DNA from: Octopus vulgaris
Lineage: Eukaryota
Direction: 5' to 3'
Length of the DNA: 64,000 nt
Assembly: GCA_951406725.2 (NCBI GenBank)
Contig: OX597814.1
Coordinates: 120,590,001-120,654,000 of the forward strand
Made by a program: the position numbers and the translations under genes. Under the pieces are notes generated by a model, which saw only the letters and a program-made list of their open reading frames with translations, made no database searches and was not told the DNA's origin. Of this stretch, positions 1-64,000 are shown piece after piece. How positions within the stretch are numbered: position 1 is the stretch's first letter; each line of letters begins with the position of its first letter.

Positions 1-2230
1 CAATAGTTTGAGTTTGTTCTTTTTATTTCATACCTCATCATATTCACCATCGCCAGCATTTCCATCGTTATCTTCATTTTTTCAAAACTGTTCTCGCTAT
101 GACCACTTTTATAATCAACTTAATTATTCTTTCATCGTGTTCATTATAAAATTCATACTCTCTTTCGAATTATCATATCATCATAACCATCTTTGTTTTC
201 TCACAGGCACCATCATAACGCTGTCATCAGAAATATCCTCCTAACTCTATCATCAACATCATGCCTTCATCGTTATTATTTTTTACTCTCATCAACACAA
301 TCATTCTCATCATTATCGGCAACCCAAACTTGAAGCCATCAGCAACACAAATAAAATTCAATATTTTTGTATGCTAGGTTAGTCATTCTACAGCTAAATG
401 AGGAGAAACAGATCGAGAGGTTGTAACTAAATTTCTGAAATGTTGAACAAAATGAGAGTTGGGGATATACGCGTAATAAATTCTTAGTAGTTTAACGAAA
501 AATCTAACGAAGCAAACACAGCATACTAGTATCCTGTTTCACTATCATTTAGTTAAAATGTTGAAGCATTCGGCTATTTATAACGTTATATAAACATCTT
601 TACAAGAAGGAGAGATATTTCGCAATTTTAAATCACTCAAAATAGGAAAATTATTAGGTTTATTTCACTGAGATTGTTCGCGTTCTATTTGATCCAAAAG
701 AAAAAAAAAACTGAACGTTTACTTATTTTTTAGTAGTTGTTTCATCACCATGAACTTGAAATTCAATATCAAATCGGAGAAAGCTCTAGCGCTAATATTA
801 TATCAGTAATATAACGGCATAAACTCCAATGTAATGTTAATACATTTAATTATATAACTATTATAATTTTCATGACAGTTTAAAATTTTCAATTAACATA
901 TCTTTTATATTTCCACAAAAATATCTGTTTTGATATACAATTGTTTAAAATAATCTAATTTAGTTGAAAGGAATAAAATGACAGAGATTGTTATTCACAT
1001 TGTTAGAAGCAAATCTAAATCTGCAGTCTTCAGACACCCAGCAGTACCAATAATGTTAATAATGCTATCTAAACCAATATTTTATTACGAATGTTCATTT
1101 ATTGATTTCTGGTATAATCTTCAGTCCTAATACCATAGTAGTAATATTTTAAAAGTAACGTGATTAATATTTAATATGAACACGACTTGCTGCCCAGCTT
1201 TATTGGCACATACATTAGCTTCGTTGTCAGTTTATTTTGACAAGACATGGCAGAGTCTAAAATGAGGAAACGGCTGTTAATGATGTTATCTTTAATCCAG
1301 CTGTATTTTATGTTATTTTTTATATATCTGTTGTTTATTCACTTTACTCTTTTCACTGGTTTTGTTTCCTAAATAGAAGATGAAAGAGACAAAAACATCT
1401 CTGAATGGGTCAATGCTCCAAAGCTTTGATATCCAACATGAGGCTGACAACAGAATGAGTAGCCTTTTAAGAGATATATCACTCAAAGCTGTTTCAAAAT
1501 TGGCATAGATTAAAAGGGGGGAAAATACAATTTTTTTTTCTTCCGATTGAATACATCAAGCTTTGATTTATTCACAGTTCACTGTCAGATAAGTTTCGGT
1601 TTGAATATGACATTCTGATGTATATTTATTGATGAGATCACTGTATTGCTGCTATTAAGCTCTTTTGAAAACTGACATCTAGTATCGATACCATATGTAA
1701 TATTGATTTCTGACATAGGCACAAGGTCTCGAGAATATACGTATTATTAATATAAATAACTAACAGTAAGCTAATAAGCAGGTCGATGAGAGAATATTAA
1801 ATAGTATCATTTGTGTGTTTTTCATCTGCTGATGTTAATAAGATTTTGCGATTTGTCAGTGTAGATATCAAACTAGAAATAATTTTGCCACATCACATAT
1901 CGTTAACAAAGACATGAAAAGGAAGGGGACATGAAAAGCAGGCAGATATCACATACAACAATGATTTAAAACCAATACTCAAATGTAAAAAAAAAAGTAC
2001 TAAAAACGTATTGATTCACTCAACTAAAAGAATACAGCTGAGTAAAACGGTTCCCTATAAACTTTACACATCTAAAGTTTCATAACATGATGGTAGACGG
2101 ACTTTCCCAGCTAATATTTTCCCATTGACACATATAGATCACGGGGTGAAAATGTTCGTTTCAAAATAATATGATTCCGAATTAAATGCCACCTAAGTTT
2201 ATACGAGGCACATGTCTTCTATAATTAACT

Positions 2231-2447
2231 TCTTTACTACCCACAAGGGGCTAAACACAGAGGGGACAAACACGGATAGACAAGCGGATTAAGTCGATTA
2301 CATCGACCCCAGTGCAAACTGGTACTTATTTAATCGACCCCAAAAGGATGAAAGGCAAAGTGGACCTCGGCGGAATTTGAACCCACAACGTAACGGCAGA
2401 CGAAATACGGCTACGTATTTCGCCCGGCGTGCTAAGGTTTCTGCCAG
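2231..2447 (-). mobile_element. tRNA-derived SINE, family A
   Basis: tRNA-like head with B-box-like GGTTCAAATTCC and a central GCCTTTCATCCTTT.GGGGTCGAT..ATAAGTACCAG block (recalled as MetaSINE-like, unverified); near-identical copies at 35041, 42713, 53537. Confidence 0.85.
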
Positions 2448-3553
2448 AAAGTCCTCACGTATGGAAACGTGTTACATTACTAAATCTGCGTTAGTGAGTT
2501 AAAGCCCATTCCGCTGACCTAGTTAGCAACACAGTTTAAGAGAAGTAGCAAGTGAATTTAGCAACACTGTATAGGAGATTTAACAACTGTATTTAGCAAC
2601 ACTGCCTTCGGGTGTACACAGGAGAAGACACGAATATTTGTTCGCCTCTTCCTCCCACCAAACATCAGTTACACTTATATTTTTCATTCAGTGATGCAGA
2701 AGCAAATCTTACACCTGACTGAAATTATTTCACCCGACCGTTTATCATCTGAAATGCTTCACTTTCTAAATTCGTCTTTGGCTATAATTTTAAATTCGTA
2801 GCTAATCTATAAATATTGAAACTGATCATTCACTGCACTATTTATAAGAGGTGGCAACAATAACGAAAATAATCACCAAGAGTTTTGCGTACGGCCTTTG
2901 TTTATCACGTATGTCATAACGTGACAAAGATTGGTCACATAACAAAATAAATAAAGACATAAATAAGGAAATAAAACAAAATAGAATAGAAAATATAATG
3001 CTGTCACTTTGATGAAGAATAATGACAAAGATAAAAGCTCAATATTTCGCGTCGAATCTTGATTTTCAAAATCAAACATATGTCTCCAGAGTAAAATTTA
3101 AAATTATGAGTAAACTAGCGTTGTGCGTAAATAAACAACATTTATATTGACGTACACATACAGACGCACACAAACAAAAACATACACAATATGAACAAGC
3201 TCAGACACATTGTCACAGAGATACACTCACGCAGATGCATAATAGAAACAGATATACAGTGACATAGGAACACGCACACACTCACACACACACACACAAG
3301 CACACACACATGCTTATTTAAAAATTAGAATGTTTAGCTGTTTTGTGCTTACATCTACTCCTATATTTATATATAGTTATCAATCCGTCTACTTATCTAT
3401 ATATACACCTATGTAACTATGTATAAATGTATGCATGCACACGTGTTTGTGCATCTGCTTGTATGAGTGAAATAAGAGCAATAATATACAATTGGGAATT
3501 CAACATTTTTTAATAGTTTATTATATATTATTTATTCAAAGGCGGAAATTATA

Positions 3554-3608
3554 TTTCACATCAAGACTATTAGTTTCGCCGTTTCATGGCACTTTAGGGA
3601 ATGTGAAA
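3554..3608 (-). ncRNA. Degenerate type I hammerhead-like motif
   Basis: Minus strand: TTTCACAT..CTAAAGT-GCC atgaaac GGC-GAAAC TAATA GTC..ATGTGAAA; stems I, II and III pair but the core has two substitutions relative to CUGANGA. Confidence 0.45.
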
Positions 3609-3769
3609 ACACATATATTGTTCCTCTTATATATACTTTGGTGACAACTATTAAATTGAAATATTACTTTTGACTTCAGTATCAACATATGCAGGTGAAA
3701 CAATGTACATCATTCTATATTGCATCTATTAGCATATTATGGTCGAATATTGGGATATGATATGTATGT

Positions 3770-4007
3770 ATAAATATATATATATATATTCACACACACA
3801 CACACACACATATATATATGTGTGTGTGTGTGTGTATGTGTGTGTGTGTGAGTGTGCGTGTGTGTGTGTGCGTGTGTGTGTTTCATGTATATATATATAC
3901 TTGAAAATGGATGATTCGCCTTCAAACATATAATAAAAAATATTATATATATATATATATATACATGCATGCATACATATATATATATACACATACATAC
4001 ATATATG

Positions 4008-4055
<48 letters not shown>

Positions 4056-4118
4056 GTGTGTATGTATGTATATATATATACATATATATACGTATATATA
4101 TATGCATACATATATATG

Positions 4119-4208
<90 letters not shown>
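3770..4208. repeat. Compound (TA)n/(CA)n/(TG)n microsatellite
   Basis: Directly visible dinucleotide tracts. Confidence 0.95.
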
Positions 4209-4211
<3 letters not shown>

Positions 4212-4868
4212 AATAAAAGGCTCCCAAATAAAGAAGCTTAGTGCTAGAGACACAAATAGGGATAAATTCATGGAAAGAATGAAAATCGAAAACATTTACC
4301 ATAAAAGATATATCCCAGACTGATCAGTTTCTACCTCTTTCTAGCAAAACAGACAGAATATGTTTGCCAAGTCTTTTGTGCAAGGCCACTGGTAATAATA
4401 ACTTATGTTATTACCCTTTTTGATTATGTTTACATATTACTTGATAAATTTGTTCGTAAAATTTTTACCGGCATGCTCTCTGTCGCCGGGTATGTTTTGC
4501 GTCTGCGTGGAGGTTTGAAAAGTTAAGATATACAAATCGCTAGATCTACATGTGCTCTAATGCTCTGTGCATCTAGGATTAAGAAGTCTTCTCACTGACG
4601 AACCTTGCCTTGGCAAACATATTCTGTCTGTTTTGCTAGAAAGAGGTAGAAACTGAATCAGTCTGGGATATATCTTTAATGGTAAATGTTTTTGATTTTC
4701 ATTATTTCCATGAATTTATCCCTAATTGTGTCTCTAGCACTAAGCTTCCTTATTTGGGAGCCTTTTATTATATTTCTATATGAATAATATTTTGTCTAAT
4801 GACTAATTCGTCTTTTGTTCTAGGCCACTGGTAATAATAACTTATGTTATTACCCTTTTTGATTATGT
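4209..4868 (+). mobile_element. Non-autonomous Penelope-like insertion: inverted partial copy plus 1.13 units of a ~439-bp monomer
   Basis: Inverted repeat 4209-4371 / 4609-4772; direct repeat 4371-4429 / 4810-4868; (TA)n on both sides; degenerate HHR-like CTGACGA...AAACATAT at 4595-4626. Confidence 0.7.
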
Positions 4869-4904
4869 ATATATATATATATATATATACATATGTATAT
4901 ATAT

Positions 4905-5996
4905 AAACTTAGACTTAGATAAGCTTAAATATGATTCGACCAAAGATTGGTCCAGGCCATGTCTAAATTAATAGCACCACCTGGTAGGATTATCTAAATC
5001 CTGTTTAAATTAATTTTGTTTATGATCCATTCAAGTAGTGAGTTCTTGTTAATTGAGTTATTTCTAGGTATCGGTGGCTTATCCGGTATTCCTTGAAGAA
5101 ATCTGTCCAGACTCCGTTTAAAGGTGCTGGGATCCTTTTCCTTTTTCATCTCGTTCGGGATAATGTTAAAGAGTCTAGGGCCTGTTGAGGGAAATAAATT
5201 ATGTCGCAGTGTAGCTATATGATGTGATCCTGAATTGGGTAGGGGACGTATGGCCCGTGGTCTCAGCCTTGGATGAACCTTGAAACTAATGTTCAAGTCG
5301 TTTGAGCAATGCTGGCGGTATATTCTCAACATCGTACAATTGATGTACCGCTCGTGGCTGCACTGGAGAGAGTAGAGTTCCAAGTCTTTAACGCGGTTCC
5401 AATAATCGCGAACACTCATGCCTTCAATTCGTTTAGTGAGTGCCCTCTGTGTTGGTTCAATCCTCGAGATGTTTTGTTTTGCATGGGGAGACTACAAGGG
5501 GCTGCAGTATTCGAGGTGTGGTCGTACAAAAGAGGAGAAAAGTGGAATGATGACACCTTGTGCTCTGGACCGGAAGGTTCATAAGGTCCAAGAGCTCATC
5601 CTGTGATCTATATCGACCTTTTTGTCGATGTGGGCACTCCAACTGAGATTGTTATTTACAATTACATCCAGGTCTCTGATATTGTTAGATGCTGTGAGCG
5701 GTTCCCCTAAAGGAAGAGAGTATGGCTGTTTTAGTATAGACTGTCTTCTAAAATGCATCAGTTCAAATTTTCCCTCGTTAAGTTGCATTTTGTTTTTCTC
5801 TGCCCATTGACTCACAGCATACTGGAGTTGAGTTCGGTCTTCTTCTTCATTGATGATTTGCTGGAGTTTAGTGTCATCCGCAAATATTTTCACTTTGCAG
5901 TGTTTTACAATGCTGGAAAGGTTATTTATGTATATTATAAAGAGGAGCGGGCCCATGTCAGTCCCCTGAGGTACACCACTAGTGACTTTTTGCCAT
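4905..5996 (-). mobile_element. 5'-truncated CR1/L2-like LINE (RT C-terminal half and 3' UTR), degenerate
   Basis: ORFs 5579-6013 (SGVPQG..GPLLFIIYIN, FADDTKL) and 4994-5419 (LYSLQ..ERY..FKRSLDRFL); same family as 44170-45710, shared 3' UTR ggccatgtctaa.ttaatagcaccacctgg. Confidence 0.9.
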
Positions 5997-6181
5997 GATA
6001 GATCGCTAGCCACTACACATTTTTATTTTCTCCCCTCGTTTCTTTCTGTGTTCTCTTCTGTGGAAGAGCGTAGGCTCGAAAGGTTAAATAATTTTTGACT
6101 TCTCGAGCGTTAAACTAATACATCTAATTGTTGTCTACACCACCTGTCTTTGTCTTTTGCTTTTTCGTGTGAATTCTCCCT
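5997..6181 (+). mobile_element. Short repeat family carrying a minimal HHR-like motif (A6U core), copy 1
   Basis: gatagatcgctagccactacac...CTGTGGAAGAGCGTAGGCTCGAAA...; homologous to 13741, 16843, 20338; ends at a microsatellite. Confidence 0.75.
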
Positions 6182-6197
6182 ACATGCATACATCTAT

Positions 6198-7106
<909 letters not shown>

Positions 7107-7181
7107 TAGATATAGATGTATTGGCTTAAGTTTTTCATTGTTTGATTTGCCTAATAGTGGTTTTATCTCTAATTTAATGTA

Positions 7182-7221
<40 letters not shown>

Positions 7222-7239
7222 ATATATATGCATATATAA

Positions 7240-7297
<58 letters not shown>

Positions 7298-8185
7298 GGG
7301 GGAGAGAGGAGGAGAAGAGATAGAGCTGAGAGAGTGTGAAAGTGCGGGAGTAGTTTTATAATAACATGAAACCGATGTTGCTACAGAATTTCATTTAAGA
7401 TTATGATCGTTTCAACTATACATCACTACACATCACTATATACTAAACAATATTGTTTACGTAAATCCATACAGTATTCAGTTAATAAGTAGAAAAATAA
7501 TTGAACGTAGCAGTTTGCCATTCTCATGAACCCTTTTGTTTATTATGGTGGATTTAAAGAGTTTCCAACAAGCAACGAAATTGGAGCAGCATAGTATCAG
7601 AGCTATTATCATTAAGTCTTTTTTTCTCTTAAAGATAATTCAGTAGATAGTGATTGTAAATAATAGAAATATTATTAACAATCTTTGATTTGGTTTAAAC
7701 TCTCCATAACACTGCCTAACATATAAAGGAGATATAAAGTTTAAATGCAACCTTGTACTGTGAATAGAGAGAAAAGAAATTCTCTACTATACAGTTAGTA
7801 ATAACTATACAGTTATTAATGAAGTGATAGTAACGGAAGGGTAGTATGCTTATAGTTTAATGTAAAGGAAAAATTTGAAAGTAGCTAAATGATAAAAGAA
7901 GAACGGTTATGTTGTACGTCGTAATGGATATATATATCTCCTATTTCTATTGCTAAATCTGGATACTAAAAGGATACTTATCAAGATGGATTAAATTAGA
8001 TGTGGTATTGATGGTATTGCTTGAAGGGGTATGTTAAAGGGATGATTCAAGGAGAGAAATACTGAATTCATAAAAAGAGAACATAGGCATTACATAGTTG
8101 AACTGCATTATGAAAGATTTTTATATAGAAATTTTAAGAAGGTTTTATCAGATAAGTGTGCGAGACTAATTCATATCGAATTTCG

Positions 8186-8365
8186 GGGGGGGGGGGTAAG
8201 TCGGTTACATCGACCCCAGAGCGTAACTGGTATTTTTTTAATCGAACTCGAAATGATGACAGGCAAAGCCGACCTCGGTGGAATTTGAACTCAGTACGTA
8301 AAGACGGACGAAATAACGCTAAGTATTTCGCCCACCATGCAAAAGAGCCTGCCAACTCACCGCTT
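8186..8365 (-). mobile_element. SINE family A copy
   Basis: Matches family A head and central domain. Confidence 0.8.
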
Positions 8366-8384
8366 TAATAATAAAAAAATAATC

Positions 8385-8423
8385 ATCATAATAATAATAA
8401 TAATAATAATAATAATCATCATC

Positions 8424-8466
<43 letters not shown>
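8385..8466. repeat. (AAT)n microsatellite
   Basis: Visible trinucleotide tract. Confidence 0.95.
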
Positions 8467-8469
<3 letters not shown>

Positions 8470-9457
8470 CTAGCTAAAAAAACAAAGATTTTTTAAATAC
8501 AAAAACAGGAAAAAAATCATGTAGAATCAATTCCAGTTCGTGTTTCCCACATACGAATTTCTATCTATAGATAAAACATCATATGCGCAAACAAGTTACT
8601 ATCCAGACAGCGGCTATCATTCACGTGTTAACTTCTCCAACTCGTCTGGAAGCTACCATAAACACACCATAAATAAAGTTGATTTTTGGTGGCGTTTGCG
8701 GATGTGTCGTATACGTCAAGCAGGATGACACTCACCACTCTCGGAAACTGCTCTGTGTTTTTGATCGCGTTACCAATTGACATTCGTTGCCACTCATTTT
8801 AATGACTAGAAGCTCAATTCATTGCGATTGCAAGGCTGAAAATATCCTATTGGTCATCAAAACTTGTTACAATTGATGACCCTGACGTGATTTGATGGGA
8901 AATGAGTGTATATCATTAGGCGGTGCGTTGTTCCTATATAAAATCGAGGAACCTTATTAATATTCGATAGATTCTTTTGTTGCTTTTGTTGACTGCCGTT
9001 GTTTAGTGCCTAAGTTGATATGAATTGTTGCTTGTATATATGTGTGCCAATGTTGCTGTAATGTATTGCAGAGTGGTAGCTGAATCTGTGTCTTCCCGAG
9101 GCGCTGGAAATGTTCAATTGTAAATTTAATTTCTACATTTATTCCAAGTAAATCTATTCACATTTGGCAGTCATGTTTTTAGTCACATGAGAAAAATAGT
9201 GAAAGCGGGACATTTGGTTCATCGAAATGGCTTACTTTTTGAGAATGTTAATTTCTTTGAAAGATTTGGGATATATGTGTGTCCGTGTTTGTGAGTGTGT
9301 GTGCTTGAGAGAGAGCGTTTGTGTGTAAGTGTGTGTACGAGCGTGTGCGCATGTACGTACGCATGTATATGACTGTAAGTGTGTGTCTGCATTTAATATA
9401 TATATATATATATATGTGCGTGTGTGTGTATGTAAGTGTGTGAATAGATATATATAT

Positions 9458-9528
<71 letters not shown>

Positions 9529-9603
9529 TGCAGCGTGGAAGGTGTTTATAAGCCATTTAAGAAACACACAAAAGCCGTTCGATTCACTCCAACATTTAAG
9601 TTT

Positions 9604-9657
9604 ACTTTGTCAAAATATTTTCGTCGCTAAAATCCGCGACCTGTTCACTGACAAAGT
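9604..9657 (-). ncRNA. Type I minimal hammerhead ribozyme, G3:C8 variant
   Basis: ACTTTGTCA-GTGAACA-G-GTCGC ggatttta GCGAC-GAAA ATAT TT-TGACAAAGT: 9-bp stem I, 5-bp stem II, palindromic AATATT stem III, UUU triplet. Confidence 0.75.
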
Positions 9658-9902
9658 CCGTGCTGCATCTAAGAAAGTAACAGTTAGTTCGTCATATATA
9701 TGTACGTATGTATGTGTGTATGTATGCATACATGTGTGTATGTATGTACGTATGCATGTACGCACATACGCCTGTGTATGCATGTATGTATGTATGTATG
9801 TATACATACATACATACATGTATGTATACATACATACATACATACATACATGCATGCATGCATACATGCATAACTGTTACTTTCTTAGATGCAGCACGGA
9901 CT

Positions 9903-9950
9903 TTGTCAGTGAACAGGTCGCGGATTTTAGCGACGAAAATATTTTGACAA
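9903..9950 (+). ncRNA. Type I minimal hammerhead ribozyme, G3:C8 variant
   Basis: TTGTCA-GTGAACA-G-GTCGC ggatttta GCGAC-GAAA ATAT TT-TGACAA. Confidence 0.75.
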
Positions 9951-10144
9951 TTTAAACTTAAATGTTGGAGTGAATCGAACGGCTTTTGTGTGTTTCTTAA
10001 ATGGCTTATAAACACCTTCCACGCTGCAATTGTTTTCGTTTCAGCACACGATCTCAGATCAAATTACTTGCTATGCGAGTACATCTCCGTAATATATATA
10101 TATATATATATATATACATACATATATAAATATACATATATATG

Positions 10145-10220
<76 letters not shown>

Positions 10221-13200
10221 GTGTGTGTGTGTGTGCGTGTGTGTGTGTGTGTGTGCGTGTGATTATACGGTTACAGAACGTTACCAACTGTGTAAACAGC
10301 ACGAAATACGGAAACAACAAGAGAGAAAAATGGAAAACAGAAGAAGTAAACACAGAAAATGACCTTTCTTCAGTTGTCGGCTGTTTCTCTACTCCTCATT
10401 TCAAGCATTCAACGATAGTAAGTACAAATATCCTATATCAGACTAGCATAGATTACCAGTCCCATATGCTGCACACTCACAGAATCCATCCGGCAATTCG
10501 CATGCACATTAGCACCATTTTGGTAATATGTATATACAACGAGGTGTCGTTGCCCATATCGATCCCCAGATCACACATTGTGCTTTACTCTGCGATTGCC
10601 TCTACTTTTTGGTCCGAAGCACTCTTGTTGCAGCATGAGGGCTCTAGCTGTGTGATATTGAAGGGCGTGGACTTTACTTGCATTAAAATGCATTCTGCTT
10701 TCTTTAACCAATTTATAAAAGGCATTTGGGTCTTTTTGTAGAATATTAGCTAGTAACAGGTGCTACTGCTCCAAGATATAATAGGCTTTGGAATAATTGT
10801 TTACCACACTCCACAAAATCCTACAACTCCCTAAAAAGGTCCCGACCACAAAATGCAATTTAAGCATTATGCCCAGGACATAGAAAATACTTTATATATA
10901 GCAGAAAAGTCTGAGTCGATATTCTTTCATTTTTGTATATATTTTCAAATTCAAAAATAGAAAATTTGTATAGTCACATGAGAATTAATATTTTCTCAAA
11001 AAGATTTACAATCGTATCCATGCGCTGCACACCAATATCGACTCAATAAAACATCCATATATGTGTCATAGCTGATGCCAGATTTGACAACGCCATGAAA
11101 ATTTTATGACAATGCTTTTTTTTATAAGCTATATTACTTAGATTTCATATTTATATGCACACACACACACACACACACCTATACATTCCAATAATCTGCA
11201 GTAGCAGCTGCGAAAGACATCTAAATAGTAATCTTTCCGCCGCGAATCAGACCATGAATGTAAACTGAAATCCGATTGCTTGATTGTAAAAGCGATAGTA
11301 ACGTGATTAGTGAAATAGCAATATCAATCCGACACACAAATCAATCAAAAGCGTATATACTGCTATATAATCATTTGATGAGAAATGTTCCTTACGATGA
11401 CTTTTGATTAACAATTGTAGCTGTGTATTTTGAAAAGCTTCGCAACTACCACGTGTGTCTCTGTGAGTGTGTAATTATATATATACGTGCGTAGATACAT
11501 AAATACGCACACATACTCACACACACACATATACATATACACAAATACATATATGCACACACATACTCACATATTCTCCTTTGATATTCTATACATTTCT
11601 CTAAGCATCGAAAATGTAGCATGATCGGCATCGTGATTTCATTGGTGATTTCACACAAATTGCTCTGATACAACTACCCTAATATGACGTAATTTGATTT
11701 CTATATGACAAACAGAACTAGCCACATCTATTGCAATATCTCTAAATTATATGACGTATCTGTCTGATGACCTGGCCTTTATTCCTGTCCATTTTTATCC
11801 TTTGGTATGAATAATAATTACGTGCCAAGCTGATACAGTTTAGATGTATTTACCTTGTTATATATACTTCTGCTTATACTCTTACACCTTACACACAAGC
11901 ACAAAAATACACAGAGATATACACTGACATACATAGTAACACACCTTCAAACATACAGGCATCCTACACACACACACATATATATATATACTTTATACAT
12001 GTATATACATTGACATTTAGATAAATATATGGATACATACTCTCATACAAACATTCTCTTTTGGCAAGAAATCTTGAAATAAGACTGAACAATGATATAC
12101 ATACATACATATATGCGAGACTGATTATATGAATATTGTTTTTTTTTTTTCAGAACAATAATCCCATGCAATTCCCCTATCATATATATTAGGCTTAACA
12201 TATATATTATACATTTGTTTCTATATCAGTCAACAATGTGTTTCTTGAAGACCACATTTTCCAGTGCTTTAATCCGCAGTAATATAAATCTTTTTAACGA
12301 ATAGCAGAATATACTTAATTATTAATAGATTCACTCCGTATATTTAATGATATTGTACGGTATGAAATATATGGAATATCTACAAATTTGTATTTGGAAT
12401 CCTAGCATATAATATTATTCAGCTTCGTAAATTGGAATCTTTAATGCTAATATTGAAGAGCAACTCTTTTTCCCAGCATGGAATATGTTACTAGAGCTTT
12501 AAAATAGAAGAAAGCAATCTGGCGAGAAATGCATTAGAGGTCACACCATTCGGCCAGCCATTTTCCAAAAAGTACTAACAATTAAGCATACTAAGTATAT
12601 TCGATGCATTCAAAGTAAAAGTAAAAATTCGTTTCACACACTGATTGATATTTTTAGTTTAATCAGAAGCTAGACGATTGCAACGTATGTTAGTCATGCG
12701 TTATTGTACACCAGTGGAAATAATGCGGTGAACACGAAAAATATTTTAGGCTCTGTACGTTTTAGGTTCGGTTACTAGTTTATCCCTCATGTATACCAAA
12801 TGGCCTTTACGTGGTTAAACATCTTCATTTTATTTGTCATTTAAAAATAGTAATATGTGTGATATGATAATATAATAAATAATAGTATTCAGAACATAGT
12901 TTTCTAATTTCCCATTAACTGAATTGATAGAATTTATTTCTATATTTGGAAAAAAAAAAACTTATCTTTCTCTTAATTTGTTCGAAGTGAATGATATCAT
13001 AATATAGTGTCTATTTAAAACTGATGTCCATTTAGATTAAAGAAGGATGGTGGAAAATTCTGCAATTTATAGAGCGGGGAACCGAACCATGATAATTACA
13101 TCTATAGTAGTCCTTTACTTATATTTTTAACTTCGAAATTAAAATACGAATACATACAATCTCCTGCACAATATAACGAATATAAAAGAACGAATTTCTT

Positions 13201-13619
13201 TTGATATGCGTGTCTGTGCGTATATGCGCGCGTACAATTCATCTGTATTCTATAAATGTATATTAACCTCTGATGCTGTAACAGTTGACCCATAGAATAT
13301 GCAATTATGTATGAAATAAATTGTAATAAGACGGAATTATTGCGCACCCCCCCACTATTATTTGTAAAGCAAACTAATTTTATTCCAGCAGAAACAACTT
13401 CTAAATCTAAGTTAAAGCCAATAATTCAAAACATACTTGCTTTCAGTGTGATAAGGTAGAGAAATAGATGAATATTTTGAAGTACAACAGAAGATAAATG
13501 CACATTAATGTCATAGACCGTGATAAAATTACCCAGTGTATATATATCCATACGTACAAATACACATACATACATACACACATGCATACATATATATATA
13601 TACACATGTATATATACAT

Positions 13620-13897
<278 letters not shown>

Positions 13898-15979
13898 TAT
13901 ATATACATATATATACACATGCCTATATATACTTGGTATTCATTGTCTTTTTACATTATAGCCATTTGTTGTATATCTTTTTGAAGTCTAATAATATGTA
14001 ACAGGTAGATTTACATGCTCTTCAAATGTAAAGTTAGAATGGAAGAAAGGATAATACAAATTCGATAACTACGCTTTTATCTAAACCTTATGGGAGCTGT
14101 AGAAATACTATGAATTTTTTTGAAAAAAGAGAAAAACCGATAAAAATGTAAATATACAGATATAAAAATATTTAATTAAAGAATCAAACTGGAAAAATAC
14201 TCCAGTACACAACAATAGGACATGGAATAGAGGTAAGGTGTACGTTGTAGGTTAGTGTTACTGAAAGGAGAACATTTTAAATTTAGATATAATAAATATT
14301 AAAGTTGCCTATATTATTACAATTCCAGTCGAGTGATACTAGTGAGGGAGGTAGAAGCGTCTTCAACAAAATTCAAATTCGCCTAACATCATCACTGTAT
14401 GCCCAATACAGGAACTGAAAACAAAATATCTGATATGATTGGCCCGTTAAGCTTATAGTTGGTACACACAGACAAAATTATTATTCTCCCTTCACGAAAC
14501 ATATTTACCATTCTAATACTATTATTTTAAAATATTAAATATGATTATTTTAAAAATGATTTTGTTCTATGGGACTCAAATTAAAAAGCTAAAAAATGCT
14601 ATTCTTTCATCTAATATTCCTTAATTCAGCTGTTCGACCAATATATTTACATCTAAAGGCAACTGCAATTGTACCAGGACTTCTCCATGTTAACTCAATT
14701 ATAACGAGCTGATAAAAGACACTGTTCACCAAAGTAATCACTGCCATCTTTACAACCAATTAAAGCAGCCTTATTGTCAAACCCTGTCAAATGTGATATA
14801 GCCAGCGCAGAGTTTCTGTCCTACGTGTCACTGGAGGAAATAACATTCCTCTTTCATATTTAGCAACGGAAAACTAAGAAAATATTATACACAGTAAAAC
14901 GTGAGAAAGCTAAACTCAGCAGTGCTAAGAAGACTTGTTGAATGTGTTCTTAACATTTCTTAGAGTTCAGATAAGCCAAAGTTACTCTAATGCAGATGTG
15001 TTCCTAAACGTTTTCATGTAGCTCTACTTCTTTTAAAAATATGAACAGACTTCAAATCGATCCTTAGCGTTGATGACATTCAAGTTTCTAATACTACTTC
15101 AATGCATCTTCTTTCTTCACAATACTACTTCAACAACCGCAACGCAAGACCACTTTACGAACCTAAGCTTACAGTTATCTCTATGATAAACATTTCACAA
15201 AGAAACATATTCCTAAACATCAGTCAGTATCTTACAAATTAAAACATTTTTCCACTTGCAGTTCTTGCGCTATATCAACCACTATACAACTACACACTCA
15301 TAATATTTGTTTAATATGAGTTATGCAATTTTCCTATATATCTGCCAATGGTGTTCATTTTACTTCCGACATTTTACTTTGCCAATTCAGATCTACATAT
15401 CCATTTTCCCTCATTTTCCGTTTTTCATATTTAGTCATTTACCTTTGCTCGTGTATCGTATTTCAGTCACTTTATACTTCCTTTTTTAGTCGCATATTTC
15501 ATTTTATTTTCCTTATCAATATACTTTCAATTTCGTTTTTATTCTACACTTGTTTATCTATTACTATCTAATTTCTACCCATTTTCTTATTCTGTGCTTG
15601 CTTAACTGTTTCCATTACAATTTATTTTCTTTCTTCATCAAGAACACAACCGTCTAGCACATTTATAGGTTACAACATTGCTTAAAGTATAGCTTATAGT
15701 ATTTGCTTATACAAATCTCTATCCGTCATTTTCGTTATTTACTTTACTCTGGTGGCTTTTCCTTTGTCCTCTCCTGATCCTCACTAGTGTTTCAACGATT
15801 CAGTTCACTATAAGCCACGAAATTTGTACAGCCATTCCTAAGCATCACAATTATACACATCAATCTATAATATAATTGGAGAAACGTGTTTAAACCATCA
15901 AATGTCCAAATTTTCATAGAAATTTTAATGAGTTTCAGAGGAATAGATGATAATATCAAAGTAAATGTTCGGCGAAGAG

Positions 15980-16632
15980 CATAAGAAATGTACATTATTG
16001 AAAGTTCAGTCATATTGAGTTTTTATAGAGCAACTGAAGAAGAGAAAGAGGAAACATTTTTTTTTACAATTTCTGTTGTGGTGCGGGTAATAATTTTGTT
16101 TTTCAACTTCCGTCTTAGTGTAACAGTTTCTTCACATTTGCCGGCTTTTCTGGAATCGGAAGATATTTTGTGAATATATATGTCTTCAATGGAAAGGATT
16201 TGATTTCTGATTGCTGTAAGTTTCAAGACGTCACTTTATTTTGATGGAAAATATTGTCTGTTTCAGACAACCAGTTTTTGTTTCAGTCAGGTTCTGCTTG
16301 GGTGACTTTCCTCTACATAGTCGGTAATTAGTTTCGGTTGGTAGGTTCCTTTAAGAAGCTACAGTCGTATTTTTTCTTAATGGTTGTGCATTTCTGATTG
16401 GAGGGAAATTTTCATTGGTCTTGTCCGAGTAGACGTCAGCAACTGGTGTTTCAGAAGATGTATGGTATTATTGTATAGTAATTTGAAGTGGAGAGGAATC
16501 GAATCTCCGGATGAGCCTATTAAATATTTCGAGTTATATCCGTTATCTCTGGTCGCTTTTCGTGGAAAAAGTGAGTTTATTCTTCTTTCCACTTTTATTA
16601 TAGGATATTAGTTATATCACTTCCCAGATCCA
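15980..16632 (-). pseudogene. Possible degenerate Penelope-like GIY-YIG C-terminus and 3' region
   Basis: Minus-strand reading IWEVI*LISYNKSGK...SKYLIG resembles PLE endonuclease C-terminal motifs; heavily decayed. Confidence 0.3.
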
Positions 16633-16842
16633 CATTTTCACACCTACACATACACACACGCACACGTCAAGATCACCAGTCCTCTTCCACACGCACACGT
16701 CAAGATCACCAGTCCTCTTGCACACGCACATACAAACTCTCTTATACACACGCACGCGCACCCTCGTTTTGGGATCACCGCTACTTTATTATCTCCCCTT
16801 CTCCCTAGCTCTCCTGTGTGACCCTTCTGTTCGGCATTCACC

Positions 16843-17030
16843 ATGATAGATCGCTAGCCACTACACATTATTTATTTTCTCTCGTTGTTTCTTCCTGTGT
16901 TCCTTTCTGTGGAAGAGCGTAGGCTCGAAACGTTAAATACTTATTCAATTCCCGAGCGTTATATTAATATATCTGTTTGTTGTCTACACTACCTGTCTTC
17001 GTCATTTGCTTTTTTTGTGAATTCTCTCCA
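16843..17030 (+). mobile_element. Short A6U-HHR repeat family, copy 3 (motif 16904-16937)
   Basis: TTT-CTGTGGA-A-GAGC gtag GCTC-GAAAC GTT-AAA; ends at (TA)n. Confidence 0.75.
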
Positions 17031-17887
17031 TATATATATATATATATATATGCATATATATGCAGAACTCAGTTAATATCTCAGATCTGGTGGCACTTGC
17101 TACATCATTAAGTGTTAAAGTGTTAAATATCTAAATTCATATAAAAGGGAAAGAAGTATTATATTCGCACTCTCACACAATAACTAGTCGTGAGCATACA
17201 ACTGCTTTCTTAACTTTGCTGGGTTTATTGATATTTTTTCAAATTTCTTTTGTGCACCTTAGTCTTATTTGAAAATAATTATTTACAAATACTATGTTAT
17301 TTGATAAACAAGAGAAATCAAGTTTAGTACAATATAGAATAGAAGCCAGTAACGTGGTTACCCATTATATTATAGAAAATGTATTACACATGCTCGAAGA
17401 CAAGTCCTTGAGTAATAATTGCAAGTGCATCATTTTGCTTGCATGCGAGCTTCCACAATTATTTGACCATAATATTGCTCTTATTATCCCTAATAATTTA
17501 ACAATTTCTTCTTTGTTACTCTCACTTCGATTATAAACATTTTGTAATTTGAATGAATGTAATGTCAGCACATAGGCTAAGTCAAAATAAAACCGATTTT
17601 GTTTCCAATATTTGATTATAGTTACGAAAAATGTTTCGACCAGATATGGAACCAGCATATCAACATCCCTTTCTACAGTAATTCTCTTTCAGTACGAGCC
17701 TATTGAGAGTTTTTCGAGCTACTAATAAATGTTTATGCATTTGTTCTTGTGAAAAAAAAATTCTCTGGTCTCGGATTTGAATTTTGAATGTACATCTTAC
17801 CTCACATAATCAATAATAATTAACATTAGCATCGAGTATTGGGTATGCCTTCTTCCTCTCAGCACACACATGGGGCGCAAACAGATG

Positions 17888-17921
<34 letters not shown>

Positions 17922-17924
17922 CAT

Positions 17925-17969
<45 letters not shown>

Positions 17970-18080
17970 TATATATATATAAAAATATGTATATATATAT
18001 GTATGTATTTATATATATATATGTGTGTGTATATATTCAGATATATATACATATGCACATATATATGTGTATACACACGC

Positions 18081-18120
<40 letters not shown>

Positions 18121-18449
18121 TCACTATCAGTGTATGAAGTACATTTAGCATCAGTTTTCACTAATTTCTAATAGTCAAATTTATGTAGATTCTATAGCGA
18201 TAGGAATTTTGACTACTAGGTTTTCACGTCAGCAGGTGCGTGCCAATTTCCGTTTTTGTAATGAAATGGATGTAGAATTTATCATCCAAAATTTAAACGT
18301 GGAAGAGCTTAGATTACCACGTCTGAACCATTGTGTTATATTTTATTAGTGTTTTTTTTTTCCTTTGCATTTGTTTTAGCATAATATTGTTTGTTTCGTT
18401 ATCGCTTATTTTTACGAAGAATTTTATGCAGTAGCAATGTATTATTTCC

Positions 18450-18800
18450 GAATATTTCTTTGATTCTATTTTGTTGTCTCTGGCATACTAAATTGTGAAT
18501 GCAGGTTATTGTAAATGCATGGCGAACCTAGAAGACAATGCTGCACAAGGCCAACGTAGGAGCTGGTGTCATGAAGTGTATAACTCACAATAATATTTGT
18601 ACATTAGATTGGTAATTTGTCGTTCGTTATCCAATATATATGCTTGTGGTTTGATATCAATTAAGGGTTTCTGCTTTTGATGTTTTTTTGTAATATACTA
18701 TTAGTTTTTGTTTATAGTCTGGTGTGATAAATTTTGCATTTCCTTTTATGAAGTTTTTGACTGTCTGTTCGACAGTGGTTCAGCTTTTGATTCATATAAT
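18450..18800 (-). pseudogene. Possible decayed Penelope-like RT fragment
   Basis: Frameshifted remnants loosely resembling PLE RT motifs (KPL..YI.D; AP.Y..L). Confidence 0.25.
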
Positions 18801-19659
18801 AAATTTTATGTGCAATTTATGTAGTTTTAATGGGTGAACTCTCTGAGGTATATATGACATTATATTTGCGGATGTAGTCCTCTATAGATCGGTTACTATA
18901 CCGTGTCTATCGTCTATATATCTATGATTTATTCTGTTAATTTCTCTCTCATGTATATGCACGAGAATTTGAATGTTCTTCCAAATAGCAATTTTATCTC
19001 TGACCTGTTTGTAGATGCGTGATTATCCACTGTCTCCATCTATGCGCTTATTTCCTTCTTTGGTGTACTCTGATATTTCTTACCTGTGTTTTTCTAAATA
19101 TAGTTCTGAATTTTGTCTAAATCGGAATTCTCTTTGTATTATTCGGGATCATATATCTTAGCAAGTAATTTAGTTTCTCAAACTGTGTAATGTATCCATT
19201 ACAACTACTATATCGACTATGCCTCTGCTGTATGTGATATATTTATGTTTGATATTAATGTTTACAAATGCGGATAGACACAGATCCTAAGGGGAAAATA
19301 TCTGAATTCCTCATCTGTATAAGTTAAATAAGAAGTAGCGAAAGGGTACTTCAGTTGTGTACGATATTCTTTCATTCTTTTTGTTATTATATTCGTTTCA
19401 GGCATGGAGCTATGGTCATACTGGAGTACCATATAAGTGGTGTTCTTTCAATGTTTTTTCTAGTAAGTATACTTACTTAATATGTCCCTCAGTAATGCCA
19501 CTGGAACGTTGGTAAACACGCTTTCTACACTGGAATTGGTAACTATGTTATCAAGTTTCTCATTTATATGTAGAAACTCCTCATCTGATATTCTATGGCA
19601 TTTTCAGATGAATACTCATTACCAAAACTGCAAAATGATGCTAAAACAAGCACACACAA

Positions 19660-19980
19660 CACAGAAAATAAACATATGACTTCTGTCACAGAAGCTTAAC
19701 GTTAAACATATCTGGAAAGTAAAGCCGACATAATTCTGACAAGTACAACATCAACAGTCTCATCACGGAGCTCAACAAAGAAATATATTCATAAAAGTAT
19801 TCCAACTATGTTTAAATACATTTGGGAGACAAAGTTAGGCAACAATGTCTACAGAAATTATTCTCACGTCACATAGCAGCAGTAATACACAGGTATTTCA
19901 TCTAAACTGGCTTTGCCCTCAATGACCTCACGCTAAGACGCACAAAAGTAGAAAATATCTCGTACCATATAAATGTTTCC
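19660..19980 (+). pseudogene. Decayed Penelope-like GIY-YIG endonuclease fragment
   Basis: Reads TYLES (YIG-like) then KSIPTMFKYIWETK, matching the T.LSKYIWELK motif of PLE endonucleases. Confidence 0.45.
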
Positions 19981-20337
19981 CGGATGGATATCTCCAGCAA
20001 ATCCCAGATAAACCACCTGCTCTCAAATATATCTCTTCACACAGTATCTAAGATTATACGTAAAATGTCTTTCTTTTGCCAGGTGTTACTATTAAATTGT
20101 CTTGGCCTGAGCCAATCGTGGCCGAATTTAATCTAAGCTTTTGTACGTGTATATGTAGTAGGTCCTGTGGGAGTGTGTTTATTGTGTGTTTTTGTGTGGG
20201 CGTGGGCGTGTTTGCGTGTGTATTTAAGAAGAAAGGCATACGTATATAGTTTTACTTATGTTTTAAATAAATAGATTTTTGTACACATATATATGTGTCT
20301 AACTGTGTATATATATAAATATATATGTATATATTTC

Positions 20338-20536
20338 GCCATGATTCATCGCTAGACACTAAACATTCTATATTTTCTCTCTCTGCTTATTTCTGTGTTC
20401 CTTTCTATTGAAGAGCTTAGGCTCGAAACGTAAAAGACTTTCTCACTTCCCGAGCGTTAGACTAATACATCTGCTTGTTGTTTAAACAACCATCTTCGTC
20501 TGTTATTTGCTTTTGTTTTTGTAAATTCCAACTATT

Positions 20537-20537
<1 letters not shown>
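20338..20537 (+). mobile_element. Short A6U-HHR repeat family, copy 4 (motif 20401-20436)
   Basis: CTTT-CTATTGA-A-GAGC ttag GCTC-GAAAC GTA-AAAG; ends at (TA)n. Confidence 0.75.
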
Positions 20538-20568
<31 letters not shown>

Positions 20569-21506
20569 CAAGAACTGTTAGCCAAAATTTCTTCCCCATT
20601 GCCCCAAATATATTACTATGAAGATCATATTCCTTCTTAGTTATTTATGGCCGTTCGAATCATAATAACTTCATTTACGTATATGCGGAAGAGAAAACGT
20701 TATTTTAAATTAAAATAAATACCACAACATGTATCAACTTCAAAAAAGTAATATAGCGTAAGGAAATAAGAAAATTTTCTAATTTGGATAAATATAACCG
20801 GGTTTGCAAATATTTTCTTCTTTTCTATTGGTGGATTTTTATTTATTTTGCAAAGAAATTTAAGAAAGGATTCACAGATTTATGTTTGCTGTCAACTCCA
20901 AGTAAGCGATCATGACATATATCTTATACGTGAAATGTGCATCCAATTATCTTTAATCATAGTAGAAATATCATCATCCTGTTTTATTTTTTAGCACACT
21001 GAATAAGAATTTTTTGAAAATTTTATTTTCCATTGGTATTATCATACAAGCTTGCATCCCACTCAGACTAATGTAAATCTCTGCGAAGTATAACATGAGC
21101 AAAATACGATAGATATCCCTGAGACCAATACGGATACTTATAGAAAAGACAGGTAGAACGAAAATGTCTATATTTTGTAAATATACCCATTTAACAAGAC
21201 ATCGGTCTAAGTAATTGCGTGCTATGTTCTATGACCCCAACCAGAACTGTAAATGCGAATGGGTAACAGCAACGCTTGCTACATTTCTACCACTCTTTAT
21301 TGCACCCGTTTTACTCTTTTTGTTCTTTTATTCGTTTCAGCCACTGAGCTCCGGTCATGCTGAAGTACCATATAAGTAGTGTTATTTCAATGTTTTACTC
21401 TCTCACACAGTTTAACCTCTCTTTTATTTACTCGATTTCACAGTTTATTTAGTTCTCTACTGATCTTCATTGTATATGTATGTATGAATGCGCGGGTACA
21501 TATTCA

Positions 21507-21596
<90 letters not shown>

Positions 21597-21639
21597 CTTC
21601 TCTATCCATCTGTGTGTGTGTAATATTTTCTATTATCCT

Positions 21640-21818
21640 TTTATTTTCTCGGCCATGAGGGAGCAACGCTTTTAGTCGAACAACTCGACACCAGGACTTA
21701 CTCTCTGTAAGCCTGGTACTAATAGCATCGGTTCTTTTTGCCGAACTGTTAATTTACGGGAATGTAAACGAACCAACATCGGATGTCAAGCGATATTGGG
21801 GGGGACACAGACACACAG

Positions 21819-21859
<41 letters not shown>

Positions 21860-21979
21860 CGACCGGATTCTTTTAGTTTCTGTCTACCAAATCCGTTCAT
21901 ATCAATTTGGTCAGCCCGAGGCTACAGTAGACGACACTTGCCCAAGTTACCGCGCAGTGGGACTGAACTTGGAACCATG
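21640..21979 (-). mobile_element. SINE family B with internal (CA)n(TA)n
   Basis: Matches 48032-48469 and 60285-60719. Confidence 0.8.
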
Positions 21980-22219
21980 AAAAGAAAATATATTTCAATT
22001 ACGTACTTTGAATAAGTAATGTTTTTAATTATATTAAAATGATTAGTATATTAGTTTATTCATGTTATTGTTTTTGCTTCTTTTTTAACTTCTATTCATT
22101 CCACAGAATTTCTCTTACCCTCTTCTTCGGCATTTTATACTTTTTCCTCTACCTCCTTTTCTTTCTTTTCTTCCTCTTCTTTCTTTACCTTTAATATTAT
22201 TACCTTTCACGCTTTCTTT

Positions 22220-22272
<53 letters not shown>

Positions 22273-22330
22273 GCCTTTGTTATTTTTATTGTTGTTAATA
22301 ACAATATAATTATAGATATTTATGTACTAT

Positions 22331-22405
22331 GTGGAAGCGCAATGGCCCAGTGGTTAGGTTAGCGGACTCGCGGTCGTAGGATCGCGGTTTCGATTCTGAG
22401 TCAGA
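22331..22405 (+). mobile_element. SINE family C head (tRNA-like), truncated
   Basis: gtggaagcgcaatggcccagtggttagg...ggtttcgattc matches 31179. Confidence 0.7.
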
Positions 22406-23924
22406 CAATATAGTATTATAAGGATTCTACTAATTTCAGTTGGATTCTCTCTTGAATAGCATGACAAACTCCGAAACAAATACTCCAATGCCCCAGCTTT
22501 TATGGTTCTGAGGGAAATTAAGCAAGAGTAGAGGATGTAGTACGACCTGCATTGTGGCAAGACCAGTAACCAGCGTCAAAATGCCTGTTTCCAGTAAGTC
22601 CGTTCAATAGTTGAAACAAGCGATGAATACAATCGGAAAAAATACATTAAAATAGGTTGGGAATAGTTCAGAATTGTTAGAATCAATAAATAACGAAGTG
22701 TACACATGATCTCAGCTATCATCAGAAATTCGTAAGTTTCAATATTTAAAAAATATTTCTAAAATCCGAAATTTTTGAATACTCACATGACACATTGCGA
22801 ACAGAAAATTACAATACTGTTTTAGTTACATTTACCTACAATCAAATAAGGTTTTTCTCACTATTTTTCCATTATTTTTGCCATAATAACCTCTCATCTT
22901 CGTGGTTTTATCTTAGTTTTATGAATTTATAGCGAATTCTATATTTTTCATATTTTTGTAAATACTTGTTTACACATTCGTATTTTCCTATCCATAAATG
23001 TGCCTACAATCATATTTTGCACAATTTTTCACCATACATTATTTTAATTCATATTATATTATTCATATCTTCATTTTTATGTTACCAGTCTGTGCGTTTA
23101 GATGTTTTAGCGAGTAACCAGATTTAACGATTTTAGCCAGAAGAATGGTCGAAGTTCATTAAAAATGAGATACAAGCCGGGCTTTAAATTATATTGAAAA
23201 CCATTCACGAAAAGAGGAAACTGCACTCTTTTTTTGTCTTTGATCTGGAGAAAATTTTTAAATAATCCTACTCGGTTTGCAACAGATTTGTATATCATCT
23301 ATTTTTAACTGCTTTCGATAACACCAAATGCATTTAATTTTCATAGGCATTTGTGAGCCGGATGAGGAAGTAGATTAAATTTATTTTATGGTGTACTACA
23401 CATGCACACTAAACGTATTTTTGCTTTGGAAGTACTTTAACTATCCATTCTCGTAATATATATGTGTGTGTGTGTTTTGGACTATGTGTGTGTATGTGCG
23501 TATTTGTGCGCATGCATGTGTGTCTGTGTAAGAGTGTATATTTATATATAGGTATACTTACACGCATGTATATATCTGTTTATATGTATTTATATGAAAA
23601 AATTTGTGTATGTATGCATCTATGTATCTGTCAATCTACTTATCTATCTGTCTATCTACTTGCGCTAGTTTGTCTATAGTACTACTTGGTAGGAAAACTG
23701 TTCCTCCCTTTCTGATATTAATTGTGCTTTTAAAACAGTAATTTAATAAGAGATATTATCTCAGGACAAATATTGCACTAACTGGTCTATCAATACGGTG
23801 TATACATTAAGTACGTTATATAGATGGCTGTTTTAATTCAATACTGCTTCGATTGCGTATAGGGAATTTCAGTATAAGACAATATACTTTTACTTTTCGA
23901 TCCTCTAACTTTAATTTTTTTATT

Positions 23925-24075
23925 CGTTTCAGTCAGGCTGCAGCAGCACCTTAAATGGTTTTCGTGGAAGTGAGCGACCCCTAGATTTATTATTTGAAAG
24001 CCAAGTCCCTGTCTAATCCCTCTCGTGGTTGAACTAATAAATTACGAGGATATAAATACACCAGCGTCGATTGTC
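23925..24075 (-). mobile_element. SINE family B tail, degenerate
   Basis: gtttcagtc..gcagcacc..gacccc..ttacgagga.ataaatacaccagcgtcg similarity to family B. Confidence 0.55.
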
Positions 24076-24159
24076 AACACACACTCATAAGTACACACAC
24101 ATATACACACACACACACAAACACACACGCATATGTATATATGTATACATATATATGTA

Positions 24160-24204
<45 letters not shown>

Positions 24205-24311
24205 TCGGGGTGAGTACTTGATAATTATAAGCACCTGTGTATACCGTTTAGTGGTGTAGGTGGTGGAGTAAATTGATCAAAATAAAATAAAAACATGATG
24301 CGAAGGATTCA

Positions 24312-24389
24312 GCGGTACATATGTTTCGGGCCTTTATTAGACAGATTTATAACAATGCATAATGTATGTCTGTGGCCTTCTTCAGCCGC
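24312..24389 (-). ncRNA. Type I hammerhead ribozyme with extended stem II
   Basis: Reverse complement of 25554-25631. Confidence 0.75.
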
Positions 24390-25553
24390 GCACAACAGCT
24401 TCCACAAGGACATGTGTTACATCAAAAATTCTTGGTTGGGGATGCAAATCCTCTCATTCACGTACGACATAATGCGGCAGCAGCATAGAATTGAAGCGTC
24501 CATCTCTTTCTTCTCTCAATGTAGAATGAGGAAAATTGGATGTTGAGGTAATGTAAATAAATAAATACATATATAGAGGTGAAGATGGAGGGGCGAGAGT
24601 TCGGGACGAGGGATAAAAAATGTATAAAAAATGTAAGTATAGAATAATATAAAAATGTAGAAGATAAAGATATAAAGAGTTGTAAGGAGATGTAAAGGGG
24701 GTATAAAGAAATATAAAGAAATATAAATAAATATAAAGGCATAAGGTTATAAAGTAAAAATAGAAATAGAAATAAAAGTAAAAAAACCTGATAAAAACAT
24801 GATAAAAGTGTAAAAGAATGTAAAGATAAGGGATGTGTAGAGGTTACGGGCCAAGCATGGTGGTCAGGAGATTGATAAAATTTAGTTGTAGAATTGTCAG
24901 TAAATCAACAGTTTCGTCTGGGGACCTAATGCGTTGTAAATCAGAGCTGATGAGCATTTAATCTGGTTCCTTGAATTAAATGGACTTCTAGTACATACAT
25001 ATCATCATGGATACATACACCCACATACACGCGTACATATACGCCTCCAAGCTTATAAGCATACACACGCACTCGCGTGTAAACACGTACATAAACACAC
25101 ACGCACCCACACGCACGCGCGTACACACACATACATACAACAACAGAATATCCGCATGTATACACGGACATTATACGCGTACACACTCACATGTATATAC
25201 GCGCGCCCATCACTACATACACACACGCATATGCCCACGCGTCCAGGTCTAGGTATAAGATATTAAAGGATGTGTATAAGAACGTATGTAAAGAATCCCG
25301 TACTCATGTCTATACGTGCAAGCACACACGGCTGTGTGTCCGTATGTGCGTGCACATATACACTCACATACAGAGACACATGCGCACATGGGTATAGCTA
25401 TAAGATATTTTCCTCATTCTACATTGAGAGAAGAAAGAGATGGACGCTTCAATTCTATGCTGCTGCCGCATTATGTCGTACGTGAATGAGAGGATTTGCA
25501 TCCCCAACCAAGAATTTTTGATGTAACACATGTCCTTGTGGAAGCTGTTGTGC

Positions 25554-25631
25554 GCGGCTGAAGAAGGCCACAGACATACATTATGCATTGTTATAAATCT
25601 GTCTAATAAAGGCCCGAAACATATGTACCGC
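25554..25631 (+). ncRNA. Type I hammerhead ribozyme with extended stem II
   Basis: GCGG-CTGAAGA-AGGCC...GGCCC-GAAAC ATAT GTA-CCGC: canonical core, palindromic ACATATGT stem III, GUA triplet, A.C mismatch at base of stem II. Confidence 0.8.
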
Positions 25632-25669
25632 TGAATCCTTCGCATCATGTTTTTATTTTATTTTGATCA

Positions 25670-25714
<45 letters not shown>

Positions 25715-25749
25715 GTTATACGCTGTGTTTACTTCATGAATGGATTGTT

Positions 25750-26545
25750 TAATGCAGGGAAATATTGATTCAAAGCAGTTATTAGCTAGGAACTGGCAAG
25801 TATCTTGTTGTTGGTGATGACCCTGAGTATACTCTGAAGGTTGCGCAGATGGAAGGCATTCAGGCGGAGCTCTTGCCTCGCTTAAAGGCTCCAGGTCCCA
25901 CCGCCGTATAGCGAGGTGCTGATGGCACACACTTTATAGACTGTGTGAACTTGTTGGATCTCGCCACCGTGCCGTTTAACCAAACTTCTTGGGCTGGTTT
26001 GGCGAAGACCGAAGCTGCTAACCCGATTCTTCTGTTCAGCCCCAGGTCGAGTGTGAAGTCATCCGTAATTGCTGAGCCAAGGTACGTAAACTCACGGACC
26101 ACATCATATGGGTGGGTGTCGATGGTATTGACGGTGGGATCCGAGACGCCGTGGCCCATTACCATGATCTTCTGTTGGTTGATTATTAAGCTGAAGGCAC
26201 AGCACGCCCGGTTGAGATTGTCCGTCATTGTTTGCAGTTGCAGTTCTGAATGAGCTACTAGAGCCGCCTCGTCGGAAATAGCGTTTCCCTGCGGATTATG
26301 ATCTTCACATTGAGTCTTGCCAGATTGATTATTTTACCGTCCGTCCTTGTGTGGAGGCAAATGCCGTCGATTTGCGTACCAAATGCATACTTAGGCATAA
26401 TACCGAATTAGATGTTGGACAAGGTAGGAGAAAGCATGCATCCTTGTTTTACTCTACGTCGAACAACAAAGGGTTCTGAGATGTTTCCGTTGAATTGTAC
26501 TGTGGCCTTCATGTACAAATGGAAAAGTTCAAGGAGGCAGAGCAG
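25750..26545 (-). mobile_element. RTE-clade LINE RT remnant
   Basis: VKQGCMLSPTL near 26420-26460 and LIINQQKIMVM...VVREFTYLGSAITDDFTLD..LNRRIGLAASVF..VW in ORF 25860-26228. Confidence 0.85.
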
Positions 26546-26591
26546 TCGAGGAGGACACATACATACATATGTATATATTCATATAATACAT

Positions 26592-26628
<37 letters not shown>

Positions 26629-26725
26629 ATTTAAAAATAGGATAAAATCTTCATAAGAAATTATCAAGTAGTTAGCATGAAAAACCTCATATGAGAAAAG
26701 AAATTTGCGATTTTTTTCTCTTATG

Positions 26726-26765
<40 letters not shown>

Positions 26766-27818
26766 ATAGTGTGCAGACCATATGGGGTCTATATTTAGCA
26801 TAACGGGTATCCACCTAGCGGTCATCCCACACGTGTATGTAATATAATTTTCAATATGCTAGGACACTGATTTAAATTGATATTAATCGAATTCATATAA
26901 ATGTTTTACCCTTATTATTGAAATTTATATATATATTTCAGAATGTGACCGCGTATGTGTTGGCGATTTTTCCCACGTCTTCCCTTTCGATGATTGCCTA
27001 CATGGTAACCACACCGATAATGAGTGTTTTTTTTTAAAAATCCGTTATAAGCATTTACGTCAAAAATGGACAGTAGGAGGAAGTAAAAATAGGTAGGGGA
27101 CAGTATGTTTGCTGTATGTATGGAAATGTGTAGGTGTGTGCTTGTGTTAATGAGTGCAAGTGTTTGTGTGTGTGTATATAACTGCATTTGTGTCTGTGTG
27201 TGTGATTGTGTGTGTGAGAGAGAGACATACGTCAAAGATACGTAGTAGTAATGGAATATTTCTGTCTGTGTGTGATTGTGTGTGTGAGAGAGAAAAATAC
27301 GTCAAAGATATGTAGTAGTAAGGTAATATATAAAGGAGTAATAGGTAGGGAAGGGGAAGTGAACGTTGATTGAAAGAATGTACGGAGGCTTAGGAAAGAA
27401 TTTCTCTATGGCAGTGGTGTGGACATGAAGCTAATTGTTAAAACCATAGTGGCTATCTTTATCATTCCTTTGAGTAGAAAGTGTGTTTCTGCCAATGTTT
27501 ACATTTGTTAGATTTTTCTATGAGTGTGTTTACTAGGGGAACCTAAGCGAAAAGAATATAGAAGAGCTCAGAGTTACAAATGTTACAAAATCTTCTGCCC
27601 TTATCAAAAGGAAAGGATACAGACAATATGAACCAATCCAACTTGAAAGTTATATTGTTGTCTTTAAGACGCCAAACTAATTTCCACACAAGAACCCGGA
27701 GTTTCTACCCTTGACAGGTCGCTTCAACCGTGTTTTCTGACGTGAATTTGCTACCCAGGTTTCGTTTAAAAGAATTTTCCATGCTGACGATAAACATAGG
27801 ATAATTCATTCACCTACT

Positions 27819-27875
<57 letters not shown>

Positions 27876-28201
27876 ACATATAAATACATAATTTCGTACA
27901 TATATACACACAGACGTATGCGTCTATACATAGATATGCATCTACCTACATACGCGTTTAAATTATGCACATTCGTATACTCATAATTAATTACATGTGT
28001 GTGTGTGTGTGCATACATCTACGTAAGTATAAGGAAATTATATATATTTGATTTAGTTGTATGTAAAAATTATTATAAGTGGGGAGGGAAATATTTTAGT
28101 GTAATTAAATTATAAGAATGCAGGTGTACATATAAAGAGGCACGTATGAATTTAAATTGTGTATATACACATACACACATATACACCCATAAACACTATA
28201 C

Positions 28202-28243
<42 letters not shown>

Positions 28244-28249
28244 ATGTTT

Positions 28250-28452
28250 GTGTCTGTGTTTGCCACCCCAACATCTCTTGACAACCGATGCTGGTGTGTT
28301 TACGTCTGCGTAACCTAGCGGTTCGCCAAAAAAGGATAGATTAATTACTAAGCTTACAAAGAATAAGTCCGGGGTGTATTTGTTCGACTAAAGGCCGTGC
28401 TCCAGCACGGCCACAGTCAAATGAGTGAAACAGGTAAAAGAGTAAAAGAGTA
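28250..28452 (+). mobile_element. SINE family B tail
   Basis: cttgacaaccgatgctggtgtgtttacg...gaaacaggtaaaagagtaaaagag. Confidence 0.8.
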
Positions 28453-28665
28453 AAAAAGAGTATACACAAATGTCTGTATATATATCTACATGCATACACA
28501 CACATAGTTACGCATATACACGTGCACTCACATATACAAGTATGCATCTTCAATTTTGTTTAGCTGTTTTGAAAGAAAAAAAATAGAAGGTGACAGAATC
28601 ATCCAAGTTTAAGAATAATTTTAAAGTATACAGAAGATATGTGTATATATAAAAGAGAGCTATAT

Positions 28666-28825
28666 ATACGACAGGCTTCGTTCAGTTTCCGTCTATCAAA
28701 TTCACTTAGAAGGATGTGGTTGGCATGAAGGTGTAGTAGAAGACATTTGAGCAATGTGCCACGCAGTGGGGCTGAACACTGAACCAGATGGTTGGGAAGC
28801 AAGCTTCTTACCACGCAGCCACACC
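28666..28825 (-). mobile_element. SINE family B head
   Basis: cgacaggcttcgttcagtttccgtc...cttaccacgcagccacacc. Confidence 0.75.
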
Positions 28826-29477
28826 TGGGGCTGAATACAATTGATTTTTTTTTAATGGCTTTAATCATTTGACAGTGCAATATGTGAAATAGGAAATGAA
28901 CTTCATCCTAAAAACACATTTTTACCTGTGTTTGTGTGTGTTGGAGGTATGTAGGCGTCTATGTATACGAGTGAAACCTCAGATTTGTTCGGCTCAACAT
29001 CGTAAGGTCGTGGACTTTATTCCCAGACAATTTGACCTAATGTAGCTTTGAGCACGATAACCAAATTTACACTGTTGCAGTCTGATCTGTTGAAGAAATA
29101 CCAGGATTAGCTGGGGTTAATCTCGTTCACTTGCTTGGACCTGGCATTGCACCAACTGGAGGAACTTAAAATCTCTCCGTATTATGCGCCTTGATAACCG
29201 GGTTAAGTCTCTCAACATATAAGCCATTTCTCTTGCAATTTAATTTAATTGCTTTACAATAGAATGAATAATATATTACGATATAATATCTTATAAATAT
29301 AAAAATGTTATAATAAATATGCAGACCTGCATCCGTTTTCATATGAGATGCATTCATTACATAATCGTTTGTAAATATATAGACGGGGAATTATATTATA
29401 CACACATGTATATCTGTGTTTGTGTTTGTGAGTGTATTCCAAGAAAAGACCCACATATAAAATGTATATACAAACGA

Positions 29478-29697
<220 letters not shown>

Positions 29698-30014
29698 TAT
29701 ATATATATATATAGTATAAATATATAAAATATACATATGTATCCACAAATGCATTTACATTTATATTTAATAGTTTTTATATGAAATTTATAATGCATAC
29801 ATACTGACACACACACACACATGCACACACACACATGCATGCACACACACACACAAACGTGCATTCACACACGCACACACGCATATTGAAAGGTAGATAT
29901 AGATCTATAAATAAATCGAACTATACACAAAAGCAATATTCATGTACATGTGTGCGCATTCAGTTATATAACGTTCATGCCTGTGTTAATGTCTATATAT
30001 GTGTTTATTTAAAG

Positions 30015-30087
<73 letters not shown>

Positions 30088-30192
30088 TATATTATATATA
30101 TTTATACACATGTGCACATACACGCACATACGTATGAATATTTTATTGTATATATGTGTGAATGTGTACGTTTATATATATATATATATGTA

Positions 30193-30228
<36 letters not shown>

Positions 30229-31178
30229 TGTCTGTATGTATGTATGAATGTATCAGATGTTCATTTGAAAATGCTCTTTGTTGTTTGCTACACTGTTTGT
30301 TCCAAAGCAGTCATTCGACAAACCTTTCATCAGTCGATCTGAACTCTGGCTATTTGCCAGTTATTTCTTATAGCTGCTGCCATTTCACAGCCATGATTTC
30401 CTATTAAATCATGCGCTAGTTTACCACGTCTGACGTTGTGTCTGTAGAAATTAGTTCAATTTAACTAGCTTGGCATAATGTGGCTTTAAAAGTTGTTGGA
30501 ACGATCTCAATCATGATACCCTTTTACAATCCATTTCATCTTACTTGTATTTACACATTTCGATGACACCCATTTATATAAAGACAGGAAGATACACAGA
30601 AATACACAGCTTCATACACGAGCAATCTTACAAGAAATACACATTAATAGATAACATGATACGACCCATTGCATTGCTGTGTCCACGACATTTACATGTA
30701 CGAAAAGCGAAAATATTCAGAAATTTCCTTGGCAACGCCGAACTAATCGGTTTCCTGTGCAAGCCTGAAGGTACACGATTGCAATTATACTAAATGATTC
30801 TAGTAAATAACTTTAAATTGCGAGCCATTCTTAGCACAAACCGAACATTGAGATTGCATCTTGCACTGTTTGGCGTTGTTTTATGTTTCAGTACAATGAA
30901 CTTTCCATCCATAATATCAGCTTCTGAATTTTCTTTGATTAATATAAATAGAACTTCTAAATTTGCTTGGCCATTAATATATGTTTACTGCTGGAATCGT
31001 GTGCCTATTTCACAGAAATATTTGTGATTCTTAAAAGTACAAACACACTATCAACTTTTCAAATAATTCCTTATGCATACTCATATATGTGTAGGTGTGT
31101 GTGTTAGTGTGTGTGTGTGTTTGTGTGTGTATGTGTGTGTCTGTGTGTGTGCGCACGTGTGTGTATGTGTGTATGTGT

Positions 31179-31477
31179 GTGGAGGCGCAATGGCCCGGTG
31201 GTTAGGGCTGCGGACTCGCGGTCAGAGGATCGCGGTTTCGATTCTCAGGCCGGGCGTTGTGTGCGTTTATTGAGCGAAAACACCTAAAGTTCCACGAGGC
31301 TCCGGCAGGAGGTGGTGGCGACTCTTGTTGTACTCTTTCACCCCAACTTTCTCTCACACTTTCTTCTAGTTTCTTGAATAACGCTGCGATGGACTGGCGT
31401 CCCGTCTAGCTGGGGGTAACACATACATCATAGAAACCCGGAATTCGGACCCATGAGCCTGACTAAGCTTGAAAAGT
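31179..31477 (+). mobile_element. SINE family C, near full length
   Basis: A-box-like TGGCCCGGTGG, B-box-like GGTTTCGATTC, followed by an (ATAA)n tail. Confidence 0.75.
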
Positions 31478-31904
31478 ACGCATAAATAAATAAATAAATA
31501 ATATATATATGCGTTTGTGTGCATGTATAGGTGTATGTGTGTATGTGTGTGTGGTTTTCTATGTGCGTGTGTTCTGCGTGTTTGTGTGTTTGCAAATAAG
31601 CTTAAGTAAATGTATATCAAATATACAAATATGTAAATATATGACGATAACTATATTGGGTTTAGAGATATTTTCACGGTAGCAGCGCCTAAATGCATAC
31701 ATATTTACCGGTATTTTCTACAACTGTTATGCGCCACATAGCAAACAGTAAGAAATGATTCTTAAATACAATCGAAATTGAAGATGAAGGTTTAAGATTC
31801 GTATTTTGTTAACCTTGTAAATTTTCGTTCAGCTGTAACAAAAGGCAAGAGTGTTGACTTGTGTTCATATAGCCTATAGGATTAAACTGACAAAATTTAA
31901 TATC

Positions 31905-32096
31905 GGTTTCAAATTTTGTCACCAGTCCAGCAATTTCAGGGTACGAGCTAAGTTGATTTTATCGACTCCAGTGTCCAACTAGTGCTTACTTTATGGACCC
32001 CGAAAGAATGAGTGGTAAACTTGATCTCGCTGGAATTTGAGCTCAGAATTTAAAGGCGGACAAAATGCCGCTAAGTAATTTGCCCAAAATGCCGCC
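31905..32096 (-). mobile_element. SINE family A, degenerate
   Basis: atcgactccagtg..ccccgaaagaatga..ggaatttgagctcagaa. Confidence 0.7.
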
Positions 32097-33570
32097 TTTC
32101 TAAGTAATATAGTAACTATATCAATATATGGGGTATGCGGAGAGAAAAACCGAATTCTTATCCAATCTTAAATTACTATGGGTTAAAATTATCAATGCTG
32201 TGAATGTTGCTTAGGTACCTACTTAGTTCATCTTCATAAATTGATTAGCCTTATGTTTGATTTGTCGAGATTTTGGCGAGGACTGTCCATGAAAAAAATT
32301 GCTTAGTTCGCCTGAACCGTCAGATGCAATTCTATCATATTATTTGCTTTTATTTCAAAATGTTTTATCTTAGATGTCTTTTCATAGGTTTTCCGAAGAC
32401 AGTAGCATACATATTGTATTTCAAATTTCACAATCGTTAAGAAAGTTGGATATCAGTGTCAAAACCTATTCAGTTCAAAACTTTTCACATTTTTCATGCT
32501 GGTAAAGAAAAGAAGAGATTTAGTACATGACTAAGTCATTATTGCTGTGAAACGAAATGTCTATTAGCATGGAATTGTGAATTTACTGTGTCACATCAGT
32601 CATGTTAAAGTCTATTCGAACCTATTTTTGGATGATGAGTTAGCTTAAATTAATTTTTCGGAGTGTCTAAAGGCGATGATTATAGTAGGCCGATATCGAA
32701 TAAGATATTTGTATGAACTTTTCATTTTGCATAATATTACAAGCTCATTTTCTAAAACCCATCAGACTGTATAAATCAGTAACACTGAAGTTACGCTATT
32801 GTGAGGATAACAGAACATTCTTGAGAAGGAATATTTCGTTTGTAAACATAGTGGATATCATTGAAAGAAATATATAACGAGAGATACTATATTGTACTAC
32901 ACATTTTCCCTTTATTTCCATTTCATATAAAAACTGACGGAAATATTTATATAGAAAAAATCGCGCATAAATTAAGAAGAGTATAATTTTGTATTTTCAA
33001 CGGTATGTTTATTAAGATAGAAAATAGACGTGAATATCCATTAAAAATTCAGCTCTACATGACTTAACGTTCATGTCATTTACTTTCTGAAAATTTAAAT
33101 TTGGCAAATACGATTTGAAGATTTGATTACTAATACTTCACGTGGATAAATAAATAATCCGACATCATCCTTTAAGTATAAGACAAACGCTACACATCTT
33201 ATATGTATAAATGTTTGCGCGCGTACATGTGTATGTATGTATATGTGTGTGTGTGTGTCTGTGTATGTATGTACACATGAATATATGCATGTATATTTGC
33301 ATATAAAGTGATTATATGAATTTGGATATGCCGGTAAGTTCAACATTAGAAAGGAGACGTGGCTAATCTCCTAACATGATATAGTAGATCAGTATTAAAA
33401 TGATTATCCTTATTCAGGATTTCAATAACGCCGAAAGAATATTATGTATGATATATTCTGAGAGAGTTATTAAATAGTGTTTGTTTTAACGGCGACTAAA
33501 ATTCGTGTGTTCTCAGATAAAGATGCACACACGCACACACATATCTGCACACATGCACACACACACATAG

Positions 33571-33601
<31 letters not shown>

Positions 33602-34524
33602 TGCATTTGTATGTGTGAGCGTGCACATACACACATATTTGTACATACATAATTATGCACATATACGTATATATAAGTGTATACGTATCGACATATATGC
33701 ACATATATTTATAAACGTGTGTTGTGTAAATTCAAGAAATCGGGAGATATGAGATAGGAATAGATAGAGCTACGTAATTCTCTTAATCCACATATTATAT
33801 TTCACTTTCATATATGTGTATGTGTGGCTAAGTATATGCACATGCACGTACTCAAAGACACACATACACGCACAAAAACATCCATGCTTATGTGTGTGCG
33901 AGTGTGATTGGGGCAGGGGAAAGATTGAGAGAGCGAGACAGAAAGTCAAATGAAGAGAAGTATTGCCGAGACAGTATGACTGAAACGACAAGGCAAAGGC
34001 GGGATTCCTGAATTCACTTAAGCATATAGCTGGGTAAAGTTCCCAAATTTCGCAGCAATAAAATAAGCTGCTATTGTTGGAAAAATAAATGGAATACTCC
34101 TGTTTCTCACAATATCATTCAGAAGTACCTTCCTATATATATGTGTGCGTGTATGTATGTGTGTGTATGCGTATGCTCACACATGCAAATGCATACATAC
34201 ATGTATACATACATATATATGTGGGGGAGGGGGTGTATGTGCGAGCGCGGCGTGTGTGTGTATCTTTATCTGAGAATACACAATACCCTTACAGAACCCT
34301 TATTCTGGGAATTTTAAGCTACTCGACCTCAAGAAGATTCTCACTGAGCACCATCTGCAAGGTTATGCGCTGTCTTCCTAGATATCAGATCACCAAGTCT
34401 CGCAGATATGGTTGTGATGCATGTGCCTGACCTACCTTTATCGGACGGATAGTCGTGATGGGTATACTGGGCTTTGTATACTTTACCACAGTATCACAGT
34501 AATGATATGCTCTGATCTCGCATT

Positions 34525-34770
<246 letters not shown>

Positions 34771-34789
34771 CAATATTAATGCGGATCGG

Positions 34790-35035
34790 GATAGGAAAGA
34801 GATTAAGAGATACCAGCCACTGACATAGGAAACTTATGTGGCATGAGGAAAGTCGTGGTCGTACGGTGATAATTCAAGTATTAGGAGCATTTTCCAAGGG
34901 CTTTGAAAAACATATTAAGAATATTGGAGCTGCTGTGAGGCTCGAGGGGGTTGGGTACAGCACGCATTAACAGGAGAAAGTACTACTTGGAACATTTGGT
35001 GATTTGTTGATGCCTGCTTTCAAGTGAAGGAAAAC
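34790..35035 (+). mobile_element. Dong/R4-like LINE 3' remnant (end of the restriction-like endonuclease region)
   Basis: Frameshifted RYQPL..GMRKVVVV.VII..LGAFSKGFEKHIKNIG...LGTARI, typical of R4/Dong C-termini. Confidence 0.6.
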
Positions 35036-35040
35036 CTATT

Positions 35041-35250
35041 TCTTTACTACCCACAAGGGGCTTAACACAGAGGGGACAAACAAGGACAGACAAACGGATT
35101 AAGTCGATTACATCGACCCCAGTGCGTAAATGGTACTTATTTAATCGACCCCGAAAGGATGAAAGGCAAAAATTTGAACTCAGAACGTAGTGGCAGACGA
35201 AATACCGCTAAGCATTTCGCCCGGCGTGCTAACGTTTCTGCCAGCTCGTC
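35041..35250 (-). mobile_element. SINE family A copy
   Basis: High similarity to 2231 and 53537, with a short internal deletion. Confidence 0.85.
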
Positions 35251-35289
35251 GATAATTAAGAACTATCCGAGAGTCTTTCAGAATAACAA

Positions 35290-35810
35290 TAATAACAATA
35301 ATAATTCCTGATGCTATAACAGGCAGTGGCACTCGTGGCATCTGATTTTAGCTGGTTGGAAGTGAAGCCATTTACATGTGTGTCTTGGTGTAAAAGATGT
35401 GCTACAGCAAATATTCTGCTCGGTACTATAGATTTACTAGTCAGTTGCTTCACATTAACCATTTGATCATACTCCTTAGTGGCTTACGATATGTGCATCT
35501 ATGAGTATTGGAGGAGCCTTATAGACATATGTTATGAGGAGTTCTTACATCTGGGAACATTGGTGTTTTGTTCCTCATCCTTAAATCACGCTTATTCAAG
35601 GACAGTTTGGGCCACACCGTCTGAGGAAAATTGTATTTGGGTCTCATCTACTAGGTTATGTGTTGTGTCTCTTGATATGACAGCGCATGTCATATCAAGT
35701 GTCATGACAGGTACTGGTAATTGTGATGTATTTGCATCATGACGGGTAGTCATGTTTGGTATATTGGGCTTTGTATATTTGTACTCCAATGGCACTTTGC
35801 TGGCACGCAC
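35290..35810 (-). mobile_element. LINE 3' end with (ATT)n tail, probably R4/Dong-like
   Basis: 35305-35510 is homologous to 57575-57790; both abut (AAT)n; decayed coding remnant QLPVPVMT..AQTVL. Confidence 0.5.
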
Positions 35811-36214
35811 TCCTCTCTTACATAATAATAATAATTTTCATCATGATCATATTTAAAAGCATCATGTGTACTACAATCGTTGTTCAGTGAAATCAGCTTT
35901 TCTTTTGACGCCCAACTTAACATTTGATATATACGGATAATTGTGTTATTGTTTACTATATATCAAATATTCAGTTTTTTGGCTACGTGATATTGAAATT
36001 TAATAATGTAATTATCGCTTAAAATGTTTTATAAAAGAGGTATTATTTTCAATAGCTATCATTGAATTTATTTAATCGGGAAAAATTCTTGTAAAAAATC
36101 CTTCACAGAGAAAATGTTTTGCTTATACAGCTGGTGCTTAAAAAATGGTGTATATAATTTGCAATTCGTTGAGTAAATGTTGATATAAAAAAAGAACATC
36201 CTTATATGCATTTG

Positions 36215-36500
36215 TGAAGACGCGCAGCTTACTAGTTATGGTGTTGTAATTACAATCATGGTTTCGATTCCCGGTCAGACTTGTGGGTTGTACTGTAGCA
36301 AAACTGATTTGTACTGTAGAAAAGCACTTGAATTCATGTTACTCCAGTCTACTCGGCTATGAATGCGTAACCCAAACACGGACAGGTGTATTGTTCAAGA
36401 GGACTGATTTAAACTCGACAGCTTATAACCTCTGGAACCAGGAAACCAGCACCGTGAGTCGCAGGAATCGAGATAGTACTTACTCTAACAGAATGGAGCT
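36215..36500 (+). mobile_element. Degenerate tRNA-derived SINE
   Basis: gtgaagacgcgcagctt...ggtttcgattcccgg head; ggaaaccagcaccgtgag tail resembles family C. Confidence 0.5.
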
Positions 36501-38035
36501 AAGCGTTTATACAATAAATAAATGTCAAAACCTAGATACAACAACACGTAGTTTTTCGTTTGATACGCATGAACATAGTTAAGAGGAGAAAAATGACTCA
36601 GCATAGAATATTTAAATGTTATTGTACGCATTGATTACTCACCACTTTTATTAACGATTAGTTTGTAGATGCTTGATAAATTGTAAGAATGTGCCAACTG
36701 GCAGAAGTAAAAGAGCTGTATTATCTTAAACATATTAACATCCACTCGTCTCCTTAACATAAACAGAAAAACATTAAACGTTTTCATAGTCATTTCTACA
36801 GTGGAAAGTTCAATTGCAGCTCTACTAAATAAAACTGCATTTTGTCATTACTTTATTCATCAGCAAATATATTATGTTAATATGGTAATGAAATATTTAT
36901 AAAACAAATGCTGTGTTTTCACAACACTTTAAAATTTCTCCTTCTGAGAAAAATAAATATTTGTAAATGCTTTCCAAAGAATATCTCCTACATCTATTTA
37001 TTGTAGGCGTGTGAAATCTGGTAACATCATTCTTCTTGTGTAAACAATATTATTCGTATCTTAACGCATGATATTTATAAATGTCGTTATATGCATATAG
37101 GTAAAGAGGTTTCCCGGTGGTGTTTTGTGTCTTTGAGCAAGGTACTTTGTTTCATGTTGCTCCAGTAGTGCCTGTGTTAGTGTCTGGGTAGTGCCTGTAT
37201 TTCACTGAGCCAGCGTTTCTTCATTCTGTGTCACGTTGAATCTCCTTGGAAACTATGTTAAAGGTAGGCGTGTCTGTAGGGTGCTCAGCTACTTTCACTT
37301 TCATTTCACGAGCAGCTTTTTCCGTTGATCATATCAACTGGAAACCTCAGCGTCGTAGCCGATTAGGTACCACTATTTTATGTGTATGCAAGACTGATAA
37401 TCAAAATTCGGCTATGAACGCTCATTTTAAAAATGTTCGGCTAATTTGAACATGACCATAGCTTTTCATTTTTGCATTTTGGCGTGAACAACGACTTCTC
37501 CATACAAGCAATGTGTATAAATACCACGCATGCTCCATGTAAGGTCAGTGAACTATCAGTCAGTGGTGCTTAATCAATAGTTACATAAGTCTTTATATTA
37601 AAGAATTTGCAATGAATATACGATAAATATACCATGATATATTAACCGTGATATGTGTTTGTGATATATTAAGATTCAGACAAGGCACTGTCAAATTTAT
37701 TGATCCGTCGAGGAAAGTTGTTTCTGTAGATTTGTTCCAAATAGTCTGCCATTTTAACAGAACATGTATACAATAAGAAACATAGACAGCGTTAGGAAAA
37801 CGGAAAGTAAAAGGCAACAGTTGCAACAGATTAAACTAATATAAGAGGATATATTGAATGCATGTCATTTATTTCAATTATTGTGGTATTACGTCATGCA
37901 GACGAGCGGCAATACACACATACATATATATACACACATATATATACATATAACTATATAGATGTACTTATATGTACATATCTATCTAGCAATTCATCTA
38001 CCTATACATACATACATACATACATACGAACACAC

Positions 38036-38080
<45 letters not shown>

Positions 38081-38489
38081 TATGTGTATGTGTGTGTGTG
38101 TGTGTTTAAGTCTGCTGTGCGTTTGGCTGATGAGTGCACATACATGGCTACATGGGAAGACTAAAAGTAAAAGAAACTACTTACATTATAGGATTCATGA
38201 TTCTCAGACAATCGATATATAACATTATACACTTCATATCCATTTCTACTCATCGAATTGTACTTCAGCCAAATAATGAATGTTTGTTATTGATTTGTAG
38301 CAACACACCGTATATATATATATATATACACTCTCTCTCACACACACGCACACACATATATATATGCATGAGTACATATATTTATATATATATATATTAG
38401 CGTTTGTCAGTGTGCGTACATGTAATAAATATAATGCATAACGTATATCAAACACACGTAAATACGCACACACTGGCATACACATATAT

Positions 38490-38522
<33 letters not shown>

Positions 38523-39289
38523 TTTGTGTGTGTAAAATCTAGTTTGTTGTAAGCAGATAGCACCATAGCACGAGATTTTAATGACTGCATGCAGAAAAGG
38601 TCAGGGTCTTCTCTTGTACTTCAACAACAGGATCCCAGAGATCAGTGCATTTCAAAATTTAGTAAAGATAATAAGTGTCTTATGTCAAGAACTCGTGCAT
38701 ATTGATGTCTCCCTGGACATGTATTATTCACATATAACGAAGACGCAGACTGTTATCCTTAGATCTCTTAGTTGTTCTGAATTATAAAATTATATTTTGG
38801 AGACTCTAGGTGTAATTTTGCTGCTCTTGGTGTGAATACATATACGCCGTAACGTTATTAAATCTTAATCATGTTGTATGATGAGATCTATTCACCAAGC
38901 CCTTATGATCCAGTACATTTACAGGTACTGATATATTTTTACTTCTGTTCGCGCTGAATGTTCGAAGCATCACATGATTTTCTCAACCGCATATTACCCC
39001 TTACGCACCAGCGCAGAACATTAGTAGTTTTAAATACGAGTATCTCTGCTGCTAGACTGTAACCACCTCGGTCACTTTCATATAAATAGACTTTCATATA
39101 AATACAAGTTGAATGGGAAAGGAAAAGAACTAGAGGATGAGACAAAACATGGGTAGTAAATTCCGACTTAAGGGAAGTGATGGAAGGTAAATGGAAGTGG
39201 TGGAATATGGTAGAGTTGTTCATGAAAATAAGAGAAAACTTTATATAAAGTAGTAGGTGGAGTCTGCTTGTAAGCTAAATTTCCTATGA

Positions 39290-39560
39290 GAAGCTACATG
39301 GTTTAGTTGTTAGGGTTTTGCGCTAATGATGACGAGATTGTAGGTGTCAATCTCTGGGTTGGTTTGTGCGTTGTGTTTTGGGGAAATCACTTCATATCAC
39401 GTCACTCTGTGATCACTTAGACACCTGATATGTGGTACATCGTGTACATGTTCAGGCAACGTCGATTTGATGGAGTGAGTGATCTAATGTACAGTACAAG
39501 CATTTGATAAATATAAGCAAATCATTTGAGCAGGTTTTTCAGCAAGAAATTTCAGAACTA
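39290..39560 (+). mobile_element. Degenerate tRNA-derived SINE
   Basis: catggtttagttgttaggg head and gcgttgtgttttgggg..cactt core-like segment. Confidence 0.45.
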
Positions 39561-40339
39561 TTTTTGACTACGAGAATGTATCCTCATTATATTTCCCCTG
39601 TGTGGAACGCTTAACTGATCCTTCACTAGCTTCAATATAACATGTGATAATAATGTGGTCTTAACGTTTGTATCTTATATCTCTTTGCATGCAGACACGA
39701 ATATTCAGTTTATTTTTCATCTAACGTAAGTTAGCCCGCATCAAAACTCTGAGATTTTAATTCCCAACACGACTTTACTTGACAGATACACACCCTCAGT
39801 TTCGTCACAGCTATTCTACAAATGAATGCAGGACTTAGCATCTACCAATCGTTCTAATACTCGTTGAAATTTGAGAATCTATTAGAGTTAGCTATATCCC
39901 AATACCTGAAACTCTATCGGCTCTCGGTTCATTTATGTACAAATGTGCAGGTGATTCTGAAACAGACTTGTATCTGTCAGTTAATAAAGTAGAGTTTAGC
40001 TAATATTTTTTGTATCTTAGGCATTGGTTCATCTGAATGAATATAACTATCTCCCTCTTTTTCTGTTTTATTTTTTAAAAATTCTTTTTCTTTCCCTGAG
40101 ATTATTCTCATCTGTGCCATATGAATATATTGATAATACCGGATCTATACTGAATAATACGAAGTATATAGTCTGTCTGACATCTTTACATCACATTTTT
40201 TGGTTGCATGTGTTTTAAACAAAATCAATAACTCGCAGAACTGGCAGTGGAACACTTGTCAAAACTTATAGTTTGAAATGGTTTTCATTTTGGCTTTGAA
40301 AGATTTCGTCCCCTGTGTTACATCAAACGCTTGTGATTT

Positions 40340-40490
40340 CGTTTACTTGTTTCAGTCACTGGACTGCGTACATGAGGGGATGCTGGTTTGTAATTATGTA
40401 GTCAAACGAATAGAACCTAGTACTTAATTTTTTCAGGCTTCGAATGTATTCTATTGGTCTCGTCACCAAAACGCTAAGTTAAGGTGACAT
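40340..40490 (-). mobile_element. SINE family B tail, degenerate
   Basis: ttacttgtttcagtcactggactgcg...cctagtactt..cgctaagtta. Confidence 0.55.
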
Positions 40491-40690
40491 ACGCTCACGG
40501 ATACATATTTTTTGTGGAGATCGCTGACAAATATAGACACAGACTGACACACATATCTATCGAGCTATCTATATTGATATATATCTGTGTGTGTATACAT
40601 ATAATGATGATGATAAAATACTACTACTACTACTACTACTACTACTAATAATAATAATAATGATAATAATGATAATGATGATAATAATAA

Positions 40691-40989
40691 ATCGTGTTAA
40701 CTGGAACGACTCGATCGTGTTAACTGGAATGACTCAACCGTGTTAACTGGAACGACTCGATCGTGTTAACTGGAATGACTCAATCGTGTTAACTGGAACG
40801 ACTCGATCGTGTTAACTGGAACGACTCGATCGTGTTAACTGGAACGACTCGATCGTGTTAACTGGAACGACTCGATCGTGTTAACTGGAACGACTCGATC
40901 GTGTTAACTGGAATAACTCAATCGTGTTAACTGGAACGACTCGATCATGTTAATAGGAACGACTCAATCGTGTTAACTGGAACGACTCA
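40691..40989. repeat. Minisatellite, 13 x 23 bp (ATCGTGTTAACTGGAACGACTCG)
   Basis: Head-to-tail units spanning 299 bp, few substitutions, no spacers. Confidence 0.95.
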
Positions 40990-41885
40990 TGTACTGAGAA
41001 GAGTATTATCACTGTGAAAACAACATCCATTCATGAATTTATTTATTTTTTAATACATATTTTACCTGTGAATTTGCGTGTGTAATCTTGCAATACATAC
41101 AATGAGATTCTCTGCCATAGGTGTATGGAAAACACTCGGCGAGAAGTCGCAGAAAATTTAAAGAAAGAAGGAAAAATTAAATAATGATGACAGACATCTG
41201 GTGAAATTCTCTTCCAAACATGAAATATACGAACTACGACCGAAGTTGACCATATTGGCGGGGTGTGGGTCGTCCGTTGTGTGTGTGTACGAAATTCATC
41301 TTCTGGTTACTTTAGAAATTATTGATATTATCTCAAATAACTGCGGAATTCCTGAACGAGGTCCAACAGAAATATACCCCAACTGCGGATAACACACGGT
41401 AGCCCTAACTGCAGTTAACACTCGGTAGCCCAAACTGTGTCAGTGCTTTAATAAACACTTCAACTCACTAATCGATATATACCTTTTCGTCGAAAATATC
41501 AAATATATATACACTTGCGTCAGAAATTAATTAGCACTTCTCAAATTTCTACATTAAATAGGTTAAATCAATTAACCTATGAGCTGTTCAAAACGTCTTA
41601 CGCGATGAGAAAACTTAGTATGGTGTGATTTCGGTCCTTGCGAGGCGCTACCTATATCTATTAAACAAAGGAAGATTTGTCTGCATCCGCACTCCAATTT
41701 GTTGCACTGCTATGTCAACATCATAAGGCTGTAGACTCTCAAACTGCTCTGCAAACAAAGTTACGTCATCGTTCTGCGCAACAGTGAACTCGCAACAAAG
41801 CAATAATTCGAGATATGGCCACTAGGTGACAGCACATACCTTGAGTGAAGAGCAAATCAAGGGTGCTAATTAATTTCTGACGGTA

Positions 41886-41928
<43 letters not shown>

Positions 41929-42057
41929 TAATGCTTAGATAGGTGAGGACCGAAATCCTTCAAAAGGATGTCAAACAACCAACTCCGCCGGTACAGTCCA
42001 AGTAATGAATATATATAAAAATATATATTCACTAATTGCAAAACAACAGTAAATGCA

Positions 42058-42222
42058 GTATAAGGAAAGGAAAAATTGTAAGTGTAGACGAACTTAAATT
42101 CATAACCCATGTTGGTACAGAAACAATATAAATTCTACAAGTTTTTTCGCAATGTATATTGGTACCAACTTGGTTTTTAATTTAAAGTTCGTTTACACTT
42201 ACAATTTTCGTTTTACTTATAC
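42058..42222. repeat. Imperfect ~61-bp inverted repeat (MITE-like hairpin)
   Basis: Arms 42058-42118 and 42162-42222 (aattgtaagtgtagacgaactt / aagttcgtttacacttacaatt). Confidence 0.8.
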
Positions 42223-42712
42223 CTTATATATATACAACGCGCTTCATTCTATTTCCATCTACCAAATCCAGTCACAAGGCTTCTATCCACTCGACGTTAT
42301 AGTAAGACTCACTCAAAAATTACGAAGCCATGTGCTTGAGGAGAACACTTATTACTACGCAGCTGTGCCTGCGCCTAGAGACACACCACACACACATAAA
42401 CACACCGCATTGCACACACAGACATACACGCAGAACACAAATGTTTTGTACAATTTGGTCTGCAATTTGGATAAACACAAAATACACTCCAACTAAACTA
42501 CCATTTTATGTTCAATTAAAGAATTTTCACATTAATTAATTAGTCAAGGAAATAATTAATTGCTTGTATTGTAATAGAACATTTTGATCTTATCGATGAC
42601 CTCTCCTATGTATGTACTAGCACATACTTGGTTCGTGCTCCGTGTTACTTTTTTGGAATGTAAAACATAATTTCTTTGCTCAGTAATGTAGAACACATGA
42701 ATTGTGCCAACA

Positions 42713-42938
42713 GGCGGCGAGCTGGCAGAACCGTTAGCACGCGGGTGAAATTCTTAGCGGTATTTCGTCTGCGGTTAGGTTCTAAGTTCAAATTCCGCAG
42801 AAGTCGACTTTGCCTTTCATCCTTTCGGGGTTGATAAATTAAGTACCAGTTACGCACTGGGGACGATGTAATCGACTTAATTCGTTTGTCTGTCTTTGTT
42901 TGTCGCCTCTATGTTTAGCCCTTTGTGAGTAGTAAAGG
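42713..42938 (+). mobile_element. SINE family A, full length
   Basis: GGCGGCGAGCTGGCAGAACCGTTAGC...GTTCAAATTCC...GCCTTTCATCCTTTCGGGG. Confidence 0.85.
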
Positions 42939-43020
42939 AACATATATTTTGCATCAGATTTTTAGTATGTTATGTGCTTTTGTGTTTAATGGTGACTGGT
43001 GTGTGCTTGTGTGTACGTAG

Positions 43021-43330
43021 CTATATGAGTTTTCCCTTTGATTTCTCTTGCTCCTGCTGTGGGTTTTCCCTCATGAGGTTAGTCATTTGTTTCTTGCTTC
43101 GGTTATCCATTAATGGCGCAACATTTGTTTCTCTGTTTCTAAAATTTTTGTTGCCTCGTTCTGCGAAATCGGAACGGATTATGCATGCAGTATTAAGTGT
43201 GTGTCTAATGATGTTGGCAAAATATAATTCTCTGGTAGTGTTGCTACGAACGTAGTGTTGAGTATCATTTAAAGAATTTGGCAATTCTTTAGATACAGCG
43301 TTCCATATTTTATATTCTCACAATATCTCC
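43021..43330 (-). pseudogene. Decayed Penelope-like RT thumb region
   Basis: DTQHYVRSN..YFANIIRHTLNTACIIRSD resembles the PLE motif DT.QYL..S.HP...IP..LA.RI..IVSD. Confidence 0.4.
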
Positions 43331-44110
43331 AAAGCGATGTACTATTTGTTTGGGTACATGTCGGGAGTATAAGTGTGCTATTTTAAACATAGCTTTAAAA
43401 CATTACAATTATGCATACCCTTGAGTAGTGTTTAGCATGAAAAGCACGTTAGTACACAATATTTCCTCTAAACATTTAGTGGAAATCTGTTAGGCTGAAG
43501 GAAATTACAATTATTGATTGATAGATTAATGTTTATTTATGATATACACATTAGAGATGTTAGATGAAGCTATCAGCTGTGTAAACTTGGTTTAGCAAAA
43601 TTAGGTGTAACATGTACAACGATCTCAATCAATACGCCATTGCGTGTTGACTATGTCCGATAATATTCTTGGATGAATTTAGAAGCAAGCCGTCATTACT
43701 AATCTCCATTTCTGACTAAATGATGTCACTGTATTTAGGGGATAAGTCCTACAAAATACACCTTTCGAATGTCACCTCTCAAATGTGACCTGTTGTTCAA
43801 CTCTAAATCCTCGGATAAATCACGCTTCAAATTACACAACTGTAACTTCCGCAGGAAAACTACATTTCCAGGCACACAGTATTGTGTGTTTTCTGCAGTG
43901 ACAATGACAAAAGTGGTATAGGTGACATGTGAAGTGGTTAACCGTTCAGTGGTGCGATGTATCACAAAACTAGAAAAACAATTACTGTTTAAATTCCATT
44001 GTTTCTCGATAAGGCAAATGCCAAAGTATATTACAATTAAAAATCTGAATATATACAAACACATACACACACACAAACCCTAACAAAAATCGTCACACAC
44101 ATATGCACAT

Positions 44111-44169
<59 letters not shown>

Positions 44170-44175
<6 letters not shown>

Positions 44176-45710
44176 ATACTTTGATACTTTGATAGGTTTC
44201 GGCCATTATTGGCCCAGGCCATGTCTAACTTAATAGCACCACCTGGTGAAGTCTTTCAAGTCAGAATTTGGGCACTATGGCCCACTCAAGTAGAGAGTTA
44301 TTGTTTACAGAGACATATCCGGGTGTAGGGGGTTTATCCGGGATTTCTTGAAGGAATCTGTCCAAAGACTTCTTGAACCCTATAGGGTCAGTTTCTGTTT
44401 TAATGTGTTTTGGTGTAATGTTAAAGAGAGCGGGGCCAATTGAGGTGAAATAATTGTGCCGTATTGTTGTTATGAGATGAGAGTGCGATTTTTGTTTTGG
44501 GCGGATGGCACGGGGCCCAAGCCTTGGATGTACCTTAAAGGTGATGCCAACATCATTTGGGCAATGCTGATGGAATATTTTCCCCATCATGCAGATGATG
44601 TAGCGCTCACGACGACGTTGGAGAGAATAGAGTTTTAGCTTTTCTAGTCGACCCCAATAGTCGAGGCCTGTCATGCCATCTATCTTTTTTGTGATTGCCC
44701 TTTGAGGTGCTTCAACTTTTATGATACCTTGTATTGTGTGGGGAGACCACAGTGGACAACAGTATTCAAGGTGGGGTCGGGCAAAGTGGAGAAGAGAAGG
44801 ATAATGGTGTGGATATCTCTCGACTGGAAAGTTCTGAGAATCCAGGAACACATTCTGCGGGCCATGTCAACTTTGGTGTTTATATGAGTGGCCCAGCTTA
44901 TGTTGTTGTCCACAATTACTCCCAAGTCTCTGATGTTGTTGGACGCCGCGAGAGTTTCACCTGAAGGAAGGGAGTATGGGAGTTTCAGGGCATCCTCTTT
45001 TCCAAAGTGGATTAGCTCAAATTTATCCTCGTTCAGCAGCATATTGTTTTTTTCTGCCCATTGGATAACAGCCAGTAGATCTGACTGAAGGCATGTCCGG
45101 TCACTCGCCTCATTTATGACCTTCTGTAGCTTGGAGTCATCTGCAAAGATTTTTATGTTGCTGTGCTTGATGATGTCATTAATGTCATTAATGTAAATGA
45201 TGAAAAGAAGTGGGCCCAGCACAGTGCCTTGCGGAACGCCACTACTGACTTTGGCTGGGCTTGATTTTACTCCTTCAACTACAACATGTTGAGATCTGTC
45301 TGTCAGGAAACACTTGATCCATTTCAGTAACTTTCCAGAGACACCAATGTTGGATAGTTTTTTCAATAGGATCTTGTGATCGACCCTGTCGAAGGCCTTA
45401 CTGAAATCAAGGTAGATGACATCGGTGTTGGAGCCCTCTCCCAAAGCTCTCAAAGTGTCCTCAAAGTGATGCAGGAGCTGCGTTAGGCAGTCCCTTCCAT
45501 TACGGAACCCATGTTGGTTGAAGATCAGCCGTCTGTTGCTTTCCAGAAATTGGGTTATTCGAGATCTCACCACCCTCTCAAATACCTTGATGATATGAGA
45601 GGTGAGTGAGATCGGACGGTAATTCACTGCAAGGGACTTGTTTCCCTTTTTGAAAACTGGGACAACAGACTGGGACAGAAGGTTTTTTGGAATATAGCCA
45701 GCATCCAGTG
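44170..45710 (-). mobile_element. 5'-truncated CR1/L2-like LINE, RT nearly intact with one frameshift near 44780
   Basis: ORF 44719-45627 (NYRPISLTS, QHGFR, YLDFSKAFDRVDH, GVPQGTVLGPLLF, FADDSKL) continues into ORF 44261-44851 (RPHLEYCCPLWSP); short tandem tail (TTTGATAC)n on +. Confidence 0.95.
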
Positions 45711-45724
45711 AGTATATATATAAA

Positions 45725-45848
45725 TATCACCGTGACCACCGTGACCGACCAGGCTATCAGATGTTGCTACACATCGCTGGTCGCAATGCGCTTCACATTG
45801 TTTTAGCCTTCAAATGATGCCACCCCGCTGGCTAAGCGAGCAGGCCAT
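45725..45848 (-). mobile_element. Short interspersed repeat fragment (probable retroelement 3' end)
   Basis: GC-richer block with a short tandem end (caccgtgac)2 between (TA)n tracts; family recalled from memory only. Confidence 0.35.
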
Positions 45849-45850
45849 AT

Positions 45851-45986
<136 letters not shown>

Positions 45987-46019
45987 GTGAGAGAGCTGGT
46001 GTGTGAAAGCACGTGGTTG

Positions 46020-46494
46020 GATGTATAAACAATAAAAAAGAGTGAAAAAACTACAGAAGGCTTGTGTTATAAGTTAAAGAATATATTTAAGTCGTTATGT
46101 TAGAAAAATGTCATAAAATTTTGTGTATTGTAACATATTTTTGGGAGAAATAACCGGTTTCGTATAGAGTTTTCAAATTTTTTATCTACATCGTGTCATG
46201 TCTTCGCATGAAATGAAAAGTTCCAGGCAGGAGAAGGTAATCAGGGATTTCTTCCGGTATAGAGGAGATAATCGCTTTTTATATATTTTTTTCAATAAGA
46301 TGAATTTCCTTGTATATAAGTTTAGGTTTGTATTTTTCAATGAAGAATGTTTCCTTGTTTAATCTAATTTGTGTTGGTGTTCCAATAGCACATTGATAGA
46401 ATGGAAATATTAATAATTGTGGTAGTAGTTACTTTGCGCATTTCTCAATATGTTCACTAAAGGGTATCATTCTGTATTCTGGGAATGCAATCTG
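46020..46494 (-). pseudogene. Penelope-like GIY-YIG C-terminus plus 3' region
   Basis: Minus 46494->46310 reads QIAFPEYRMIPFSEHIEKCAK*LLPQLLIFPFYQC...RLNKETFFIEKYKPKL; downstream degenerate HHR-like CTGATTA...GAAACCGGTT at 46145-46254. Confidence 0.75.
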
Positions 46495-47519
46495 TAGGTT
46501 CATCCGAAATTTGTGACAGAAGGAGATCCAGTATTGTTTGGAAAATGACTACATCTACGCCATGCAAGTCACGTAGGGAGTATATCAAAGAGTTGTGTCC
46601 TTTTGAAGCCCAAGCTGTTGCAGCATCTGGATTTATATCCTGATTGCAGTTTTGTGATTTTTTTAGTATTATTCAGTGACGCCCCATTCTGCTGTCTATG
46701 TAACTGACAATGCCAAAGACTGGCACAAGTTTTTATAGGATTTTAGAGATGTATATAACTGCATAGCTTTCCCGCGTTCGCTCCTGTGTGTAAAGCCCAA
46801 AGTTTTACCCTCGCTCCCAGTAGCTGGCATGCTGCATGCTATCGAAATTCTTCATGTAGCTTCGCTAGGTAACATCTGTTGTTCATTTTAAATTGTTTGG
46901 TATCCAGAGTTGGGGGCAGTAATCCAGACGGCTTAAAAAGAGAGTCCGCTATAAGGACCATCATTGATACCTTTTCTCTTTTTATGAAAGTTCGAAGTAT
47001 GCACTGTGTCTTAATTCATAGTTATAATATATAATTTTAATCCTTAATATTACAAAGTATAATTTTTGTTCTTAACTTTTAATACTTAAATTCTAGTCTT
47101 TAATGCTTAATTCTAAAGGGATAGAAAATAAGATATATAATATTTTGAAATAGAACCTGAAGATGTGTTAGAATAATTGTAAATCTGACAATTGCATATA
47201 TGTATTTATAAATGTATATATATATGTATACAGTTGTGTATAAGTATATATATATATATATATATTGTAATCTTTCAATACTGAAACACATGTAGTTCCA
47301 TCATATCTAATAAATATAAGTATTAACTAAACTAAGATATAATTAACGAAGAATATTATATACCCTGCTGGTAATTTTGGTTACATCCTTTAAGTATTAT
47401 TTCGTGATGTGCAAACTGATACCATGAGTTCACTGTTAGATTTACTCATTAGGTTACTTTTGTATTATCTGAAATAGAATACCCGCATATCAATTAACCC
47501 TACCCCAATTTGCAAGTAT

Positions 47520-47544
47520 TTATATATGTATATATATATGTATG

Positions 47545-47598
<54 letters not shown>

Positions 47599-47697
47599 CA
47601 TGTATATGTATATATGTATATATATATATATAATATATATATAAATATATATATAGATATATAAATATATATATGTATATATATAAATATATATATA

Positions 47698-47757
<60 letters not shown>
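47520..47757. repeat. (TA)n-rich microsatellite
   Basis: Visible tract. Confidence 0.95.
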
Positions 47758-47758
<1 letters not shown>

Positions 47759-48031
47759 TGTATGTGTGTATGGATGTATGTATGTATATAAGTATCTAGG
47801 TAAGATACAAGGTTGGTATGTACGTAAGTAAATATATAAGTTGATAGAATTAATTCAAAGTAAGTGAATAAAGGTTATGTTTCATGTTTATAACTAATAC
47901 TCGTCACGCAAAGCCTGGAAAAGTGTGCAATTGATTTAAAATTATAAATTGTTTTTGTATAATTACATATGGTAATATATTTCATTTCATCTTTGTGTAC
48001 AACAATTATATATCTGAACACTATATAAATT

Positions 48032-48252
48032 ACTCTTTTACCCTTTTATTTGTTTCAGTCAGTTATCTGACTGCGGCCATGCTGGAGCACCGCCTTTAGT
48101 TGGGCAAATCGACCCCAGGACTTATTCTTTGTAAGTCTAGTACTTATTCTATCGATGTATTTTTGCCGAACCGCTAAGTTACGGTGACGTAAACACACCA
48201 CCATCGGTTGTCAAGCGATGGTAGTGGTGGTGGTGGTGGTGGGGCAAACACA

Positions 48253-48323
<71 letters not shown>

Positions 48324-48469
48324 GCGACGGGCTTCTTTCAGATTCCGTCTACCAAATACACTCACAAGGTTTTGGTCGGCCCGAGGCTATAGTAGACGAC
48401 ACAGTGGGACTGAACCCGGACCATGTGGTTGGTAAGCAAGCTACTTACCACACAGCCAGTCCTGCGCCT
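48032..48469 (-). mobile_element. SINE family B, near full length with internal (CA)n(TA)n
   Basis: Head GGCGCAGGACTGGCTGTGTGGTAAG..GGTTCAGTCCC; tail ends in an AAAAG-type repeat. Confidence 0.9.
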
Positions 48470-48540
48470 ATGAATATTTATATCAGGTGAATATCAGATG
48501 ATTTAATATAAAGTAATTTTCAAAATTGCTTATTTCAATA

Positions 48541-48700
48541 GGGCGTTGTCGTTGCAGAATCGTTAGCAGGTTTGGTAAAACGCTAAATAACATTCCATCC
48601 GTTTTTTCGATCTGAGTTCTGATTCCGCCAAGGTCGACTTTGCCATTTATCCTTTCGTGATCTATAAAATAATTACCGGTTGAGCACCGGTGTCTATAGA
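48541..48700 (+). mobile_element. SINE family A, degenerate
   Basis: gcagaatcgttagca...gagttctgattccgccaaggtcgactttgcc. Confidence 0.7.
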
Positions 48701-48832
48701 AGTAGTTTAAAGTTTATAAGCAATCACCGTGCATTGACTTTGGTAAATGGTATAATATTGGGGTATATAAGCTAATAGACTATTTACGTTAGTCACTGCA
48801 CGGTTATCACTAATAAACTTTAAGCTTATGAA

Positions 48833-48877
<45 letters not shown>

Positions 48878-48879
48878 TG

Positions 48880-49068
48880 TGTCTTTGTGTTAGTATTTGT
48901 CTCCCACCACCGCTTGACAACAGGTTTAGACTGTTTACGTTCGCGTAAACTACGTTTCAGCAAACACAGTTGGCAGAAAAATTAACAGACTTAACGAGTA
49001 CTGGGTCGATTGTTCAAGTTAGTGAACCAGCGTGGCCGCATTCTATTGGCTGAAAGACGTAAAAAGAA
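48880..49068 (+). mobile_element. SINE family B tail, degenerate
   Basis: cgcttgacaac..tgtttacg..ggtcgattg..ccagcgtggccgca. Confidence 0.6.
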
Positions 49069-49070
49069 AT

Positions 49071-49114
<44 letters not shown>

Positions 49115-49559
49115 AAAAATGGTAAATAATTTTCCTGTGGTTTATCATGTAACCAACAATTATTTACCGGTAAATTTCGGTATGTAAATACGAAAAATTA
49201 ATTGTCAATACCTTAATTGAAACAGCCTGCTGTTAACCTTCTTATTTTTTCTTTACTATATACTGAACCTTACAAAGGTCTTGACAATTAATTTGTCGTA
49301 TTTACATACCGAAATTTACCGGTAAATAATTGTTGGTTACATGATAAACCACAGGAAAATTATTTACCATTTTTATTGAATTACCATGTGGATTCCTCAT
49401 TCCATTACGATTACCCAGAAAGCGCGCATGGCAGAATTTTGGAGGGAAAATTTACGTTCCCAGTCGCCACTTAGTTTTAACATCTGCACTCTTCCCCCCA
49501 CTATCTGATGTCGCTGGGTCAGAAGTGAGGGCTAGTGGCATTTAGTAAAGCTATCGAAT

Positions 49560-49624
49560 ATAGCGCCGATGACGGAATTCAAACTGATTTCCATGTTTGC
49601 GATCCAGAAACATATGTCCGCTAT
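49560..49624 (+). ncRNA. Type I hammerhead-like ribozyme, U4C variant
   Basis: ATAGCG-CCGATGA-cGGA..CAAAC..GTTTG..TCCa-GAAAC ATAT GTC-CGCTAT: 6-bp stem I, palindromic ACATATGT, GUC triplet. Confidence 0.7.
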
Positions 49625-50107
49625 TAACGGTAAGTGACTGAATTCGTATATTTGCCACTCCGGTTTTGTGTATGTGAGCCGTAAGGGCCTTCGTTTTTGG
49701 ATTCTCCACTTATAGAAATTGGAAAAACGGTCTTTGACTGCCATTTCTAATTCCTTCGGTATGAGGTGAAACAGCCTGCTGTTAACCTTCTTATTTTTTC
49801 TTTACTATATACTGAATCTTACAAAGGTCTTGACAATTAATTTGTCGTATTTACATACCGAAATTTACCGGTAAATAATTGTTGGTTACATGATAAACCA
49901 CAGGAAAATTATTTACCATTTTTATTGAATTACCATGTGGATTCCTCATTCCATTACGATTACCCAGAAAGCGCGCATGGCAGAATTTTGGAGGGAAAAT
50001 TTACGTTCCCAGTCGCCACTTAGTTTTAACATCTGCACTCTTCCCCCACTATCTGATGTCGCTGGGTCAGAAGTGAGGGCTAGTGGCATTTAGTAAAGCT
50101 ATCGAAT

Positions 50108-50172
50108 ATAGCGCCGATGACGGAATTCAAACTGATTTCCATGTTTGCGATCCAGAAACATATGTCCGCTAT
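50108..50172 (+). ncRNA. Type I hammerhead-like ribozyme, U4C variant (second unit)
   Basis: Identical to 49560-49624. Confidence 0.7.
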
Positions 50173-50373
50173 TAACGGTAAGTGACTGAATTCGTATATT
50201 TGCCACTCCGGTTTTGTGTATGTGAGCCGTAAGGGCCTTCGTTTTTGGATTCTCCACTTATAGAAATTGGAAAAACGGTCTTTGACTGCCATTTCTAATT
50301 CCTTCGGTATGAGGTGAAACAGCCTGCTGTTAACCTTCTTATTTTTTCTTTACTATATATATATATATATATA

Positions 50374-51502
50374 TATATAGGTAAACGTTAAAAAAACACA
50401 AACTGGGACAAGAACGTGAAACATTTTGAAGACGACAAAAAAACACACAGAGTCAACAGTCAAGAACCAGATCATCTTCGCAATTTCGGCTGATTAATCT
50501 TGAGTTTGCTCCAATCTGGGCAGCCCGCCAAGGGAAATCTAAGCCAATCGCATTAGATTCCTTGGAAGAAAACCTCGAAAGTATACAACACGGTGACGGA
50601 AAAACGGACGATGATACTCGAAAAAAATTCAAAAAGACGTTAAAACAATAAAGATAGCACGGATAAAAATACAAAATAACGTAAAAACAATAATAACAAA
50701 ACCAGGACGTCAGGACAAGCGTCTTTCGACAGGACGAGTTGGGTATAGGCTGGTTGTGGAACAAGTGCCTGAAGGCAAACGGAGCACAAACAAATACGTG
50801 TTGTCACAGTAACTACTTGATGCGAAAGGCAGTAGTAGCTAGCTGGTCACGTGAGCACAAAAAGGAGAAAGGGACAGATGAAGAGAGAAGCAGGAGAGGG
50901 AAAAGGACAGGTCAAGTGGGGTATAAGGTCTGAGAGGCAGAGAAATGTGGGAGAGGAGGGACGGAGGAAGAGAGAAAGAAAGAAGGGGAACAAGGGAGGA
51001 GAAGAAAAAGAGGGAAAGAGACAGAACAAGGGGAGTGAAAAGGGTGAAGGCGGAGAAAAGTAGGAGAGGGGGGAAAAAGAGACAGTGTAGTCGAGTCGTA
51101 CCAATGTTAGAGAGTAATATACTTACAGTATAGGGTTAAAAGGTAGGATACGTAGCCGCCATGTATATAGGTAAACGTTAAAAAAACACAAACTGGGACA
51201 AGAACGTGAAATATTTTGAAGACGACAAAAAAACACACAGACGGGACTTTCGAAGCTCTCAGTCATCAGTCAAGAACCAGATCATCTTCGCAATTTCGGC
51301 TGATTAATCTTGAGATTGCTCCAATCTGGGCAGCTCGCCAAGGGAAATCTAAGCCAATCGCATTAGATTCCTTGGAAGAAAACCTCGAAAGTATACAACA
51401 CGGTGACGGAAAAACGGACGATGATACTCGAAAAAAATTCAAAAAGACGTAAAAACAATAAAGATAGCACGGATAAAAATACAAAATAACGTAAAAACAA
51501 TA
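50374..51502 (-). mobile_element. Non-coding PLE-like element with ~330-bp direct terminal repeats (1.4 units of a ~810-bp monomer)
   Basis: Direct repeats 50374-50692 and 51164-51502 (first lacks 20 bp); purine-rich core; TA repeats at both ends. Confidence 0.65.
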
Positions 51503-51755
51503 TATATATGGAGATTCTAGAAGTTGAGATTGATCTGTTTAATACTCTATGCTATGAGCACTACAGTGACAGAGACCTTATAAAACACAAATACACATAA
51601 ACGTATGTGACAATATTTATTTTCTATGTTTCATGCAATGGTTAGTCGGAATATCCCCCTCTCTCTCTCTTTCTCTCACTCTCTCCCCTGGTATATCCAT
51701 ATATATATATTTATATATATATATATGTATATATATTCATATATATATATATATG

Positions 51756-51850
<95 letters not shown>

Positions 51851-51857
51851 GTAAAGA

Positions 51858-52190
51858 TTTCCTTCGGTCATGAAGGATAATGCGATTGCACCTAGATTAT
51901 TACCCTCTGAGACACAAGTCCGGGCAAGGTTATTTATGGAAGACCAGCAGTCGCTCATACACACTGGCTTCTCCTCTCCACGTTACCGATGTTATCCAAG
52001 GTAAAAAAAAAACAAAGGCTCATATAGCTTTAATCAGTGACATCGCAACTGATTTCTACTTCTGAATGAAAACTGGAGCAACCGGAAACAAAGTGCCTTC
52101 CTCAAGAACACAACATAGAGCCAGGTCCGGTAATCGAACTCACTACTACGTGATCGTGAGCTTGATGCTCTAACCACCGAGCCATATCCC
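51858..52190 (-). mobile_element. tRNA-derived SINE, family D
   Basis: Minus head TGGCTCGGTGGTTAGAGC...GAGTTCGATTACC, then gttgtgttcttgaggaaggcactt. Confidence 0.7.
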
Positions 52191-52248
52191 TTTACACACT
52201 TCGCAGCATGAAATATTTTTCTCTCTCTCTCTCTCACTGTCTCTTATC

Positions 52249-52322
<74 letters not shown>

Positions 52323-53150
52323 GTACATATAAACATGGAGTTGTATCGTTCAAGCTCCAATCACAATAATTTTAATATGAACAATCATATACGCACTTAA
52401 TTAATTGAACTATTTTTATGTTACAAAATAAAATCTTTATCGTTCAAACAAATTACAGTTTGAAATTATTCGCTAGCGAAAAATGGTGACTCCACCTATT
52501 CTAATTAGCAGGAATTGCGAAATAAGTAAAAGAGCGTCAAAGTTAGCGACACAAATATCTAAGAAATATAGAGTTTTATCGCATTTGAATGAGAGCGAAA
52601 TATAGAATCCCTTGCGTAGGTGTTTAATTTTGGTAAAATCTTGCAATTAAATCAAAGTTGTTTAATTAGCGAATGGCGCATTATAAGAAATAAGTTACTG
52701 CTGAAGGAAATGTAGCACCATAACGCTACATATTTGCTGCGTTGCGACGTGTCTCATTATAGATTCTTGCTTTTCTGCAGACAATATGTCGAATAGTTTA
52801 AGGGAACAGAAATCACGTGAATGAGGTTCAATAATTTAAGAAATGCACTAGAAGAATGAGTGAAATACATTTGCTTACAAGAAGTAAAATTTCACGTGTC
52901 GCCTAATCAAGATATTTGTGTGTTGGTGTGTGTGTGTGTGTGTGTGTCTGTCTGTGGACGGTTTTATAAATATGCTGAATTACATATATACATATATAAA
53001 ACATCTCTATCTATACAGAGATGTCTTTTTTCTTAGAATATGGCTATTTCTCAGAACATAGCTATTGACAATTCCACACACGTAATTAAATAGAACATTC
53101 TCCTACACATATTCACACATACACATCCACATCTCCATACGCATATTTGT

Positions 53151-53151
<1 letters not shown>

Positions 53152-53214
<63 letters not shown>

Positions 53215-53238
53215 GTTGTTGTTGTTGTTATTATTATT
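53152..53238. repeat. (ATT)n(GTT)n microsatellite
   Basis: Visible tract. Confidence 0.95.
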
Positions 53239-53498
53239 TCGCAGTACCGAATCTCGAAAATGCTTATTTGGCGTGGTGATATCTCAGTGTTTTCTCAGCA
53301 TGCTTCTTTACCAGGTTTACGTTACTCAACAGGATGCATGATGCTTCCTCAAGGCACAGGTCTCATACTCAGGATAGTGTGTCATGGGTGTGCATTTTGT
53401 TTTCTATTATTGTTCATTCTATTCCGTATTTTATTTTTCCTTCCTCTAATCTCAATATTAGGTCCGATAATGACATATACATATACACACATACATAC

Positions 53499-53536
<38 letters not shown>

Positions 53537-53538
<2 letters not shown>

Positions 53539-53765
53539 CTTTACTACCCACAAGGAGCTAAACTCAGAGGGGACAAACAAGGACAGACAAAAGAATTAAG
53601 TCGATTACATCGACGCCAGTGCGTAACTGGTACTTAATCTATCGACCCCGAAAGGATGAAAGGCAAAGTCGACCTCGGCGGCATTTGAACTCAGAACGTA
53701 ATGACAGACGAAATACGGTTACGCATTTCGCCCGGCGTGCTAACGGTTCTGCCAGCTCACCGCCT
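53537..53765 (-). mobile_element. SINE family A, full length
   Basis: High similarity to 2231, 35041, 42713. Confidence 0.88.
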
Positions 53766-53783
53766 TACGTATATATATATATG

Positions 53784-53855
<72 letters not shown>

Positions 53856-55160
53856 CATATATATATACTTTTACAAATATGCATACACAGACATATATAC
53901 ATATATATACATATCTATTTACGCATACATACATATATACATACACATGCACATATATACGGGTGTAACACTTTCGATGCGGATACGTTCTTCAACTAGA
54001 ATGGTTTCCAAAACGATTTCTAATGTTGATTTTTCATACTTTGCTGAGAGTTGACTGGTGTAAATTGGCAAAGATATGAAAAGTGGTATTAGAATATTAA
54101 GTGTATGATTAATTTATGGAATGAAGTTCTACAAATCCAGTCATATTTGTCAAAAATGGAGGAGAGAAGATACTAAAATTTGTAAGAAGATTTTACATGC
54201 CTACAGTTATTTCGTGCATAGATATAAATTCATATTTGAATTTGGATATTATCATAGTACTCATCAGTGCAGAGAGAAAATAATGATAGGAAATTAAAGA
54301 AAGAGCAGATAGTTTGGATCTATGAGTTTCGTGCTTATCTGTTCCTATCTATGTGCGATAGTGATGGGAGTCCTGCCAAATATTAAACCACAATTAACGT
54401 ACGAACGGTTGGGGGATGATATAACTAAAGAGATATCGATAACCCCCTATAGATTAGTATAGATTTGCTATTTAGAACCTCCGTATATGCATCATAGGGC
54501 GAGTAAGTTAGAAAAATGTCCAATATTAAAACGTTACCTAATTAAATCTAATCGTTAAAACAATACTTGGTAATTTTTATAAAAAATTATAAACAAATAA
54601 AGTTTCGCGTAAAATATTGTTTGTAAAGCTTACAATAGAAAGTTAATGGAGTCATCTATGAAAATATAGGGGGGAGAAGGATTAAAAGGAATGAAGTGGA
54701 AATGGATTAAGGACTTTTGTTTACTCAAGATCCGTATTAAAGTAACATTGAAGATGAGGGAAAGTGGTAATTCAAATGGAAATATGACGATTAAGGTTGT
54801 ATTATACTTACGAAGTCTATTGTTAAGAGGAGAGATAAGAGAACATTTTAGGAGATGTAATAAAAAGAGAAATATAGAAGCGATAATGTAATAAGTTAGA
54901 GAGGGTGAAAAGGAAGAGAAGTTTTACTAGTTTTGGGGTGATAAATAAGATGAAAAATAATAATAATAATCAAGTATGGGATGTGATACGAGTAGCCGCA
55001 CAGGGCCGAACACGGTGGACAAAATACAATGAGGAGCTTTTCTTTTTGAAAATAGAAAAAGGAGAAAAATAAAATTCCGATCAAATGGGATCGTGAAAAA
55101 AATAAACGATCAAAAGGGATCGTGAAAAAAATACAATCAAAAGGGGTCGTGTATCACAGA

Positions 55161-55214
55161 AAATAACTGAAAGAAGTAAGAGGTAAAAGATAAAAGATAT
55201 GTGTATGTGTGTGT

Positions 55215-55296
<82 letters not shown>

Positions 55297-55366
55297 ATCT
55301 ATCTATCTTGGAACCTATTTTTCTACAGTCCATTCACATCAGAGATATAGATAGATAAATAGATAA

Positions 55367-55430
<64 letters not shown>

Positions 55431-55484
55431 ACATACACATACACATATCTTTTATCATTTACATCTTACTTCTTTCAGTTATTT
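55161..55484. repeat. Inverted duplication of a SINE tail plus (TATC)n
   Basis: Arms 55161-55308 and ~55343-55484, each with ~55 bp non-microsatellite sequence plus (TATC)n/(GATA)n. Confidence 0.85.
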
Positions 55485-55838
55485 CACTGCGGCCATGCCG
55501 TGGCACACCTATGAGGGGATATAGTTGAACAAATAGATACCAGTACTTCCGTTTATTACGCTTGTACTTATTCTATCGGACCATTTATGGAGAACCACTA
55601 AGCTATGGGGACATTAATACACCAGAAACGGTTGTCAAGTCCTGATGGAAAACAAACCCCCCCACACACACACATATACGCGACGGGCATCTTTCAGTTT
55701 CTGTCCACAAAATCCACTCACAGGCTTTGGATAGCTCGAGGCTATAGTAGAAGACATCTCCCCAAGGTCCCATGCAGTGGGATTAAATCTAGAACCGTGT
55801 GCTTGGGAGGCAAGCTTATTATCACGCAACCACGCCTC
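55462..55838 (-). mobile_element. SINE family B, older copy
   Basis: tttcagtt..ctgcggccatgc...cgacgggc.tctttcagtttc..ggctatagtagaagaca. Confidence 0.8.
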
Positions 55839-55861
55839 ACACAAACACCCGCACAAACAAG

Positions 55862-55897
<36 letters not shown>

Positions 55898-55971
55898 GTG
55901 TGCCAAATGTCTCACATTGAAACATTTGGCATTTCATTTACAATATTTTGTTATCATTTATGTGTTGTCCA

Positions 55972-56188
55972 AGGCGCCGAGCTGGCAAAATCATTAGCAC
56001 ACCGGGCGAAATACTTCGCGGTATCTTGTCTGTTTTTGCGTTCTGAGTTCAAATGCCGGCGAGGTCGACATCGAATTTCATCCTTTCGGAGTTAATGAGG
56101 TAAATACCAGTTGTTTACTGGGATCGATCTAACCATCTACTACCCTCCTCCAAAATTTCGGTCCTTGTGCCTGGATTAAAAAAGATTA
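55972..56188 (+). mobile_element. SINE family A copy
   Basis: aggcgccgagctggcaaaatcattagcac...gagttcaaatgcc. Confidence 0.8.
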
Positions 56189-56347
56189 TTCATTTGTTGT
56201 CCATGTACAAGTACGTGTGTGATGATCTAATCATCATTTTGTTTTATTCATTGTACTCATTTGTAAATGAATGCTGAAGTTTGTAAGACAATTCCGGAGC
56301 GTGAGCCCACTTTGTGTATTATATATTTATACAAACTAGGCGAAAAG

Positions 56348-56383
<36 letters not shown>

Positions 56384-57070
56384 ATGCGAACGAAGAGATA
56401 GAGAGAACTTATATTCCTTCATTTTATATAGGCCTTTAGCGAACAAGATGTATGACATCATATTGCCTCCATTTTTTTTTCTGAACTGTGCTAGAGATTT
56501 TAATGCAGAATATTGATATTTTCCGCTGTTCATTTATCGCCTTTTGAAATCAACTATATCTCATTTGTGCTCCCTCATCTTCTTTATTGTTTATTACCAA
56601 CTAATCTTTTTTTCCCGATAATAACTGGTTCACTGCTGTTGGAGTTATGAGCACCCGAGCAAAGTATTTAATCTTTATGTAGATAAGAGCTTTACGTAAA
56701 TTTGACAAGTGAGCCTCTAGTTAGTGCCATATATTAGTATCTCTTTCTGTTTGCTTTTTCTTTATTTTTTTCATGTGAGCTTTTCATTTTACATTTATTG
56801 TTCTACGGAGTTAGGTGCGAAATGTGGAATTAGAGAAAACACACAAGAAAAGAAGCGGAAAAGTTAACATATGCAATTTCAGTTACAAAGAGGAAAAAAA
56901 ACTACATCGATGTCAGTAGAAATGGAACATATATATGTGTGTGTGTGTGCGTGTGTGTGTATTTGTGTGTGCGTGTGTCCGTGTATGTGAGTAAAAGAGT
57001 GTATGCATGTATATGTATGTATGCTCGTTTATACATATATATATATATATGTGTGTGTGCGTATATGTGC

Positions 57071-57131
<61 letters not shown>

Positions 57132-57390
57132 ACTGCGATAATTTCAAACTGAACGGATAGATGGTCGCAATAATATTAAGCACTAAGAAGAGCGCTTATG
57201 TATGAAAATTCCTTTCAGCAGTGCTGTCGTCTTCGCCGCAAAGGTGATTGTTGGAATAGTAACACATACTTACTGCACTGTATTTCAAAAGTAAATATAT
57301 ACGTTTTATTGAAGTAGTGAGGGATATAAGTTATTGTTTAGCAGTTACTACTAACGACGTGATAAACTAAATGTTCCTTTTCCGTAAATG

Positions 57391-57520
57391 TAATAATAAT
57401 AATAATAATAATAACAAGAACAACAGCAACAACAACAGCAACAACAACAGCGGCAACAACAACAACAATAATGATAATAATAATAATACTAATAATAACA
57501 ACAACAACAACAACAACAAC

Positions 57521-57574
<54 letters not shown>
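57391..57574. repeat. (AAT)n/(AAC)n compound repeat
   Basis: Visible tract. Confidence 0.95.
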
Positions 57575-57790
57575 TGCCCCGATGCAGTACAAGGCAGTCG
57601 CTCTCGTGGTTTCTGATCTGAACTAATCGGAAGTGTTACCATGTACATTGTTTTGTCTTGGTATAAAAGATGGGCTACAGCAAATATACCACAAACGTAC
57701 CTGCCAGTTGCTTGACCTTATCCTGTTGTGCATGTCCCTTAGGGGCTGACGATATGTGCATTTCCGATCCCGTGCAGAACTAGTAGGAGA
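57575..57790 (-). mobile_element. LINE 3' UTR fragment with (ATT)n tail
   Basis: Homologous to 35305-35510. Confidence 0.55.
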
Positions 57791-57799
57791 ACGTCATTG

Positions 57800-58610
57800 T
57801 CACGTGTTGATATAATAATAATCACAAGGCACTCTTTTTGAACGAAATACGATTATTGTGCCTGACATAATATATGTGCCGACTGAATCTTTTGTAGAAT
57901 TGTTCTGTTGTACAATCAACATAATCAAGTCGTGTTTCTTGGATTCTGCGGCGCACACCAAATGGAAATCTTTACATGTCCCACGCTCTGTATAAACCAT
58001 ATAATTTCTGTTATGATTTCTGATGGAATTTACTTTAATCGTGTTGTTGCACAAGGAACAGGTCGTAAATCGCTTCCAGCTTTTTTTCAAGGTACGCCGT
58101 GAAGATACTCCAAAGTCACTTTTCTTGGAGACAGAAGTACATGTTAATAGTTCTCTTATATTTTTATTCTGTCTAAAGGCTACAATAGGCGGAAATTTTT
58201 GTTTGAAACGAGGATTTTTTTCCGCAACATGCTGGAAATTTCAGGCAAACTTTTGAAATGATAGCGAAATTTCGGTGCCAGTTATACCCATCTTTTGGGG
58301 TTTAAATATTACCATATATTGTAACGTTTGCTAAAATTATGCGTGAAGGTTTGACTTACTTTGCTAATCTTAACCATGTCATTTGCTATTTCTTTTAATT
58401 GTAATTCACTGTAACCGCGTTTGACATAATGGTGTACAACAGAATTTGCATGTTTCCAGTAATCCCCTATGTCAGTACAAATCCATTTTATCCTCAATAA
58501 TTGAGATTTCGGGATTGACCAAATTATATGTTGCCGATGATTGGAGCGGCGGTGGAAGTAAAACGTGAGATGATGTGGGCTTGCAAAATAACTCCGCCAC
58601 TTGTCTGCTT
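57800..58610 (-). pseudogene. Penelope-like (Neptune-type) element remnant: RT thumb, Cys-rich linker, GIY-YIG start
   Basis: YFHRRSNHRQHIIWSIPKSQLLRIKWICTD...KRGYS (58309-58614); CSLC...GTC..LV (57800-58090); frameshifted YVDCTTEQFYKRFSRH. Confidence 0.85.
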
Positions 58611-58651
58611 CCAAAATTCAATACTAGTTTTTGAAAAAAACTAGACGAAAA

Positions 58652-58670
58652 TGAAGAAGAAGAAGAGGAA

Positions 58671-58705
<35 letters not shown>

Positions 58706-58845
58706 AGAAGAAGAAGAAGAAGAAGAAGAAGAAGAAGAAGAAGAAGAAGAAGAAGAAGACGAGGAGGAGGAAGACGAGGAAGACGAGGAAGAACGGGAAG
58801 AAGGGGAGGAAGAAGAAGAAGAAGGGGGAAGAAGGAGAGGGAGAA
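58652..58845. repeat. (GAA)n-rich purine repeat
   Basis: Visible tract. Confidence 0.95.
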
Positions 58846-60009
58846 CAAAAAGAACGGCAGCAAATATAATAATATTAATAACAAATAAATAAAAGTAAAA
58901 ATGGAATAAGCTCGGTCAGAGAGTCAATGTATAATTTCCTAATGTAGAGTCAAGAGAAAAGAAAACCAAAATATTAGTCATCACTTTAAAGAATGTACTA
59001 AGCTAGCACAACATGAATATAAGCTTAAGCGTGACTGAGTAATTTAGCCGAGTGCATGGCTTCGAAAAAATATAAAGGTGTTATTTATCACCAGAGTTTG
59101 TGATAAATACTAAGAAATATCGAACCGTATGGGATTTTGCATTAAATTCTGATCACACAGTTGTTAGGGGTAGACCAGGTATGATTACATAGCGCAAAAG
59201 AAACAAAGAGAATCAGAGCATAGTCTTCTTAAAGCCATATTGATAAAAGCGTAGATTCTACAGAATTTTAATAGGTTCTGGCCGTCTAAGATGGCAAATA
59301 TTTTCGGGGTCAATTGTGTCACTTGTTGCACGTATAGTTCGGTGAGACAGATAGTGTATTTGATACTAGCATTGTCAACCAGCGGAAACGTGCAATCAGG
59401 AATATCGAGGAAGATTCTGGAGATTTCAAGAAACTTGCCACCAAATGCATGTACATTACTGCAAATGAGACACTCGCGAGATCAACGCAATTGATTGATT
59501 CTTATTTGCACACATGTGATTTGACAACATCTGCTGAAAAATCTGGCGGCTAGCGACTCCAGAGATTCGACATTGTTAAGAATAAAAACAGTTATTGCCG
59601 AATTTACTGTTTAGGACAGGCTATTGTGCTGATAGATCTTTGGAGAAGGCCACAAAATGAAAGGAGTCAGTTTAAAAAGGCAGAAGCCATGATCGTAGTT
59701 TTAGTAGTCAGAAAGACGATATTTCATTGCTGTGGGATACAGAATGGAATATGTTTGTGAGTAGTTTGATGCCAGTAATTCCAAGAACTGCTAGTGTGTA
59801 GCAGAAATAGTTATCCTTCCAGGCGTAGAAGCAGAATCTCATATTTGAATCTCATTTTGGAGTTTTTAGAATGCTACCAGGTGTCAAAGATTGTAAAAAC
59901 TGTGTCTTAGAAGAATTCAAAAGGTTAAAGTTTTGGGCAAAGTAAGGCTGCAACGATGTGTTATTAATATGTGTAAAGGTTGTGTAGGTGGGGTGAGGGC
60001 TAGTATGAT

Positions 60010-60190
60010 CATTAGCACATTGCAAAATATTAAGCTACATTTCGTAAGTCTTTACTCCTGAGTTTAAATTACACCGAAGTCGACTTTATATTTCATTATT
60101 TCAAGGTCGATAAAATAAGTGCCAGTTGAGCACTGGCTCGGTGTAATCAACTTCCACGAACATGCAGATCGAGTGTCAAAATTTGAAATC
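60010..60190 (+). mobile_element. SINE family A, degenerate
   Basis: gagtttaaattacaccgaagtcgacttt...ggtcgataaaataagtgccagttgagcactgg. Confidence 0.65.
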
Positions 60191-60284
60191 AATACCTGTA
60201 GAATTTTTTTATGTGTGCTGTTCATGGGTACTCCTGAGAACTGTACTCATACTATTTAGATTCTTTTAATATAACATACACTAC

Positions 60285-60450
60285 CAGGAGGGGCTGTGGG
60301 GTAAGTAGATTGCTTACCAGCCACATGGTTCCGGGTTTAGTCCTACTGCGTGACACATTGGGCAAGTGCCGTCTGCTATAGCCTCGGGCCAACCAAAACC
60401 TTGTGTGGATTTGGCAGGCGGAAACTGAAAGAAGCCCGTCGTATATATGC

Positions 60451-60492
<42 letters not shown>

Positions 60493-60719
60493 ATATGTTT
60501 GTGAGTCTGTGTTTGTCTCCCCAGCATCGCTTGACAACCGATGCTGGTATGTTTACGTCCCCGTCACTTAGCGGTTTTGACAAAAAGAGATCGATAGAAT
60601 AAGTACTAGGCCTACAAAGAATAAGTCCTGGGGTCGATTTGCTCGACTAAAGGCGGTGCTCCAGCATGGCCGCAGTCAGACGACTGAAACAAGTAAAAGA
60701 GAGAAAAGAGTAAAGAGTA
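60285..60719 (+). mobile_element. SINE family B, full length with internal (TA)n(TG)n
   Basis: Head caggaggggctgtggggtaagtag..ttgggcaagtg (CORE-like); tail gactgaaacaagtaaaagag. Confidence 0.9.
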
Positions 60720-61239
60720 CCAAAAAAAAAAAAAAGGGAAAGTATAGCATGTACTGAACTAGCGCTGATCTGCACCCCCGTGTCTAACGCAAACACCGAA
60801 TAAAAATATAGTATCTTAAAAGTAACAATGATTTGTAAAATAGCACATATCTGGAAAATGTATGGAGTGAGAAATCAAACAAATTAATCTTAGTGCTTAG
60901 AATTTATTATTCGGCTAAATATTAATATGAAGTAATAAATATTTTAACATTAATACTTCTTTTAGTGAAGTGAACAAACTTAGTTTCATCAAGGAATAGA
61001 AACCAGCTCATGAAGTCATCTTTCTCTGAATTTATAATAGATTGTCATTAATGTTTCTACTTAATCAATTTTACGAATAGAAGCTAACCGCGGTCAGGAA
61101 ATTCTCTAGCCACTAGATAAGTTATGAGATAGAAAATGTCTCAGTACCTTTACATTGTATATTGTGAATTCTATTATTGTAATGTCTAATAGACAGAATG
61201 AAGAGAAAATTAGATTGTGTGAGGACAATTAGTGAAAAT

Positions 61240-61770
61240 AAATATCAGAAACAACCAAAGTGCTGTAACAGTATATTACAGAGGAGACAAAAAACTTCAA
61301 TAGCAACAGTATGTAAGTGAGATTTTATGGCTGTATTGTCGGATGTAATTGAGAGAAACTTTGTAAGCTTCCAAAATGTAGAAAGCAATTTGTAAAGAAC
61401 AAAATGCCACATTACTTTTAGCAGAGTAAAGACCACCGTAGCTGAAGAAAAAATTCTCAAAATAGAAGAAAAATTTTGGCTTGCTAAAAAGTGTAAGAGA
61501 AGAGCAAGTATGTAAATGGATATGAGAGAAAGAAAGGATTTAAGAACTACGCGCATTGTTGTAAATGCAATCCTACTACAAAAAAAGGGCAAAAATAAAT
61601 AATTCTACTGCTGCACTGTATACCCATGTTACTCTTACAGAAAAATAAAATAAAAGCCATTGTAAAATGCAAATGTATTTGTACTAATTTTGTCTGGTAA
61701 GGATACTGGAAGAAGTTCGTAAAAACAATATCATATAATGTGTGATAGTATGTGAAAAATAATCTAAGAT
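61240..61770 (+). pseudogene. Possible heavily decayed piggyBac-like transposase C-terminus
   Basis: Loose resemblance to a Cys-rich C..C...RK....C..C tail; many stops and frameshifts. Confidence 0.2.
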
Positions 61771-63362
61771 TACTGCAAATGTAATTTTACAGAACAGCTT
61801 TACATTTAAATGATCAGTATGATGTGCTTCTTAGTTTTTTTGTCTTTTCCAGCGAAGAAAAGTAGTAATTTCTTGATTTTGTTAGTATCATAAACACATA
61901 CTTGTTAATTAATTGTTGAGCGTAAATGAGAGGAACATGCATTCACATACGCAGATGGGTGCACTGTTTTCTTTTTATAATACTAATGATTGATACACAC
62001 TATATAACTGTACAAGATTCCCCTTATCACTACTGAGTTACCTGATTGTGTATCTGTATATACATTGATAAGTACAAAAGTAGTAGTAGTTAGTATGTAA
62101 CTCGAAGAACCTTTAGAAATTTATTTGTTGAATGCGGTAATTTTACATTCAGTGTAATGCGGCGTAATTTTTGATATAACAATAGTCCAGGTGACAAATA
62201 CGGACTTGGATTCACAGTGATCAGTGAAGAAAATAAATAAAACACTGTTAAATATAAGTATTGCTACTGCGGTTCGTAGATTGGACGGACTGTACAGCAT
62301 ACGCGCTCTTCTTCCTCCATCTTAACCAAATTACATTGAACACGCGTTTGTTTGCTACAGTATTTATGGTGGCTCGTTAAATCCTTTGCGCTATTGTTCC
62401 TCCTTCAGATGCTCACCACTGGTGCGTAATACTGAATTTAAAAGCTGAAAAATCGATTCAAATGGTCTTTAAACAATACTAAAACAACCATTGTTGTGTG
62501 GAGGTGATAGAGATGGTATTGATACGTTCAAGTCGCAAAAACATGGGCTCGGATTTAATTCTACTGTGTTGACCTGTGATCAATTATCACTAAAGTTGCC
62601 CAGATATGACCACTGTCATATGATTGAAATTTACGTTGACGAACGCTGTGCCAAAGCCGATTGAAGACAGGTACGCACACATACACATACATACAGTAAT
62701 ATACAAGGACAAATGTATGTACGCACATTCGCTTTTATATATAAGCACGGATATGTCAATGACTATAAATCATTGCTTTAGGTGAATCTATAAACGAGAA
62801 TGATAATCGCACGACTGTCGCAAATGGGTGTCGCTGCTAAACAAACTGTCTTAGTATCCAGCTTTTGAAAAAACACGAATATCTATGGGGATATATTACT
62901 TTCACAATAAGGATGAAGTGAGGATTGTTTGCAGGAAGGACATCTATACGCAGGATTTCTACCTCAACGAATTCTGTCCAACTCATTCGTGTATGGAAGG
63001 TTGAACGTTAAAATCAATATATCAATGATAACGATACACATGTGTATATGACCACATAATTACATATAATTAAACAAGCATACATTTAATTACGAACACA
63101 TACACGGGTACATACACAGGGGCGCACTCACACAGACACACACACACATATACCTATTAGTTGATAACTACGAAGCAAAGTGGTTAACATCTGCTGAAAT
63201 AATAACTATTTAAACATACAAATCGCAGTATGCATTGATATGCACCCATTGACACATTAATATAGATTTAACAAGAGATACACACATAGACTCATTCTCA
63301 AATGTGTGTGTGTGTGTGGGGGGGGCTGTGTTTGTGTGCGAGCGTGCGTGCGCGGGTGTGTG

Positions 63363-63421
<59 letters not shown>

Positions 63422-63686
63422 ATGCTAAACTACAATCATACAGAAACGGAACCACGCGTTTCTAACATAATATTGAAAGGAAGACATTGATATAAAATAA
63501 TTGTGATTTGTGTATACAATACTTCAAATAGCTGCAAATATATGCACGGAAACGGATACATAATTGTGAAACTACAAAGCTAGTATACACTCCAAAGAAC
63601 AAACATATAAATAAATAAACTTACTCAACCATATATATATGTGTGTGTGTGTATATCTATATATATATACATATATATATATATGA

Positions 63687-63745
<59 letters not shown>

Positions 63746-64000
63746 AATGATTAGTTACGTTATATTTGCAAACTAACAACACTGATACAAGAATATAATC
63801 GAAAATGTATTATCTTTTTTTACCGGGGAAGAAGAGAAAACGAAAATAAGAGTAAACAATCAACAGATGATCAAAAAAGGAAGTCAAGAAAAAGGTCGGA
63901 AAAACAAGTATAGAAATATTATTCAATAGATTTCTGTAACATATATAAAGAAAAAAATAATAATAAACGGAAAGGGAACTCACAAGTATCTGTTAAGAGA

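What the first reader, a model, noticed from the sequence alone, without database searches (positions are those of the whole stretch)
9604..9950. Natural G3:C8 compensatory hammerhead, present twice as an inverted pair
The core reads GUGAACA instead of CUGANGA. Both partners of the C3:G8 tertiary pair required in the active HHR fold are swapped, while stems I and II, GAAA and a UH site are retained. A compensatory double change argues for selection on catalysis. A strict CUGANGA pattern search would miss it. The UUU triplet is unusual.
Basis: partly seen in the sequence, partly recalled or inferred. Interest (0 to 1): 0.8.

Follow-up and report, generated by a model that had tools for sequence, protein, structure and literature searches.

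The report
Swapped-core hammerhead in Penelope retrotransposon ends
The two mirror-image motifs are the ends of one truncated insertion of a very common Penelope-like jumping gene; its hammerhead motif, a likely self-cutting RNA, has one core base pair flipped (G-C instead of C-G) across thousands of copies, a natural variant of a known ribozyme that the standard RNA-family library missed.

Summary
Observation confirmed, reading partly. 9524-10091 is one short, 5'-truncated insertion of a Neptune/Nematis-type Penelope-like element (PLE): two inverted 163-nt arms, a 58-nt tail on one arm, (TA)n on both sides. Longer copies carry RT plus GIY-YIG about 1 kb upstream. Each arm holds a minimal type I hammerhead with PLE hallmarks (extra base after A9, palindromic stem III). 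G3:C8 is family-wide (6459 of 7054 pattern hits). An older, decayed family shares it while stems change compensatorily; three related families have C3:G8, C3:G8 or U3·G8. That cross-family covariation, not the second arm, supports selection. Against strict catalytic selection: mismatched G3·G8 copies are about ten times above the neutral rate and occur in both arms of single insertions, a sister family fixed C9, and copy 5' ends do not pile up at the cut site. U17 is common in PLE hammerheads. Engineered G3:C8 is known to be partly active and natural U3:A8 is published. I found no natural G3:C8 in print but could not read the main PLE-variant survey (Lünse 2017). This scan noted U3:A8 PLE hammerheads in other genomes. 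Cleavage is untested.

The parts
9462..9523 (.). (TA)n microsatellite, left insertion target
   Evidence: sequence; (TA)n flanks most held copies
9524..9800 (-). left arm: 3' end of the element without tail (9524-9686 unique part; 9687 to about 9800 is the element's own microsatellite-rich 3' UTR, inner edge uncertain)
   Evidence: 96% to natural copy L005 over 9524-9828
9604..9657 (-). left hammerhead: G3 9648, C8 9643, U17 9613, 9-bp stem I owing to one private change
9801..9870 (.). inversion junction, (TACA)n-like filler
   Evidence: does not match the element's own sequence just upstream of 9871; origin inferred
9871..10033 (+). right arm: 5'-truncated 3' end (pLTR) of the element
9903..9950 (+). 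right minimal type I hammerhead; predicted cut after 9944
9909..9916 (+). core G3 U4 G5 A6 A7 C8 A9 plus extra G (9a)
   Evidence: family counts
9917..9934 (+). stem-loop II, GUCGC/GCGAC, closing G10.1-C11.1
9935..9944 (+). GAA, palindromic stem III AAUAUU (likely dimer interface) and U17
10001..10090 (+). likely first 30 codons of the element's ORF, carried in the pLTR
   Evidence: 40% identity over 25 aa to the N-terminus of the 1309-aa ORF of the sister family, E 1e-4 pairwise
10034..10091 (+). PLE 'tail', present on this arm only
   Evidence: 3' ends of 125 held arms cluster at 10030-10039 (44) and 10085-10094 (68); 10 of 10 close pairs have a tail on exactly one arm
10092..10115 (.). (TA)n microsatellite, right insertion target
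   Evidence: sequence

Best explanation
The locus is a short double-ended insertion of a Penelope-like retrotransposon whose pseudo-LTR carries a minimal type I hammerhead with an old, family-wide G3:C8 core pair; the ribozyme is predicted to cut weakly after U17, likely only as a dimer or with help from the element's protein. Shown: element identity, anatomy, copy number, family-wide G3:C8 and covariation between families. Inferred: the element's RT/GIY-YIG protein nicks (TA)n, starts reverse transcription at two sites (10033 and 10091 equivalents) on uncut RNA, and stops early, giving two inverted arms with one tail. Inferred: in tandem source elements two hammerheads pair through the AAUAUU palindrome and cut 56 nt upstream of the ORF start. 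The flipped pair would keep the 3-8 Watson-Crick geometry that places the 2'-OH of residue 8. Inferred: this genomic pair is passive; its arms are on opposite strands, and a read-through RNA would be double-stranded rather than catalytic.
For: Element: 1407 first-look candidates, and the 40 scored are 99-100% identical, 14 of them in 7 divergent pairs. L005 has GIY-YIG (PF01541) with the hammerhead 995 nt after the stop. L069 has a 1025-aa frame with RT motifs (DKSG, GSMDVVSLYP, YVDD), a CX3CX2C linker and GIY-YIG. Two 3'-end clusters and the one-sided tail match the two RT start sites of PMC11167929 and the inverted/tail architecture of PMC8557442. Ribozyme: extra base after 9, G10.1-C11.1 and palindromic helix III are the PLE min-HHR traits of PMC4209133. 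6459 of 7054 hits are G3:C8. With core columns excluded, the G3:C8 families F1+F5 split from the C3:G8/U3·G8 families F2-F4 at 100/99 support. Between F5 and F1, stem I, stem II, the palindrome and N7 differ while pairing holds. Related metagenome PLEs have C3:G8 (L121) and U3:A8 (L120). Engineered C3G/G8C partly restores cleavage in a PLE hammerhead and in general. The dimer fold scores -25.4 kcal/mol against 2 x -7.0 for monomers with A15.1-U16.1 closed.
Against: No cleavage or RNA-end data: all four runs laid were contigs. G3·G8 is 40 of the first 100 of 386 position-8 variants, against G-to-C in 7 of the first 100 of 209 position-3 variants (Fisher p 3e-8). It is present in both arms of 4 of 4 pairs fetched, so mismatched cores were apparently copied. 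Sister family F3 (3775 hits) has C9 in most of the first 100 listed and F4 has U3·G8. Only 2 of the 22 arms whose 5' end falls in 9915-9990 start at 9943-9945, so no peak at the cut site (most loci were chosen by core-containing patterns). The cofold MFE (-29.5) is a non-catalytic structure. PLE min-HHRs cut poorly in vitro, and cleavage was dispensable for insertion in vitro.
Confidence: 0.75

Rival explanations
1. The motif is kept as a structural or protein-binding RNA element of the PLE (for RNP assembly or RT start/stop), with little or no cleavage; the 3-8 pair matters for folding only.
For: Recurrent mobilised G3·G8, C9 in F3 and L120, an A3·C8 excess in F5 (11 against 2 G3·U8, p 0.02), no 5'-end peak at the cut, and no reads ending at the cut site in Anolis (PMC11167929).
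Against: U4 G5 A6, GAAA, U16.1-H17 and the palindrome persist in all five families and both metagenome PLEs, and the long-lived lineages keep a pair at 3:8. Protein-assisted cleavage was shown for a PLE hammerhead.
Confidence: 0.2
2. G3:C8 is a neutral founder accident amplified by transposition of a dead motif.
For: High copy number alone says nothing on selection; single-site variants in copies vary independently (0 C3:G8 among the first 100 position-3 variants).
Against: G3:C8 is shared by an ancient decayed family and the youngest one while surrounding stems changed compensatorily. The commonest state is Watson-Crick or wobble in 7 of 7 families examined.
Confidence: 0.04
3. The inverted pair is itself a functional unit at this locus, for example two ribozymes excising or processing a host RNA.
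For: Near-perfect arms.
Against: Such pairs are a routine insertion product: 9 close pairs in the first 100 hits and 14 of 40 best hits. The arms are on opposite strands and each carries one private change. A read-through RNA folds into one hairpin that pairs the whole motif.
Confidence: 0.01

Closest known systems
Minimal hammerheads of metazoan Penelope-like elements (Cervera and De la Peña 2014, PMC4209133; read: abstract, results, discussion and start of methods, parts 1-2 of 4, plus supplement file 2 parts 1-2 of 3; supplement file 1 not readable)
   Same: Type I, in the pLTR, extra base between 9 and 10.1, G10.1-C11.1, palindromic helix III, U17 frequent, opposite-strand pairs 100-700 bp apart, thousands of copies, natural 3:8 covariation (U3-A8 in Schistosoma Cercyon).
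   Different: Core pair is G3:C8. 0 of 56 rows in their Fig. S3 show it (53 C3:G8, 2 U3:A8, 1 U3·G8; counted by eye).
PAc (Anolis Poseidon) hammerhead and its engineered C3G/G8C double mutant (Frangieh 2024, PMC11167929; read parts 1-2 of 4)
   Same: Same core swap, PLE context, ORF start in the pLTR, two RT start sites bounding a tail.
   Different: There the swap is engineered, here natural. The linker points to Neptune/Nematis, not Poseidon. The predicted cut lies 56 nt before the ATG rather than 26 nt after it.
Natural core variants of hammerheads (Perreault 2011, PMC3088659; read section 8 and passages)
   Same: Natural compensatory change of the 3-8 pair.
   Different: The section read reports U3-A8 only; G3-C8 is a double transversion.
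Neptune/Nematis C-terminal-EN PLEs (Craig 2021, PMC8557442; passages only)
   Same: RT then CX2-5CxxC linker then GIY-YIG with CCHH, (TA)n targeting, inverted 5'-truncated copy, one-sided tail.
   Different: Tail is 58 nt rather than 30-40; Neptune versus Nematis not resolved here.

Membership tests
Hammerhead ribozyme (type I) | Three-way junction with stems I and II and U4 G5 A6, A9, G12 A13 A14, A15.1-U16.1, H17 | tested here: met
Hammerhead ribozyme (type I) | Literal C3 and G8 (CUGANGA) | tested here: not met
   G3 and C8; no Rfam hammerhead match
Hammerhead ribozyme (type I) | Watson-Crick pair between positions 3 and 8 | tested here: met
   G3:C8 in 6459 of 7054 hits; between-family covariation
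Hammerhead ribozyme (type I) | Self-cleavage after H17 | not testable with these tools
   only contigs could be laid
Hammerhead ribozyme (type I) | Loop I-loop II tertiary contact of extended hammerheads | not tested
   not modelled; PLE minimal forms are described without a defined loop 1
PLE minimal hammerhead | Extra nucleotide after 9, G10.1-C11.1, palindromic short stem III | tested here: met
   the extra base is G, while the published consensus is H, with one G row seen
PLE minimal hammerhead | Located in the pLTR downstream of a PLE ORF | tested here: met
   995 nt after the GIY-YIG stop in L005; L069
PLE minimal hammerhead | Cleaves as a dimer | not testable with these tools
   energy model only
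Penelope-like element, C-terminal EN | Single ORF with RT and C-terminal GIY-YIG | tested here: met
   PF01541 above cut-off; RT motifs read from the translation; Pfam RVT_1 not hit; one weak RT structure hit, E 2.6e-4
Penelope-like element, C-terminal EN | Inverted or tandem pLTRs, 5' truncation, optional tail | tested here: met
Neptune/Nematis clade | CX2-5CxxC linker before GIY-YIG and CCHH motif | tested here: met
   CQSNCAVC and C..C..H..H in L005/L069 (definition)
Neptune/Nematis clade | RT phylogeny with reference PLEs | not tested
   no reference PLE set was at hand
Non-LTR retrozyme | Head-to-tail tandem units each with a canonical hammerhead, no ORF (definition recalled; abstracts) | tested here: not met
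   dispersed, inverted, linked to an RT/EN ORF

The most novel reading that the evidence does not exclude
This PLE clade records a ribozyme's core base pair wandering through sequence space in nature: C3:G8, U3·G8, U3:A8 and an ancient fixed G3:C8, with unpaired G3·G8 lineages repeatedly mobilised. Uncut RNA is what gets copied, and a dead core can still be cut by an active partner in a dimer, so the pair can cross the two-step fitness valley. It would be the first natural G3:C8 hammerhead family and a natural test bed for compensatory evolution of an RNA active site.
Probability: 0.3. Interest if true: 0.62.

Novelty: new variant of a known kind. Interest (0 to 1): 0.4.

Why it matters
The 3-8 tertiary pair was proved with engineered swaps, and the natural swap I found in print is U3-A8. 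A natural G3:C8 family with thousands of near-identical young copies, an ancient relative and mismatched side lineages gives ready natural alleles. With them one can ask whether PLE hammerhead cleavage is needed for transposition, which is still open. It also shows that Rfam and CUGANGA descriptors miss whole high-copy families, so reports of PLEs without hammerheads may partly reflect the search pattern (inference). The inverted pair at this locus is ordinary.

Tried and rejected
Rfam: nothing at gathering score; only microsatellite-driven and other chance matches at E<=10, no hammerhead. Idea that G3·G8 is a basal intermediate between C3:G8 and G3:C8: not supported. G3·G8 rows lie scattered among G3:C8 rows in F5 and in the F1 subfamilies, and the arms aligned from the first 30 of 377 hits of the oldest F1 subfamily, chosen without regard to the core, showed no G8 (all on contig C1, where G8 is scarce). 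Copy 5' ends at the predicted cut: no peak. RNA evidence: no RNA holder listed on record; the four runs laid were contigs and cannot show ends. Metagenome relatives: 11 loci, 2 gave a motif at my score threshold and 9 none; many are short. Papers not held: Lünse 2017 and Przybilski and Hammann 2007; either may already describe natural or kinetic G3:C8 data, as may supplement file 1 of PMC4209133 and supplements of other papers that I did not open. Searches that found no natural G3:C8 report. The 2026 retrozyme preprint gave nothing relevant in a term search. A blastp was out of frame and a pairwise DNA alignment there misaligned the cores; neither was used. No earlier scan notes on this sequence or genome.

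Full report
Observation. The window has two inverted arms, 9524-9686 and 9871-10033, identical at 161 of 163 positions. Each holds a type I hammerhead-shaped motif. On + it reads stem I 9903-9908/9945-9950, G3 U4 G5 A6 A7 C8 A9 (9909-9915), an extra G (9916), stem II GUCGC/GCGAC, GAA, the palindrome AAUAUU (9938-9943) and U17 (9944). A scan allowing any Watson-Crick 3:8 pair found these 2 hits and none in 100 shuffles (thresholds chosen after seeing the motif). Rfam gives no hammerhead match.

What it belongs to. The arm is a high-copy repeat: 1407 first-look candidates, the 40 scored at 99-100% identity, 14 of them in 7 divergent pairs. Longer copies show the parent. In L005 the hammerhead lies 995 nt after the stop of a GIY-YIG frame. 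L069 has a 1025-aa open frame with RT motifs, a CX3CX2C linker and GIY-YIG; its first 50 or so residues come from an inverted piece. Pfam did not detect the RT; I read its motifs from the translation, and one weak RT structure hit supports it. The linker places it with Neptune/Nematis PLEs (definition in PMC8557442); no reference tree was built. The best named protein hit is from Octopus vulgaris at 58%. Runs under four organism labels hold the stretch; the four laid show no listed variant at positions 3 or 8 at the 3% threshold.

Architecture. The right arm continues into a 58-nt tail (10034-10091) that the left lacks, and both ends abut (TA)n. In 10 of 10 close pairs fetched, exactly one arm has the tail. 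The 3' ends of 125 held arms cluster at 10030-10039 (44) and 10085-10094 (68). This is the inverted 5'-truncated copy with one-sided tail described for PLEs (PMC8557442, passages), and it matches the two RT start sites measured for PAc (PMC11167929). An ATG at 10001 opens 30 codons homologous to the N-terminus of the sister family's 1309-aa ORF. The insertion is therefore 9524-10091, and the second copy is a by-product of one event, not independent evidence. The arms are on opposite strands, and a read-through RNA folds into one hairpin that pairs the whole motif.

Is the swap selected? Within family F1, the pattern with 3 and 8 free has 7054 hits; 209 differ at 3 and 386 have G3 but differ at 8, leaving 6459 G3:C8. 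This shows fixation only. Between families the evidence is better. F2 is mostly C3:G8 and F4 mostly U3·G8 (358 hits together, first 100 seen). F3, with 57% protein identity, is C3:G8 with C9 (3775 hits, first 100 seen). F5 is a very decayed family with G3:C8. All 59 hits give 28 G3:C8, 11 A3·C8, 11 C3:G8 and 9 others (counted by eye; G3/C3 against C8/G8, p 2e-7, though copies are not independent events). A tree of 55 hand-picked copies without the core columns splits F1+F5 from F2+F3+F4 at 100/99 (midpoint root; row L228 has a long branch and is unreliable). Between F5 and F1, stem I (GUGUCA/UGACAC against UUGUCA/UGACAA), stem II, the palindrome (AAUU against AAUAUU) and N7 differ while pairing holds. 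Two of 11 metagenome PLE loci gave motifs, one C3:G8 and one U3:A8, both with U17. As 53 of 56 published PLE rows are C3:G8, one old origin of G3:C8 is the simplest reading (inference).

Results against a strict reading. C8-to-G makes up 40 of the first 100 position-8 variants, while the strand-equivalent G3-to-C makes up 7 of the first 100 at position 3: about 154 against 15 copies. Four close pairs in the first 100 hits have G8 in both arms, confirmed in L146-L149, so the change likely preceded insertion; conversion between arms is not excluded, as one A3/A3 pair was also seen (L054). G3·G8 occurs on several subfamily backgrounds but was not seen on the window's youngest type, and it is not basal. 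Single C3G or G8C changes abolish cleavage in a PLE hammerhead, so these templates were probably catalytically dead yet copied. Copy 5' ends show no peak at the cut: 2 of the 22 arms starting in 9915-9990 begin at 9943-9945, while 38 of 125 begin at 9885-9894, upstream of the core (biased by how loci were chosen). Insertions that contain the core must come from uncut RNA, in line with PAc. The G3·G8 excess is unexplained: dead-core source lineages or a site-specific hot spot are both open.

Mechanism. Most likely the motif is a weak, conditional ribozyme. The palindrome lets two copies form stem III between molecules (modelled -25.4 kcal/mol against 2 x -7.0, though a non-catalytic cofold is lower at -29.5), as described for PLE hammerheads. 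The flipped pair would keep the geometry that places the 2'-OH of residue 8, and engineered C3G/G8C is partly active. In a dimer each core cuts the partner strand (established double-hammerhead model, recalled), so a dead core could still be cut, which may ease two-step swaps (inference). None of this is tested here.

Comparison and novelty. It works like, and by every sequence test except the literal C3/G8 is, a PLE minimal hammerhead (PMC4209133). U17 is common there (24 of 56 rows; C. gigas reads UUU), so the triplet is not unusual. Natural U3-A8 is published, and earlier notes of this scan found it in two other genomes (unchecked). Seven full-text searches found no natural G3:C8, but Lünse 2017 and Przybilski and Hammann 2007 could not be read. 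Of PMC3884650, PMC6765202, PMC8495972, PMC2920678, PMC10085705 and the 2026 preprint I saw passages only. Verdict: new variant of a known kind, interest 0.4.

Noticed in passing
G000, pattern hits; L089-L118, L146-L149: Mismatched G3·G8 cores are about ten times above the neutral transversion rate, occur in both arms of single insertions, and are unevenly spread (15 of 22 listed position-8 variants on C5, 14 of 56 on C1-C3). Unexplained.
   Followed up: partly
L071:7392 and 3775 hits; L120:2497: Sister PLE family F3 has canonical C3:G8 but C instead of A at core position 9 in most listed copies; a metagenome PLE has U3:A8 with C9.
   Followed up: partly
L074:8845 (+): A separate hammerhead with U3:A8 core and palindromic stem III inside what looks like a tandem unit of about 370 nt, retrozyme-like.
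   Followed up: no
window 9908-10021, run X12: X12 (RNA is a guess) shows A>G and T>C differences at 4-18% (for example 9979, 9999, 10018, 10021) that are near zero in the other three runs; compatible with A-to-I editing of double-stranded RNA from inverted arms, but there is no matched DNA run.
   Followed up: no
L045-L054; window equivalent 9885-9894: 5' ends and inversion junctions cluster 15-25 nt upstream of the core; this may mark the element's transcription start.
   Followed up: partly
L047, L083, L097, L136, L139: Two nearby copies or arms carry different subfamily alleles in loop II, suggesting two templates or recombination.
   Followed up: no
one search hits, family F5: A3·C8 (11) outnumbers G3·U8 (2), hinting at an A3·C8 sub-lineage.
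   Followed up: partly
window 44719-45726 (-): A 335-aa frame with RVT_1 (E 1e-31), a separate retroelement fragment, likely a LINE.
   Followed up: no
L069 ORF, window-independent: A 78-nt self-complementary stretch inside the ORF near the RT-EN linker recurs in all subfamilies (blast self-hits).
   Followed up: no
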